64,000 nucleotides of DNA from Bacillota bacterium (GCA_050951805.1 JBMNJT010000002.1:1440001-1504000), one strand, 5' to 3'; counted from the stretch's first letter, positions 1 to 64,000 are shown. A program made the numbers and translations. Notes: generated from the letters alone by a model not told the origin.

Positions 1-489
1 TGCCCAAGCCAGGCCTTCTACTGATTTCGTGATCTCGGACCTGATGGTGTCGCAGTCGATAGATGACAGAAGAGTCCATCTATTAACGCCCATATCATCG
101 AGAATGCGGCGAATCTGCTGTTCCTGGTGGGGATTGGCGCCAACAACCTCTATCGTCCACAGAATCGAAGACATCACATAGAGAATCGCAACGAAGAGCA
201 TCAGACCGATGAAGAGGAATTTCCTCCTGCCCAACGCTGCAATCAAGAACGGGGCTCCAACCCGCGCATCCACGGTGGCTCGGCACTGGCAATCCCGAAG
301 AATCGGATGCAGGCGCCTGTAATCATCAACGCTCACCCTGGCGGTGATCATCCCCGGACCCAGAGTGGTCACATCATACAGCCCTATGTGACGAGCCGCC
401 GCCATATTAACGAATTTCTCGATCATCCTGCCTGTGACCCTGATTATAACATATCCACGAACCCAGTCCCACAGGCCGGATGTTGCCAT
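1..489 (-). CDS. yqfD: Sporulation protein YqfD (3' end outside window)
   Basis: GGGAGGTG SD, then ATG at 489; reads MATSGLWDWVRGYVIIRVTGRMIEKFVNMAA... with a TM segment; follows yqfC. Confidence 0.85.
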   Translation of the reverse strand, partial: MATSGLWDWVRGYVIIRVTGRMIEKFVNMAAARHIGLYDVTTLGPGMITARVSVDDYRRLHPILRDCQCRATVDARVGAPFLIAALGRRKFLFIGLMLFVAILYVMSSILWTIEVVGANPHQEQQIRRILDDMGVNRWTLLSSIDCDTIRSEITKSVEGLAWA

Positions 490-490
490 C

Positions 491-805
491 TCAGGACACC
501 TCCCACCCTAGGAACTCAAGACTATCAAAGCGTCCTTCAACCACAATCCTCTCCCTGTTTATTCCTCTCAGGACCAGCTTGCGACCGACAATTGATACTT
601 GGCCGACAGTAGTCTGTATGCATAGGCGATCAGCAGAATACTCGATAAGGCCCTTGTGGTTTTCCATCACGAGCCTGGCATTGCCCTCCAAACTGAGCCG
701 AGGCAAATCGAGGGCTACGTCCTTCGGCACGCCAAGCGCGTCAGACATTCGTTCCTTTATGCGGGCCGAACGCGCTTCACGCATGTGAATACCTCCGCTA
801 TTCAC
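491..805 (-). CDS. yqfC: Sporulation protein YqfC (YabP/YqfC family)
   Basis: PKDVALDLPR...ENHKGLIEY...GRKLVL motif; adjacent to yqfD. Confidence 0.9.
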   Translation of the reverse strand: MNSGGIHMREARSARIKERMSDALGVPKDVALDLPRLSLEGNARLVMENHKGLIEYSADRLCIQTTVGQVSIVGRKLVLRGINRERIVVEGRFDSLEFLGWEVS

Positions 806-899
806 GGAGCGGCTCAGGCAAGCCGTCCCGTCCAGGTTTTCTGAGTGACTCGCAAGAAGTGCCTTCGTCTAGCACGGACGATGCAAACTTGAGAATTGC

Positions 900-2201
900 C
901 TAGAGGCCCCCACCGGTAAAACGGACGTCCAGGCCGATGTCGGATCGGCAATAACCCCCTTCAAACCCTATGCGCTCCACCGCATCGTATGCGCGCCGAC
1001 GCGACTCAGTTTGGGTAGATCCGACAGCAGTAACTCCCAACACCCTACCGCCGTCCGAGACAAGCTGTCCCTCGGAGATCCTCGTGCCTGCGTGGAAAAT
1101 TACCGTGCCTTCAGGAAGCTCGCTAGGCACTCGAACAGGCACCCCAGTGCTATAAGGACCTGGATATCCATTACTGGCCAACACTACACAGGTGGAATAG
1201 CCAGGTACAAAGTCTGCCTTCATTTCTCCGATGCGACCGTGACATGCAGCTTCCACAAGGTCAAGCAGATCACTTGCGAGAAGAGGCATAATGGCTTGGG
1301 TCTCAGGATCGCCGAACCTGCAATTGAACTCGAGCACCTTTGGCCCTTCATCCGTTATCATCAGCCCGGCAAAGAGGGCGCCCACAAATGGATCGCCCTC
1401 ATCCGCCATCTGCCTGACAGCCGGAAGCAGCACCTTATTGCTGATCCAATCGAGCATTGCCCGGTCGATGCCGGGAGCAGGCGCCACGGCGCCCATGCCC
1501 CCCGTATTCGGTCCCTCATCACCGTCAAAAGCCCGCTTGTGATCTCTGGCAGGCACGAGCGTCACGACATCTTTGCCGTCAGTTATGCCTATAACACTAG
1601 CCTCGTAGCCCTCAAGGCACTCCTCCACAAGCAGCCGACAGTTGCTTGCTTTCGCAGATTCAGCCAAAGAATCCACGGCTGCTCCCGCTTCCTCTGGGCC
1701 TGAGGCGACTATCACGCCTTTGCCGGCAGCAAGCGCATCCAGCTTCACAACTACCCTTCCAGCGTCGGATGCGATCGCAACCGCAGCCTGCCTCGCCTTG
1801 GAGATATCGTCGAAGACTCCATAGCGAGCAGTAGGTATGCCAGCCCGCTCCATCAAGCCCTTGGCATAGGCCTTTGATGATTCAATCCTGGCAGCGGACG
1901 CTGTAGGGCCAAACACTGCAATCCCCTGGGCAGCGAGCCTATCGGCAAGGCCGAGGCTTAGAGGCAGTTCAGGCCCTACTACGACCAAATGGCAATCGGC
2001 TTCCTGAGCAAATCTTGCCAGCCCCTCTACGTCAGCAACATCAATCGGGACACACTGCCCCAGCCGTTCTATGCCTGCATTGCCTGGCGTTGAGTATATG
2101 CGCCCTACTCTATCGCTTGCCGCCAGCTTCCATACTATTGCGTGTTCCCGCCCACCAGAACCAACAACCAAGATGTTGGGGCGGGTCGACAGACTTGACA
2201 T
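900..2201 (-). CDS. purD: Phosphoribosylamine-glycine ligase
   Basis: GSGGREHA, DHKR, GPNTGGMG, EFNCRFGDPETQ motifs. Confidence 0.97.
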   Translation of the reverse strand: MSSLSTRPNILVVGSGGREHAIVWKLAASDRVGRIYSTPGNAGIERLGQCVPIDVADVEGLARFAQEADCHLVVVGPELPLSLGLADRLAAQGIAVFGPTASAARIESSKAYAKGLMERAGIPTARYGVFDDISKARQAAVAIASDAGRVVVKLDALAAGKGVIVASGPEEAGAAVDSLAESAKASNCRLLVEECLEGYEASVIGITDGKDVVTLVPARDHKRAFDGDEGPNTGGMGAVAPAPGIDRAMLDWISNKVLLPAVRQMADEGDPFVGALFAGLMITDEGPKVLEFNCRFGDPETQAIMPLLASDLLDLVEAACHGRIGEMKADFVPGYSTCVVLASNGYPGPYSTGVPVRVPSELPEGTVIFHAGTRISEGQLVSDGGRVLGVTAVGSTQTESRRRAYDAVERIGFEGGYCRSDIGLDVRFTGGGL

Positions 2202-2325
2202 AGACGCACCCTCCGTTCCGAGTAGTCTTCAGATAATCTCCATAATCACGTGGTCCTTCCCGACCGTTCCTCCTAAGCAGACACCAGATATCCCCGGCAT
2301 ACGGTGCCCTACGCCGGGAAATTGC

Positions 2326-3879
2326 CTAGTGCTTGAAATGCCTGACCCCCGTAAAGACCATCGCGATATCGTTCGCATCAGCGGCCTCAATTGATTCACT
2401 GTCCCGCAAAGATCCGCCCGGCTGTATCACTGCGCGAACCCCTGCCTCGGCCGCCAGCCTTACAGTGTCTCCGAAGGGGAAGAAGCCATCGGATGCCATG
2501 ACCGAACCGCGGGCCTTCTCGCCTGCTTGCCTGATCGCTATATCTGCGGCCCCCACTCTGTTCATCTGCCCTGCGCCTACCCCAACCGTTCCGTTTCCGC
2601 GCCAGAGAACGATGGCATTGGATCGCACATGAGCAACAGTCTTCCACGCATTGACGAGCTGAGCAAGTTCTTCTTCGTTTGGGGCCCGCTTTGTAACGAC
2701 CGAAAGATCGAGCGGAACCGCCTTCGCGCTGTCCGAATTCTGGACCAGAAAACCCCCGAGAACGGGACGAATGTCCCATCCCGCACGCGGTTTCAAGTCC
2801 TCTTCCGCGATTTCGAGGAGGCGCAGGTTCTTCTTGCCATGCAGCAGCTCAACTGCCTCGGGCGAAAACTCCGGGGCGATTATGACTTCGAGGAATATCT
2901 CTGACATCAGCTTCGCCTCTTCGATGCCCACACTTCGGTTGAAAGCCACGATCCCACCAAACGCCGACACCGGATCGCAATCAAGAGCTGCCTTGTAGGC
3001 TTCCAGAGGAGTCTTTCCTACCCCTACCCCACACGGATTGGCGTGCTTAACGATGACCACAGCCGGCTCATCATACTCGCTCACAACACCTATGGCACCT
3101 GTGGCGTCTGCAAGGTTGTTAAATGACAGTTCTTTCCCGCCAAGCTGTTTTGCAGCTGCCAAGCCCCACGGCGCGCCACCGGAAAACTTGTAAAACGCTG
3201 CTGCCTGATGCGGGTTTTCTCCATATCTCAGAGCCTGCGCCTTGGTGCCCCCGATCACCCAGTGGTCTCCGAGGGATTTCCCTTCGTCCTCTGCTTTCTC
3301 TGTCTGTTCCGCAAAGTAATTTGCTATGGCTGCATCGTAGGCCGCGGTGTGGAGGAAGGCCTCTGCCGCCAAGGCCGCCCTGGTGGCCCTGGAGACTTCG
3401 CCGTGCTCACGCAGTTCCGAGATTATCTCGGGATACCGTCTAGGATTTACCACAACAGTTACTCTCTCGAAGTTCTTGGCAGCCGCGCGTGCCATCGAAG
3501 GCCCGCCTATATCTATGTTCTCGCAAGCCTCCTCCATCTCAGCGCCGCCTTCGACCGTCCGCTCAAATGGATAGAGATTGACTACGACTATGTCTATGGG
3601 AGTCACATCAAGCCTGTTCAAGGCGTCAAGATGCTCGCGGGTGGGCTTTGCAAGAATCCCTGCATGAATTCTTGGATGAAGAGTCTTGACACGCCCGTCA
3701 AGGACCTCCGGAAACCCCGTGATTTCTGAGACATCCCTCACATCCACCCCGGCCTTGCGGAGCAGCGCGGCAGTGCCCCCGGTAGAGATTATCTCGAACC
3801 CCAGCTCTGCCAGGCTCCTAGCAAACTCTTCAATTCCTTCCTTGTCGTAAACGCTTATCAACGCCCGGCCCCTCGCCAC
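2326..3879 (-). CDS. purH: Bifunctional AICAR formyltransferase/IMP cyclohydrolase
   Basis: GRVKTLHP, IDIGGP, LRYGENPHQ, ASDGFFPF, C-terminal RHFKH. Confidence 0.98.
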   Translation of the reverse strand: MARGRALISVYDKEGIEEFARSLAELGFEIISTGGTAALLRKAGVDVRDVSEITGFPEVLDGRVKTLHPRIHAGILAKPTREHLDALNRLDVTPIDIVVVNLYPFERTVEGGAEMEEACENIDIGGPSMARAAAKNFERVTVVVNPRRYPEIISELREHGEVSRATRAALAAEAFLHTAAYDAAIANYFAEQTEKAEDEGKSLGDHWVIGGTKAQALRYGENPHQAAAFYKFSGGAPWGLAAAKQLGGKELSFNNLADATGAIGVVSEYDEPAVVIVKHANPCGVGVGKTPLEAYKAALDCDPVSAFGGIVAFNRSVGIEEAKLMSEIFLEVIIAPEFSPEAVELLHGKKNLRLLEIAEEDLKPRAGWDIRPVLGGFLVQNSDSAKAVPLDLSVVTKRAPNEEELAQLVNAWKTVAHVRSNAIVLWRGNGTVGVGAGQMNRVGAADIAIRQAGEKARGSVMASDGFFPFGDTVRLAAEAGVRAVIQPGGSLRDSESIEAADANDIAMVFTGVRHFKH

Positions 3880-3909
3880 CGGACATCTCTCCTTTCTTGC
3901 GCCCTGACG

Positions 3910-4473
3910 CTATTTGCATCCAAGGCGTCTGATGACATCGACCAGTAGGTCATGTTCCTGCTCGAGTATCCTCGCTGAAAGCCTCTCCACATCGTCACCG
4001 GCCAATACCGGCACCACTCTCTGATCGATGATCGGTCCTGAATCCACCCCGTAATTGACGAAATGGACTGTACAGCCTGTGTAGCGCACGCCGGCCTCCA
4101 AAGCCTGACGCTGAGCCTCAAGGCCCGGAAATGACGGCAACAATGACGGGTGGATGTTGATCACCCTGCCCAAAAACCTGTCTAGGAAGACGGGTCCGAG
4201 CACTCTCATGAAGCCTGCAAGGACTACCAGGTCAGGTCGGGCGGCCTCTGCACATGCTGCCAAGGCCGCCTCAAAATCCGCCCGCGACGAATGATCTCGC
4301 CTCTCAATGCAGAACCCGGGAACATGCGCCTTCTCGGCGCGCTTCAGGGCATATGCGTCTGGCGAGTCGGAGATCACAGCCGCTACCTCCGCATCCAGCC
4401 TTCCCCCCTCGATCGCATCGAAGATGGCCTGGAGGTTGGAGCCCCTCCCCGAAACCAACACGACCAAGCGCAA
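3910..4473 (-). CDS. purN: Phosphoribosylglycinamide formyltransferase
   Basis: SGRGSNL, LAGFMR, NIHPSLLP, GCTVH, DSGPI motifs. Confidence 0.97.
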   Translation of the reverse strand: MRLVVLVSGRGSNLQAIFDAIEGGRLDAEVAAVISDSPDAYALKRAEKAHVPGFCIERRDHSSRADFEAALAACAEAARPDLVVLAGFMRVLGPVFLDRFLGRVINIHPSLLPSFPGLEAQRQALEAGVRYTGCTVHFVNYGVDSGPIIDQRVVPVLAGDDVERLSARILEQEHDLLVDVIRRLGCK

Positions 4474-4476
4474 TTC

Positions 4477-6954
4477 TTACACCCCCTGAAATTCCACTCG
4501 CCCGTCTCCGGGAATTATCTCCCCTATAATCCGGGCATCCTCGCCCTGATCCACAAGGATGTTGACTGCTTCCCGCGCTTTTTCGGGACGCACTACCACT
4601 AGAAATCCGATCCCCATATTGAAAACCCTAAACATCTCGTCCGCCGCGACCCCTGCCGTCCGGCTTATGACATCGAATATCGGAGGCCGACGCCACGTGT
4701 CGACCGACAGCGCCATTGAGGCTCCGTGAGGCAGAATCCTAGGTGGATTCTGAACAAGCCCGCCTCCGGTTATATGGGACATGCCAAGCACCTCCACACG
4801 CTCGATCAAAGCAAGTACAGGCCTGACATATATCCTGGTGGGCTCGAGCATCTCATCGCCTAGCGGACGGTCCATACCTTCCGGGATATCGGAAAGAAGG
4901 AAGCCTCCTACTTCGCATAAGGCCTTGCGCGCGAGAGAATACCCGTTGGAGTGGAGTCCCGACGAAGCCAAACCGATCACTCTGTCCCCAGGACGAATCT
5001 TCGACCCGTCGATTATTCGTCCGCGGTCCACAGCGCCAACGGCAAACCCGGCTATGTCGTATTCTCCATCCGGGTAGAATCCCGGCATCTCGGCCGTCTC
5101 GCCGCCTATGAGGGCGCATCCCGCCTGCCTGCAGCCTTCAGCAACCCCCCCGACAATTTCGGCTATCTGCCCCGCATCCAGCCTTCCACAGCCGATGTAG
5201 TCGAGGAAGAACAGGGGGCTAGCCCCCGACACCAGAACATCGTTGACACACATCGCCACCGCATCGATGCCAATGGTGTCATGGCGGTCAGCTGCGAAGG
5301 CGATCTTTAGCTTCGTTCCCACCCCGTCGGTGCCAGAAACCAGAACAGGCTCCTTCATACCTGCAAAATCAGGTTTGAAGAGGCCTCCAAAACCTCCGAT
5401 ATCCCCGATGACCCCAGGGGTGAACGTGCTCTTCACTGCGGGCTTCATGAGCTGCACCGCCCGCTCTCCCTCATCGATATCGACACCTGAATCAGCATAC
5501 GACAAGCTCTTTGGGGGCCTGCATTTCCCATGACAGGAGATGGCGTCGGGATATCGCCCATCCAGGCACGCGGTACAGAATTCCAACGGCTCACCAGTAT
5601 CGCGCGCCGACGCCAGGCCACCAATGGCTTCCAGCATTCCATCGATGGACAGATAATGCAGCGCATCGGCGCCTATCATCTCGCGGATCTCATCTTCACT
5701 CTTAACAGCAGCCACAAGATCCCGCCTGCTCGCCGTGTCAATCCCATACGTGCACGGGAACTTGACGGGCGGTGACGAGACCGCCATGTCTACCCGCGTA
5801 GCGCCGGCTTTCCGCATCAAGTCGACAAGGCGTGCTCCGGTAGTGCCCCGCACTATCGAGTCATCCACCAACACCACGCGCTTCCCAGCGCACGATCTTT
5901 CCACCGCGTTCAGCTTGAGCCTCACGCCCAACTCCCGTTCCATCTGGGAGTTCCTGATGAAGGTTCGCCCCATATAGCGGTTCTTCGTAAGTCCTTGGCG
6001 GTACGGGATTCCGCTCTCATCCGAATATCCCAGTGCCGCAGTGACGCCTGACTCTGGAACTGCAACGACGACATCGGCATCGAACCGGGCTTCCCGGGCC
6101 AACATGGCGCCAAAGGCCTCGCGGGCTGCGGCAACGCCAATACCTTCAATGATGGAATCAGGTCGGGCGAAGTAGATGTACTCAAATATGCAGGTGGCAG
6201 AGGGACAGCTCCTCCTAGAGGCTCGAGTGGCGATACGTTTCATTCCGTCATGTGAGATGACTACGATCTCCCCTCTACCGACATCGCGCTTCTCGGTTAT
6301 CCCAACGGCATCGAGAGCACACGACTCGGAAGACACAGCCCATCCTGCAGGGCCTGACCCTGCAATCAACGGCCTGAACCCATAGGGATCGCGGACCGCA
6401 TATATGGTGTCATCGACCATCACGACGAAGGAGTAGGCCCCTTCCAATTCCTCCATAGCACGTTCGATCGCGCCCACCATGCCCAGGGAAAAGTAGCGGG
6501 CTATCAAGGAACCTATCACTTCCGAATCAGATTCGCTTTGAAAGACCACACCCAACCTTCCCAGCCTCTCCCGCAATACACGCCCGTTGGTGAGGCTTCC
6601 GTTATGGGCAACAGCCATCATCCCGCCTCCGTGACGAAAGACAAAGGGCTGCGCGCCTGAGACGTCGTTGTCCTGGCACACGCCATGCCTCACATGGCCT
6701 ATGCCCGTCTTTCCTGGAAGCCTCTTGAACGCGTCGCCTTCGAAAACCTCTGTGGCAAGGCCAGCTCCTTTCACAACCCGGATACGGGATCCATCGTACA
6801 CGGCAATCCCTGCACTCTCCTGCCCCCTGTGCTGAAGGGAAACGAGTCCATAGTAGACTGCAACCGCGGCATCTTCACGAAAACAGGCACCAAATACGCC
6901 GCATTCTTCCTTCAGTTTGTCCGCTTCCTGCGCTCTCAGCGCTCCATGGCGCAC
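4477..6954 (-). CDS. purF-purM: Fused amidophosphoribosyltransferase (PurF) / AIR synthetase (PurM)
   Basis: Single 825-aa ORF. PurF part: EE/CGVFG, QHRGQE, VDDSIVRGTT, FCTAC. PurM part: YADSGVDI, GGFGG, DGVGTK, GGETAEMP, HSNGYS, HITGGG, FNMGIG. Confidence 0.93.
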   Translation of the reverse strand: MRHGALRAQEADKLKEECGVFGACFREDAAVAVYYGLVSLQHRGQESAGIAVYDGSRIRVVKGAGLATEVFEGDAFKRLPGKTGIGHVRHGVCQDNDVSGAQPFVFRHGGGMMAVAHNGSLTNGRVLRERLGRLGVVFQSESDSEVIGSLIARYFSLGMVGAIERAMEELEGAYSFVVMVDDTIYAVRDPYGFRPLIAGSGPAGWAVSSESCALDAVGITEKRDVGRGEIVVISHDGMKRIATRASRRSCPSATCIFEYIYFARPDSIIEGIGVAAAREAFGAMLAREARFDADVVVAVPESGVTAALGYSDESGIPYRQGLTKNRYMGRTFIRNSQMERELGVRLKLNAVERSCAGKRVVLVDDSIVRGTTGARLVDLMRKAGATRVDMAVSSPPVKFPCTYGIDTASRRDLVAAVKSEDEIREMIGADALHYLSIDGMLEAIGGLASARDTGEPLEFCTACLDGRYPDAISCHGKCRPPKSLSYADSGVDIDEGERAVQLMKPAVKSTFTPGVIGDIGGFGGLFKPDFAGMKEPVLVSGTDGVGTKLKIAFAADRHDTIGIDAVAMCVNDVLVSGASPLFFLDYIGCGRLDAGQIAEIVGGVAEGCRQAGCALIGGETAEMPGFYPDGEYDIAGFAVGAVDRGRIIDGSKIRPGDRVIGLASSGLHSNGYSLARKALCEVGGFLLSDIPEGMDRPLGDEMLEPTRIYVRPVLALIERVEVLGMSHITGGGLVQNPPRILPHGASMALSVDTWRRPPIFDVISRTAGVAADEMFRVFNMGIGFLVVVRPEKAREAVNILVDQGEDARIIGEIIPGDGRVEFQGV

Positions 6955-9203
6955 GGTATCGCCTCCTCGTAAACCTGGGCCAATTTGGCGACGGGCAGAG
7001 CGATGACAACTTCCGCCTCCTGGGCCCGCCGGTCATCGCCTTGCACAGGAACACAAGCAGATTCAACGCACGTGATATCCAGAGACTCACCGCCCACCTC
7101 GCCTATGGCTTTCGCGGCAACGCCCATCTCGTCCGCCAGGTCGAGCAGGGCCCCCAGATCGCTCTCATCCACACTGATAATGGCTCTTCCAGCGCTTTCA
7201 CTGAATAGGAACCTATCGGGAGCAATGTTCGCCTCCAGCCTCACCCTAGCGCCACAAGACCCTGCGATGCAGCATTCGGCCAGGGCAACCCCTAGGCCGC
7301 CATCTGAAAGATCATGGGCAGACCTGGTAATCCCCCTGTCCGCCGCCGCCAGAAGGAGCTCACACAGACGCCTCTCGACGTCAAGATCAAGTTCAGGCAC
7401 TTGACCAGCCTCTACTCCGTGGACCGTTGCAAGATACTCCGACGCTCCTATCTCGTCGCGCGTCGTTCCCAGGAGAACAATCACGTCCCCTTCTTGGCTA
7501 AATCCCATTGCTACGCAATCCTCGACATCATCAATGACGCCTACCATGCCCACAACAGGAGTGGGACGTATCGCCATTTCGCCGTCTTCGTTATAGAAAC
7601 TCACGTTGCCCCCGGTAATCGGCGTATTCAGAGCGATGCATGCCTCCGCCATCCCCTCAATGCCCTCTTTGAACTGCCAGAAAACTTCGGGCTTATACGG
7701 GTTGCCGTAGTTCTGGCAGTTAGTTGCAGCCAGTGGACGGGCCCCGGTACAGGCCAAGTTCCGAGCAGCCTCGGCAACTGCGTGGGCAGCGCCGAGACGA
7801 GGATTGACATAACAGTATCTGGAGTTGCAGTCGCAGGTGAGAGCTATGCCTCGGGACGTGCCGGGAAGACGCACTACTGCGGCATCCGATCCGGGCCCGA
7901 CTACTGTACCAGCGCCAACCTGCTGGTCATACTGCCTGTAAACCCATTTCTTGCTCGCCAAATTTGGTGAGCCCAGAAGCTGAAGCAGAGCTCCGCCCAG
8001 ATCCTTCGGGGCCTCCAAAGCGCCGACATCATACAATGCCACTTCATCGAGGTACTTGGGGCGCACGGACTCCCTATGGTACAGCGGTGCGTTTTCAGCG
8101 AGCGCCTTGGCGGGAACCTGCGCTACTATCTCTCCGCCTTCCAAGAGAGTTATGAATCCATCATCCGTTACCTTGCCTATCTCCTCAGCCAGCAGGTCCC
8201 ACTTCTCCAGCACGTTCTTGACTTCGTCTTCTTTGCCCGGCACAGGCACTAAGAGCATGCGTTCCTGAGACTCGGAAAGCATCACTTCGTATGGAGTCAT
8301 CCCATCTTCGCGGCGCGGGACTTTATCGATATCGATGACCATACCCACATTGCCTCGCGCGGCCATTTCACACGAGGAACATGTAAGTCCTGCCGCCCCC
8401 ATGTCTTGGATTCCCAGGACACAGCCGCGGGCAACCAACTCCAGGCATGCCTCGAGAAGGAGCTTCTCCCTGAACGGGTCGCCTACTTGGACCGCCGACT
8501 TCTTTTCCACGGCCTCTTCAGTTAGGTCGGCAGATGCGAAGGTAGCTCCGTGAATCCCATCTCGGCCCGTGGTAGATCCGATTAGCATCACCGAGTTGCC
8601 CACACCGCTGGCCGCGCTCCGCTTTATCTCATCCTGTCTCATCACGCCGACGCACATGGCGTTGACAAGGGGATTATTCTCGTAGGACTGATGGAATACT
8701 GTCTGCCCGCCCACTGTGGGAACCCCTACGGCATTTCCATACCCGGATATGCCCGAAACGATGCCATCGAAAAGCATGCGAGACTTATTAGACTGCAGAT
8801 CGCCGAGCCACAGCGAGTTGAGGGAGGCTATCGGCCTAGCCCCCATGGTGAATATGTCCCTTATTATACCCCCCACCCCGGTAGCAGCCCCTTCGTAGGG
8901 TTCCACCGCGGACGGATGATTGTGGCTTTCGATCTTAAAGGCTACAGCGAGTCCATCACCTACATCGACTATACCCGCATTTTCCCCTGGACCCTGAAGG
9001 ACTTGGGGGCCTGAAGTAGGAAGGCCCTTCAATACGGCCCTGGAATTCTTGTAGGAGCAGTGTTCAGACCACATTACGGAGAACATTCCCAACTCCACAT
9101 AATTAGGTTCTCTTCCCAAGAGATCCTGAATCATCTGATACTCCTCATCCGACAAACCCATCGATCGCCAAATAGACTCTTTAACGCTATCCGTCTTGGC
9201 CAA
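6936..9203 (-). CDS. purL: FGAM synthase subunit PurL
   Basis: [36 protein letters not shown]. Confidence 0.98.
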
Positions 9204-9900
9204 CCCTTACACCCCCACGCACCCATTCTGCGACTGACTCGAATATCCGCCTGCCATCAGTCCCGCCCAAGATCGCCTCGCATGCCCTCTCAGGATGAGG
9301 CATCATTCCCACTACGTTTCCAGCCTCGTTGCTCACTCCGGCTATGTTGTTGAGGCTTCCGTTAGGATTAGCCTCAGGAGTGGCATCGCCCAGCTCATTG
9401 CAGTATCTGAAGACGACCTGTCCACGTTCTTCAAGCTCAGCAAGGGTTTGAGGATCGGCGTAGTAATTGCCGTCGGCATGGGCTATGGGCAGTGTCAGCA
9501 CGTCGCCCTCTCTACAGCCCAATGTGAATGGAGTCCTAGTCGACTCGATGCGGACCCTTACACGATCACAGATGAACCTAGTTCCCACATTTCTCTGCAT
9601 GGCACCAGGCAACAATCCTGCCTCGAGGAGAATCTGAAAACCATTGCATATTCCGATCACCGGCCTCCCATCGCGTGCATATTCCACCACCGAATCCATG
9701 ACCGGCGAGAAACGCGCGATTGCGCCCGGTCGCAGATAATCTCCGTATGAGTAACCCCCGGGGAGCACCAGGCAATCGTATCCTGCCACCGACGTGTCTC
9801 GATGCCAGATGAATTCGGCATCAAAGCCCACAGCCTCGATTGCGTTTCGGCAATCCCGGTCGCAGTTGGAGCCTGGGAACACTATGACTCCGAACTTCAT
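9187..9900 (-). CDS. purQ: FGAM synthase glutaminase subunit PurQ
   Basis: FPGSNCD, GICNGFQ, MPHPER (Cys-His-Glu triad). Confidence 0.97.
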
Positions 9901-10157
9901 TTCCCAGACTCCTCCTTGATCTCATATTCGTACGTCTCCATCGTAGGGTTCGCCAGGATCTGCGAACAGATCTCGTCCATAATCCGCCTGCATTCGGCCT
10001 CATTTGCAGCCTCAAGGTCAACGCGGATTCTCTTTCCAATTCGCACTTTCTGCACTCCACCATAACCCATTTGAACTAGAGCAGACCTTACAGCCTCTCC
10101 CTGCGGGTCGAGTATAGACTGTTTGAGCTGAACATCAACGTAAGCCACGTACTTCAC
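9897..10157 (-). CDS. purS: FGAM synthase subunit PurS
   Basis: LDPQG...RIGK...LANP motifs; start taken as GTG at 10157 after GGAGGTG. Confidence 0.93.
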
Positions 10158-10262
10158 TCCATGCACCTCCAAAACGACTTTTGTTTGCGCATCATCTTCA
10201 TGCTTCGGTCTAAGTGATTTGGCCATCTGAGCCCTGCACTATCCCTGCCGCGCACAGAGAAT

Positions 10263-10850
10263 TCACTCCGCCCCGTCCTGTGGGGCTTGGGCTTTGGCAT
10301 CAGCCAGTCTGACCTTGTGTGCCAAAGCTTCCCTGTGCTCCAGCAAGCGCTTGCGAAGCTCTCCGTCCGAAACGGCGAGAATCTCTGCCGCGAGAAGCGC
10401 GGCGTTGGCGGCTCCGTCAATTGCCACAGTCGCAACGGGCACACCTGACGGCATCATCACCGTCGAACAGAGCGCATCAAAGCCTCCCAGGGCACCCCCT
10501 GACAGCGGCACTCCTATTACTGGCAGCACAGTATGAGAGGCAATCACTCCCGCCAGGTGTGCAGCCATTCCGGCTCCGGCAATCAGCACAGAGAGTCCTC
10601 GTTCCTCGGCACTCTTGGCATATTCTGCCGCGTCATCAGGCGTCCTATGAGCCGATATCACTCTCATCTCCCACTCTATGTCGAGAGCGGAAAGGACTTC
10701 GGTTGCCTTCAACATTCTGCCCATGTCAGAATCGCTGCCCATGATCACACCGACTCGGGGCCGTGCACAAGTCGCCCCCGGCTCCTTTCCACTGCGTGAA
10801 ATGGCTTGTCCAAGTGATCGGTGGGACACCTCACTACCCATCATTGCCAT
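10263..10850 (-). CDS. purE: N5-CAIR mutase / AIR carboxylase PurE
   Basis: MGSDSD, SAHRTP, AGMAAHL, PVIGVP, MPSGVPVATV. Confidence 0.96.
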   Translation of the reverse strand: MAMMGSEVSHRSLGQAISRSGKEPGATCARPRVGVIMGSDSDMGRMLKATEVLSALDIEWEMRVISAHRTPDDAAEYAKSAEERGLSVLIAGAGMAAHLAGVIASHTVLPVIGVPLSGGALGGFDALCSTVMMPSGVPVATVAIDGAANAALLAAEILAVSDGELRKRLLEHREALAHKVRLADAKAQAPQDGAE

Positions 10851-10887
10851 CCCTTACCACAACCTCCACCTTCATTGTCGTATTCTC

Positions 10888-10941
10888 AAAAAGTTCAGCC
10901 CCGGCGTTAGGTTATGATAACGAAACCTAACCGCCGGGGCT
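10888..10941 (-). terminator. Intrinsic terminator of the riboswitch expression platform upstream of purE
   Basis: AGCCCCGGCG(G)TTAGGTT / AACCTAACGCCGGGGCT inverted repeat followed by a T-run; overlaps the aptamer 3' end. Confidence 0.8.
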
Positions 10942-11040
10942 TTTATCCCTCAAGGTGTAGCGCCACTCAGGACGCCTGCGCCGCTCGGACCAGGCCCTCC
11001 GCAAAAAAGAGCAGAGGCGGAACCCTAGGCGCACTTTCGC
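10921..11040 (-). ncRNA. ykkC-family riboswitch, PRPP-sensing type (subtype 2b)
   Basis: GAAAGTG..CCTAGGGTTCCG...GGTCCGAGCGG...ACACCTTGAGGGATAAAAGCCC..GG.TAGGTTTC; upstream of de novo purine genes. Confidence 0.88.
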
Positions 11041-11073
11041 AAAAGAGCGTATTCAATTCATCTCTACACTAAT

Positions 11074-11102
11074 ACCTTAACCCACGCCGCGGGGCCTGTC
11101 AA
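11074..11102 (-). promoter_or_regulatory. SigA-type promoter of the pur operon
   Basis: TTGACA-N17-TAAGGT about 35 nt before the aptamer. Confidence 0.7.
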
Positions 11103-11177
11103 CTCAATACCTGCCCGCACGTCGCAGGTGCATGCAAAAATCGAAGGTTTCAGCATCCCCTTAACTGCGAGGGAGGA

Positions 11178-11834
11178 TCATGGGATGCGCGTCGTTCCGG
11201 CCCGCTTTCTGCATCTGGGGGGCCCAAGGACCGTAGCCCAGATGATCCCGGAAACGACCTGTTTTCCGAAGGCCTCTCCATCTGATGCAAGCTGGGGTGA
11301 TACGACATCCGCTTCCCACTCCTGGACAAGTTCGCGTTCGAACACCCTACTTTCTTCCAGACTCGTTTCGATTTCCAGATCGAGGATTACATCATCTACA
11401 TCGGTGGCCCGCGGTTCTATCGTCCTCTCCGACCACTCCGAAGCATCGTCCCCCGCCTCTCCCAGAGAACCCGTCACGATGGGCTCAGCCATCTCCACTT
11501 CTCGTTCATAAGCCCGTTCTTCGGCAGCCTCCTGCGCCAATGAACGTCTCGTTTTCGGCAGCGGCCACGCATCGTAATCTTCTTCCGCTTCCACAGATTC
11601 CAGTTCATACGACTGCAGAGTCGATGGGACTTCAGGAGATCCCGCAAATCCATCAGCAGGCGCCGGCGGCTCCATGCGGCCCTCAGCCTGAGCATCCCTG
11701 GAAGCTTCAAGATGTCGAGCCTTCTTGAGAGCTTCCTCCTCCGCCTGCTTGAACCCTCTAGCGACAATCCGAAGCACGTAAGAGAAGATAACCACTATCC
11801 ATACAACCAGCGCTGCCAGGTCGCTCATATCCAT
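11178..11834 (-). CDS. Membrane-anchored acidic protein, positional YqfB-like
   Basis: N-terminal TM helix, Glu-rich middle, C-terminal GIIWATVLGPP motif; follows floA; ATG at 11834 after GGAGGTG. Confidence 0.6.
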   Translation of the reverse strand: MDMSDLAALVVWIVVIFSYVLRIVARGFKQAEEEALKKARHLEASRDAQAEGRMEPPAPADGFAGSPEVPSTLQSYELESVEAEEDYDAWPLPKTRRSLAQEAAEERAYEREVEMAEPIVTGSLGEAGDDASEWSERTIEPRATDVDDVILDLEIETSLEESRVFERELVQEWEADVVSPQLASDGEAFGKQVVSGIIWATVLGPPRCRKRAGTTRIP

Positions 11835-11934
11835 ACGGCCAACACCTCCATCCCCGCTCCGCGGCGCACAGCCAAACAAAGGATGCTTTCACGCTGCCGT
11901 ATCGCCCGGACCTTGCCGTACGCATCAGGCAGCA

Positions 11935-12936
11935 CTACTTCAAGCCAGCATCCGAACCAGAGCCCTCAGAAGAACCTGGAGCACCAGTCGCTTTCGAGAT
12001 TGAATCCCGCATCTGGGTGTCGGCCTTGAGATTGAGCAGGTTGTAGTAGTCCATCACCCCAAGATTACCTGAGCGCAATGCGTCGGCAAGTGCCCGCGGC
12101 ACCTCCGCCTCTGCCTCCACAACCATCGCCCTCATCTCCTGAACCTTGGCCTTGTTCTCCTGCTCGAGGGCGAGAGCTGCAAACCTGCGCTCCGCGGCCT
12201 TGGCTTGAGCGATGTTCTTGTCCGCCTCCGCTTGGTCCATCTGGAGCCGAGCCCCGATATTCCTTCCCACATCCACATCGGCAATGTCAATCGAAAGAAT
12301 CTCAAAAGCCGTTCCGTCATCCAAACCCTTGTTCAGCACCGTTCTGGAGATCTGGTCTGGATTCTCCAGCACTTCCTTGTGACTCTCTGCAGAGCCCACA
12401 GTCGTGACTATCCCCTCGCCAACCCTGGCGATGATAGTCGCCTCGCCAGCGCCGCCCACGAGTCTGTCGATGTTCGCTCGCACCGTCACCCGAGCCTTGG
12501 CCTTGAGCTCAATTCCATCCTTTGCAACTGCGGCAATCACCGGGGTCTCGATCACCTTCGGGTTCACGCTCATCTGCACCGCTTCAAGCACATTGCGGCC
12601 TGCAAGGTCTATGGCCGCCGCCCTTTCGAAGGTCAGGTTTATATCGGCCCTTTGCGCCGCGATCAGAGCATCGACAACACGATCCACGTTTCCGCCGGCA
12701 AGGTAATGCGCTTCAAGCTTGTCGACGGTCACCGGAATGCCACCCTTTGCTGCCTTGACCATTGGCAACACGATCCTGACCGGCGGAACGCGACGCAGTC
12801 TCATTCCGACGAGAGTGAGAAGCCCCACGTTTACTCCTGCTGCCCATGCCGAAATCCAAAGCCCCACGGGAATGAAGTTGAGCAGCACCAGCAGAAGAAC
12901 GAGGACAACAATCAAAATTATCCAGCCTATAGCCAT
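11935..12936 (-). CDS. floA: Flotillin-like protein FloA
   Basis: [38 protein letters not shown]. Confidence 0.96.
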
Positions 12937-12940
12937 GCAA

Positions 12941-14272
12941 TCAATCCTCCTGATCCATTTGGGTAATAGGCCTCACGAATACCTTGTTGCCTTCTATGCG
13001 AATCACCCGGACGCGGGCTCCTCCCATAACGAAGGGGCCTTCGGATATGGCCTCAACCCTGCGACCGTCGAAATCCACTATACCTACAGGTTTGAGCGGG
13101 GTAACAACTATGCCCTCAGCGCCGTAAAGAGATTCGTACGTCTGCACGGCTAAGTATCCTTCCTCCGGCGTTTCAGTGTGATCAAGGACCAATTTCGCCG
13201 GCGCACGACCCTTTCTTCCTCCACGGGAGAGCAAGAATATCACCAACGCCACAACGGCTATGGCTATGCCTATCGCTATCCCCAGAGCTGCAGCGCCTTC
13301 GCCAGGGGATGGGTAGCTAAGTACAAAGCTGGCAATCACGCTTACAATGCCGAGAATGCCTGCCACGCCAAACCCTGGTATTACAAATGCCTCAAGGAGA
13401 AGCAAAGTCAGGCCTACCAGAAACAGAACAATGACTTCCCATCCGGCAAGGCCCGCCATTATCCTGCCCCCGAAGAAAAGGCCGAGGGAGACGATTCCTA
13501 TGGTTCCCGGAATCCCAAACCCCGGCGTCACCAGCTCTACAGCCAGACCTACAAGGCCCAGCGTGAGAAGGACCTCTGCAGCAACCTGATTCGTGAGAAG
13601 CCTGGCGAACCATTCCGCTGAAGTTTGCTTCACATCGACGATCTCAGCGCCAGACAGGCCCAATAGTTCGAGAAGATCATCTAAGTCCTTCACTTTGTAT
13701 TCGATAAAGCCAAGATTCTCCGCAGCAGTGGCTGTGAGGGTAAGTATCTTGCCGCGCTCGATCACGCCGGGAATCTCGACGTCCGCATCTACCATCGCCC
13801 CGGCCACAGCCGGATCCCTGCCCCTAAGCTCCGCTGTTGCCTCAAATTCTGCCCGCACCGCAGAGATGTACTTTTCCTCTTTCGGTCTGGTCTCAGCGGC
13901 GCCCATCGAACTCCCCATTTTCATGGCAATATCATCACAGGCAATCGCGATGAGAGCGCCTGCAGACCACGCGCGCGAATCGACATACGCTATAGTCCTA
14001 ACCTCAGAAGAGATGATGGCATCGCGCATCTTAAGCGCGGAATCAACATAACCGCCAGGCGTGTCAATGTCGATTATCACGACATCCGCTCCCGCATCGG
14101 AAGCTTCTCGTAGCCCTCGCGCTATGAAGGACGCCAATCCGTGCTCGATCTGCCCCTGAAGTGGAACGATATATACTTTAGGAGCTGCGGCGCACTTGCC
14201 AGCAGGGACCAGTAACCCCACGACAATCAGCACAAGAACGAAAACCCCTATTACGCCTCTTTTCGCTCTCAA
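12941..14272 (-). CDS. nfeD: NfeD-family membrane serine protease (YqeZ)
   Basis: [16 protein letters not shown] region, C-terminal OB fold; start codon approximate (TTG). Confidence 0.9.
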
Positions 14273-14386
14273 GCAGGAGTCCCTCCCCTCTCTTATGTCA
14301 AATGGAATAACGCCGATCCCAAGCAGCGTCAAAAGCCGGGAAACAGCGCAGTCGCCCTCGCGGCTCAGGCGCGGGTCTGCATGAAG

Positions 14387-14848
14387 CTATTCCTCGCCGC
14401 CTTGGGCGTCAAGCATCTCTCTGACCATACTGTTTACCAGCTTCCCGTCAGCACGCCCTCTCAGTTTAGGCATGACTGCGCCCATGACTTTTCCGATATC
14501 CCGCGGTTCCTCTGCGCCGGTCTGAGCGATCGTTTCCGAGATGATCTGCCTTAGCTCATCCTCTGATAGTTGTCGCGGAAGGTATGACATGATTATTTCC
14601 ATTTCTTTTCGTTCCACGTCTGCAGCATCGAACCTGCCCGCCTTTTCATACTCTTCTATCGACTCGCGCCTCATCTTCGCCTGCCTCGCCATTACATCGA
14701 CTTCTTCAGACTCAGACAACGGCGCGCCTTTCTCAAGCTCTGCATTCTTCAACCCGGCCAAGGCCAACCGTATCACGGATTTTTTCAGTTCATCTTTGGA
14801 TTTCATCGCGATCTTAAGATCGTCCCTCAATCGCACTGCAATCGACAT
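14387..14848 (-). CDS. yqeY: GatB/YqeY domain protein
   Basis: DLKIAMK, RRESIEEY, YLPRQLS, GKVMG, GRADG. Confidence 0.93.
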   Translation of the reverse strand: MSIAVRLRDDLKIAMKSKDELKKSVIRLALAGLKNAELEKGAPLSESEEVDVMARQAKMRRESIEEYEKAGRFDAADVERKEMEIIMSYLPRQLSEDELRQIISETIAQTGAEEPRDIGKVMGAVMPKLRGRADGKLVNSMVREMLDAQGGEE

Positions 14849-14943
14849 TCCAATCACCATCCCAAAATGCATCGACATCTTGATTATACCATTAGCCAGT
14901 TCTCCTTGAAACAGAAGAAGCCTCGCCGATCTCGATCAAGCCA

Positions 14944-16284
14944 TTACGCTTGCGGTCGGGGTGAAGTCATCGTTGTGCCTTGCCTTTCCACTTTCAGGCT
15001 TACCTCGGGAATTATCTTGATTTCCTTGAATATGTCGCGCCAGATCGGCGCGATTTCGTCTTCCCACACATCGCTGGAAATGCACCTCCTCACTGCTTCC
15101 CCAATTCCAAAAATGTCCGTCCCAAGCCGATTCTGCGCAATCTCTATCAATGATTCCATTTCCGCCTCAATCTGATCTGAAACGCCACGACTCAAGTTCC
15201 GATCCGCCTCTATCGAAACAAACTGCTCCTCGGACATCACTTCTTCTATGTATACACAACCTGTTACCCGTATCCGGACTTCCGCCCCCCGCAAGCCCGT
15301 CCTGGTCATCTTATGTCTAGGCGGAAGCTCTATCGTGGCCCGAGAATGCAATACCTTCACGCCGACAGTGTCTCCTTCCGTTCCTGGCACCATATATAGA
15401 AATGAATATTCCTTCAGTCTGTTTCTAGCCATGAGAACCATGGCAGTCTGCACGGGATCAAGCCAACCCACGACCAAGTCCCCATGGAGGGCAGCGCTCC
15501 CGCTTATCTCGATGTCGCTTTTGGTTTCAACATCTCCCTTTTTACCCTTTCCGCCTTCATTTCCAGTCCGCTGTCCCCAAACACCCTGCTGCGCCTCGTC
15601 CTGCTCACCCTCTTCCTCCTCAGGTTCACTTTTCACCAGACTGACTCTGGCAAGAACAGGCTGATCTCCCGGTTCCGCAGCCGTGCTCAACAAATCTCTG
15701 AACCTCGATTGCGGAGCGACCGACGAAAGAGTTGCATGACGCATCATCAGGTTGATGTAAGATGAAGCCATGTTCTCCTGGTCTGCCTCGACTTCGAATA
15801 TCTTTCCGACAGGGTCAGATGTCACCAATACCCACGAGTTATAGCGAAACTGGGAGTCCCTGGCCAGATAATCCAGGATAGGCGTCAAGCCCTTCCTTGC
15901 GATCTTCTCCCCAATAACCAGCACCTTTACATGACCGCGAAACAGCGTCTTTGCCGATTTCATTCTCAACGCAGACATGGCGTCCATCATTGTGTTTCCC
16001 GCAGCAGAGCCAAGCCAAGCAGGGGTATTGGCCGCTCCCTCCGGACCCGAGGACGGAAGAGCCATCTGGACCCAGACAACGATTTTGCCGTCATCCGACT
16101 CGTCCACTCCCATTCCCATGATGAACCCAATATGGTCGATATCGCGCGCATCCCAACAACCGCCAAGAGCGAAAACCAGAATGACGACGCAGAGCACGCA
16201 TGCTGCGACTGTGAGACGTCTGCCCAATGGATGCGAGCCGTGGTCGCTCGAAACATCGACATAATCCATGTTATCTGCTGTCAT
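14944..16284 (-). CDS. Spore germinant receptor C subunit, lipoprotein (GerAC/GerKC family)
   Basis: Lipobox LGGC-WD, HVKVLVIGE..A..G, DIFGIG motif. Confidence 0.88.
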   Translation of the reverse strand: MTADNMDYVDVSSDHGSHPLGRRLTVAACVLCVVILVFALGGCWDARDIDHIGFIMGMGVDESDDGKIVVWVQMALPSSGPEGAANTPAWLGSAAGNTMMDAMSALRMKSAKTLFRGHVKVLVIGEKIARKGLTPILDYLARDSQFRYNSWVLVTSDPVGKIFEVEADQENMASSYINLMMRHATLSSVAPQSRFRDLLSTAAEPGDQPVLARVSLVKSEPEEEEGEQDEAQQGVWGQRTGNEGGKGKKGDVETKSDIEISGSAALHGDLVVGWLDPVQTAMVLMARNRLKEYSFLYMVPGTEGDTVGVKVLHSRATIELPPRHKMTRTGLRGAEVRIRVTGCVYIEEVMSEEQFVSIEADRNLSRGVSDQIEAEMESLIEIAQNRLGTDIFGIGEAVRRCISSDVWEDEIAPIWRDIFKEIKIIPEVSLKVERQGTTMTSPRPQA

Positions 16285-17344
16285 CTGGTGTACCACCCTT
16301 CTCGTGTCGCAACACGCGAGCACCGATCAGCAGCAAGGCGGGAAGCGCAATGGCATACCAGACAGTGTACTTCAAGAAATACTCAACTGCTGCAAATGAC
16401 TGAGCTACATTTGCAGGGATAGAGCTCAGCACCATCGATATAATTCCGAATGGAAGGATCAATCGCCTGTAGTTGTCCAGGTTGAGCAGGTCTGCAATGG
16501 CCGTTATGGCTGCATAGAATACTGAAGCCAGCTTCAGGATGGCAACGGAAAACCAGAGCGCCAGGAAGAGAATCTCTCCTCTTTCCAGAAACTCCCCTGC
16601 TCCAACCATTCGAGCGGTCTCTACCGCGGGGTAAGTGACGCGTGATATCCCCCCTGTGCCCAGCATCATAATGCCGTATGCCACTGTCATTGCCATTATG
16701 GCCGTCCCTATTGCCACACCCGTTCCCACTGCCCTGGATACATGACGTTTGTCCTTCAAATGCCTGAGAAATGCGAGCGATACGATGGCCTCACCTGTAT
16801 AGGAGGCCGTAAGCAAGGCTGCCCTCATGATCGGAATCACGCCCCTGCCCGCCAACGGCAAGAGACGCCCCGGAACCAACACAGGAATAGCGAAAACCCC
16901 CAAAATGGCGATGGATATGATAACCACTCCGAAGAAGATGAAACAGACGCGGGCTATCGCCTCGATGCCGAGGTAGGCAGCGTAGCTCGCCAGGATAAAG
17001 AAGACAGCGGTAATTACGTAGAATGGCGTTCTTTCCAGAAACGAGATAGATATAGCGAGCACGAATTCCCGTGTACCAAGCACGACCACGACAGTGCAAT
17101 AGAGTGCGAAGGTGAGGCCGATTACCTTGCCGAATGGTTTGCCGAATATGTCTTCTGCGATCTTTACCAGATTCTGTTCAGGAAAGGCCGATGAGACCGA
17201 TCCCACCAGCCATGCAATTACCAACCCTATTACGCCGCCGAGCAGGACCGATATCCATGCTGCCGTGCCTGCTACAGGCGTCAACAACCTGGCGGCTGCA
17301 AGAAACCCCGTGGAAAACACAATGACCGCAACGAGCACAACCAC
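16271..17344 (-). CDS. Spore germinant receptor B subunit (GerAB family, APC fold)
   Basis: About 10 TM segments, AWISV, FGKPFGK, YLGIEAIAR, FLERGE; 5' end ambiguous. Confidence 0.88.
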   Translation of the reverse strand: MVVLVAVIVFSTGFLAAARLLTPVAGTAAWISVLLGGVIGLVIAWLVGSVSSAFPEQNLVKIAEDIFGKPFGKVIGLTFALYCTVVVVLGTREFVLAISISFLERTPFYVITAVFFILASYAAYLGIEAIARVCFIFFGVVIISIAILGVFAIPVLVPGRLLPLAGRGVIPIMRAALLTASYTGEAIVSLAFLRHLKDKRHVSRAVGTGVAIGTAIMAMTVAYGIMMLGTGGISRVTYPAVETARMVGAGEFLERGEILFLALWFSVAILKLASVFYAAITAIADLLNLDNYRRLILPFGIISMVLSSIPANVAQSFAAVEYFLKYTVWYAIALPALLLIGARVLRHEKGGTPDDSR

Positions 17345-17494
17345 CTGCGTGTAGTAAATCTCATCCTTTGCACTTCCGCCTATTGTCCATGCACCTCTCG
17401 TCCGTTATGTCTAGGTTTCATCATTGCCATAGCGACTGCCACCAGCGCGGCACTCCCGACCAGAGGTGCCACCCTTGCTGACGCGATCGCCTTA

Positions 17495-19222
17495 TCAACC
17501 CCGCCCCTTCGTATTCTCCTCCTCCCCAGACTGATCTCGGGAATCCGCAAGCGCCTCCCCATCCTGTCGCGCCTTCTCGGCCACCTCTGGAATCCATGTC
17601 CGCATGAAAGCTTTCTGGCGTATCTGATCCTGTGGCGACGGATACTCAGGACGCCTTTGAAACGTGTACTCGGGCGAACGCCATATGACGTCGCGTACCA
17701 ACTCCTTCGGCTTCATCATTGGCTCCAGATACGGAACGCCGAAAGATGTCAGGCCCCCAAGGTGCAAGGCGATCGCGATTAGCCCGGCGATCAGCCCAAA
17801 AAGCCCGAGACTGGCCGAAAGAAAAAGGAGCGGGAAGCGCAGAAGCCTGATGGCCAAACCTGTAGGATAGTGCGGGATTATCAACGACGACAGGCCCGTG
17901 ACGGCAACTACGATCACCATTATGGGGCTGACAAGGCCAGCCGAAACCGCGGCGTCGCCAAGCAACAAGGCCCCTACAAAACCGAGAGACTGGGAGATCG
18001 GGTCAGGCATGCGTATAGCGGCCTCTCTTATGAGCTCGAGCGCCACTTCCATGAGAAGCGCCTCTACCAGTGAAGGAAAAGGCACCGGAACGTGCGAACC
18101 GGCGATCGCAAGGGCAAGTTTGGTGGGAATCATTTCCTGATGAAAGGTGGCCACCGCAACATAGAGAGCAGGAAAGATCAGAGCTATTACGCCTGCAATA
18201 TACCGCAACGTCCTCAGGGGTCCACCGAAGGGGAACCTCTCATAGTAGTCTTCGGCTGACTGAAAAAAGCTGGCAAGATTCGCGGGAATCATGAGAGCCA
18301 TAGGCGATCCGTCAACTAGAATTCCGACGAGCCCTTCTGAGAGGGCTGCGACAAAACGGTCAGGCCTCTCAGTATACTGCACCTGGGGAAATGGAGAATA
18401 GGTGTGGTCCTCTATGAGTTCCTCCAAAACGCCCGAATCAGTCATGATGTCAACGCATATTGCATCAATCCGTTCCTTCACTGTATCCACCAGGTCAGGG
18501 TCTGTGAGGCCTTCAACGTAGGCAACTACGACATCAGTCTTGGATCTCACTCCCACTATAGTTGCATCCAATCTAAGATCAGGTGTTCTCAGTCTTCTTC
18601 TTATCAAGGCAGTGTTGGCCCTGAGCAGCTCTGCGAAACCCTCTCTCGGGCCGCGCACAACCTTCTCAGTAGCGGGTTCCTCTATCCCCCGATGCTCCCA
18701 ACCCTTGGCTTCAAAGAGCACGCATTCAGGACTTCCCTCAACAAACAAGGCACCCTCGCCAGTCAGCACGTGCTCCATCGCCAATTCCATGCTTCGAACG
18801 ACGGTGATCTGGCCCGACGGCACCAAGTGCGTTGAGATGACAGTGGCAATGTTCTCCCGGTCGAGCGCCCCGGCATCCAAGGCTGTGGTCCTTTCTGCCA
18901 GCATCACCGATCTTAGGGCCATCATGTTGATCACATCGCGCGAAGTCAGACCCTCTATATAGAAAAGCAAGGCATCGAGTTCAGGAGATGTCCATATCAC
19001 CAATCGGCGCAGGATTACGTCAGGACTCTCGTTGCCTAATCTTTCACGGAGGAACTTCTCGATCCCGTCCAGGCTGTCGGGGATCGGGGTTTCGTTGGCC
19101 TCATGTTGGTTTAGGCCTTCACCACCGCCAGATTTCTTCTCATCAAGCGATACCGGCGTCTTGCCAAGAACCATGCGAGGGCGCCTAGCCTCCCCTTTCA
19201 GCAGCCTGCGTAGACGTGTCAA
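17495..19222 (-). CDS. Spore germinant receptor A subunit (GerAA/GerKA family)
   Basis: GPREGF.E, TERPD, VDGSP, PVPFP, EAAIRMP, TSFGVPY. Confidence 0.95.
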   Translation of the reverse strand: MTRLRRLLKGEARRPRMVLGKTPVSLDEKKSGGGEGLNQHEANETPIPDSLDGIEKFLRERLGNESPDVILRRLVIWTSPELDALLFYIEGLTSRDVINMMALRSVMLAERTTALDAGALDRENIATVISTHLVPSGQITVVRSMELAMEHVLTGEGALFVEGSPECVLFEAKGWEHRGIEEPATEKVVRGPREGFAELLRANTALIRRRLRTPDLRLDATIVGVRSKTDVVVAYVEGLTDPDLVDTVKERIDAICVDIMTDSGVLEELIEDHTYSPFPQVQYTERPDRFVAALSEGLVGILVDGSPMALMIPANLASFFQSAEDYYERFPFGGPLRTLRYIAGVIALIFPALYVAVATFHQEMIPTKLALAIAGSHVPVPFPSLVEALLMEVALELIREAAIRMPDPISQSLGFVGALLLGDAAVSAGLVSPIMVIVVAVTGLSSLIIPHYPTGLAIRLLRFPLLFLSASLGLFGLIAGLIAIALHLGGLTSFGVPYLEPMMKPKELVRDVIWRSPEYTFQRRPEYPSPQDQIRQKAFMRTWIPEVAEKARQDGEALADSRDQSGEEENTKGRG

Positions 19223-19262
19223 ATTGCGCTTCCCCCGAATAACTTTTTTGGAGCCTCACCAT

Positions 19263-19291
19263 TACAATCTGCCACCAGGCGAAGGATTATG
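19263..19291 (-). promoter_or_regulatory. Possible forespore SigF/SigG promoter of the ger operon
   Basis: GCATA-N18-GATTGTA upstream of gerAA; imperfect -10. Confidence 0.35.
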
Positions 19292-19304
19292 CCGAATACA
19301 GCGA

Positions 19305-19337
19305 AAAGAAATAAGGAGAGGCCACAGCCTCTCCCTG
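19305..19337 (-). terminator. Intrinsic terminator downstream of rpsU
   Basis: GGAGAGGC-TGTG-GCCTCTCC followed by TTATTTCTTTT. Confidence 0.7.
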
Positions 19338-19437
19338 ATTGTAGACCCGAGCACCCCATACGTGTAGGGCCAGCCCGAACGACGAAACAGCAATATTTAC
19401 TTTTTTACGCACTATGGGGGTATGGCCGAAACCGCCC

Positions 19438-19614
19438 CTAGCGATACTTGCGTCTGCGGGCAGCCTCAGACTTTTTCTTCCTCCGAACGCTTGGCTTGTC
19501 GTAATGCTCGCGCTTGCGAATTTCAGACATTACTCCGGATCGCTGACACTGTCGCTTGAAACGACGCAGTGCGCTGTCGAGGGACTCATTCTTTCCAACT
19601 TTAACCTCTGACAT
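19438..19614 (-). CDS. rpsU: 30S ribosomal protein S21
   Basis: [21 protein letters not shown]...EHYDKPS; GGAGGGGG SD. Confidence 0.97.
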
Positions 19615-19705
19615 ACAGATACCCCCCCTCCGTGCGAGAGTAACCAACCACCATTGCTCGCTTGCCCATAAGCGAATCCTTTGACGCGCAGGGCAATCTT
19701 GTCAA

Positions 19706-19735
19706 ATTATACTTTACTCACTGCGTAGGTGTCAA
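19706..19735 (-). promoter_or_regulatory. SigA promoter of rpsU
   Basis: TTGACA-N18-TATAAT. Confidence 0.8.
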
Positions 19736-19779
19736 ACGAAACGACAGGTTTAATGCTCACCGCGCCTCGGTACACATCA

Positions 19780-20124
19780 TCAACCTGGCGGCCACCCCAA
19801 AGCTCTGCCTCCGAGCACATGAAAATGGAGATGCGGCACACTTTGCCCCGCATCCTCTCCGCAATTGACTACTACCCTGAACCCGCTCCGATCGTATCCG
19901 CGCTCGCGAGCGATCTGCCCCGCGACCCTATGCGCCTTGCCGACTAGCTGCTCGCCGTCGGCGCCGAGCTCCAAAAGGCTAGATACATGCATGCGAGGGA
20001 TGATCAACACGTGCATGGGCGCCTGAGGGTTGATGTCGTTGAAAGCCACAAGATTCTCGTCCTCATATACTATTGACGAATCGATTTCCCCGCGCGCAAT
20101 TCTACAGAATATGCATTCTTCCAT
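19780..20124 (-). CDS. HIT-family (HINT-like) nucleotide hydrolase
   Basis: CIFC, DINPQAP.H, GQSVPHLHFH, WPPG. Confidence 0.95.
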   Translation of the reverse strand: MEECIFCRIARGEIDSSIVYEDENLVAFNDINPQAPMHVLIIPRMHVSSLLELGADGEQLVGKAHRVAGQIARERGYDRSGFRVVVNCGEDAGQSVPHLHFHVLGGRALGWPPG

Positions 20125-20186
20125 TCACTCTACACCCCCTCGGCTGATTTCACAAAGGTACCTGGGCAGCCGCATACCCGGTCGAA

Positions 20187-21569
20187 TCATGTAGTCCTTT
20201 CTATGCTGCCCCTCACAAACCCTTCATCTGCCTCGGATATGCGTACACCCACAATGTCGCCGGGGAGCGCCGGCCCGTCGGCGTAGACCCGCACGTAATT
20301 CGGAGTAAGGCCCTCAAATTGACTCTGCTCGGCCTGCTCAACCAGGACAGGCATGACACGACCGACCAGTCCTCGGTGGAATTGGAGAGACAACTCGCGC
20401 CCCAGCCCTATCAGCTCAGCGCTCCTCCTCTCCTTCTCCTTCCTCGGGACCTGCCTGGACAGGCCGGAAGCGACAGTGCCTCTGCGACGCGAATACTGAA
20501 ATACGTGCATTCTCGAAAACCCCAGTCGCTGGCAGGCATCGCAAGTAGCCTGAAAAGCCTCTTCGTCCTCGCCAGGGAAGCCAACTATGACGTCAGTCGT
20601 AACCGCTAGGTCGGATATGCGCTCTCTCGCCATCGCAACTACATCCTGGTAATGCGACATAGTGTAGCGGCGATTCATCCGTGAAAGCACCTTGTCGCTG
20701 CCTGACTGGAGCGGAATATGCAGATGGGGACAGATGACATCGCTTTTAGCCATCACATCGATCAGTTTTTCGCTCACATCAGTTGGATCCACCGAGCTCA
20801 AGCGGACTCTGGCTACGCCGTCCACGTTCGCAGCCGCCGCAAGAACATCCGCAAGGTCGGGGGATCCCCCAAAATCCCGACCATATGCACCCATGTCTAT
20901 CCCCGTAAGCACCACTTCCTTGTATCCTTGAACAACGAAGCGCTCGATCTCCCTGCGAATCCTCTCCAGTTCCCTGCTACGCACAGGCCCTCTCACGTAA
21001 GGAACCTTGCAGTAGGAGCAAAAATTCTCGCATCCATCCTCAATCTTCACATACGCACGAGCACGTTCGGTCCACCCGTCAGCCGGAAGCTCTTCATAGC
21101 CTCCGAAAACACATGTATCTTCCACGAGCACCTTTGGGACTCGATTCGCCCCTTTGGGTCTAAATGAACCGTGGGTGTCTTCCGCCGCTGCATCATGATC
21201 CCCTGTCGTCTCCAGCCCTCTGGAATCCTTTTCGAAATCAAGCACGGCTTCGACGATTCTCGCTCGGTCATATGTTCCAGAGACCACGTATACCCCAGGA
21301 AGCGCCGCAACCTCTTCGGGCGAAGCTTGCGCATAGCAGCCCGCAGCAACTATCAGAGCATCCGGATTCTTCGAGTTGGCCCTCCGTATGAGCTGCCTCG
21401 ATTTCTTATCGCCCATCTGAGTAACAGTGCACGTGTTTATCACATACACGTCGGCGACATCTTCGAAGGGCACAACCGCAAATCCGGCTCTCCTGAATTC
21501 CCCTGCGATCGCTTCGGAATCGTATTGATTCACCTTGCACCCAAGTGTTGCTATGGCGACTGTCCGCAC
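20187..21569 (-). CDS. mtaB: tRNA t6A37 methylthiotransferase MtaB
   Basis: TLGCKVNQYD, NTCTVT, GCYAQ, CENFCSYC, TRAM domain; GTG at 21569 after GGGAGGT. Confidence 0.93.
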   Translation of the reverse strand: MRTVAIATLGCKVNQYDSEAIAGEFRRAGFAVVPFEDVADVYVINTCTVTQMGDKKSRQLIRRANSKNPDALIVAAGCYAQASPEEVAALPGVYVVSGTYDRARIVEAVLDFEKDSRGLETTGDHDAAAEDTHGSFRPKGANRVPKVLVEDTCVFGGYEELPADGWTERARAYVKIEDGCENFCSYCKVPYVRGPVRSRELERIRREIERFVVQGYKEVVLTGIDMGAYGRDFGGSPDLADVLAAAANVDGVARVRLSSVDPTDVSEKLIDVMAKSDVICPHLHIPLQSGSDKVLSRMNRRYTMSHYQDVVAMARERISDLAVTTDVIVGFPGEDEEAFQATCDACQRLGFSRMHVFQYSRRRGTVASGLSRQVPRKEKERRSAELIGLGRELSLQFHRGLVGRVMPVLVEQAEQSQFEGLTPNYVRVYADGPALPGDIVGVRISEADEGFVRGSIERTT

Positions 21570-21685
21570 CCGAAAGATACCTCCCAAATGTGCATGGCAT
21601 GTCCGGTCTCCTGCCGAAGACTGGCCCACTTGACGCCTCCGTTGCCTACAAGAGTCGTGCGCTAAGCGAGTCCTACCCTGTTGTT

Positions 21686-22162
21686 CTATTCTATCATGCC
21701 GGTTCTCCGAAGAGCATTCAGAAGCGGCACACCAAGAGCAAAAACGGCAACTCCCTCGCCTGCAGCCACGAGAAGCATGGTTGCAGGTATCGTCCAGAGG
21801 TGTATCTCCATGCCGACGAGGAACGGAACGTACGTCCCAACGACAATCCCGTTGACGATAATCGGAAAGAAGTAGGCCATTTTGGAATTCCTGAAGCGAT
21901 AGGTGAGCCATGCAGCTATAGCCGTGGCGGCAGTACCGAACACCACATCAAACACGCCCAGGGGACCTGCGACATTTGCAATGAGTGCCCCGCACGCGAG
22001 GCCTATGACTGCTTCCGGCCAGACAATAGGAAGCACTGTTAAGGCCTCAGCCACTCTTACCTGAAAAGCTCTGTATGAAATAGGGGCCAGAAGCAGACAC
22101 AACCCTGCGTACACGCCTGCTATTATCCCGGCGCGCGCTATGGATCTACCATCAAACTTCAT
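21686..22162 (-). CDS. queT: QueT-family queuosine precursor transporter
   Basis: APISY..FQVRVAEALTVLP, DVVFGT.AT, GEGVA; highly hydrophobic. Confidence 0.85.
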   Translation of the reverse strand: MKFDGRSIARAGIIAGVYAGLCLLLAPISYRAFQVRVAEALTVLPIVWPEAVIGLACGALIANVAGPLGVFDVVFGTAATAIAAWLTYRFRNSKMAYFFPIIVNGIVVGTYVPFLVGMEIHLWTIPATMLLVAAGEGVAVFALGVPLLNALRRTGMIE

Positions 22163-22285
22163 CTGCCCTACTCCTTTCGCCAACATCGCACGTACCTAAT
22201 TCTGCGCACATCCCTAGCGCAATACTCGTATGCTGCTTTCAGTCTCCGGTAGAGCTCCACATCCATGCCTGATATGAGGCATGGC

Positions 22286-22768
22286 CTAATAGGGATGCCA
22301 TTTCAACCCCACAGATCCTGCTCCAACCACCCTGCCCGATATGTCAAGAAGAGTCATTCTGCAGCTTGCAGGGTGCAAAGCTCCTGGAAGCCACCATTCA
22401 TTCCTGATCTTCACGCCCTCTGCGCCGAGCACGCCCTTTAAGGGCAATGTCTTCCTGACCACTCCCATGGTCCCGACGAGGGATATTGACTGAGTGAGCT
22501 TTCCGCCTTGTGGAAGGCCCTCGCCCTCAATTCTCTGGCCCTGAGCATCAATATAGTCGAGCCCTATTTCGTCAACAGTAAAGCTCCCTAGGCCGTCAAG
22601 CGTCAATGTGACAGTGCCCTCGATCTCACTTTTATTGAAATCAATCAAAAGTGGATCGGGATTCACTGTTATCCCAATCCTGGCCCGTCCGAGAGTGCAC
22701 CCAGTCATCGTTGTGACCACAACCGTAAGCAACGAAAGCAACAAAAACCCGTCAAGTAGCCGTTTCAT
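22286..22768 (-). CDS. Hypothetical lipoprotein (about 160 aa)
   Basis: GGAGG SD; MKRLL... signal peptide with lipobox MTGC. Confidence 0.7.
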   Translation of the reverse strand: MKRLLDGFLLLSLLTVVVTTMTGCTLGRARIGITVNPDPLLIDFNKSEIEGTVTLTLDGLGSFTVDEIGLDYIDAQGQRIEGEGLPQGGKLTQSISLVGTMGVVRKTLPLKGVLGAEGVKIRNEWWLPGALHPASCRMTLLDISGRVVGAGSVGLKWHPY

Positions 22769-22918
22769 GAATCCCGCCTCCCATGGCCGCGTACTCGCCC
22801 AACGGCAAACCGCCAGGCGCAGGGCGGATATGATATGAAATAGGGGGCCTGTCGCGGCAGCCCGCGGACAGGAGCCCCTACTACCAGTGATCATCCGATC
22901 ACGTCACATTGCTCTATC

Positions 22919-23380
22919 CTATCTCGCCTCAACCAATCCAACTTCGCATACAAGCGGATTGAGCTGAACGCCCAACCCTGTGCTGGTCAAAGTGAATTGC
23001 GCTTTGGCACCTCTGAACACGCCCTCGTCATCCCATAACACAGCGGGCGCTACTAGACCATCCAGTTCTGCCAGTTCCTGCTTGACTATCTTGCCGAGAG
23101 GCGATACAACGATCATAAGATCATCAACTCTCATCGTTGCCAGCGGCTCATCGTTGCCGCCTTCGAAAAACTTCACTGTCAGGGTGTCATATTTTCCGCC
23201 TGCTAGAAACCCTTTCATCTCCACAGTGATTGTACCGTCAAACTTGGCGTCCCTCACGCAAACAAGCTCTCCGGGAGAAATGCTCATAGCAATCTCTGTC
23301 TTCAGACATCCTGCCGTCATAGAGGCCATGACAAGAACTGCTGCGATGGCAATACCCCTCAAAACATGAGCCCTTTTCAT
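22919..23380 (-). CDS. Hypothetical lipoprotein (about 153 aa), probable paralog of its neighbour
   Basis: GGAGG SD; MKRAH... signal peptide with lipobox TAGC. Confidence 0.7.
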   Translation of the reverse strand: MKRAHVLRGIAIAAVLVMASMTAGCLKTEIAMSISPGELVCVRDAKFDGTITVEMKGFLAGGKYDTLTVKFFEGGNDEPLATMRVDDLMIVVSPLGKIVKQELAELDGLVAPAVLWDDEGVFRGAKAQFTLTSTGLGVQLNPLVCEVGLVEAR

Positions 23381-23432
23381 CAATAGACCCTCCCACATGA
23401 CGCAATTGGAACCACAGCATTGCGGTAGGATA

Positions 23433-23460
23433 ATTCTACTAGAAGACCTATATTCCTGCT
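23433..23460 (-). promoter_or_regulatory. SigH-type promoter of the lipoprotein pair
   Basis: AGCAGGAAT...GTAGAATT (AGGA-N17-GAAT). Confidence 0.6.
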
Positions 23461-24067
23461 ACTTGTCCCAGATGGGCCTCACTCATCGTGCAAGCAATTA
23501 CGGCGCAATTTTCAAGACATCCCACGATATTCCCTCAAGCTCATTCTGAGCATGTAGGCCTTGCCATGTCGTCGTTTCTTCCAGGAACCTGCTCGGACCC
23601 CCCAAAAAAGCAATTGGGAAGCGTATCGAGCCGAGTTTGTTGCGAGCGGTGTTTCACCATGTACACACCTGTGAGGTGATTTGCCAGGTTTACCAAGGGG
23701 AGGCAGTGATTCTACGGGAATTGCCGCCTCGCAATATCAGTTCCGTCCGGTCTACCTTCAGAGCCGTTCCTTACAGCACCAGCCATGTCCCAACCGTTCA
23801 ACTACGAACGACTGATGGTATCGTCCAGAATAAGAACCTCCCTCGACATTGGCTGTTAATGCAACCGGAGGCGTTTGGAGCGGAGATTTGCGAAACTGGA
23901 CTAAGCACGGCGCCTTACCAAAAAAGAATGCCCCATTTCGATGCCGCGTTCCCGCAGCTGGCATCATAACAGGGCACTGAGAAGTCTTAATACCCTGACC
24001 AAATCGCCAGAGTAAACAGGATAGAGCAAGAGCCAGCCTTCCTGCGCTTCAGCAAATCCGACTCGAC

Positions 24068-24418
24068 TCAGACCGAGGCGACTTGCTCCACTCGACGTTT
24101 CAAAACAGCCAACGGCGTGACTCCCACTACTTTATCCACTGGCTTCCCATTTTTGAAAATGATGACAGTCGGTATGCTCATAATGCCGTATTTCTCGGCT
24201 GTCCGAGGATTCTCATCCACGTTGAGCTTGGCAACTTTGACGATTTCGTCCTTGGCGTGGTATTCTTCCGCCAGCTTATCGATAATAGGGCCCTGCATTC
24301 TGCAAGGTCCGCACCAGGCAGCCCAAAAATCTACTATAGCGACCCCCGAGAAATCGCCTATTTCCGCGCCGAAACTTGCGTCCGTAATCTCAATTGGCGT
24401 GACACTATTTGCCATCAC
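24068..24418 (-). CDS. trxA: Thioredoxin
   Basis: DFWAAWCGPC, LNVDENP, MSIPT. Confidence 0.96.
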   Translation of the reverse strand: MMANSVTPIEITDASFGAEIGDFSGVAIVDFWAAWCGPCRMQGPIIDKLAEEYHAKDEIVKVAKLNVDENPRTAEKYGIMSIPTVIIFKNGKPVDKVVGVTPLAVLKRRVEQVASV

Positions 24419-24493
24419 ACAGTCAGTCCTCCCTCAAGATCCACCCCACATTGCCCGCGCGATCCCGATCTCTGCATCATTAGTGGCAGCCGT

Positions 24494-24510
24494 ATACGGT
24501 ATGGGGGTAT
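24494..24510. promoter_or_regulatory. Putative CsoR/CstR-family operator
   Basis: ATACGGTATGGGGGTAT (ATAC...G-tract...GTAT) just downstream of the trxA -10. Confidence 0.5.
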
Positions 24511-24520
24511 CCTCACTTGA

Positions 24521-24549
24521 ATTATAGATCCATGGTCGAAAGGTGTCAA
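24521..24549 (-). promoter_or_regulatory. SigA promoter of trxA
   Basis: Perfect TTGACA-N17-TATAAT. Confidence 0.85.
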
Positions 24550-24604
24550 CAGATTCTGCAAACCTAAAGCAGCACGGCATTTTTCGCATCTTCCAAGGCT
24601 TATT

Positions 24605-25357
24605 CTACCCAAGTTCTCCCATGTGATAGAGGATAATTGCAGCGACTACCGGACCTGCTGTCTCCGTGCGCAGGATCCTCTGCCCCAAGGTAACAGTTGT
24701 CGCGCCATGGGCGCGGGCGTATTCAACTTCGGCATGGGAGAAACCTCCTTCTGGGCCAATGAAAAAGCCCACACTAGGGAATGACGAAGGATTGAGCTCG
24801 GAGAGGGCCTGATGCAGACTGTACTCCTGTTCGAGCTCCCATGGAAACACCATGAGAGCACCTTCATGGCGCAACATCTCTATCGCTGACTTGAGAGTGC
24901 CTATGTCAGCAACTAGTGGAATCGCTTCGCGCCCGCTCTGCTTCGCCGCCTCCTCCGCAATTCGCCTCCATCGCGCCATCCTTCGATCGGCAGAAGCTCC
25001 GTCAGGCCTCAGCACACTCCGTTCAGACATGACTGGAATGATCCTTGCAATCCCTATCTCCGTGCACTTTTGTATGATCCCGTCCATCTTGTCAGCCTTC
25101 GGTAATCCCTGGACCAACGTGATGGGCACGTGAGGTTCCGATACACCCGAATCACACATGCTCTCTATTCTGGCTTCGACAGTCGTCTCGCGGGTTGCCG
25201 TAATCCGCGCCACATATCGGCGGCCCACTCCATCGACTACGACAATGGCATCGCCAAGCTTCAGACGAAGTGCCTTCACGATATGGCGCGCGTCTCTTCC
25301 TGATATTGTCACCAGATCGCCTGATATAGCATCGCATCCAACAAAGAACCTGCGCAT
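24605..25357 (-). CDS. rsmE: 16S rRNA m3U1498 methyltransferase
   Basis: QKCTEIG, EAAKQSGR, IGPEGGF, LGQRILRTETA. Confidence 0.96.
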   Translation of the reverse strand: MRRFFVGCDAISGDLVTISGRDARHIVKALRLKLGDAIVVVDGVGRRYVARITATRETTVEARIESMCDSGVSEPHVPITLVQGLPKADKMDGIIQKCTEIGIARIIPVMSERSVLRPDGASADRRMARWRRIAEEAAKQSGREAIPLVADIGTLKSAIEMLRHEGALMVFPWELEQEYSLHQALSELNPSSFPSVGFFIGPEGGFSHAEVEYARAHGATTVTLGQRILRTETAGPVVAAIILYHMGELG

Positions 25358-25358
25358 T

Positions 25359-26297
25359 TCAACCCTCCGAAACCAACGTCACCCAATCTTCGAACTGCAG
25401 GCGATCGATGACGCTGTGGCCAACAGACTCCAGAGCCCGCCGCACCGATTCCTCCTGTTTTGCCACGAACCCCGATGATATGAACTTGCCCTTCGGATAC
25501 AGGAGGCGTGGAACGTCGGACGCAAGGCGCGCGACCACGCCTGCAAGAATGTTGGCGACTACCACATCATACCTTTCAGAGATGCCTGACGCAAGGTCAC
25601 CAAGACCTATTGAAACTACATGAGAAACCTTATTCTCGTCCACATTCGAACGAGCTACAGCCACCGCAACTGAATCGCTATCTACGCCGTAAACCCGAGC
25701 GGCTCCCAATTTCGCTGCGGCTATGGACAGAATCCCCGATCCACATCCGATATCCAGCACGCGCACACCGGGCACAACATGACTTTCTATCGCGGCGAGC
25801 GCGCCTCTGGTCGATTCGTGTTGCCCTGTCCCAAAAGCTTCACCCGGATCGAGCAATATCACCACCTCCCCTTCACGGGGAGAATAATCGACCCATGACG
25901 GCACAACAACTATTCTATCGCCCACATGCTCTACTTTATAGTGAGACTTCCACGCCGCTGCCCAGTTGGAGTTCTCCACCTGCCTCAGCATGATAGTTGG
26001 GCACGGTAGACACCCGCCCTTTAGGGCCCACATCTCTTCAAGGCCCCTCTTTATGGTACCGATTCGCCGCTCGAGGAGATCATCGACGGGGAAATAAGCT
26101 ATAACCCGCGTGGGCCCGCCAAAGCACGCACCTTCGGGGTACAACGCCGCCTCGCTACCCTCCGCAACGGCCATGCTATCAGTAATCAATGAGGGGCCGG
26201 TGAAAGCCACTCCACCCGCCCCCGCCATTCGAAATACCTCAGCCACCATTTCGGAATCTTCGTCCGATACCTCACACGAGACTTCAGCCCAAATCAC
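25359..26297 (-). CDS. prmA: Ribosomal protein L11 methyltransferase
   Basis: W...WK, DPGEAFGTGQH.ST, LDIGCGSGILSI, ANILA. Confidence 0.95.
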   Translation of the reverse strand: MIWAEVSCEVSDEDSEMVAEVFRMAGAGGVAFTGPSLITDSMAVAEGSEAALYPEGACFGGPTRVIAYFPVDDLLERRIGTIKRGLEEMWALKGGCLPCPTIMLRQVENSNWAAAWKSHYKVEHVGDRIVVVPSWVDYSPREGEVVILLDPGEAFGTGQHESTRGALAAIESHVVPGVRVLDIGCGSGILSIAAAKLGAARVYGVDSDSVAVAVARSNVDENKVSHVVSIGLGDLASGISERYDVVVANILAGVVARLASDVPRLLYPKGKFISSGFVAKQEESVRRALESVGHSVIDRLQFEDWVTLVSEG

Positions 26298-26311
26298 ATC
26301 GATACACCGCC

Positions 26312-27466
26312 TTACGACTTGTCCCGTCTGTGAAGTACCTTCCCCCACCTAGACTGCTTTTTGCCCCCGGTCTCACCAGCGCTGGCGCCTTGGATCTGTG
26401 CAAGTTCCCGAAGAAGCTCCTCTTCTCTTTCGCTCAGCTTCTGTGGAGTAACAACTCGCACCGTCACGATCATATCTCCCCTAGCAAACCCGCGCAAAAT
26501 TGGCATCCCTTTGCCACGTTGGCGAAACTCTTCACCTGTCTGAGTTCCTCGGGGGATGTTAATCGTCATCTTAGACCCGTCGATAGTCGGAACAACGATC
26601 TCGCCGCCCAGGGCCAGTTGGGGAAATGAAACAGGCACTTCTATTCTTAAATCGTTTCCGTCTCGCTTAAACACGCTATGGGGCTTTACTTTAATATAGA
26701 CGTACAGATCACCGGGGAGGCCTCCCCGGAGTCCCGCATCGCCTGCACCCCTGATCCGCACCCTCGACCCACTATCCACTCCTGCGGGAACATTCACCTC
26801 TATGCGCTCTGTTTTCTTGACGCAACCAGCGCCTCCGCAATCATTGCACGGAAAGTCCACGATTGTCCCCTCGCCACGGCACTTAGGACACGTTGTTACC
26901 CTGGTGAAGGTGCCAAAAGCCGTTCTGCTCATCGAATGGACCTGTCCGCGTCCTGCGCATTCAGGACATGTCGTCCGAGAAGTTCCCGGCTCCATCCCCT
27001 CGCCGCCACATCGTTCACACATGGTCATCCTGTCGACACTGATCTCCTTGTTGACCCCTGTGGCCGCTTCCTCCAGCGTTATTTCGACAGTTGCCTTGAG
27101 GTCATGCCCTCTCACAGGTCCCCGCGATTCTGGATACGCAGCACGCGTAAACGGGGAATCGCCGAAAAATGCATCAAAAATACTGCCGAACGGGTCAAAT
27201 CCTCCAAAATCCTGGCTCCATCCACCGCCGGCAACTCCGTCCTCATGTCCGTATCTATCATACCTAGCTCGCTTTTGGGGATCAGAGAGCACCTGATAGG
27301 CTTCGTTAATCTCCTTGAACTTCGCTTCAGCCGAGGAGTCATTGGGGTTCACATCCGGGTGCCACTTGCGGGCAAGATCCCAGTATGCCTTCTTTATCTC
27401 CTCGTCAGATGCGTTTCTTTCAACCCCTAAAACCTCATAGTAATCCCGGTTGCCCGTAGCAAACAC
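26312..27466 (-). CDS. dnaJ: Chaperone DnaJ
   Basis: J domain with HPD, G/F region, four CxxCxGxG repeats. Confidence 0.97.
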
Positions 27467-27479
27467 CGCCTCGTCCGCG

Positions 27480-28532
27480 CTATTTAATTGACTGAGTTCG
27501 AGTCAGCAAATCCGAAAGGCTTTCCGCTATGTGAGCCACCAATGCTATCGTAAGGGAGTAGTCAATCCTGGTTGGCCCCACTACTGCGATGGTGCCCACC
27601 ACCTGGCCGCGTATTCCGTAAGGGGCACAAATCACGCTGCATTCCCTCAGTTCTTCCCTTGTGTTTTCAGAACCGATAGTCACCTGCGCCCCACCCAGCC
27701 CCCTGGACGCAGACCCTGAAAGTTCAGTCAATACCAGGTCATCCGATTCAAGAAACTCCAGAATCGGCCTGGCGCGTTCGATTTCGCTGAACTCCGGTTG
27801 GCCGAGGAGCTTCATCAAGCCGTCCACATAAACCCTGTTCTCATCTGATGATCTGATAGCAGAGAGCAACAGCTCAAACATCTGTTCCAGGAAGGATGCG
27901 TAAGCGTCCAGGTCCGACAGGATATCCCTCAACACCTTTCCACGCATCTGCGAAAGCGACCTTCCGCGCAGCCTGTGGTTGAGCATCCGCGACATATTCT
28001 CAAGGTCGACGGGGTTCATCTCATGCTCAATCGAAAGGATTTTATGCTCCACAAGACCTGCGTTGGTGACGACTAGCACCAATATGCTATCGGAACTGAA
28101 AGGAACCAACTGAATGTGGCGAATCTCAGCCGTTTTCACTCCCGGACCTATCACTATGGACGCACAGTTCGAAAGCTCTCCCAACACCTTCGCAGTGGCC
28201 CTGATCAATGATTGTATCTCATCGCTGCGCTTTGCGCATTCTGCCCTGATCTTTTTTTCCTCGAGGCCAGTCAGATTCCGCTCAGGCATGAGAGAGTCAA
28301 CGTAGAACCGGTAACCTTTATCGGACGGAATCCTGCCTGCCGAAACATGCGGCTGCTCGAGATAACCTTCCTCCTCCAGGTCAGCCATTTCATTCCTTAT
28401 CGTCGCAGAACTGACTCCAAGTCCGTATTTTCTGGCGATGGTTCTTGAGCCCACCGGTTCAGCCGTTGATATGTAGTCATCGGTCACAGCTCGCAGTATA
28501 GCCTTTTTCCTGTCCGCCATGTTCTCAGCCAT
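27480..28532 (-). CDS. hrcA: Heat-inducible repressor HrcA
   Basis: [38 protein letters not shown]. Confidence 0.97.
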
Positions 28533-28598
28533 CGCTCTCACCCCACTCTCAATTTTACCAGCCTCTGCACGCCCCAACGCCACGATAACCCAGGTCGT

Positions 28599-28625
28599 TT
28601 AGCACTCACAGTAGTCGAGTGCTAA
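28599..28625. promoter_or_regulatory. CIRCE element (HrcA operator)
   Basis: Perfect TTAGCACTC-N9-GAGTGCTAA. Confidence 0.97.
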
Positions 28626-28629
28626 AAAC

Positions 28630-28658
28630 AACATAACATCACAGTTCGGCCCTGTCAA
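28630..28658 (-). promoter_or_regulatory. SigA promoter of the hrcA operon
   Basis: TTGACA-N17-TATGTT with TG extension, directly upstream of CIRCE. Confidence 0.75.
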
Positions 28659-29878
28659 GACTGAGCACTATCTCCACAGTCAACACACTCTGAGAACACC
28701 AGGTTCCCAAGGAGGAATCCTCTAGGAGTAAGTCTCACTTTGCCACCAGAGAAGTTGACAAGCCCTTTCTCTGCCAAGTCTGCGAACCTTGCGCCGTACT
28801 CTCCCAACAAGTCTTCCCCATAAAGACGCCCTATGGAAACGAGGTCAATCCCTTCCGACATGCGCAACCCCAACATCAATCTGTCCTGGGCTTCCTCGAA
28901 AGCCGTTCGCTCCTCGAACCCAGACAGCGCCCGCGTCCCTTCGGATATCGAAGCAACGTACTTGTCCACCGACTCCACATTCCACGACCTGACCGATCCC
29001 CCCGCCCCGGCAGGCAGATGCGAATGGGCGGCCACCCCAAGTCCGACATAATACCCGCAAGTCCAGTACCGAATGTTATGCACGCTTTCGAAGCCTGGAA
29101 TCGCAAAATTCGAGACCTCATACCTTACGTACCCTGCATCTTCCACACGGGAAACCAGCCACTCATAGAACTCGGCCACCAAGTCGTCATCGGGCACCGT
29201 CTGCACGCCCGAAGCTATAGCTCGAGCCAACACAGTGCCCTCTTCAACCGAAAGACAGTATGCAGACAGGTGCTGCGGTCCAAGGGATATCACCGCATCT
29301 AAAGTCTGAGCCAATGACTGACCGGTCTGTCCTGGCGCCCCTAAAATCAGATCCACACTGACATTATCAAACCCTGCTTCACGCGCCCACTCATAGGCAC
29401 GCAAACAGTCTTCTGGCGAATGCACGCGTCCCAATGAAGCTAACTCGCGCGCATCCAAGGACTGAAATCCGAGAGAAAGGCGATTAACTCCGCTCTGCCG
29501 GAGGGCAGCAAGCCCGCGGGGATCCACAGTGCCCGGATTAGCTTCCACAGTCGTCTCCAGATCCGCAGAATCGAAGCCTCCGTATGTTGGATCCGAAGCG
29601 TTGATCTTTTCCACCTCTGCGATGAGCGTGCTGACGAAGGGAGCCAGCTTCTGCCAGGGAACACACGTTGGGGTTCCGCCCCCTACATATAGCGTAGTAA
29701 TGGGACGTATCTGTTCCAATTCCGTCTTTCTCAGGCGCAACTCGTCAACGACTGAAGACAAATACGCCTCCATGACTTGGATATTATCACCTGCAGGATA
29801 TGATATGAAATCACAGTAGCTGCACTTGCGTACGCAAAACGGCACGTGGACATAGACTCCCCCCGAATTCTGGTTCAT
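28655..29878 (-). CDS. hemW: Radical SAM heme chaperone HemW
   Basis: [34 protein letters not shown]; lies between lepA and hrcA. Confidence 0.92.
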
Positions 29879-31686
29879 AGCTCATCGTCATCGGCCAATA
29901 CAGCCATAAAAGCCTCCTGTGGTATCTCAACATGCCCGAACTGCTTCATTCGCCGCTTGCCCTCTTTCTGCTTCTCAAGCAACTTACGCTTCCTGGAGAC
30001 ATCGCCCCCGTAGCACTTGGCAAGGACATCCTTCCTGACAGCCTTCACAGTCTCCCTAGCAATGACCCGAGATCCCACAGCAGCCTGAATAGGTACGTCA
30101 AAAAGCTGGCGGGGGATGAGCTTGCGCAGTCTCTCCACCAATGACCTTCCCCGCTTGTCGGCAAAATCTGCGTGAACGATGCTGGACAGGGCATCTACCG
30201 GTTTCCCCCCGACCAGGATATCCAGTTTAACAAGGTCAGATGGCCTGTACTCCAAGAATTCGTACTCCATCGATGCATAGCCACGCGTCCTCGACTTGAG
30301 CTTGTCGAAAAAGTCGTAAATGATCTCGGCCAACGGCATGTCGTATGTGAGCCTCACCCTTGTTGGGCCAATGAAGTGCATGTCATGGACTTCCCCTCGT
30401 CTTTCGACAGCGAGTTCCATTACGGGGCCTATATAGTCTGAAGGTACGAATATGGTAGTTCGCACAAAAGGTTCTTCAATCGTCTCTATCTGTGCTACAG
30501 GTGGAAGATTTGCCGGGTTGTCCACCATTATGCACTCTCCGGACATCTTGTTTACCCGATACGCCACAGATGGAGCCGTTGTTATCAGTTCAAGATTGTA
30601 TTCCCGTTCCAGCCTCTCCTGGACTATCTCCATATGGAGCAGACCAAGAAAACCGCATCTGAACCCAAATCCCAAGGCAGCAGATGTCTCTGGCTCGTAG
30701 GCTATCGAAGCATCATTCAGCTTCAGTTTTTCAAGAGCATCCCTGAGATCCCCGTAGGCGCTGTTCTCCAGTGGATACAACCCACAATAGACCATTGGAA
30801 CAGCGGGCCGATAGCCAGGCAAGGGCGACGCCGCAGGATTCTCCGCGGATGTTATCGTATCGCCCACGGGGACATCCCCGACTTCCTTTATCTGCGCCAC
30901 CAAGAACCCCACCTCGCCCGGACCGAGGCATTCTACCTCCTCCATTTCCGGCCTGAAGACCCCGAGCTCGGTAACATCATGTTCCGTTCCCGTGCTCATC
31001 ACCTTGACCACGTCGCCCACCTTAACCATGCCCTCTACAATGCGGATATGGGCGATGACACCGCGATAAGGATCGAAATGGGAGTCGAATACAAGAGCAC
31101 GCAGAGGTTTGTCGCGGTCTCCCGATGGCGGAGGAATGCGCTCAACCACGGCCTCCAACACGTCAAGAACGCCCTCTCCTGTCTTGGCGCTTGTGAAGAT
31201 GACTTCCTCAGGACCCACGCCAAGAAGATCCACCAGCTCCTCCCGAACCCGTTCCGGCTCGGCATTGGGCAAGTCTATCTTGTTCACCACGGGCACTATC
31301 TCGAGGCCATTGTCGACCGCCAGATACAGATTGGCCAGAGTCTGTGCCTCAATCCCCTGGGTTGCATCGACTACGAGGACGGCCCCTTCACATGCAGCAA
31401 GGGAACGCGATACCTCATAGGTAAAATCGACATGACCGGGAGTGTCTATGAGATTGAGCACATAGACCTCCCCGTTTGGGCGAGCGTACCTTATTCGCAC
31501 TGGTTTCAGTTTGATGGTTATCCCGCGTTCGCGTTCCAAATCCATTTTGTCAAGAAATTGCTCAACCATGGAACGCTCATCGATCGCGCCGGTCAGTTCC
31601 AGAATGCGATCGGCAAGCGTAGATTTCCCATGGTCAATGTGGGCAATAATGCAAAAGTTTCTGATACCTTCTATGTTCATATCCAC
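29875..31686 (-). CDS. lepA: Elongation factor 4
   Basis: [32 protein letters not shown]. Confidence 0.98.
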
Positions 31687-31804
31687 CTCAGAGCCACTAT
31701 GCGCCGCTTTTCGCGGCCTGGTAGGAACTCCACACTAAATTATAACACATGTAGCAATGACTCTTCGGAGACATGCTCGACACCGATTGCCCGGACCTCT
31801 CATA

Positions 31805-32059
31805 CTACTTCAGTGCATTCTCAAATTCGATCCTTACGGCTCGTCCGAAAGCTTCGAGCACTATCCCATGGTAACCTCCGCCAACCGCCCGAATCCGGAC
31901 GGGGCTCCACTGGCTACCGGCTCCCGCCAGCTGCGACGAATTGCTGCCCGCCACTGCGATAGCTATGAACACAACTATCAAGAAAAGGCATGCAATGGCA
32001 GGGACCACCGCAAACGCCCGGCGGCCTCTCCCCGTTTCCCACTGGTCGATTCTCCTCAT
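31805..32059 (-). CDS. Small single-TM membrane protein (positional YqxA-like)
   Basis: One hydrophobic segment; between spoIIP and lepA. Confidence 0.5.
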   Translation of the reverse strand: MRRIDQWETGRGRRAFAVVPAIACLFLIVVFIAIAVAGSNSSQLAGAGSQWSPVRIRAVGGGYHGIVLEAFGRAVRIEFENALK

Positions 32060-32062
32060 TGG

Positions 32063-33571
32063 CTAGATGATCCTGGCCAGAGCCCGCGCAACGAGCCTGG
32101 CCGATCTGCAAGCCTCCTCTACAGTGTTATCCGTCCCTCCAATTTCCAAGATGATGGCGCCCGGATGGACGTGCTGGTTGAATCGGGCGTTCTTCACGAT
32201 AGCAACTCCCCTGGAAACCCCAGGATACATCTTATCCATCTCGGCAGAAAGCTCCAACGCGAAGTGGTAGTTCTTCCTCCAATTAGGATGTGCAAGTCCT
32301 GAGCTGTCGTCAGTCACGACAAACAGAACACGCGCCACCTTTTCACCGCCAACCATCGCCGTTTTCAGTTTTTCCCGGTTAGCGGGCAATGAATCACGAT
32401 GGATATCTACGACCGCTCTGAGGCTAGAATACGACTTCACCAAAGACGTCATAGTCTTCAGTGACTTCGAGTAACTCAAAGTCCAGTCCGGCCAGTCGTG
32501 TACTGTTGACGCGTGAATTGACGGAACCCCCAGAACCTCCGACAGCTCTTCGGCCATTGCCGCGCCTACTTTCACTACCCCATCCGGTTTTCCCCAACAG
32601 TAATCCCTTCCTGACGTCGCCCGATAGGCTTCTGATGTGTGCGTATGAAGTATGGCTATCTTAGGAGATGCCCCGCGCAGCACCATATTGTCGGCAATCT
32701 CCCTCGCAGCCAACTGCGGAAACTTGGACGGCTGACTCGGCACCGGTTCCCTCGTCGGAACACTATTCGCACCCTGTGAATCCGCGTCTCGCCCAGGAGA
32801 CGATGTATTGCTGGAACTTTCCACAACAGGTTTGGAAACTGCGGGCACAGCTGCATTTGCAGACTCTGATGAAACTATGACTTGAACGGACGTGCCATCT
32901 GGGACTTCTGTGCCTGCCTCCGGGTCGGATGAGGACGGCTGATCTCCGAAGACCAAGAGCCCAGAGCTGGTCAACGACTCCAACTCTGCGTCAGACAACT
33001 GGCCCGACACCAGGGTCGAATTGGACACGAGAGAGCCTTCGGCGCGCATCGGCGCAGAAATGTCCGGATCCTCACCGGAACCCCTTCCATATGTTGCGGA
33101 GCGCGACGGGTTGTCCGAGGTCCGCTGTGCGGCAAGGATGGAAGGAAGTTCGGCTCGGATTAGAGTACGTGGGTCCGCAAAGTCCAGCCCTCCCATCGCT
33201 CTAAGTGCTGCATTCACCAACCTCGGGCCGATCGAGCCGAACCTTTCCTCAGCGGATCGATTGGGAAGACTCCGGTCGCTACTTGGCCGAAACAGGCTCA
33301 AGAAGCTCGACACCATCTTCGAAACCTTGCTCCACAAAGAGGGTTCAGAGGTGAGCGTTTCGCCATCCCCGACAACATCCTGCCCCGGCACGCCCGAGAC
33401 AGCTGGCACAGAAACGCCATCTTTGACTGCACGCGTGCCTATTATGAGGCCAACAGCCGCAAAGCAGAGGATCACGTAGAATACGAATAGGCCGCCCAAC
33501 GGCCCAATCTTGAGACCGCCGGCCCTCCTTGATTTCCGTCTCGTTCCGCGCCCTCGCTGCAATGGGATCAC
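32063..33571 (-). CDS. spoIIP: Stage II sporulation amidase SpoIIP
   Basis: HTHTSEAY, DIHRD, FNQH, LEIGG..NT; follows gpr. Confidence 0.9.
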   Translation of the reverse strand: MIPLQRGRGTRRKSRRAGGLKIGPLGGLFVFYVILCFAAVGLIIGTRAVKDGVSVPAVSGVPGQDVVGDGETLTSEPSLWSKVSKMVSSFLSLFRPSSDRSLPNRSAEERFGSIGPRLVNAALRAMGGLDFADPRTLIRAELPSILAAQRTSDNPSRSATYGRGSGEDPDISAPMRAEGSLVSNSTLVSGQLSDAELESLTSSGLLVFGDQPSSSDPEAGTEVPDGTSVQVIVSSESANAAVPAVSKPVVESSSNTSSPGRDADSQGANSVPTREPVPSQPSKFPQLAAREIADNMVLRGASPKIAILHTHTSEAYRATSGRDYCWGKPDGVVKVGAAMAEELSEVLGVPSIHASTVHDWPDWTLSYSKSLKTMTSLVKSYSSLRAVVDIHRDSLPANREKLKTAMVGGEKVARVLFVVTDDSSGLAHPNWRKNYHFALELSAEMDKMYPGVSRGVAIVKNARFNQHVHPGAIILEIGGTDNTVEEACRSARLVARALARII

Positions 33572-33619
33572 CTCTTTATGCAGCTGTATGCGCCTGGCCC
33601 ATCAGGTATTCATACCCCC

Positions 33620-34705
33620 TCATTGCAGGTATAGGTATATCTCGTCCTCATCTATCGCAGGATGGAGCGCGTAGTTAATCCCTCCAGCCACCACGTGAGA
33701 GAGTTCCTTGACGAGCACGTCCACCTCCTTGGGAGTAACTATGAGCGTCCCGAAATATGGTTGGAGCATCTGCGCCACCGCAGGAGGCAGACCCGGCTGC
33801 CCCACCCCCAATTCTGACAGAGGACCTGCCGCAGGCCTCCCGACGCCGGGCTGTTGCGAGCTACCGACGATTTCGAGGGCATCCGAGATTATCGTGAGCG
33901 CGTGCACCACAGTTGGAACCCCCACAGCAATTACAGGAATCCCCATGCTCTCACGGTTAATCCCAAACCTCCTATTTCCTACACCAGACCCCGGCTGGAT
34001 TCCGGCGTCGGAAATCTGAATCGTAGTTCCAAGTCTAGACACGCTGCGCGCGGCCAGGGCATCCACGACAATGATCAGGTGTGGTCTAACCCGTGCCACA
34101 ACGCCCGCGATTATCTCGGCCGTCTCGACTCCGGTCAAGCCCAGAACTCCCGGGGATAACGCAGCCACTGACTTGAGCCCCCCTCGTTTTTCCGGCGGAG
34201 TAAGGGAATATACGTGGCGAGTGACTAAAACCTCGCCTGCCACCATCGGGCCAACAGCATCAGGGGTCGCGTTCCAATTGCCTAACCCGCATACGAGAGT
34301 CGTGAAATCGGGGACCGTCCAAAAATCCACATTGTTAAAATTGGCCCTGATCAAGGAGACCAACTCCCGGGCGAGCGCCTCCGACACGTCCTCCTGCAAT
34401 CCCTTGTCACGCAGGGGGAGCTCAGGGGCGTCAATAGTCACGTAATTCCCCACTGCCTTTCCGAGAGACCGCGCAGCTTGCTCCGTTTGGACTCTCACTC
34501 GCGTTATTGACCCAAAGTCCATCTCCTCAACTTGGGAACTGACTCCGGGCACCTGGGCCCGGCTCGCCCTTTGTACTAGTTCGTTGGCCTCAACAGCCAG
34601 GTCCGTCAAGTAGCCGCCACCGCTCAGCCCCGTGTCGCATTCTGAAAGATGTTGGAGCTTTTTGGACGGACGCCATTTTGCGCCGAAATTTCGGTCAAAC
34701 CCCAA
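33620..34705 (-). CDS. gpr: Germination protease GPR
   Basis: TDLAVEA, GLGNW.ATPDA.GP, PGVLG.TG.ET, VDALAAR, VTPKEVD; start uncertain. Confidence 0.95.
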   Translation of the reverse strand: MGFDRNFGAKWRPSKKLQHLSECDTGLSGGGYLTDLAVEANELVQRASRAQVPGVSSQVEEMDFGSITRVRVQTEQAARSLGKAVGNYVTIDAPELPLRDKGLQEDVSEALARELVSLIRANFNNVDFWTVPDFTTLVCGLGNWNATPDAVGPMVAGEVLVTRHVYSLTPPEKRGGLKSVAALSPGVLGLTGVETAEIIAGVVARVRPHLIIVVDALAARSVSRLGTTIQISDAGIQPGSGVGNRRFGINRESMGIPVIAVGVPTVVHALTIISDALEIVGSSQQPGVGRPAAGPLSELGVGQPGLPPAVAQMLQPYFGTLIVTPKEVDVLVKELSHVVAGGINYALHPAIDEDEIYLYLQ

Positions 34706-35227
34706 TCCTAATGCACCTCCTCGGGATGCGCAGTCTGTATCTGCACATGCCTAGTCTTTCCCACTCGGAGGCCCGTTCATCAATGTCTGCTGGCATCTTC
34801 CCCAAGATCCTTCAACGACCGAAACCTCTCCCGACCGGGCTGGAGTGCCATTGCCGGACTCAGCCTATAATCAAGGCCTCCGGAAACGACGTCCGGCTCA
34901 ATTCGTCGATTTCAGTATTGAGGTGCTAACATGGCCACAGGGTACCCTCGCTGTCGAATTGTCAGACGTCGCAAATATCAATTCTTCCCGCCAAGACAAC
35001 ACATTTCGGATGAAAGCTCCATTTGGAACGACGGCTCCTTATCAACGAAGGACTCATCTTAAATCAGCCACCATATACTAACCTCCAGAAACGCTCTGGA
35101 ATTGGTCTTCCACGGGCAGACTCGCTTGAAGCCAGATAACAGCATATTTCACGTCTCCGCAAGAATGCCATTCTCAACAGCCGATTCCGTCACAACTTGC
35201 CCTTATTCCCCTCTCATCTGGATTTAC

Positions 35228-35256
35228 TTGCAATGACAGAACGCCCGTGGTAGAAT
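35228..35256 (+). promoter_or_regulatory. SigA promoter of rpsT
   Basis: TTGCAA-N17-TAGAAT with TG extension. Confidence 0.75.
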
Positions 35257-35298
35257 CATAGGCGTGCGATCAGATGGCGGAGGGGGAGGTGACTGAGA

Positions 35299-35583
35299 GT
35301 GCCAAACACCAGATCTGCAAAGAAGCGGGTTAGACAGGCTAGGACGAGAACGCTGAGGAATACGTCGGTCAAGTCCTCCGTCAAGACAGCTGTTCGCAAG
35401 TGCCACGAAGCCATGGACGAATTGGGACCTGAGGCCTGTGCCAAGGAGCTTAATCACGCGTACAGCACGATTGACCGCGCCGCCAAGAAGGGCGTAATCC
35501 ACCCTAACAAGGCAGCGCGTCTGAAATCAAGCCTTGCCACAAAGGCAGTCAACATGGGAAAAGCGCCTGAAGCCGGCAGGTAG
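35299..35583 (+). CDS. rpsT: 30S ribosomal protein S20
   Basis: MPNTRSAKKR, IDRAAKKGVIHPNKAARLKS. Confidence 0.97.
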   Translation: MPNTRSAKKRVRQARTRTLRNTSVKSSVKTAVRKCHEAMDELGPEACAKELNHAYSTIDRAAKKGVIHPNKAARLKSSLATKAVNMGKAPEAGR

Positions 35584-35647
35584 TTTCGCATACAAAACGA
35601 TAGCGCAGAACCTGCGCCACCCGCGTCGTCCGGCTATTCAGTTTGCA

Positions 35648-35677
35648 GCTCCAGTAACAATCGTTGCTGGAGTTTTT
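35648..35677 (+). terminator. Terminator between convergent rpsT and holA
   Basis: CTCCAGTAAC-AATC-GTTGCTGGAG followed by TTTTT. Confidence 0.7.
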
Positions 35678-35678
35678 G

Positions 35679-36728
35679 CTATGCGCAGATTTCTGCGATC
35701 AACACTTCCATGAGCAGCCTGTCAGGCATAGTCCCGGTCTTGAAATCGAGATCTGCTCGGGCGATGCGCGATATCATCCTGGCGATGTCTGCCTGTGAGA
35801 GCTTTGCTGCTTGTCCAACGGCCTTGCGCGCTGCCCAATCAGCTTTTCCGGGGCTTCTCGAAATCGCCCGCGCCGCCTCGTCACCGGTCAAACCACGGTC
35901 GAGCTCGCATCTGGCGGACATCACACGCCGAACCTGAGTGGCCAGAGTATTCAATATGCTCAGAGGATGCCTCTCCGTGCTCATCAGATCATCCAGAGCG
36001 CGCATCGCCCCCGAACAGTCTCCGCCGATCACCGCATCACAGAACTCGAAAACCGTCTGCGTAGGACTTCTTCCCACGGCAGTCCTTATGTCATCCACGG
36101 TAATGCGCATTCTTCCCACGCTTTTATCCGGCCCTAGGTATGTGATGAGCTTATCCATCTCCTGCGTGATGGCGCCGTAGTCGGCGCCCACAAACTCAAG
36201 AAGGAGCTCCACAGCTTCAGGCTCGATTTCCACGCCAAGCTCCTTCGCACGAGAATACACATACGATCTGGCATCCTTCAGATAAGCTGGCCTAAACTCC
36301 ACTGCAACAAGATTGCCTCCAGCTGCAGCTACCGCCTTCCGCGGCAAGCTGGTGGAATTCGACGTGAAGATCACACATGTGCCTTCAGGCATTTGAAGGC
36401 TCGCGCGATCCTTGCCAGGAGCGATAAGGGATATTATCCTGCCCTGCTGGGCCGCGGAAATCTCTTCGAATCTGCGGACCACCACTACTCTGGATGACGC
36501 AAACATTGGAACAGTGAGTATGGCTGTGACGATGTCATCCACAGATGACTCCGACATATCGTAGACGTTGAGATCTGCGCCTCCCCGGGCAGCCGCAATA
36601 GCTTGCGCGAGCTCATCTGCATTGACCTGCCGGGAGTATGAGTCTTCACCGTATAATATGTATATGGGCGCAATTCGCCCAGCCCTGATCGCCTGCTCAA
36701 GATCTGCTCTCAATGATATCCCCCTCAT
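35679..36728 (-). CDS. holA: DNA polymerase III delta subunit
   Basis: YILYGED, PMF...RVV, EMDKL, VFEF.DA, D..FKTG. Confidence 0.9.
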   Translation of the reverse strand: MRGISLRADLEQAIRAGRIAPIYILYGEDSYSRQVNADELAQAIAAARGGADLNVYDMSESSVDDIVTAILTVPMFASSRVVVVRRFEEISAAQQGRIISLIAPGKDRASLQMPEGTCVIFTSNSTSLPRKAVAAAGGNLVAVEFRPAYLKDARSYVYSRAKELGVEIEPEAVELLLEFVGADYGAITQEMDKLITYLGPDKSVGRMRITVDDIRTAVGRSPTQTVFEFCDAVIGGDCSGAMRALDDLMSTERHPLSILNTLATQVRRVMSARCELDRGLTGDEAARAISRSPGKADWAARKAVGQAAKLSQADIARMISRIARADLDFKTGTMPDRLLMEVLIAEICA

Positions 36729-36783
36729 ACTCCTTGCAAATCGCCCAGTCGAAACCGGAATCTGATCCGTCCCCGCCGCCTTG

Positions 36784-37617
36784 CTAACCCTTTAAGCCTG
36801 TGCGCGCTATCCCCTCGATCAGCTGGTTCTGGGCTATGAAAAAGATTATCACCAATGGCACTATGGCAATCGTAGAGGCGGCCATGAGCAAGTTGGGAAC
36901 AGTTCCAAACTCCTGGTTGAACTGAGAAAGCCCAACCTGTATCGTTCGATATGTCGAAGAATTGGTGACAATCAGAGGCCACAGAAACGAATTCCACCCG
37001 CCGATAAACGTAAACAGCCCGTTTGTTACAAATACTGGCTTCGACAGGGGAACTATCACCCGCCACAGATACTCGAATCGGCTGCAACCGTCGATTTGGG
37101 CAGCATCCCACAACTCCATAGGGATGGTCTGAAAGAATTGCCTCATCATGAATATCCCAAAAGCGCTCGCAGCGAACGGGACAATAAGGGCTTTGTATGT
37201 GTCGATCCAGCCCGCCTTGGCTATTATCGCGTAGTTCGGAACCAACGTTACCTGGCTCGGGATCATCATTGTGCCGAGTAGAATCATGAACACAGTTTCC
37301 TTGCCTGCAAAATCGATCATTGCAAATGCATAAGCCGCAAGAGCCGACGTGACTAGCTGCAAAGCTGTTGTAATAGTGGCAATGAACGCGGAGTTGAAGA
37401 AATACCGCGGAAAATTGGGATCAGCATTCCATGCTTCAGAGTAATTGCTCCATACAAACCTCTTGGGAAACCAGACAAGCTCAGGCGTATACAACTCCTC
37501 CGGACCCTTCACCGAAGTTATCAGCATGTAGTAGAAGGGGAGAAGCATTATCACCGCTCCCACAGTCAGGAGGATATATACGATCGACATTCCAACAGTT
37601 TTTCTACGTTTCGACAA
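36784..37617 (-). CDS. Carbohydrate (CUT1) ABC transporter permease, MalG-like
   Basis: FMMRQFF..IP.EL.DAAQIDG EAA loop, WNSFLWPL. Confidence 0.92.
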   Translation of the reverse strand: MSKRRKTVGMSIVYILLTVGAVIMLLPFYYMLITSVKGPEELYTPELVWFPKRFVWSNYSEAWNADPNFPRYFFNSAFIATITTALQLVTSALAAYAFAMIDFAGKETVFMILLGTMMIPSQVTLVPNYAIIAKAGWIDTYKALIVPFAASAFGIFMMRQFFQTIPMELWDAAQIDGCSRFEYLWRVIVPLSKPVFVTNGLFTFIGGWNSFLWPLIVTNSSTYRTIQVGLSQFNQEFGTVPNLLMAASTIAIVPLVIIFFIAQNQLIEGIARTGLKG

Positions 37618-37633
37618 ACTAATCTCCCCCCGA

Positions 37634-38536
37634 CTATTGGTAGTGCACGCGCTTGCCCACAAGATCTTTTTGGACAAGCGTCAACACAAAGATGATAGCG
37701 AAAAGAATGTACCCGATCGCCGATGCATACCCAAACCTAAAAGCCCCCCAACCCTGGTCGTAAAGGTATTTGACGACGACCCGAGTTGTTCCGAGCGGTC
37801 CGCCCGATACAGATGGCCATAACACATAGACTTGGGTAAAGACTTGGAACGATCCGATTATCGACACCATCAATATGAAGTAGGTAGTAGGCGACAGCAA
37901 CGGCCACGTTATGTGGGCAAACATCGACCAGCCACTTGCTCCATCTATTTCCGCCGCTTCGTAGTACTCCGCAGGTATGTTCTGCAAACCGGCCAGGAAA
38001 AGCACGACGTTATAACCCAAGTGCCTCCAGACGCTCATGAGGCATAGAGCGAACATCGACCATTTGGGATCGAGCAACCAGGCCTGGGGTTCTGCCCCAA
38101 AAAGGCACAGCAAGGAGTTGAGCATCCCCGCAGAGTCTTCCTTATATATCCACGTCCACACAATCGAGATCGCCACAATAGGAGTGACATAGGGCAGGAA
38201 GTAAGCGGTCCTGTACGCGGACAATCCGCGTATGGGCTTGTTGAGCAACCATGCAATGAGCAGCGCCAACGCCATACCCACAGGGACGGTTCCAAGCACG
38301 TATTTCCCGGTGTTCACCAGGGATTGCAGAAAATCAGCATCACGGAAAAGCTCCGAATAGTTACCAAGCCCCACCCAATCCCATCTGCCTATGAGATTGG
38401 TGTCGAACAAGCTTATGTAGAGAGCGTAGAACGCAGGGAACAAGTTAAATACGATGATCACTATCAACGCCGGGGCAAGATACATGTATGCTGCGACAGT
38501 ATCTTTGACATATCTCTTCCTCTCCAATGAATTCAT
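37634..38536 (-). CDS. Carbohydrate (CUT1) ABC transporter permease, MalF/UgpA-like
   Basis: GLGNY, LAGLQNIP..YYEAAEIDGA, ITWPLL, GYASA. Confidence 0.92.
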   Translation of the reverse strand: MNSLERKRYVKDTVAAYMYLAPALIVIIVFNLFPAFYALYISLFDTNLIGRWDWVGLGNYSELFRDADFLQSLVNTGKYVLGTVPVGMALALLIAWLLNKPIRGLSAYRTAYFLPYVTPIVAISIVWTWIYKEDSAGMLNSLLCLFGAEPQAWLLDPKWSMFALCLMSVWRHLGYNVVLFLAGLQNIPAEYYEAAEIDGASGWSMFAHITWPLLSPTTYFILMVSIIGSFQVFTQVYVLWPSVSGGPLGTTRVVVKYLYDQGWGAFRFGYASAIGYILFAIIFVLTLVQKDLVGKRVHYQ

Positions 38537-40677
38537 TACCTGTTCCACTCTCCTCCGGCAAGCCAAGATATTATCGACAACACAAACGCACCATTTCCGC
38601 AACGTTCCCGGGCGAGATCGCGCGACGAATAGACGGGCGCCCCCAGGCAGACCAGACGGCCTGACCCCACAGTTTCGGCAGCCGCGAAAACAGGCGACCC
38701 GGCGTATTGAAACAGCCTTCCCTCGCCGGAGACATCTGCCGACCAAGCGCCCGGCGCATGCGCCAACACCACTACTTGGGGCACCTCACTAAGATCGATC
38801 CAGCCAGGGCCCGCCAGCGAGCACGCTTCATCGGCATATACAGCACGCTCCAGCCCCCATTCCACATCCAAGACAGACAGATCATCCCGCCTCATCTCGT
38901 CCCTGTTGAATCTGATGGCCGATCCCATTTTCTCCAGCAACAGATCAAACTGATCACAACTGCGCAAGCCGGGGAAATCGGACCCGCCTGCCAGAAGCAG
39001 AGACCCGCCCGCCGCAACAAAACTGGAAATTACATCGAGCTCTTCATCATCAAAAGACGTGGGTGTCAGGGAAAACCCGGTTTCCGGCACGTTTATTACG
39101 AGTATGTCTGCACCATCTAGAGTCTGGGCGTCGATGCGTCCTTCATTTATCCGCGGATTATAATCGGCTTCGCCCAGGAGTCTGGCAAATGCATCCATAT
39201 ATCCCGAGCAGCGATTGTTATGCCCTTCATCTATTAACACGCTCTTGATGTCTGAACTCCTCACTCTGGCAGATTTGCCACAGTGAATATCGCGTGCCCC
39301 TTCGCCGCAGGCAACAAGCTCCAGAACGAAACTGACATCCCCCGCCTTGCTCGGCGTCCATTCAAAAGATACAGGCATGCCGCGTCCTGCGGGAAGGTCC
39401 ACTTGGGCAGAGGAGATGAACGTGGGCGCTCCCTCCCGCATCTCATACAAAAGCACAGTGGCGCCGTGTATTGGGACATCGTTTCTGTTCACGATCTCCG
39501 CACACACTCGCGCGGGATTCCCCTCTCTCGGTGCAAGATCAACGCAGCCCAGATCAGACACGGCAATCTGTGAACCGGTTGAAACCCAGATAGGGCTGGT
39601 GACAATCACATCCATGTCCGCCTGGACCGCCCTCACATAATACCAGTTATAGCTTTGAGCCGGCATTATCTCCACATCTGCTCTGAAAACCCCGGTCCCA
39701 CACACTTCGCGCTCCCACACCACGACGCCACCGTTTGTGATTATCTCCACCGATGACAACATGTCATCTTCATCGGGATCATCTATGACGATTTCGAAAT
39801 ACACAGGGCGCCCCGAATCTATGTCGTCCCGCGAGATGATTATATCGCTTCCCATCTGGCAGTCGCCTGAGGTGAAGGATACGCGAACATTCGAGTCCTC
39901 CGTGGCATAAGTTCTCATGCTTCGAAGCGACTCGTATATGGCCTCCCGGGTCAACTCGGAGGCCAAGACCGCTGTACGAGTGGGAGCCGCTGTCCCCCAG
40001 TCCGCCTTGTGATTATCTTGGCACGATATGGCTCCAACATGCCATCCTCGATCAAGAGCTCGACAGTATGCCCGTTCGTTCCGGATGTTGTGTCGGTACG
40101 GGCCTGAACCAACTTCCAGGAGACAGACGAAACGATCGCCTTCACCGAGGTATTCGAAATCGTTCCAGTTCGGTTGGATATCGTAGTTTGGATGATTGAA
40201 AACTCCGATTCCATTGTAATGGGCAAGAAAGTCGATGAAAGCGGCCAGATTCCGCTGCGTATCGCGGGACGCAGCGAGAGGAGTATCCAGCCCGTTCATA
40301 TGCCCATCCGTGAATGTCCATTCGAATCCGATCATGGAAACGAATACGCCGGGCTGATAAACCTCATCCGCTTCCTCCAAGCTTTTGAACCAATGATGGA
40401 TATTCGTGGCTTCCTGCAGATAGTAGCCGTGATCAGTAACTGCTAAGAAATCCATCATCGCAACATCCCTCGCATGCCGAAATGCGTCCGACGGCGTGAG
40501 AACCCCGTCGGAATAGGATGTATGAGAGTGTAGGTTGCCAAAATAGCAGTTAAGCTCGACAACAGGCTCCGCCCCCAAGCAGACGCAACCTGCCATTACC
40601 GAAAAGAGCGTCGCCCAGACCAACACCAGTCTACGCCTACTAATAGGCTGCTTGTGCATGATAGACACCGCTTTCAC
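38536..40677 (-). CDS. Secreted PHP-fold metallohydrolase (CehA/McbA-like) with Ig-like and GATase-like C-terminal domains
   Basis: Signal peptide; GNLHSHT.YSDG, AVTDH, GFEWT, GHMN, FNHP, QDNH, TSPIW; later VLIDEGHNN and FV..GGSLLL. Confidence 0.75.
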   Translation of the reverse strand: MKAVSIMHKQPISRRRLVLVWATLFSVMAGCVCLGAEPVVELNCYFGNLHSHTSYSDGVLTPSDAFRHARDVAMMDFLAVTDHGYYLQEATNIHHWFKSLEEADEVYQPGVFVSMIGFEWTFTDGHMNGLDTPLAASRDTQRNLAAFIDFLAHYNGIGVFNHPNYDIQPNWNDFEYLGEGDRFVCLLEVGSGPYRHNIRNERAYCRALDRGWHVGAISCQDNHKADWGTAAPTRTAVLASELTREAIYESLRSMRTYATEDSNVRVSFTSGDCQMGSDIIISRDDIDSGRPVYFEIVIDDPDEDDMLSSVEIITNGGVVVWEREVCGTGVFRADVEIMPAQSYNWYYVRAVQADMDVIVTSPIWVSTGSQIAVSDLGCVDLAPREGNPARVCAEIVNRNDVPIHGATVLLYEMREGAPTFISSAQVDLPAGRGMPVSFEWTPSKAGDVSFVLELVACGEGARDIHCGKSARVRSSDIKSVLIDEGHNNRCSGYMDAFARLLGEADYNPRINEGRIDAQTLDGADILVINVPETGFSLTPTSFDDEELDVISSFVAAGGSLLLAGGSDFPGLRSCDQFDLLLEKMGSAIRFNRDEMRRDDLSVLDVEWGLERAVYADEACSLAGPGWIDLSEVPQVVVLAHAPGAWSADVSGEGRLFQYAGSPVFAAAETVGSGRLVCLGAPVYSSRDLARERCGNGAFVLSIISWLAGGEWNR

Positions 40678-40819
40678 AAGATTTGAAGCCCGGGGCGCAC
40701 AGGCATTGCGCCCGACGCCCCAGGCATCCGTAGACCCTATTGCGAAGGGACAACCTTGTCCGAGTCGCTGACGATCACAGAATACTCAAATCCATTGCGT
40801 CCCGGCTGCAGCGCCCGGG

Positions 40820-42085
40820 CTACCTGATTCTTGAGTTCGCCTTCGCTGCCGCGGCATCAAGAGCTTCCTTGGGTGTAGCCTTTCCCAGGAAAACCTTTTC
40901 AACCGCTTCTGACACATCGCCCCTTATGTTGTTCCATGCAGCCATGTTCGGGTCGTATTTGACGTAACGCAGCTGCTGCAAACTCTGCTCATCCCTTGGA
41001 TGCACCGCAAACCACTTTTTCATCATGTCAAGATGCATTGCAGACTTGCGGACAGGAATATAGCTGGTGCCTATTGCCCATTTTGCGGTCTGTCTGGGCT
41101 CGACAAGCCACTTGATGAATTTCCACGCAGCCTCCTGCTCCTCAGGAGTGGCTCTTGAGAAGATTGCAAGGTCGGTGCCTGCAACAGGCGTGGATCTGAA
41201 CTTAGGGTCCATGTACGGCAAAGGTGCCGCGCTCCATTCAAACTTGCCAGCAACAGAGTTCTCAGTATAGCTGAGCCCTGGTGACGTCGTGAAATACATG
41301 GCTACCTTGCCTGCTCCGAAGTCGGCATCGAGATAGCCAGGGACATAGTATGACACTTTGTACTTATTGAGCATGTCAGCCATGAACTGAAGGGCTGTGA
41401 CGCCGGCGGGCGAATTGAAAGCTACCTTCCCCTGCGGATTGAGCCATGACCCCCCTGCGTTAAAGAAGAAACAGGCGAATATGTCGATGTTTGGCCTGAG
41501 ACCAAAGCCGTACCTGACAATCTTGTCGCCATCCTTCACCGTGAGCGCCTTGGCGGTGTTAACGAGTTCTTGCCAATTTTTCGGCGGACCGGAAATCCCG
41601 GCCTCCTTCAGAGCGGTCTGATTGTAGACGAGCACATACACGCTCTTATTAAAGGGCATCGTATACCAAACCCCGTCAAACATGCAGCCCTCTCTGAGGC
41701 CATCCCATATATCATCCACTTCTAGCTGGGAAAGGCCATTGGGACCTTTGACAAACTTCTGAATCGGAACGAGTTCGTTGCCGCTTATGTACTCAGCTGC
41801 CCAGTTTCCGTATACTTGCGCCATAGTAGGAGGCTTCCGCGCCACCAGGGCACCGACGATCTTCTGGCTGAGCGCGCCGTAGTTTCCTTGATACTCAGCC
41901 TTCACGTAAACATCAGGACTCTGCCTGTTGAACTCCTCGACAAGTCCTTCCAGGGTCTTGCCTAGCTGCGCCCCCATAGCATGCCAGAAAGTAATCGTCG
42001 TCTTCCCGGCCGCCATTGAAGGACCGACAGCCGTAGTAGCAAGGATAATCGCAGCCATCAGCGCAATAGTCGCAAACCTCTTCAA
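40820..42085 (-). CDS. ABC transporter substrate-binding protein (SBP family 1, UgpB-like)
   Basis: Signal peptide, ITFWHAM, MPFNKS...YN, PPKNW.EL, AAWKFIKWL, YIPVRKS. Confidence 0.9.
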   Translation of the reverse strand: MKRFATIALMAAIILATTAVGPSMAAGKTTITFWHAMGAQLGKTLEGLVEEFNRQSPDVYVKAEYQGNYGALSQKIVGALVARKPPTMAQVYGNWAAEYISGNELVPIQKFVKGPNGLSQLEVDDIWDGLREGCMFDGVWYTMPFNKSVYVLVYNQTALKEAGISGPPKNWQELVNTAKALTVKDGDKIVRYGFGLRPNIDIFACFFFNAGGSWLNPQGKVAFNSPAGVTALQFMADMLNKYKVSYYVPGYLDADFGAGKVAMYFTTSPGLSYTENSVAGKFEWSAAPLPYMDPKFRSTPVAGTDLAIFSRATPEEQEAAWKFIKWLVEPRQTAKWAIGTSYIPVRKSAMHLDMMKKWFAVHPRDEQSLQQLRYVKYDPNMAAWNNIRGDVSEAVEKVFLGKATPKEALDAAAAKANSRIR

Positions 42086-42157
42086 TGCCTACTCCCCGTA
42101 CTGCTTCAGCAATCGGGGAACGACCCCCCTCTCTAGTTTTGACCTTGCACACCTAGT

Positions 42158-42185
42158 TTTCGACGAAGAGGTCTCTACTCCTGCT
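42158..42185 (-). promoter_or_regulatory. Possible SigH-type promoter of the ABC operon
   Basis: AGCAGGA...GTCGAAA (AGGA-N17-GAAA). Confidence 0.5.
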
Positions 42186-42194
42186 GATTTAAGT

Positions 42195-44801
42195 CTATTT
42201 ATCCAACGTCTCAAGCTTTCTGAACATTGGCGCAGTTTGCCACAGAGCCCTCATATCGCTCACAGCCAGCCTGTGGGACTTAGGATGCCATTCCACTCTC
42301 ACAGCGCCCACTTCATCAGTCCGGAGAACAGCTGCACCCGACTGCAGAAGCCTTTCCACTGTATCTTGCGACGGATGGCCATAGCTATTTCGCCCTACCG
42401 ATATCACCGCAATACTAGGCTTCACAGCCTCCAAAAATCTTGCAGAAGTCGCACTGGACGATCCGTGGTGCCCCACCTTGAGCACATCGGCCCTTAGCAC
42501 GCCATGTCCCTCTGGCCCCAAACACCGAAACACTTCTTGTTCGAATTTCCGACCCGCATCCGCGCACAAAAGCATGGAGAACTCGCCGCACACAACGCGA
42601 AACACAAGGGAAGCCTCGTTGGGATCAAACGTCAGGTTGCCCGAGAATCCAACGTCTCCTTCCAACGAAGTGCCGCGCAACCCATCGCCCACTGCTTCCG
42701 GACCACCACCGTACACGATGGGATTGATCATCTCGAGCCTCACAGATCCTGCGTTGATCTGATTACCCCTAACCAACTGTGCAAGAGACGGCGCATTGCT
42801 ATACTGGCACTCCGACCCTACCAATATGCCGTCGATCCATGCCTGATCCATGCCTCTGGGAATCATTACCGTATCCGTCTGAACCTTGCCCGCAAGGGCC
42901 GCAAAGCCGCCTGCGTGATCCAAATGCTCATGTGTGATGATAGCCGCATCAATGTGCCTCTTCCCACAGCGCTCAAGATACGGGAGCACATGCCTTTCCC
43001 CGGCACGCTCAGTCCCCGCGTCTATCAGTAACGTATGCCCTTCCGGCGTAAAGAGCACGGCAGCATCCCCCTGCCCCACTGAAAGAAAAACAACCTCGAG
43101 AGGCCTTGGCCACGCGATGACCACGCCCAGAATCAGTGCAGCGATGGTAAGAACAATGCCAAGCTTGTCCCGACCGATACGCGATAGCCGCCTCGCAGCC
43201 CTGAACCTGGCAAAACGGTCCCACGCAAGCCACCAGATGACCGAGACCATCAGATAGTATGCAACGAGTTCGAAGCTTCGCAACTTCCTACAGCATACTG
43301 TTGCGCCAGGAAGTGATGACATCCATCCGACCAAATGTGTAAGCACCCGCAAAACAACACCGACGCCCGTAATGATTGCCGAACCCACCCAGGGAAGAAA
43401 GGGGTAAATTGCGCAACCAACCACGCCCGCCGTCATCACGACTGATGCAAGCGGTAGAGCCGCCAGATTGGTTAACGGGCCCACGAAGCACACCTGGCCT
43501 GTCATGTTGGCAATTATGGGCCAAGTCGCTATCTGTATGCCCACAGATACCGTGAGAACCTGCATAATTAGCGCAGACAGCCCAAGAGGCGCATTCTCCC
43601 GCGGTCTTGTTGCAAGGGGGGCAAAGGCAGCGAGAGCACCCACGGCGAGGTAGGACATTTGAAACCCTGCATTCCAAAGAAGCAAAGGGTTGATCAAGAG
43701 CTGAACGGATGCGCCAATGGCTAAGGGATGGATGAGGCTGCCCTTCCTTCGCCTGGCCTTTGCTAGGACCGCTACTGTCAGCATCAACCATGCCCGCACA
43801 ACAGATGCCCGCAGGCCGGCAGCCACGGCATAGATGCCGCCAAACAAGACCGCCGCAATATCGGCGGCTTCGGGCGACGCGCCTACAATGCCGACAAGAG
43901 CTCCAAAAAGCCCGGCAACGAGGCCAACATGGAGGCCGGAGGCTGCCAGCAGATGGGCAGCCCCAGATTTCCTGAAGCTCTCGAGAATAATGGGATCAAC
44001 CCCTCTGTAGTCGCCAAACATCATCCCTGCGAGGAGATCCCGTTCAGGCGGATCGAGAACCGCACTGGCTGAGGCGACCATCTGCCGCCGCACTGCATCA
44101 GCCACCAGGAGCAACGGGCGCCGACCATTGCGTCCTGCAAAGACCATCGAATCATGCTCTGCCCATGCAACGGCATGTATCCCTTGCTGCAAGAGTATCA
44201 TCCTGTAATCGGGTTCGCCAGGGTTCATGGGACGATCAGCGTATTCAACCTGAACCCTTGCCCACACAATGTCCCCTACGCGCACATCCCAGGTAACCCA
44301 ATCCTCCTCATGCCCCCACCGGGGCCTTATCCGAACAGCCCCAACTGCCGAGCCATTTGAACCCTGGTCCATGACTGTGTCAACATCGAGGATAAGCTCC
44401 GCAGGATCCACGTACGGCCATACGGATCGTATGGTGCCACGCACCATCACATCCCGCCCCGCATAGCGCGCAATCGACCTTGCAGCCATCCCATCTGTAC
44501 GCTCCATGGCAACTGCGCCCAAGCTTATTCCGGCCAAGGCCAAGACCGCCCAGGCCAGCACGGCTCGTCTTTTCTTTGATAATCTGAGCGTTTCAATTCG
44601 GGCGAACGCAATTCCCGCCAAAACAAGCCATGCCCACCGCAAACAGAAGCCGGCTTCACGGAATCCCAAGAGTATGCCCACAATCAGGAACAAGGCAATT
44701 ACTGGCGCCACAGCACACGCTCCCAAGTTTCCGTGGGTGACCGATGTTCCAAAGCCAAAGAGATGCTTCCCGGGATTCTCGTTTCCCGCCGTGAGCGCCA
44801 T
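42195..44801 (-). CDS. comEC: DNA uptake channel ComEC/Rec2
   Basis: NPGEPDY, HLLAASGLHVG, GFQMSY, VGQGDA, THEHLDHAGG, KVGHHGS, YGHPS. Confidence 0.95.
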   Translation of the reverse strand: MALTAGNENPGKHLFGFGTSVTHGNLGACAVAPVIALFLIVGILLGFREAGFCLRWAWLVLAGIAFARIETLRLSKKRRAVLAWAVLALAGISLGAVAMERTDGMAARSIARYAGRDVMVRGTIRSVWPYVDPAELILDVDTVMDQGSNGSAVGAVRIRPRWGHEEDWVTWDVRVGDIVWARVQVEYADRPMNPGEPDYRMILLQQGIHAVAWAEHDSMVFAGRNGRRPLLLVADAVRRQMVASASAVLDPPERDLLAGMMFGDYRGVDPIILESFRKSGAAHLLAASGLHVGLVAGLFGALVGIVGASPEAADIAAVLFGGIYAVAAGLRASVVRAWLMLTVAVLAKARRRKGSLIHPLAIGASVQLLINPLLLWNAGFQMSYLAVGALAAFAPLATRPRENAPLGLSALIMQVLTVSVGIQIATWPIIANMTGQVCFVGPLTNLAALPLASVVMTAGVVGCAIYPFLPWVGSAIITGVGVVLRVLTHLVGWMSSLPGATVCCRKLRSFELVAYYLMVSVIWWLAWDRFARFRAARRLSRIGRDKLGIVLTIAALILGVVIAWPRPLEVVFLSVGQGDAAVLFTPEGHTLLIDAGTERAGERHVLPYLERCGKRHIDAAIITHEHLDHAGGFAALAGKVQTDTVMIPRGMDQAWIDGILVGSECQYSNAPSLAQLVRGNQINAGSVRLEMINPIVYGGGPEAVGDGLRGTSLEGDVGFSGNLTFDPNEASLVFRVVCGEFSMLLCADAGRKFEQEVFRCLGPEGHGVLRADVLKVGHHGSSSATSARFLEAVKPSIAVISVGRNSYGHPSQDTVERLLQSGAAVLRTDEVGAVRVEWHPKSHRLAVSDMRALWQTAPMFRKLETLDK

Positions 44802-45488
44802 TTACCTCACCGTGGCATGGGGAGCAATCTTGCTCAGTTTCGCCTCGCCGATGCCGGAGACGCCGAGCAAATCGTTGACAGAAGAATACGGTCCATTGAT
44901 CTTCCTATACTCTACAATCTTGGCAGCTGTAACTGGACCAACCCCCGGCAATTGCTCAAGCTCGGCGACTGAAGCTGTGTTGATGTTTATCAATGTTTCC
45001 TTGGGTGACAACGCCGAGATATCTGCTCTATTCGAAGGAATTCTCGCCTCCGAAGATCCGGATGGCATAGGCTCTTTGCGAGGAATACATATCTGCTCTC
45101 CATCATGTACCGGCAGTGCAAGATTGACCATATCGAGATCGGCCTCAGATGTTGCTCCCCCCGCCGCCCTAACCGCGTCGGCAACCCGCGAGCCGTGGGG
45201 AAGAGAGTAGACTTCAGGACGAGCCACCGCGCCCGCGACATGGATTACGATTAAGTCATCGTCCAACTCAGGCGTTACCGAACCAGCTACGGGACCCTCG
45301 ACGTCTGTCTCGCACGACAGGCAATCCCCGCCATGAATGGATCCGTCCTGATAGGAGGAATCAGTCTCCTCATTCTCGATCACCACCAGTGCCGGTCGAC
45401 GCGCCTGTTTCAAGGCAACCGCCGCCAGCCCTAACAAGCCCACTGCGGCTACAATCGCCGCAATCTTCCGTGGACTCAGTTTGTTCAT
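44802..45488 (-). CDS. comEA: DNA uptake receptor ComEA
   Basis: TM anchor, SLBB-like HVAGAV..P.VY.L..GSRV, ININTA, HhH LPGVGP and VSGIG. Confidence 0.94.
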   Translation of the reverse strand: MNKLSPRKIAAIVAAVGLLGLAAVALKQARRPALVVIENEETDSSYQDGSIHGGDCLSCETDVEGPVAGSVTPELDDDLIVIHVAGAVARPEVYSLPHGSRVADAVRAAGGATSEADLDMVNLALPVHDGEQICIPRKEPMPSGSSEARIPSNRADISALSPKETLININTASVAELEQLPGVGPVTAAKIVEYRKINGPYSSVNDLLGVSGIGEAKLSKIAPHATVR

Positions 45489-46169
45489 TGACAATCCCCC
45501 TTGAAAGCGCCGACCGGTCATGGTGGAAACGCCGAGCTGCTAGACTCATGTTACCATTCGGACACCACCGCCGCCTCGCCCTTTTGGGTGAGCCAACTGG
45601 GTGATTTTTGGCGCCAAAGCGTCGAGAGGCAAGATGCCGACCTCGTGGTCCTTCATCTCGCCACGCCTCCTTTGCCATCAAGCTCACATGGCTACAGTCT
45701 CTTCCCAAAGTCCTCCGGAGCGTCTCTAGCTCAAAGGCAATCTGCCCCGCCGAACTTCGCTTCTCGACTGAGCAGACGCAGCGCCCAGTAGGCTCGTAAC
45801 ACCCGGCTCACCCGTTTCCACCGGCATTTCAGCCCCTGTTATCTCTCTCCCATACTTGCCTACAGCTGCAGCAATCACCGTGAAGATATGGGGCAACGTG
45901 GCTTGGAGCAACATATGTCAAGCCTTTGGTTCCAAAACTCGGTATTTACATGAGGCCCGAATTGGGCAAAAAGAGTCTCCCATGGTCATCAATGGAGCCA
46001 TAGCACTACGCTTAGTCAGTTGAGCTCCCCCTAGTTTTAGCACTTCTGCAGGGGCTGACAGATGAAGAGCCCGAGGCTTTGATCCATGCCTTCGTTGCCG
46101 AGCCTACATCCGAAACGGCAACAGGATGCTCCGTAATCAAGCAAGTCCTGCGAACAGAACCCAAAGCTG

Positions 46170-46640
46170 AAAGACCTTAGTCCCTCCGACCTTTTATAGC
46201 ACATCTGCGGGTTGTCTTCCCGCTGGTTGCGTAACGTAACTCGTCGGCTAGACAAACATTCCGGAGGCTGAGGGTTCATAACTACTACGGACTCATCTGC
46301 CACCCCACACCACATATTCCCATCCTTGCGTCTCCGCTTGTTTGGGCTTACCAGCTATCTGGATGATGCAGGGCTTCCCCGGTTAAGTTTGTCTGCCTGA
46401 CACGAACCCGTCCGTCAAAACCCCCCAGGTTATCCAGCTTTCGGGCTTTCCCATACTTCGCAAGGTTACCCACCTGACAGGCCAACTTCGGTTCGCTTTC
46501 GCTACGTTCCGTGTTCCCCCTTAAAGCTTCCTTCAGACCCCGCCGTTACCAGCGACGCCCTTGCCTTGAGGTTGTCTTCCCGCTGGTTGGGTGACAGGAC
46601 TTCTTTCAGTCCATCGGCTCAACAAACATGCCGGGCGAAC
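46170..46640 (-). mobile_element. Truncated group II intron, class IIC-like (domains I-III only; no RT ORF, no DV/DVI)
   Basis: Starts GTTCGCCCGGCATG right after the leuS terminator T-run; contains GCAAGGG..TC..TGGTAAC..GG.TCTGAAGGAAGC, CTTAACCGGGGAAG, GGCAGATGAGTCCGTAGTA and GAGGGACTAAGG. Confidence 0.8.
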
Positions 46641-46673
46641 AAAAGGCTAACCTCACAGGCAATGAGGTTAGCC
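46641..46673 (-). terminator. leuS intrinsic terminator (intron target site)
   Basis: GGCTAACCTCA-N7-TGAGGTTAGCC followed by TTTT. Confidence 0.85.
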
Positions 46674-46705
46674 AAAAAACCAATTTTCTATATCACAAAA
46701 CAAGA

Positions 46706-49222
46706 CTATTTTACAACTATGTTTATGAGCCTCTTCGGAACGAAGATCGTCTTTACCACGGAACCCGAGCCGACCGCAGCCAACACTTTCTCGCTTGCCA
46801 GCGCCATGGCGACAGCTTCATCCTCTGTGGCATCAGCTGCGATAGTCAGTCTCTCTCTAACTTTGCCATTCACCTGTACGGCTATCTCAACCTCGTCCAC
46901 AACAATCGCCCTTGGGTCGTATTTCGGCCATTCGACGCGATGAACACTGCCGCTGTGACCTATTTCATGCCAAAGCTCCTCAGTGATGTGAGGCGCAAAC
47001 GGCGCCAACATGACCACCAGGATATCAATAGCCTCCGCCATGACAGCAGCGTCTCCCTGCTCAGACAGCACCGCATCCTTCAACGCATACAGCGAGTTCA
47101 CACACTCCATGATTGCGGCAATTGCCGTGTTTAAGCTGATACGCTCTTCGATGTCCTCAGTAACCTTCTTGAGCGCGCCATGCACGGCCCTGCGCACCTC
47201 CCGCGCCTCGGGGCTGAGGGAATCGGGATTAGGCACAACAGCCACTCCCACTCCCTCATGCATGTTCTTTCTCTCATCTCCTACCGCCTGAACATACTGG
47301 TGCACAAGCCTCCATACTCTCTGCAGGAACCTCCAGCATCCTTCGACGCCTTCAGCACTCCATTCCAGATCCCGTTCCGGGGGCGCCGCGAACAGCACGA
47401 AAAGCCTGGCTGTATCCGCCCCGTATTCATTGACAATCTCGTCGGGATCCACGGTGTTCCCCTTCGACTTGGACATCTTGGCGCCATCCATCAACACCAT
47501 TCCTTGCGTGAGCAAGTTGGTGAAAGGTTCCTCGAAACCAACCAGACCGATATCGTAAAGGGCCATCGTGAAGAACCTGGCATACATGAGATGCATGATA
47601 GCGTGCTCAACGCCGCCAATATACTGATCCACAGGCATCCAGTAGTCTACGTCCGCCCGCTTCCAAGGCCCGTCATCCGTTTTCGGCGACGTGTATCTTG
47701 AAAAATACCACGACGAACAGATGAAAGTATCCATCGTATCTGTCTCACGCCTCGCAGGTCCTCCGCAGACAGGGCATCGGGTGTTTACAAATTGAGGGCA
47801 ATCCATCAGAGGCGACTTGCCGGTGGGCATGAACTTGACATGCTCCGGTAACATCACCGGAAGTTCCTCCTCTGGAACCGGGACTATCCCACAAGAATCG
47901 CAATAGACAATCGGTATCGGAGCGCCCCAAAATCGCTGCCTGGATACGAGCCAATCGCGGAGACGATAGTGCACCACCCTCCTCCCGCTTTCCTCTTTCT
48001 CCAGGTAATCAGCGATGGCCGATCTCGCCTCAATCGACGGCATGCCGTCAAATTGGCCGGAGTTAACCTGCACACCTTCATCCACGTAGGCGCCTCCCAT
48101 AGTAGACTCATCTAGGCGCTCACCTGTGGGCGTGATTACCACCTTTATGGGCAATCCATACTTCTTGGCGAATTCGAAGTCTCGCTGGTCATGGGCGGGA
48201 ACGCCCATGACCGCCCCTGTTCCGTAATCCATCAGCACATAGTTGCCAACCCATATGGGGACGGACTCCCCGTTAGCCGGGTTAACAGCATAGGCACCAG
48301 TAAACATGCCAACTTTCTCCGTCTCTTCCGACGTGCGCACTATGTCGTCTTGGCCTATCGTATCCTCCACAAATCGGCGTATCTCAGCCTCATTTGGCTT
48401 CCCCTCGATCAGCTTGTCAACCAGAGGGTGCTCAGGCGCCACCACTACGTAGGACACTCCGTAAATAGTGTCTTGGCGTGTGGTGAAAATCGTCAGTTTG
48501 TCGCCTGTCTCCGGCACGTGAAAATCTATGTCCACACCTTCGCTGCGGCCTATCCAGTTGCGCTGCATAACCTTGACCTTGTCAGGCCAGCCAGGCATGT
48601 TGTCAAGGTTGCTCAACAATCTCTCGGCATAGTCAGTGATTCTCAGGAACCACTGCTCCAGCACCCTTTTGGTTACAGGTGTATCGCACCGCTCACATGC
48701 TCCGTTAACAACCTGCTCATTTGCAAGCACAGTCGCGCAAGACGGACACCAGTTGACCTTCTGCGTCTTGCGATACGCCAACCCGTTCTTGTACAGCTGG
48801 AGGAAGAGCCACTGGGTCCACTTGTAGTATGAGGGGTCGCATGTAGTGATCTCTCGATCCCAGTCATAGCTGAATCCGAGCCTCTTTATCTGCTTTCGCA
48901 TTGCCGCGATATTCTCACGCGTCCAGGTCACCGGATCAGCCCCATGCTCTATGGCGGCATTCTCAGCAGGTAGGCCAAACGCATCCCATCCCATGGGGTG
49001 CAACACATTCCATCCCTTCATCGACCTTTGTCTGGCTATTACATCCCCGATAGAGTAATTTCTGACATGACCCATATGGATCCGCCCGGAGGGATACGGA
49101 AGCATCTCCAATAGGTAGTATTTTGGACGGGCAGTCTCCTCCCCGACCTTGTAAAGCTGGTCCTCTTCCCATTTCGCCTGCCATTTGGGCTCTATCTCTT
49201 CGAAGCAATACCTATCCCTCAT
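46706..49222 (-). CDS. leuS: Leucine-tRNA ligase
   Basis: PYPSG..HMGH, KMSKS, editing-domain GTGAVMGVPAHDQRD; AAGGAGG SD. Confidence 0.98.
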   Translation of the reverse strand: MRDRYCFEEIEPKWQAKWEEDQLYKVGEETARPKYYLLEMLPYPSGRIHMGHVRNYSIGDVIARQRSMKGWNVLHPMGWDAFGLPAENAAIEHGADPVTWTRENIAAMRKQIKRLGFSYDWDREITTCDPSYYKWTQWLFLQLYKNGLAYRKTQKVNWCPSCATVLANEQVVNGACERCDTPVTKRVLEQWFLRITDYAERLLSNLDNMPGWPDKVKVMQRNWIGRSEGVDIDFHVPETGDKLTIFTTRQDTIYGVSYVVVAPEHPLVDKLIEGKPNEAEIRRFVEDTIGQDDIVRTSEETEKVGMFTGAYAVNPANGESVPIWVGNYVLMDYGTGAVMGVPAHDQRDFEFAKKYGLPIKVVITPTGERLDESTMGGAYVDEGVQVNSGQFDGMPSIEARSAIADYLEKEESGRRVVHYRLRDWLVSRQRFWGAPIPIVYCDSCGIVPVPEEELPVMLPEHVKFMPTGKSPLMDCPQFVNTRCPVCGGPARRETDTMDTFICSSWYFSRYTSPKTDDGPWKRADVDYWMPVDQYIGGVEHAIMHLMYARFFTMALYDIGLVGFEEPFTNLLTQGMVLMDGAKMSKSKGNTVDPDEIVNEYGADTARLFVLFAAPPERDLEWSAEGVEGCWRFLQRVWRLVHQYVQAVGDERKNMHEGVGVAVVPNPDSLSPEAREVRRAVHGALKKVTEDIEERISLNTAIAAIMECVNSLYALKDAVLSEQGDAAVMAEAIDILVVMLAPFAPHITEELWHEIGHSGSVHRVEWPKYDPRAIVVDEVEIAVQVNGKVRERLTIAADATEDEAVAMALASEKVLAAVGSGSVVKTIFVPKRLINIVVK

Positions 49223-49250
49223 TCTTCTTCCTCCTTCGGCTTTAGGGAAC

Positions 49251-49610
<360 letters not shown>

Positions 49611-49638
49611 TTGCATTTCAAAATATCAAGCAGCTATG

Positions 49639-49667
49639 ATTATACCTGCCCCGTTTCGGTAAGTCAA
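49639..49667 (-). promoter_or_regulatory. SigA promoter for the T-box/tRNA/leuS transcript
   Basis: TTGACT-N17-TATAAT. Confidence 0.85.
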
Positions 49668-49793
49668 GCCAATTCGCCTCATAACCCGCTGACATTCTTC
49701 CGACAACGACCACTTTGACGATTAGCCGTGCAGCCCATTGCCGCACAGACGCCCATCGGTCCAACATCACGGCGCTCAGCCAGGAATCTGACG

Positions 49794-50210
49794 TTAAGTT
49801 GCATCGTCCGCACTTGAGTCGCCAACTCTCACAGCTGGCGCATCGCCCCAGAGGCCTTCTAGGTCGTAGTATTTCCTTTCTTCTTCCCGGAAGATGTGGA
49901 CTACTATGTCACCCCAATCCAAGAGCACCCAGCCTGATGCATCTGAGCCTTCGCGGCGGCGAAGCGCCAACTTCGACTCTTCCATGCTCTCCTCGATTGC
50001 TTCGCGCACGCCACGCGCATGCGCCTCAGTATACACCGTACACACCAGGAAGTAATCGGCCATGATTGAAACGGAAGTCATATCGATCAAGACCACGTCT
50101 ACTGCCTTTTTCTCCACAGCGGCCGCAGCCGCCTTCTTTGCGTGGCATGTGGATGAGAGTTCAGCCTGCAATTTCTCCAAATTCACGAGCAGGTGGATCA
50201 CCAGCCTCAC
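49794..50210 (-). CDS. rsfS: Ribosome silencing factor RsfS
   Basis: EKKA.D, ADYFLVC, REG...WVLLD.GDIVVHIF..E.R.YYDLE.LW; start uncertain. Confidence 0.93.
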   Translation of the reverse strand: MRLVIHLLVNLEKLQAELSSTCHAKKAAAAAVEKKAVDVVLIDMTSVSIMADYFLVCTVYTEAHARGVREAIEESMEESKLALRRREGSDASGWVLLDWGDIVVHIFREEERKYYDLEGLWGDAPAVRVGDSSADDAT

Positions 50211-50811
50211 AATTAGTATTCACCGCGCGAACAAGGCGGTTTCGCGCCAAAACAGTCTCTATGGCTATTTCACGCCCAGTTTGCACCAGATGCAAAATGG
50301 TGCAATCCAAGGCAGATAGAAGAGCCAAATCAAGATCGTGTTCGGCAAGGGCGCGGAGCCTATCTACACCCGGAAAATTCCTCCCAGGTTCAATGTAATC
50401 GGCAAGGCACACTACCTTGTCTTCAGCACTCATCTCTATTGATCCCAATGTATGGCATGCTATTGCCCGAAGCACCCGCACATCTTCCACTCCATACTTT
50501 TCTCTGGCCAAAACCGCGCCTGCAAGTCCGTGAAGGAGCATCGGACAGTTCTGCAGGCTCTCTACCAGATCAGAACGGCCACTTCGATGAGCAAGTGTTA
50601 GGAGTGCGTCGTCAGGTAGATCCCGTGCGCAGTCGTGGAGGAGCCCTGCCAAACCACAGACTCGAACATCCGCCCCGTACTTCTCGGCAAGCCGCCTCGA
50701 TTCCTCCTCCACCTGCAGCGAATGGGCAAACCGTTCAGGCTGCAGCGTAGATTCGAGTTCATCCCTGATCGATGTCAAGGCGTCTTCGCACATCAAGAAG
50801 CTACCCCCCAC
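50161..50811 (-). CDS. yqeK: HD-domain Ap4A hydrolase YqeK
   Basis: RFAHS, GLLHDCAR, LLHG, CHT.G, ADYIEPGR. Confidence 0.92.
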   Translation of the reverse strand: MGGSFLMCEDALTSIRDELESTLQPERFAHSLQVEEESRRLAEKYGADVRVCGLAGLLHDCARDLPDDALLTLAHRSGRSDLVESLQNCPMLLHGLAGAVLAREKYGVEDVRVLRAIACHTLGSIEMSAEDKVVCLADYIEPGRNFPGVDRLRALAEHDLDLALLSALDCTILHLVQTGREIAIETVLARNRLVRAVNTNCEAGDPPAREFGEIAG

Positions 50812-50894
50812 GGCATTGACAGTTCACTACATCACATAATAGCACATCGCCCCCAGAGGTTCCACGTGGGGGCGATGCACTTCAACATCCTTTC

Positions 50895-51152
50895 TTACAT
50901 GCGGTGTTCCCGGGCTTTCGCCTCGTTCACCGTGATCTCTCTTCCATCGATAGTCGTTCCGTGAAGTGATTTGACGATCGGCTCGATATCATCGGTGTCG
51001 ACCTCCACAAAACCAAAACCGCGGGATCTCCCAGTATCTCTGTCCGTCACAATCCTGCTTGAAATGACCTCCGCATATGGGGAGAACACTTGCTGTAGTT
51101 GATGATCTGTTATCCCCCAAGGGAGGTTTCCCACATACAAAGTTTTACTCAT
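50895..51152 (-). CDS. RRM-domain RNA-binding protein
   Basis: LYVGNL (RNP2), RGFGFVE (RNP1), VNEAK. Confidence 0.93.
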   Translation of the reverse strand: MSKTLYVGNLPWGITDHQLQQVFSPYAEVISSRIVTDRDTGRSRGFGFVEVDTDDIEPIVKSLHGTTIDGREITVNEAKAREHRM

Positions 51153-51230
51153 GCCTGCACCTCACTCCGTTAGAGCGTAGTTTTCCGCCGTACCCGTGCA
51201 CTTATGTATCACCCAAGATGCAGCGCGCAG

Positions 51231-51833
51231 TCATTCTCTGTATAGCCCGACCAGTTCAATGTAGTTGATGACCATGTCAGGCAGAAGATATCGAACCGGT
51301 CGTCCATCTTTGAGCCGCTCTCGAATATCCGTGGATGATATCGCCAAGGCCGGCACTTCAAGGAAATGAATCTTGTTTGCTCTGTGCCCGAATATTTGCT
51401 CGATTTTATCGCTGTGAAGCGCATACCCCGGCCTCGTCGCAGCAATAAACTCACATAGGTCAAGAAGATCGTCCGAATCTTTCCACTCAAGCATTTCCAG
51501 TATTGCGTCTGCGCCTGTGATGAAATAAAGTCCTGCATCATACCCATATCTATCTCGAAAAGCTCTCACAGTATCGATGGCATACGATGGACCTGACCTG
51601 TCCACTTCTATTGAAGACACCTCAAAATGGGGATTGCTCGTTGTGGCCAGAACAGTCATCATGTATCTGTGTTCACGCGAAGTGATTTGTTTGCCCATTT
51701 TATGGGGAGGCTGCCCTGATGGCACAAACACAACCTTGTCGAGGTCAAACTGGTAGTACGCCTGTTCCGCCGTTACAAGGTGCCCATAATGCACCGGATC
51801 AAAAGTGCCGCCCATCAGGCCTATACGCTTCAT
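51231..51833 (-). CDS. nadD: Nicotinate-nucleotide adenylyltransferase
   Basis: GGTFDPVHYGH, PPHK, FITGAD, ISSTDIR. Confidence 0.96.
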   Translation of the reverse strand: MKRIGLMGGTFDPVHYGHLVTAEQAYYQFDLDKVVFVPSGQPPHKMGKQITSREHRYMMTVLATTSNPHFEVSSIEVDRSGPSYAIDTVRAFRDRYGYDAGLYFITGADAILEMLEWKDSDDLLDLCEFIAATRPGYALHSDKIEQIFGHRANKIHFLEVPALAISSTDIRERLKDGRPVRYLLPDMVINYIELVGLYRE

Positions 51834-51855
51834 CGTAATACACCTGCCGCACCTG

Positions 51856-53154
51856 CTAGCGCGTCCAGAAATGCGCCTCGCCGTACTCTATCTCCAGATC
51901 TCCTATGCGCACGATATCTCCTTCAACAGCTCCGGCCTTCCTAAGCTCATCTACGATTCCCGCCTTGGCCAACATAGCCCAGAATCGCCCGTAAGCTTCA
52001 ACGTTATCCATGTCAGTCATCTGGCATAGACGTTCTACGCCCTCGCCTGACAGCACATAGACATCGCCATCCCGTTCAACCACGGTATCTCTCAGCCTAG
52101 AACCACGTTGGGTGTACACCCTTGCTTCCTCTTCAGGCTCAACCAGAATGTCATCAGGCGGGATCTTGGCCAATACATCAGCAACTGCGTACAGCAGGCT
52201 CTGGACGCCTTCGCCAGTCAACGCCGATATGGGAAACACCTGGACGTCTTCTTTTTCGAGCACATCCGAAAAAGCCCTAGCCCGATCAGAAGCCCCCGGC
52301 ATGTCCACCTTATTCGCTGCAACAATCTCTGGTTTCACCGGCAAATCAGGATGGTAGAGCTCAAGTTCGCGCCTGATAGTTCGATAATCCTCAAGAGGAT
52401 CGCGCCCTGACTCTTCTGATACATCAACGACGTGAACAAGAACCCGCGTCCTCATAATGTGGCGCAAGAACTCGTGTCCCAAGCCTATACCCTCCGCCGC
52501 ACCCTCGATAAGCCCAGGAATGTCCGCCACAACAAAGCTTTTGTCCGCTAGATCCACAACGCCCAGGATTGGGCTGAGGGTTGTGAATGGATAATCCGCA
52601 ATCTTTGGCCGAGCAGAAGAAATCTTTGACAGCAACGTGGATTTCCCCGCGTTGGGGTATCCAATGAGCCCCACATCTGCCAACAACCGAAGCTCAAGCA
52701 CGAGTCGGCGTTCCTCGCCAAGCTCTCCCTTCTCAGCAAAACGCGGCGTCCTCCGCACCGATGTCGCGAACCGAGCATTTCCACGCCCCCCTGCCCCGCC
52801 TCTGGCCAAGAATGCCCTCTGCCCATGGACAACAAGATCGGCCACCATCTCACCTGTCTCCGCGTCCCTCACAATAGTTCCAACTGGGACTTTAATGATG
52901 AGATCTTCGCCTGCCGCGCCAGTCATCTTGCTGCCGCCACCACGGGCGCCGTTCTTTGCGCGGAGATGCTTCCGGTAACGAAAGTCCGTCAGCGTCGTCA
53001 AAGCCTTGTCCGCCTCCGCGATGACGCTTCCGCCATTGCCACCGTCTCCCCCTGAAGGGCCGCCCCGCGGAACATACTTTTCCCGCCTGAATGCGACCTC
53101 GCCGTGGCCACCATCTCCGCCACGAACGCATATTTCGACTAAATCAACAAACAT
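51856..53154 (-). CDS. obgE: GTPase ObgE
   Basis: FRREKYVP.GGP.GGDGG, GYPNAGKST, YPFTT, DIPG, NKVD. Confidence 0.97.
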   Translation of the reverse strand: MFVDLVEICVRGGDGGHGEVAFRREKYVPRGGPSGGDGGNGGSVIAEADKALTTLTDFRYRKHLRAKNGARGGGSKMTGAAGEDLIIKVPVGTIVRDAETGEMVADLVVHGQRAFLARGGAGGRGNARFATSVRRTPRFAEKGELGEERRLVLELRLLADVGLIGYPNAGKSTLLSKISSARPKIADYPFTTLSPILGVVDLADKSFVVADIPGLIEGAAEGIGLGHEFLRHIMRTRVLVHVVDVSEESGRDPLEDYRTIRRELELYHPDLPVKPEIVAANKVDMPGASDRARAFSDVLEKEDVQVFPISALTGEGVQSLLYAVADVLAKIPPDDILVEPEEEARVYTQRGSRLRDTVVERDGDVYVLSGEGVERLCQMTDMDNVEAYGRFWAMLAKAGIVDELRKAGAVEGDIVRIGDLEIEYGEAHFWTR

Positions 53155-53566
53155 GTCAACTGCTCTCCTTGCCCGCACGCCCCTACATATTCGGAGGAAC
53201 TGTGAACCGAAAAGCCACAGCCCCTGCAATCAACCTCCAGGCTGGCCTCGCCTGACCAAACACGATCCAGGCCCATACGTTACTTCGCGGGCTCCAATAC
53301 GCGCTCGCCTACGATCAACCGACCATCGAAGAGTTTGAGGAGGTCGGACGACGTCTGCCCGATTACACTGATCGCCTGCAACGCGCGTCTTCTAATTCTA
53401 CATCGCTGCATAGTCTTCCTTCAATGCAGCGCATCTATGGCAGATGCCTGACCCTGGTTTGCCAGTCTGCGCGCACCGCGCAAACATGCGTCCGACTGCC
53501 AATCCACCCCAACCCGCGCGGGGGACACGCATACCAGCAACGTTGTCTCCGCTGTCAGCGACGTTG

Positions 53567-54334
53567 TTAGCCCCAAAAACTATCAGTGTCAACGTTTGCC
53601 GTATCCACATCTACGTTCAAGTCAACGGCCTCAAGCCTTCGCTCCCGGGACAGCCTGCTCATTTCGACCGCAAAAGCTGCGTAATTCAGGGACCAATGCG
53701 CTATCCACGGGTATGCCAAGCCGCCACTTTCCACCGTGATCCACCCTAAGGCAAGGCCCACAGTGATGGGCATGAGGAGTGCGTACGAGGTAATGCTGTT
53801 AGGAGCTTCCACTAAAGCCATTGGAATCCCATGAACCAGTCCGAACAAAACCGCCTGCACAACTAGGCCATTTGAAAGGCTGCTCCGTTTCGATATGGTG
53901 CGGAGCAGAAAGCCCCTGAACACGATCTCTTCAAGAAGAGCGCCCGAGGCTATAAAGGGAACCGCAAGAACGAGAGCAGTCCATTTTGGCATGCCGGAGA
54001 GAGCAAGGTACGCCCCTCCCGGGTTGATGCCAGCACCCTTCATCCATTCGCCGTGCGATTGCCGGAGCCTAGCATGTGCCCACAGATTTGCCAAGCCTGC
54101 CACCACAACAATCAGCCCGGTGTAAACCGCCATTTCCCAACTTGCCATGCCCTCCACTATTCGTAAAGAGTTGGCCGGATCCTCTCTTCGCACGATCCAG
54201 ACCCCTGCGAAGATAGTCAGAAGCAGGATGTCTCCCAGATCGACTCCTGGTTGTCCACGTTCATGAAGTTTTTGCGCATATGCCCTTACAGCTACCGAGA
54301 TGCCTACGATGATGTAACAAATGACTGAGCTCAT
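53567..54334 (-). CDS. CPBP/Abi (type II CAAX) intramembrane protease
   Basis: EEIVFRG, FGLVH, AHWSLN motifs; multiple TM helices; ATGA overlap with the radical SAM gene. Confidence 0.88.
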   Translation of the reverse strand: MSSVICYIIVGISVAVRAYAQKLHERGQPGVDLGDILLLTIFAGVWIVRREDPANSLRIVEGMASWEMAVYTGLIVVVAGLANLWAHARLRQSHGEWMKGAGINPGGAYLALSGMPKWTALVLAVPFIASGALLEEIVFRGFLLRTISKRSSLSNGLVVQAVLFGLVHGIPMALVEAPNSITSYALLMPITVGLALGWITVESGGLAYPWIAHWSLNYAAFAVEMSRLSRERRLEAVDLNVDVDTANVDTDSFWG

Positions 54335-55794
54335 AGCATGGCAACCTCTGACAGAGCTCGCAGCAGATTAGACGACGTCGTACGGGAATCATCCCACGTC
54401 CATAGAATGCTGGATATAAAGATTCTATATGCTTCACACATCGGATCACGCCCGTACAGACTTCCGCTCGCTGCATACGCGGCAGCCCTGCAGCCCCCTC
54501 CGCACAAGTAGCGAACATCGCATTCGACGCAACCTTCTATTCGATCAACCCCAGGAACGTCCCAGAAAAGCTCCTTCAGATCCCCACGGCCGCAAGCGTG
54601 AGCCTCCTCAACTCTTTTCAGTGTAGGCCGCCGAGGCGGCTCAGAAATGTCGTAAAGAGTAGCCGCAAACTCTGGAATCATCAGAAGATGGCATGGGTAT
54701 GCATTGCCTGCCCCCGAGAGTGCAAAAACCTTCGACCCCGCCCCACACCCTTCTCTCGGGACTAGCCCCACTACATCTTCGAACGACGAATCCTCCGGCA
54801 AAGCATTCCTGTGGCACGCCCTCAGAAGATAGCGCAACATCGCCTCCGCAAGATCCTTCGGACACTTCCTGCGTCCTTTTAGCCGTGAACATGCTCCTCG
54901 ACCAACCTCCTGAAAAAGGCTGGCATGGAATGTCGCTCCATGCTTCGATGCAAGCTCAATCATGTCGTCTGGATTGAATGTCGCTGGGTCAACAATGGTT
55001 GACACAAGCTCAACGTGCTCTGTACCGGCACGCACGAGCCTCTCGATGCCCCTAATCGCCGCCTTGAAGCTTCCTTCGCCCCTGATCATATCGTGTGCAG
55101 CCTCATCCCCTGAATCTATGCTCACCTGGACACAGACCCCCAGAGAGGCTATTGCTTCAGCCATTTCCTGCGTTATCAGTGTAGCATTGGTAGCTAAAAT
55201 CACCTTGGGAGCATTGAATGTTGCCTCCTCGAGCAATACAGGAAGATCTGCCCTGAGAGTAGGTTCACCCCCAGTGATCATCAGCTCCGCCGGACGAAAC
55301 ATCCCTGCCTCTCGTATTGTCCAAAGCACTGACTCAGTTGGGGCGTCGTTTTCGAAAGCATGTCTGTAGCATGTCTCACAGTATAGATTGCACCTGTCCG
55401 TAACGGAAACATATATCCTAGCAGGCGCGGCACAAACCTGAGCGGCCCTTTTTTCTGCCGCCGCTACGTCCGATTTTCCGCCTCCATTCCAGGGCCCGTA
55501 GACGAGCAATCCTCGGGCTTCCAAGTCGCGCATCAACCCCAATAAGCCATCTAGCGTCTCCTTTCCGTAAGCCGGCCCTACAGAATCAGTTATTCCTTGA
55601 ATATCGACTCCGAGGAACCTCTCGCACATCACGCCTGCATAACGGCTGACCTTCACCCAAGTTCCGAGCGTCGGATTGAGAATGAGACAAGCTTCATCTG
55701 CATGAATCATCCGTGCATCCGGCGCTAGAGAGTATCCCAACAATTCGGAGTTCATCAGCGAAAAGGCGGTTGCGCCCCGCCAACATCGGGCCAC
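54331..55794 (-). CDS. Radical SAM/SPASM peptide maturase with N-terminal RRE-like domain
   Basis: CNLYCETC, TGGEP, SIDS; SPASM CGAG..YPC..CVECDVRYLCGGGC..C; N-terminal ~100 aa with a three-strand/three-helix pattern ending L..RGLL. Confidence 0.88.
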   Translation of the reverse strand: MARCWRGATAFSLMNSELLGYSLAPDARMIHADEACLILNPTLGTWVKVSRYAGVMCERFLGVDIQGITDSVGPAYGKETLDGLLGLMRDLEARGLLVYGPWNGGGKSDVAAAEKRAAQVCAAPARIYVSVTDRCNLYCETCYRHAFENDAPTESVLWTIREAGMFRPAELMITGGEPTLRADLPVLLEEATFNAPKVILATNATLITQEMAEAIASLGVCVQVSIDSGDEAAHDMIRGEGSFKAAIRGIERLVRAGTEHVELVSTIVDPATFNPDDMIELASKHGATFHASLFQEVGRGACSRLKGRRKCPKDLAEAMLRYLLRACHRNALPEDSSFEDVVGLVPREGCGAGSKVFALSGAGNAYPCHLLMIPEFAATLYDISEPPRRPTLKRVEEAHACGRGDLKELFWDVPGVDRIEGCVECDVRYLCGGGCRAAAYAASGSLYGRDPMCEAYRIFISSILWTWDDSRTTSSNLLRALSEVAML

Positions 55795-55842
55795 ATCGCC
55801 GCCCTACTCCTCCCTTCAAAGCCACAGCGCGCGCACATAGGC

Positions 55843-55874
55843 GCGGGAACCAATCTCTTGTGATTGGCCCCCGC
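55843..55874 (-). other. Stem-loop between the precursor gene and the maturase gene
   Basis: GCGGGGGCCAATC-N6-GATTGGTTCCCGC, 13 bp, no U-tail. Confidence 0.6.
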
Positions 55875-55937
55875 TGGCACAGTTGGAGCTACGCCCGCTA
55901 ATGGATGATGGTGACTAGTAGTCTGGGGAAACGAAGA

Positions 55938-56039
55938 TCATCCAATGGTGAGCATCACGCCCCAAAGCGGAAACGAAAAGCAGAAGCTGTTGACAGAGAC
56001 ATTCAACCTATGCTTACGACCTGCCTGAATGCGAAACAT
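55938..56039 (-). CDS. Putative RiPP precursor peptide, 33 aa (MFRIQAGRKHRLNVSVNSFCFSFPLWGVMLTIG)
   Basis: Strong GGAGGTGA SD 5 nt before ATG; directly upstream of the RRE-rSAM gene; basic leader with hydrophobic/aromatic core. Confidence 0.7.
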   Translation of the reverse strand: MFRIQAGRKHRLNVSVNSFCFSFPLWGVMLTIG

Positions 56040-56154
56040 CCATTTCACCTCCCTCGATGCTACAATCGGGTAGATGGCGACCACGCCACGGCGCCGCTTG
56101 CACCCACATAGTACCATCGCAGGGAGCTTAAGGGTATTGCCCGAAAGGATGATT

Positions 56155-56673
56155 TTACGGGCTAGGAGGAGGTGACCAGCTGTCCAACAATCCGGCAGCA
56201 ACCGCCAGCCTGACTGCCGACCCCCGGGTGTGCACTCCCAGTTTTTGATATATCGAACGAATGTGAGTTTTGACGGTATTTATCGAGATGAACATCTCCT
56301 CAGCTATTGCCCTATTGGTCTTGCCCTGAGCAAGAAGGTTCATCACTTCAGTTTCGGTAGGGGTTAACCTCGGAAATTCTCGCTCCTCAATGGACGAAAG
56401 CTCGACATCATACTCTGCTAAAGCAATATCAATTCCTTCGTCGGATGGCTCAGCCCCAAATTCCTCCCCCCTCGCTAGAGGATATACGCACAGCAGGAAC
56501 ATCCCTGCCGCATCTGCAAACGCAGGAAGCCTGCCCCGCATCAATACTGGGCTGCGCAAGGCGGCGGCATGAGTCTCTCTGCAGTGCAATCCCGAATTCT
56601 CAAATGGTCCAGACGGTTCAAACTCCAAAGGCCCAACTTCACCACGAACCGAACGTCCCCCTGAGCTCGACAT
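56155..56673 (-). CDS. LuxR/NarL-type HTH regulator without a recognisable receiver domain
   Basis: LTPTETEVMNLLAQGKTNRAIAEEMFISINTVKTHIRSIYQKLGV; GGAGGGGG SD. Confidence 0.88.
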   Translation of the reverse strand: MSSSGGRSVRGEVGPLEFEPSGPFENSGLHCRETHAAALRSPVLMRGRLPAFADAAGMFLLCVYPLARGEEFGAEPSDEGIDIALAEYDVELSSIEEREFPRLTPTETEVMNLLAQGKTNRAIAEEMFISINTVKTHIRSIYQKLGVHTRGSAVRLAVAAGLLDSWSPPPSP

Positions 56674-57390
56674 GGAAAATCCCCCCTCCTTATGAATTTC
56701 CGTCGCCTAGAAAGCAATCCAAGAAGAATCGTGCCCCTTATGACAACAATCACCATAAAGAGTATAGCATCCCATGCGTTACCAGTCAAACATTCCCTAA
56801 TCTAGGCTCTGTTACCTGCTTTCGATGGACTTCGATGTATTCCTCAGTCGAACGTATTATCTTGTGGAAAGCCTCATACTGATTAGGATAGACGTCCAGT
56901 CCAACGATTTCGAGGCCTCCGCTACTCGTCCCCGTCCATTGGCGTGCAGAAGCTCCGCCTTGTAGCTCCGGCTACATCGCCCCGGCGGGTGGACCACCTG
57001 ATTAAGTGCCGACAGGAATAACATGCCGTAGCGCCTGGCCAAGAGATCATAACCGACCTCTGAGCCAGGCACAAGGGAATGCGTAGTAAGTGATCATGTC
57101 TTTTACACGGTTCTCGGCATCTGGTTTCGGCACATGAACCCCAGCGGGTTTCGAAGACCAGACATGTATCGCGCGAAAGTCAACAGAAGTCCATCCGGCC
57201 CCTCAGATGAGTTTCGCCTAAAAGCCGCCATATCCATATCTCCCCCACAGCGTCACAAACCTGCTACTTACACAGGTTACGTGGAAACCCCGCTACTGCG
57301 TAGGGTCGGGGAGCACCCTATAAACAGGCTAGCTTGAAGCCGTCCTCGTCCTTCCTACGTGGAATTACTTCTCATTGGCAGGCCAAAACT

Positions 57391-57720
57391 TCAAAAACCT
57401 GTCAGCGAATACTGTGGCTGCAGAAGATAGAGGTCGCATTCATCCTGGAAGAGCACGTGATTTCCAGCCGCTGGTGAACTCAGGGCCTCCGTGATTGCGT
57501 CCATTTTGGCCATCGCCTGCAGATCATATACTCGTTTTGACGCATGCGGTGGGCGACTATGCCGATATCCAAGAGATTTCAGTAGGTTATACATCATGGC
57601 TAAACTGATTTCGACGCCATGTTTTCATAGACACTGAACATCCGCGCTATCTTGGTAATGCACCAGCCCAGGCTCGAAATCAAAACCATCTGGGCACTCA
57701 GTGATACTTCTTCTGCGCAT
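57391..57720 (-). pseudogene. IS630-family transposase remnant
   Basis: Frameshifted pieces: AQMVLISSLGWCITKIARMF (HTH), KHGVEISLAMMYNLLKSLGYRHSRP (winged HTH), VLFQDE (first catalytic Asp), then a stop. Confidence 0.65.
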
Positions 57721-58223
57721 GGCCCAAAACATTGAAACCTCGCACTTGCCAAATTCTCTTGCAAATCGCATTTACACTGTGCTTCCTGTCACCATATAGG
57801 CGCTTTCAGGCATTACAGAGCACAGTCAAAAACCACGCAGGACAGGCGGTGATAGATGTCGGCATACAACGGGTGCTAAAGGCCTTTCAGACTATCCGAT
57901 GAAGTAGCTTGGCCGAGCATCTCTGGTTCTTGTAGCAACACCCTTAACATTGATTAAAAAAGACAGGGAAACATCCCCTGCCTACTCGTATTCCGGCAAG
58001 GACAGTTGGATGGGAAACCCTTGCAAAGTCAGTTCCCATCAACCCCCTGCTTTTCTTCATATCCCTTCGTCTTCCCACAGCATCCTAGACTGACGCGCAC
58101 CACGGCCTGAGATACCCACCCGAGGCAAACCCTTCATGCCTAGTCTAGGCGCGAAGGCCTCACCGGGGTGTAGCTTCGTTCTATCGACACAGACCGCGTT
58201 CTGGCATGATCGTTCAAAGGAGC

Positions 58224-59561
58224 TCAGACCTTCTTCCAAAGCTCCCTCGCAAGCTTCCTCGACTTTGCAGCAATCTCCCTCTCATCAATGGCAACAAGTT
58301 CACGGTGGCGCATCAAGAACCTGCCGTTAACCATTGTACTGTCAACCATACCTCCTGTAACTCCCATTGTTACATGGCTCCGCCAATTGTTATCGTCAAT
58401 AGGCGTAGGTGCCCAGTAGTCCACGATTATCAAATCGGCGTAGGCGCCAGGCTTCAGCGTGCCAAGTGGAACATCCCATTGCTTCGCCAGTATTGCCGAA
58501 TTGTTACGAAAGGCCATGAGTGGCGCCTCGATCCAGCCTACCTGGGGATCGGCTTCCTTGTGCTTTAGCAGAAGATCGGCCGCTTTGAGGCTTTCGAACA
58601 TACCGCAAGAACAACCGTCTGTCCCCAATCCCACTCTGACTCCGCGTGAAATCATCTCCAGAATAGGAGCATCTCCCACAGCATTACCCATATTGGACTC
58701 AGGGCAGTGAACGACGCTCACATCTCGTTCCCTTAGTATTTCGATCTCCTCGGAATTGATATGGACACAATGGACCGCCAATGAGCGGTCATTCCATACG
58801 CCAAGGTCATCCAAGCGCTTCACAACAGGTTTGCCATATCTCCTTATGCTTCGTATCAGGTCTTCAATACCCTCCGCAGTATGTATATGAAAGCCTGCCT
58901 CAACTGCTCCTGGCGCCTCCACACACTTTCTGATGGTCTCATTGGAAAGTGTGAGTGAACCTTGAAACCCAAAATTAGCCCGAATAAGCGGAGATTTCAT
59001 CCTCTTGCACCGCTCTATGAACCTGACATTCTCCCTTATGCCCTCATCCGCCGCATCCGGGCCATCAAAGTCGGATACTTCATACGAAAGCGATGCCCTA
59101 ATTCCGACCCGGGCTACAGCATCAGCTATTGCGTCGAGGGAACCAAAAGCCGCGTTGGGGCTATGGTGGTGATCGAAGACGGTAGTAATTCCATTGCGCA
59201 CACACCAGATAAGAGACATCATTGCGCTTGTCCATATATCCTCTTCCGTCAGCTTTCTATCAAGTCGCCACCAAGACCCCTCCAAAACCTTAGAAAGAAC
59301 CTTTGCAGGGGGCCCATCAGGCTGCATTCCCCGAGCAAACACTCTGCATAGATGCGTGTGCGCACACATCATCCCAGGCATTATCAACCTGCCTCCCACA
59401 TCCTCAAAACCAGCCTCCGGATACTTCCGGCGCAACTCTTCCGTTCGTCCTACATCCGCTATGATCTCGCCGGATATCGCAACACCCCCGCCCTCTATCA
59501 CCCGTGCAGGGTATCCGCAGTCCACCACAACTCCATTTCCTAAGATCAAGTCCGCCCCCAT
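58224..59561 (-). CDS. ssnA: SsnA-like amidohydrolase (chlorohydrolase/aminohydrolase family)
   Basis: MPG..CAHTH, GITTVFDHH, FHIHTAEG, AVHCVH, PESNMGN, GLGTDG. Confidence 0.8.
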   Translation of the reverse strand: MGADLILGNGVVVDCGYPARVIEGGGVAISGEIIADVGRTEELRRKYPEAGFEDVGGRLIMPGMMCAHTHLCRVFARGMQPDGPPAKVLSKVLEGSWWRLDRKLTEEDIWTSAMMSLIWCVRNGITTVFDHHHSPNAAFGSLDAIADAVARVGIRASLSYEVSDFDGPDAADEGIRENVRFIERCKRMKSPLIRANFGFQGSLTLSNETIRKCVEAPGAVEAGFHIHTAEGIEDLIRSIRRYGKPVVKRLDDLGVWNDRSLAVHCVHINSEEIEILRERDVSVVHCPESNMGNAVGDAPILEMISRGVRVGLGTDGCSCGMFESLKAADLLLKHKEADPQVGWIEAPLMAFRNNSAILAKQWDVPLGTLKPGAYADLIIVDYWAPTPIDDNNWRSHVTMGVTGGMVDSTMVNGRFLMRHRELVAIDEREIAAKSRKLARELWKKV

Positions 59562-60423
59562 CGTCCTGACCTCCTACTGCCACTGGTTCTATGGCCTCTA
59601 TTGTCTGTCCACGCCCCATACACCTGCATAGGCCCATGCAATTTCTTGACTTCTTTCGTCCTTTGTGGGATGGGAGTTCCATTCCGACCAGTCCTACATT
59701 GATATTGGCATTACCAGAATGCAAGGCGCATACAGCAACCAAACCGTTTTTTGCCGATATTGCTAAAGTGGGCTAGGAGCGTTGTGGATTGCGCTAGATG
59801 TCCCCTTCTTCGCTGCAACTTCTGTGCCGGCGTCATCCCTCCCAAGGCAAAGCTTGTTAGACGTACAGAAGCCCCTGCAGCACTGTGGATTTCTGGGAAA
59901 CCGTACAAAAACGAAGTTTTCTTCTCCAAGTAACTTCTGATCAATCTCTGAACTGCCCTGCATTCCTGTCCATGCTTGCTATCACTCATTTAGCCTATCA
60001 TTCCAGCGTTGTGCCGATTTTCTGGCCGACCCTTGTCGAAAAACTCGCCATGTCCTCAAAAAGCATGTCCAAAAGCAGCCATGATAGGAACCGCCTCGCT
60101 CATCGACAGACCATGGGCACATGCTTGCATTCACAGGCGAAAGCTGCCGTCTACAGCATGCCCTCTTCCAATTGCAGGCCCCGAATTTCGGTCCTAAGCG
60201 TGGTGGTCAACATATGAACTTTTAGATTGCCAAACAGAAGACTTGTCTGGAAAGCACTCACATACTTCTTCTAAGATACTCAGACCCAAAAACACTGAGA
60301 GCGATGCTACCGCATCGCTTCCCGTTCGCATTTGCATTCCGAAGTCACATATTCGAACATCGGCTCGTCGTTCTTTGATCTCCTCCGTCCCGACCACAAC
60401 AAACGCGAACCCTTAGCAATCCC

Positions 60424-62844
60424 TCATATCGTCAAAACTTCACATGATTTTGGTATCTGCTCTGCGAACTCCAATCCGTCCAATACTAATATTACCTGCC
60501 TTGTTCGTCCAAGTTTCTCCAGAGCGGGCCAAACAAGGGTTAACCCTTGGTATGCCGACTTGTGCCCTACCCGTCCGCCTTTACCCTTAGAAGAATAGTC
60601 AATTATCAAAGGGAGAGCGCCTCTTCCGTATAGAACCTCGCTGGCGCCAAGCCGAACAGCGAGAACAGCCACAGGAATCAACGACTCCGAGTCAGCTGCC
60701 CTCGGGAAAGAGCATCTGACGCAGTCTTCCTCAACCGCACAAGAGATTTCTGCCGTAGGCTCGCCCGTAAAAAATGCCATGATATCCGAGGCAACCTCCG
60801 CTAATCTTGCCCCAGCTTGCGCCCGTTTTTCTTCGATCATCTCCTCAATGGCTGCCTGTGCTAAGCTAGCCGCGAGCCCCTCACGCCTAGCACGTTCCAA
60901 TTCCGAGGCGGCTCGCGCTGCCTCACTCGATACCTCCCAAATGTCTACACCTGCCAACGCATGTTCTGTATCTGCAAGTTCCAAAGACTTTTGCTCCAGT
61001 TCGAGAGCCAACCGCTCCCGCTCGTCTGCCTTTATCGCGTATTCCTCGCTCAGCTCCCAGATCTTTTCCTCGATCCTGCGATCGGCAATGGCTGCGCGCT
61101 GAGCCTCTGCAGAAGCAATCTCTTCAAGCACGATCTCGATGTCACGCTCTATACTTTCCCGAGAGCGCCCGCCCAGTGCAGCCTCTAGCCTGTCGGCAGC
61201 CTCTCTGTAGGATGCTTCAACCCTTCGATAGTCCTCGTATGCCTCAAGATACATCGAAGGAGAAGAAAAACCAGACACCTTCATCAACTCGCCCATGCGC
61301 TCCTTAGCCCGCCATGTCCTGACCCGATTCAAGTCCGCCTCGTTCCTCAATCGAGCAAGTTCACCTGACAGAGTTTTGATCTCCTCCAGCAGACACTCTT
61401 TTTTCTCCTTAAGCCACTCCATCTTCTCCACGGCCAGCGCATAGTCGTTTATGGACATGTCGTGCAGCAACGAATCGAGTCTCCTTCTGTGCCATGCCAC
61501 CTGGCTCGAAAGATTGGCCCGATCGTGCTCCAGTCTCACCTTTGCACCATGTTTGGCATCCAGCTCTATCCCCGTCGAAACCCCATAGACCGTGCACATC
61601 AAGCCAGTGGAAAGCAGCAAAATCAGGACTCCCATCAGCGGCTCAGACAAGCTCATCCACGGAAAGATATTCTCTGGAAGGAGAAGCCCAGTGAGAGACG
61701 TGACGGTCAAGAGTGCCCCTCCCACAGAAAGGCCATCGGCGAGTCTCTTGCGCCCAAGGACCTTGTCAACCTCTGCAATTCGTTGCGACAGACTTGCAAG
61801 ACGAGTCTCCCTGTCTTCGATCTCTTTCAAGGAAGATTGCGCATGCTCCAGCGTCCTGCGGGACAATCCTCTTTGTTCCAGCTCCTCGAGGTCTTTGCTC
61901 GCCAGGGCAAGCTCCATTCTGAGCCCATTTATTGCAGACGTAATACCCGACTGTTCTGATTCGTACGATATCGCTGTCTTCTCCAGCTCAGACATTTCAG
62001 ACATCAGATTCCTTATCTCGCCCGCAACCTCAGGGTCAAAAGCCCCTTCCATACCAGAATACTTGAGCAACCTGTTTCTGGCCTTTTCCGCAGCTTTCTC
62101 CGTCACCAACACGTCGGCGAGATTGATCCGCCATGATTCGAACTCCTGTTTCAAGAACCCCACATACTCCTCGATTTCATCGCATTCCACCTTGGTCCGT
62201 AGAGCCGCATCTATGGAGGATATCCTCGAATCAAGAAAGGATAACCTCTCAACAAGCCAAGCGATTCTGGCTCTCAGTTCCGCCCTTTTTATGCGCAGGT
62301 CCACAACGCGCTCCACCTCGCGCCTGAGTTCAAAATAGGCATTTTCCGCTCCTGAATCGCTGCTTATTCCATCCAGAAGGGAAATAGCCCTCTCGTATCG
62401 CCTGCCATTATCGCCCATGAGCAATCTGACAGGCACCGTCCACGCCCCACACTCAGCCGTCCCATCATCGCTGCAAGCCAGATCGGTTTCGGAAAGGCCC
62501 ATGGCTTCGGCAATGGGGACAGCAATCTCTGTGCCCATGCCTGTATCGAAATCCACAACCCTCACTGACGGTTGCGATAAAGAATCGCGCACAAGCATGA
62601 CACGCCTGTGATTGTCATCGATGACTGTCACAGATATTCTGCCGCCCTTCTCGACACGCTTGGTCCGCGCCTCAATACCAACAACGCCCATAGATTCCAG
62701 AGCACCGAGGAAGATCAGACGAATCTGAGGAGTACTGGCCAAAACTACTGAAAAGCCCTTAGCAAATTCCGCTTCAATCGTCGGGCCGCCTTTTCTCGCC
62801 GCAACCAACAGCTTCTCGATCATCACCACGGAATACCTCCCCAA
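60424..62844 (-). CDS. SbcC/YhaN-like membrane-anchored coiled-coil protein with degenerate ABC-ATPase motifs
   Basis: Long coiled coils, two central TM helices, C-terminal LAVRL...LPLIID...RQVI; lies downstream of the SbcD-like gene. Confidence 0.7.
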   Translation of the reverse strand: MGRYSVVMIEKLLVAARKGGPTIEAEFAKGFSVVLASTPQIRLIFLGALESMGVVGIEARTKRVEKGGRISVTVIDDNHRRVMLVRDSLSQPSVRVVDFDTGMGTEIAVPIAEAMGLSETDLACSDDGTAECGAWTVPVRLLMGDNGRRYERAISLLDGISSDSGAENAYFELRREVERVVDLRIKRAELRARIAWLVERLSFLDSRISSIDAALRTKVECDEIEEYVGFLKQEFESWRINLADVLVTEKAAEKARNRLLKYSGMEGAFDPEVAGEIRNLMSEMSELEKTAISYESEQSGITSAINGLRMELALASKDLEELEQRGLSRRTLEHAQSSLKEIEDRETRLASLSQRIAEVDKVLGRKRLADGLSVGGALLTVTSLTGLLLPENIFPWMSLSEPLMGVLILLLSTGLMCTVYGVSTGIELDAKHGAKVRLEHDRANLSSQVAWHRRRLDSLLHDMSINDYALAVEKMEWLKEKKECLLEEIKTLSGELARLRNEADLNRVRTWRAKERMGELMKVSGFSSPSMYLEAYEDYRRVEASYREAADRLEAALGGRSRESIERDIEIVLEEIASAEAQRAAIADRRIEEKIWELSEEYAIKADERERLALELEQKSLELADTEHALAGVDIWEVSSEAARAASELERARREGLAASLAQAAIEEMIEEKRAQAGARLAEVASDIMAFFTGEPTAEISCAVEEDCVRCSFPRAADSESLIPVAVLAVRLGASEVLYGRGALPLIIDYSSKGKGGRVGHKSAYQGLTLVWPALEKLGRTRQVILVLDGLEFAEQIPKSCEVLTI

Positions 62845-64000
62845 GAGCAGAGAGTCCCAACGCTAGAGCGCAATCCACGACCTCTTTCCAGCGCTCAACT
62901 CGATATGGATTGTCAACATGGCTCCGATCGCCCGAACCCTCACTTTCGGGACGCCGCGCCTTAAAGCTAGACTCGGGCGAGTCCTTTTGCCCCGCAAAAG
63001 ACCCGGGAGCTGCCGCATTAGCCTCCTCGGACTGCGTCAGTAATGCTATCATCTTGGCTGTGAAAGTTTGTTCCGCTTCGAGTAGATCCCTCTCAAGCGC
63101 GTCCATCCCGGTGCAATTGGCATGATAGTTCTTCCCTGCAGGTTGATCTGTCCTGGGCAGACGCACTTCCTTCCGTGTACTGCCACGGCCCGGTCTCCTC
63201 CTATCTTCGCCCCTAGGCCCCCTCACCACCAATTCTGTGCGGTCGGCAACTTCGAGATGGAAAAAGCGATCCTCAAATTCTCTCGCCAGCCCTGCCAAGA
63301 TGGGTCTGAGAGCCGGATCCACGCGTCCCTCCAGTTCAACCCTTAAGCACAGCTCAGCATTGGCCATGTCACTCAGGCGTTCTCGAATTTCCGCTCCCGA
63401 CTTTCCCGCAATGTCGACAGTAATGACTCGATGCTGCCGACTAGGAACCTTCATGGGGTTTACGCGAGTCCCATCTTCACGCAGACTCACGAGAAGTGCG
63501 TGCCGTTCACCTCTCGTATCAAAGTTGAGGTGTACCGGTGACCCCGAATACCAGCACGTCGCCTTTCCCACCGAGCAATTGACCATGTTATGGTAATGGC
63601 CTAAGGCCAAGTAATCGAGGCCAGACTGTGAAAGCGCATCGGGCGAAATAGGGCATATCGAAGAATCAAGCCCAGGAGTCCCAGCGAAAGTACCATGCAT
63701 CAACCCTACATGCATCCCCGAGCCCTCCACAACCAGGTTGGAAAGAACGGGCATAGTGGAATTCCGAGAAGTAGTCCTCAGTCCCCATACAGTGACCCCC
63801 GGAAAAGGCGAAACGGATGACCATTCCTCTGCCATGAAAAGATGAACATTCTCCCCAGAGCAAGCCTCCCGAAGCAGCTCCAAACCTCCGCTTTCTTCTG
63901 CTTCTCCCGGAGTAACCGCGACAAAAATCGAACTCCTGCCAAGCCTTGCAAACCCATTACGGACCTCTTCAACTACCGAGTCGGCCACTGAATCCGCACA
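62774..64000 (-). CDS. SbcD/YhaO (Mre11-like) metallophosphoesterase (5' end outside window)
   Basis: GLMHG, DYLALGHYH, YSGSP..LNF...G.R, capping-domain RVELEG. Confidence 0.8.
   Translation of the reverse strand, partial: CADSVADSVVEEVRNGFARLGRSSIFVAVTPGEAEESGGLELLREACSGENVHLFMAEEWSSVSPFPGVTVWGLRTTSRNSTMPVLSNLVVEGSGMHVGLMHGTFAGTPGLDSSICPISPDALSQSGLDYLALGHYHNMVNCSVGKATCWYSGSPVHLNFDTRGERHALLVSLREDGTRVNPMKVPSRQHRVITVDIAGKSGAEIRERLSDMANAELCLRVELEGRVDPALRPILAGLAREFEDRFFHLEVADRTELVVRGPRGEDRRRPGRGSTRKEVRLPRTDQPAGKNYHANCTGMDALERDLLEAEQTFTAKMIALLTQSEEANAAAPGSFAGQKDSPESSFKARRPESEGSGDRSHVDNPYRVERWKEVVDCALALGLSALGEVFRGDDREAVGCGEKRRPDD

Follow-up and report, generated by a model that had tools for sequence, protein, structure and literature searches.

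A four-gene cassette of uncultured Bacillota as a candidate undescribed family of radical SAM-modified peptides

Results

A conserved four-gene cassette on the minus strand

We analyzed a 64,000-nucleotide stretch of DNA from a Bacillota bacterium (hereafter the window) and found on its minus strand a four-gene cassette which we take to represent an undescribed radical SAM (rSAM) RiPP family, with chemistry and biological role proposed from sequence comparison and structural models. The cassette comprises a LuxR-type regulator, a short precursor gene, an rSAM/SPASM enzyme and a CPBP protease, and we consider it moderately probable that these together produce a RiPP. All four ORFs were located where the original prediction had placed them, with the LuxR-HTH gene directly upstream of the short ORF (Table 1). 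The stop codon of the rSAM gene and the start codon of the CPBP gene share the sequence ATGA (54331-54334, a 4-nt overlap), bearing out the translational coupling proposed for this pair. In the window, the CPBP gene is followed by obg, and the site upstream of obg is the class-wide location of the cassette. On the other side, the four ORFs tested in the 1.5 kb at 56674-58223 gave no Pfam match.

Table 1 Features of the cassette and its surroundings in the window
Feature	Position	Strand	Evidence
CPBP (Rce1-like) intramembrane glutamic protease, 255 aa	53567-54334	-	Pfam PF02517 Rce1-like, E 3.4e-15
Radical SAM/SPASM peptide maturase with N-terminal RRE-like domain	54331-55794	-	Pfam Radical_SAM PF04055, E 3.4e-22
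Small GC hairpin and T-run, terminator-like, possible attenuator	55765-55781	-	Just before the likely rSAM start
13-bp hairpin between peptide and rSAM genes	55843-55874	-	-24.2 kcal/mol, z -3.95; no U-tract
Putative precursor peptide gene, 33 codons and stop	55938-56039	-	Constant length, dN/dS 0.21, beside homologous rSAMs
Shine-Dalgarno sequence GGGAGGTG	56046-56053	-	6 nt before the peptide ATG; GGAGGTG kept in 12 aligned loci
Putative extended -10-like element TGgTACTAT, then conserved TGGGTGCAAGCGG	56108-56116	-	TGnTAnnAT kept in the 12-region alignment
Near-palindromic box GGGCAATACCC (GGGTAATACCC in relatives)	56132-56142	-	Alignment of 12 upstream regions
LuxR/GerE-family HTH regulator, 172 aa	56155-56673	-	Pfam GerE PF00196, E 4.6e-20, residues 103-157
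Sigma-70-like promoter match TTGACT-17-TATACT, TG before -10	56761-56789	-	10/12 consensus matches, upstream of the LuxR gene

The gene order GerE-peptide-rSAM-CPBP is common to the loci of the window's class and to all eight loci of other lineages. Three further families sampled from the phylum have the same cassette, in most cases with an ABC-2 transporter behind it. Immediately 5' of the peptide, a GerE protein is encoded in seven class loci with a Pfam match and in 8/8 loci outside the class, and a CPBP gene was also seen 3' of the rSAM gene in loci L001, L007, L010, L089 and L094. The original prediction of a system without a transporter gene holds for the window, but not for the family: six of the eight outside-class loci carry an ABC ATPase and an ABC-2 permease after the CPBP gene. 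The absence of a transporter is thus particular to the window's class. These neighbourhood counts come from Pfam scans which, within the class, left out L007 and part of L013 (L005 and L009 being absent from the ORF list) and, outside the class, covered 60/73 ORFs, leaving out five small ORFs (L112-L117), three outer ORFs (L113-L117) and the last ORF of L118. Alignment A3 left out P0007 and P0012.

Within the class, the peptide gene was found in 18/21 genomes, single-copy, of fixed length and at the one chromosomal site, and the rSAM gene in 20/21, a count that includes one family undercounted at the 1e-40 threshold. In the two genomes where peptide and enzyme disagree, a contig boundary truncates the rSAM gene; a single genome (96% complete) has neither. 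A conserved short ORF beside homologous enzymes had been a testable part of the original prediction, and it was recovered in 11 of the 12 contig loci with upstream DNA and in 14 of the 15 class loci. A degenerate DNA pattern of the peptide gene gave 23 matches in 185,579 species genomes, each of them (23/23) followed by an ORF with a CX3CX2C motif. The adjacency of peptide and enzyme holds down to about 30% rSAM identity. The exception among the 12 contig loci, L014 of an Anaerolineales genome, whose rSAM is 32% identical, was rejected as a family member, with no family peptide upstream and a different context. All carriers are metagenome-assembled genomes of uncultured Bacillota; the family is confined to lineages with no cultured representative, which occur commonly in anaerobic digesters, bioreactors, sludge and landfill.

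Evidence for a precursor gene

Both the 33-residue ORF and its strong ribosome-binding site (GGGAGGTG, read from 56053 to 56046) are as originally described. We read this ORF as a real gene because of its constant 33 codons, its dN/dS, the use of three stop codons at one position and its place beside the rSAM gene. In 37 distinct DNA versions, the gene has 33 codons each with zero indels, and ends at the same position with TAG (14), TAA (12) or TGA (11). Variable sites at the first, second and third codon positions number 25, 16 and 31 (of 32 codons), and the median NG86 dN/dS, computable for 65/120 pairs, is 0.21.

The encoded peptide has a basic N-terminal half, a hydrophobic C-terminal half and one Cys. 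Its relatives were sought by a six-frame genome search and in a representative library. Residues G7, C20, F23, W26, T31 and the C-terminal G33 are invariant in the 22-row alignment A4, and a tally of 68 loci yielded 35 distinct peptides, all of one length. In that tally, the invariance of C20, F23, W26, T31 and G33 is partly forced by the search expression; independent support comes from alignment A4 and the library matches. The tail follows the pattern C-x-x-F-x-x-W-x4-T-x-G and ends in T-I/V/L-G, 13 residues past the Cys. Neither the window's peptide nor six peptide queries (three of them without the first residue) matched any Pfam or NCBIfam model, the ESM Atlas gave no usable match, and public records annotate the peptide as "hypothetical protein".

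A longer precursor, including the conserved block upstream of the ATG, was considered and rejected: the block is in frame in some loci, and in L001 its frame differs and runs into a stop codon. We read it as promoter and 5' UTR rather than coding sequence.

The maturation enzyme and the protease

The rSAM gene may start at a GTG (55794) or an ATG (55755). Homologues align from about 55755, and the ATG is the likely true start, giving 474 aa. PF04055 matches 22/22 homologues, and the CX3CX2C cysteines C122, C126 and C129 (474-aa numbering) are invariant in the same set. The identification as a SPASM enzyme is borne out by motif: the seven C-terminal cysteines C337, C355, C409, C412, C418, C422 and C440, in a pattern including CX2CX5CX3C that is expected to hold two auxiliary clusters, are invariant in 22/22, while the Pfam SPASM model matches 6/22 homologues and not the window's enzyme. 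An RRE (PqqD-like) domain is a winged helix of three strands and three helices at the N-terminus, to which the leader is added as a further strand. Pfam PqqD matches 4/22 homologues (best E 1.2e-7) and not the window's own copy. The RRE-like N-terminus remains putative, with support from profile, model and co-fold. Profile alignment of this region covers the N-terminal domain of CteB, and the AF2 model places strands and then three helices at residues 19-93 with moderate confidence (block pLDDT 56-86); the stand-alone model as a whole is mediocre (mean pLDDT 60.8). By sequence profile, the closest solved structures are CteB (E 7.8e-18) and then SkfB (3.6e-16), and the top Foldseek matches are SkfB (E 9.4e-10), TigE, SuiB and CteB. 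The nearest solved enzymes are thus peptide maturases.

Co-folding of the peptide with the enzyme, SAM and three clusters gave an ipSAE of 0.83 (runs 0.84, 0.83 and 0.82; best control 0.00), a pass that may reflect likeness to the solved complexes SuiB-SuiA and ChlB-ChlA rather than binding here. The ipSAE mark used was reached by 116/157 solved complexes and 2/215 mismatched pairs. The runs share at least 64% of contacts, with a partner pLDDT of at least 56. In the predicted pose, peptide residues 4-8 lie against strand 32-37 and helix 70-77 of the putative RRE, and residues 18-33 within the catalytic cleft.

The CPBP assignment is confirmed by the PF02517 match and by the catalytic motifs. 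EExxxR, FxxxH and HxxxN are the motifs of this family, and their residues (E135, E136, R140, F164, H168, H213 and N217) are invariant in all 14 aligned homologues.

Regulator, upstream elements and transcription

In an alignment of 15 regulators, the HTH alone is conserved, and we found no family for the N-terminal approximately 100 aa. Neither an autoinducer-binding domain nor a receiver domain was detected in the window's regulator; the regulators of two sister loci have a partial receiver domain. The N-terminal region is not conserved, and sensing of the peptide by the regulator would be speculative.

Between regulator and peptide genes, the near-palindromic box lies near the -35 position and may be where the regulator binds, and a related box, GGGGAATGG, occurs at the equivalent place in other lineages. 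The pattern GGGYAATACCC is not enriched genome-wide (three sites vs three for a control pattern), and a wider regulon of this box was dropped as a candidate. The consensus scan missed the -10-like element because a -35 match is absent. For the promoter upstream of the LuxR gene, we claim a consensus match only, as the region holds four sigma-70-like sites vs a shuffle mean of 2.3.

The stem-loop described after the short ORF was confirmed, with 0/200 shuffles folding as well. Its 3' arm motif G[AG]TTGGTTCC and the matching 5' arm occur in 10/16 loci, and the stem differs on both sides between loci (AUC/GAU in the window and L001 vs ACC/GGU in L004-L009). The terminator scan found two sites in the region vs a shuffle mean of 2.9, and so lends no statistical support. 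Rfam models had no matches at E <= 1 in 53000-57500, which places the conserved non-coding blocks outside described RNA families.

Contigs from RNA libraries of three studies cover the peptide ORF; as this evidence consists of contigs only, transcription of the peptide is not proven by it. One contig runs to 56731, where adapter sequence takes over, and in libraries X18-X20 parts of the rSAM and CPBP genes are without a covering contig. Contig ends near the peptide gene vary between runs (55869 vs 55909; 56081 vs 56071), and we therefore claim no transcript end. Depth, a per-contig value here, does not allow genes to be ranked.

Comparison with known systems

The enzyme families nearest to the rSAM are StsB, MftC, SkfB and CteB, and neither the window's enzyme nor those of sister lineages reach any NCBIfam cut-off. 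CteB (PDB 5wgg) represents the SCIFF-type maturases, which form thioethers and have a fused RRE. Our enzyme aligns with it from the peptide-binding domain at the N-terminus through the SAM core to the two Cys blocks of SPASM; a putative RRE is fused here too, and each system has a short conserved peptide adjoining housekeeping genes. However, TIGR03974 scores 72.6 bits vs a cut-off of 425, at the SPASM end only, and SCIFF carries six Cys in a precursor of roughly 45 residues vs one in the window's peptide (35 distinct peptides tallied). Among curated models, that of the StsB family of sactipeptide maturases (NF045574) ranks first or close to first for the sister-lineage enzymes, matching them near full-length with the N-terminus included (141.7-148.8 bits in two, 118.3 in a third), but its cut-off of 625 bits is not reached and a related precursor was not found. 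PqqE scores 51.5 bits vs 381, and the Glu and Tyr that become linked in PqqA are both missing from the window's peptide. In contrast to streptide (KxxxW) and WGK precursors, with a Lys positioned for linkage to the core Trp, it has no Lys in residues 12-33, and WgkB scores 97.8 bits vs 650. No assignment to a known RiPP family emerged from the NCBIfam cut-offs, the Pfam and NCBIfam searches with the peptide or the MftA model, and we found no description of an rSAM-CPBP family with a 33-residue peptide in the open full-text literature (subscription journals and supplements being outside this scope). In sactipeptides a Cys sulfur is bonded to the alpha carbon of another residue, in ranthipeptides to a beta or gamma carbon; membership of the peptide in either class would be conjecture by analogy, supported only indirectly by the invariant Cys and the thioether-forming nearest enzymes.

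Discussion

In the mechanism we propose, the LuxR-type regulator would act at the conserved box and promoter upstream of the 33-codon precursor gene. Probably, the hairpin behind this gene either makes a short precursor mRNA more stable or limits read-through, so that precursor would exceed enzyme. Basic residues ~1-12 would form the leader, with residues 4-8 predicted to pair with the RRE-like domain as an extra strand, and the hydrophobic residues 18-33 are predicted to reach into the cleft that the SAM barrel forms with the SPASM domain. A leader of 12-17 residues is short for an RRE-dependent RiPP. The enzyme would then install one cross-link, most likely a thioether from the invariant Cys20 to a nearby residue that is also invariant (Asp/Asn17, Phe23, Trp26 or Thr31); alternatively, a C-C bond could form at Trp26 or Phe23. 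Since the chemistries of the nearest enzymes differ (thioether, Lys-Trp C-C, cyclopropylglycine), the proposed cross-link is a guess. With its catalytic motifs intact, the coupled CPBP protein would remove the leader at the membrane and may also protect the cell; CPBP proteins of bacteriocin loci are often immunity proteins rather than proteases. In the sister lineages, the ABC-2 transporter that follows presumably exports the product or serves self-protection. We infer from these elements a macrocyclic product, its linked residues, cleavage by the CPBP protease and a role as signal or antimicrobial.

The same biosynthesis could instead yield an antimicrobial, i.e., a bacteriocin or a cannibalism factor like SKF, with the CPBP protein and the ABC-2 transporter serving mainly export and immunity, a possibility that we rate as real but fairly low. 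The closest model is the skf operon (skfA-H) of Bacillus subtilis, which encodes the radical SAM sactisynthase SkfB, the putative protease SkfC and SkfE/F for export or resistance. As described in PMC8172795, the order skfA, B, C, E, F corresponds to precursor, rSAM, membrane protease, ABC ATPase and permease, and six of the eight sister loci mirror it. For our enzyme, SkfB ranks first in the Foldseek search and second in the profile search, the peptide core is hydrophobic, and SKF has a single thioether donor Cys, comparable to the one Cys of the window's peptide. However, the skfB model TIGR04403 scores 73.4 bits vs a cut-off of 300 in a sister-lineage enzyme and is not among the best 25 NCBIfam families for the window's rSAM. 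The precursor is unrelated; with a single Cys in its 33 aa, it has no second Cys pair that could form a disulfide. Neither a SkfH-like thioredoxin nor SkfG was seen at the cassette, to which a LuxR regulator is attached. Moreover, bacteriocin loci are usually patchy and fast-evolving, whereas this peptide is conserved along its whole length, occurs in 18/21 class genomes in synteny and is encoded in the window's class by a vertically conserved cassette without a transporter. Within the class, one copy of a peptide of unvarying length is kept at a single site upstream of obg, with purifying selection acting along all of it. A physiological role that is conserved, for instance as a signal between cells or as a membrane-active self factor, therefore appears somewhat more likely than a strain-level weapon. 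The ABC-2 transporter of the sister loci fits an exported toxin and a signal equally.

A product of another kind, a small redox cofactor or prosthetic group made in the manner of PQQ or mycofactocin by rSAM cross-linking and proteolytic trimming, seems improbable to us. It would agree with a short, highly conserved precursor of fixed length, a trait of cofactor precursors, and MftC is the best NCBIfam match of the window's rSAM (102 bits, residues 122-453; 139.9 in a relative), although these scores stay under the cut-off of 265. The stretch [SA]-I-D-G-x-C resembles IDGMCGVY, a motif conserved at the C-terminus of MftA, but the peptide extends for 13 residues beyond the Cys and has T-I/V/L-G rather than GVY at its end, and the MftA model TIGR03969 found nothing in the genome at E <= 10. 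Here the putative RRE is fused to the enzyme, not separate as MftB; MftB, D, E and F and partner dehydrogenases are all absent from the loci examined, and the membrane protease and ABC-2 exporter point outward rather than to the cytoplasm. Still less likely is that the product of the short ORF is a small peptide with a membrane or regulatory function, adjacent to the rSAM gene through shared regulation only, with the enzyme modifying another molecule. The C-terminal half is hydrophobic enough for a membrane, and the failure of the window's rSAM to match Pfam PqqD by itself would be in line with this. Yet the strict co-occurrence and adjacency over such distant enzymes, the nearest solved enzymes and the co-fold, with its predicted canonical pose of a leader on the RRE that the controls did not give, all argue for a substrate.

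For the preferred reading, a modified peptide released by the cassette, a more specific version can be formulated: a class-wide, vertically inherited peptide with an undescribed cross-link (e.g. from Cys20 or Trp26 to an invariant tail residue), acting as the autoinducing signal of the adjacent orphan LuxR protein. We consider this version unlikely as it stands; if true, it would constitute a new peptide quorum-sensing circuit in uncultured Bacillota of anaerobic digesters.

New peptide chemistry has come steadily from radical SAM/SPASM maturases, and new precursor families have so far tended each to bring a new cross-link. The family is well defined, with its 35 precursors of equal length, six invariant residues and a predicted division into leader and core, and the cassette is small, so that two or three genes suffice for direct co-expression. 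Since nearly every genome of the class carries the cassette, and in synteny, its product may turn out to be a physiological peptide that is conserved, perhaps a signal, and not one more accessory bacteriocin.

A four-gene cassette in the window

The original prediction had described a LuxR regulator, a short peptide ORF, a radical SAM (rSAM)/SPASM enzyme and a CPBP protease side by side, and these four co-directional ORFs, the three protein genes other than the peptide with Pfam domains, were recovered on the minus strand at the positions listed in the table. GGGAGGTG stands 6 nt ahead of the peptide ATG, and the rSAM stop and CPBP start share an ATGA overlap. The rSAM gene probably does not begin at GTG 55794, because homologues align from about ATG 55755, the start of the 474-aa form used for residue numbers below.

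Downstream of the cassette, the window carries obg, a nadD-like gene, genes for an RRM and an HD protein, and rsfS; on the upstream side, the nearest gene, 1.5 kb away, encodes an amidohydrolase. Within the gap between the amidohydrolase and LuxR genes (56674–58223, ~1.5 kb) the longest ORF is at most 71 aa, and a Pfam scan of four ORFs of this region gave no matches. The same gap spans merely ~180–300 nt in the closest relative (locus L001), and the window's stretch therefore resembles inserted DNA or a decayed element. About 3.8 kb past the window's end, the same genome holds a weak SPASM-like match (G000:C2:1507817-1508065).

Features of the cassette (window coordinates)
Feature	Position	Strand	Support
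Regulator, 172 aa, C-terminal GerE/LuxR HTH	56155-56673	-	Pfam E 4.6e-20
Near-palindrome upstream of peptide gene (GGGTAATACCC in relatives, GGGCAATACCC in window)	56132-56142	-	alignment
TGnTAnnAT element ~24 nt beyond near-palindrome, then conserved TGGGTGCAAGCG stretch		-	alignment
Peptide ORF, 33 codons	55938-56039	-	ORF reading
13-bp hairpin between peptide and rSAM genes	55843-55874	-	-24.2 kcal/mol, z = -3.95, 0/200 shuffles as stable
Short GC hairpin and T-run immediately 5' of likely rSAM start (55755)	55765-55781	-	terminator scan, no statistical support
Radical SAM protein, 487 aa	54331-55794	-	PF04055 E 3.4e-22
Rce1-like/CPBP protein, 255 aa	53567-54334	-	Pfam E 3.4e-15

The 33-codon ORF is a conserved gene

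The short ORF is a real gene, and the conservation upstream of rSAM homologues expected for it was found. A 33-codon family ORF stands right before the rSAM gene in 11/12 genome_contigs loci having upstream DNA, the exception being an Anaerolineales MAG (L014) with a different gene context, and in 14/15 loci of the window's class, the 15th lacking upstream DNA. The 16 distinct DNA versions of the gene in this class are free of indels, their variable sites number 25, 16 and 31 at codon positions 1, 2 and 3 (32 codons), and the median NG86 dN/dS is 0.21 (65/120 pairs computable).

The final tally of 68 loci comprises 35 distinct peptides in 37 DNA versions, which start with ATG (22), GTG (14) or ATC (1) and end with TAG (14), TAA (12) or TGA (11) at a constant position. 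As the tally was built with a regex demanding F/Y2, G7, C20, F23, W26, T31 and G33, the invariance of these residues in it is by construction. G7, C20, F23, W26, T31 and G33 are also invariant in a regex-independent alignment (A4; 22 rows from ORF lists and HMM hits). Second independent support for peptide conservation comes from a search of the peptide profile against 1.84 billion representative proteins, which returned 10 clusters at E <= 1e-6; the match reaches the C-terminus in all ten, one of them with a single-residue insertion. Where sources name these homologues, they are called 'hypothetical protein'.

The radical SAM enzyme lies outside the curated families

All 22 aligned homologues share the CX3CX2C motif and seven SPASM cysteines without exception, and the catalytic motifs are intact. 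In single-sequence Pfam searches, the SPASM model matches six and the PqqD model four of these 22, the window's copy being in neither set. Compared with solved structures, the family profile ranked CteB (5wgg) best (E 7.8e-18), with an alignment starting in the N-terminal domain of CteB, followed by SkfB (3.6e-16) and then TigE and PqqE. A Foldseek search with an AF2 model (mean pLDDT 60.8) was led by SkfB, TigE, SuiB and CteB. TigE is described in PMC10878394 as a cyclopropylglycine synthase. Several chemistries are thus represented among the nearest enzymes, and homology therefore leaves the reaction unfixed.

Against NCBIfam, no model reached its cut-off. The window's enzyme scored 102 bits for MftC (cut-off 265), 100.5 for StsB (625) and 97.8 for WgkB (650), while enzymes of sister lineages outside the class reached at most 148.8 for StsB (625), at most 139.9 for MftC (265), 73 for SkfB (300) and 72.6 for the SCIFF maturase (425). 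The system belongs to no curated family: tested for membership of the SCIFF, SKF, mycofactocin, PQQ and streptide types, it fell outside all of them, as the original prediction had held of the precursor for the SCIFF, mycofactocin, PQQ and streptide types. In one locus of the class (L012), a second, unrelated radical SAM gene (1414-2955, 513 aa, Fer4_12 and Radical_SAM) lies just upstream of the cassette.

Predicted complex of enzyme and peptide

Enzyme and peptide, each supplied as an alignment, were co-folded with SAM and three 4Fe-4S clusters. The resulting ipSAE of 0.83 (runs 0.84, 0.83 and 0.82; best control 0.00) is attained by 116/157 solved complexes and 2/215 mismatched pairs; the runs share at least 64% of contacts, with a partner pLDDT of at least 56. 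In the model, peptide residues 4–8 pair with enzyme residues 32–37, the strand holding the invariant Trp, and also contact helix 70–77 and the conserved C-terminal W-x-W at 454–456, and residues 18–33 rest on the barrel and on the SPASM cysteine blocks. The co-fold supports binding of the peptide by the enzyme, and the leader is predicted to dock on the putative RRE; the same pose is known from solved RRE–maturase complexes, so that the pass may stem from likeness to these.

Protease, regulator and non-coding elements

The glutamate, arginine and histidine motifs of the CPBP protein are invariant in 14/14, which makes an active protease plausible. Conservation of the regulator is confined to the HTH, and the regulators of two sister loci contain a partial receiver domain. 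Judged from the alignment, the regulator may bind at the near-palindrome, which would then overlap the peptide promoter's -35 region; sister lineages retain a comparable box and -10.

Regarding the two hairpins, the 3' arm motif of the 13-bp hairpin recurs in 10/16 loci, and its stem changes on both sides between sub-groups. The short GC hairpin comes after a mini-ORF of 13 codons, which starts 9 nt past a strong SD and overlaps the rSAM ATG with its stop codon; together the two could serve in attenuation or in coupling.

The peptide ORF is covered by contigs of RNA libraries from three studies. One contig runs from the LuxR gene through the peptide gene into the beginning of the rSAM gene, such contigs being no proof of transcription or of transcript ends. 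One contig (library X16) ends at 56731, running on into sequencing adapter, ~20–30 nt downstream of a promoter-like site (56789–56761), a weak hint at the 5' end of the LuxR transcript.

Distribution and inheritance

The rSAM family is tight, forming 12 clusters of 46–99% identity at E <= 2e-126 in a set of 5.8 billion proteins, with the next scores at E 4e-24. Peptide and rSAM genes co-occur: among 21 species genomes of the window's class, 18 carry the peptide gene, each in single copy, and 20 the rSAM gene. In the two genomes with rSAM but without peptide, the contig breaks off within the rSAM gene; a further genome, 96% complete, lacks both genes. In another genome of the class, the rSAM homologue (G016:C30:66997-68355) contains one in-frame TAG next to an intact peptide gene; this may be a pseudogene or a case of recoding, or the assembly may be wrong here.

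Directly downstream of the cassette, obg is found in the window and in L004, L006, L008, L011 and L012, a count that leaves out L013 (downstream ORFs) and L010 (obg unresolved). The upstream neighbours vary, and this combination suggests vertical inheritance.

Across the phylum, the peptide is present in 24/401 sampled genomes, 13 of them outside the class and from three other families. All eight outside-class loci fetched (L111–L118) show the order GerE regulator, 33-aa peptide, rSAM, CPBP, and in six of them genes for an ABC ATPase plus an ABC-2 permease come next. In place of obg, a UPF0182 membrane-protein gene lies beyond the cassette in 7/8 of these loci; it was not found at L112 or L116, and at L111 no Pfam match was obtained for the ORF that separates the UPF0182 gene from the ABC ATPase gene. 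A PrpR-type sigma-54 activator adjoins the cassette in L113 and L117.

Searched with a degenerate pattern of the core's DNA, 185,579 species genomes gave 23 sites, every one a full family peptide followed by a CX3CX2C ORF. The carriers, all of them uncultured MAGs, bear the labels Bacillota, Firmicutes or Clostridia, bar one labelled Betaproteobacteria. The latter holds a complete cassette (L131, contig JBLNCC010000124.1) whose peptide and those from Bacillota MAGs (L117, L139) are nearly identical, so this contig is probably mis-binned. Near-identical DNA occurs in runs from anaerobic digesters, bioreactors, sludge, sediment and landfill.

Discussion

By architecture, the nearest system is skf of B. 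subtilis, which, according to PMC8172795, comprises a precursor, the rSAM SkfB, a putative protease (SkfC), and the export and resistance proteins SkfE/F. By sequence, the nearest enzymes are thioether-forming maturases (CteB, StsB, SkfB) and MftC. The D-G-x-C stretch of the peptide is one that we take to resemble MftA. A description of the family was absent from the full-text literature searched, subscription literature and supplements being outside its scope.

The original prediction had interpreted the cassette as a new RiPP system, and this reading is supported by the reality of the peptide gene, its co-occurrence with the enzyme, the intact motifs and the lack of curated-family membership. 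The type of cross-link in the peptide product and its biological role we can only infer; the LuxR regulator would control the cassette, and the CPBP protein would remove the leader. Altogether, the cassette is a coherent, previously unnamed rSAM–RiPP family.
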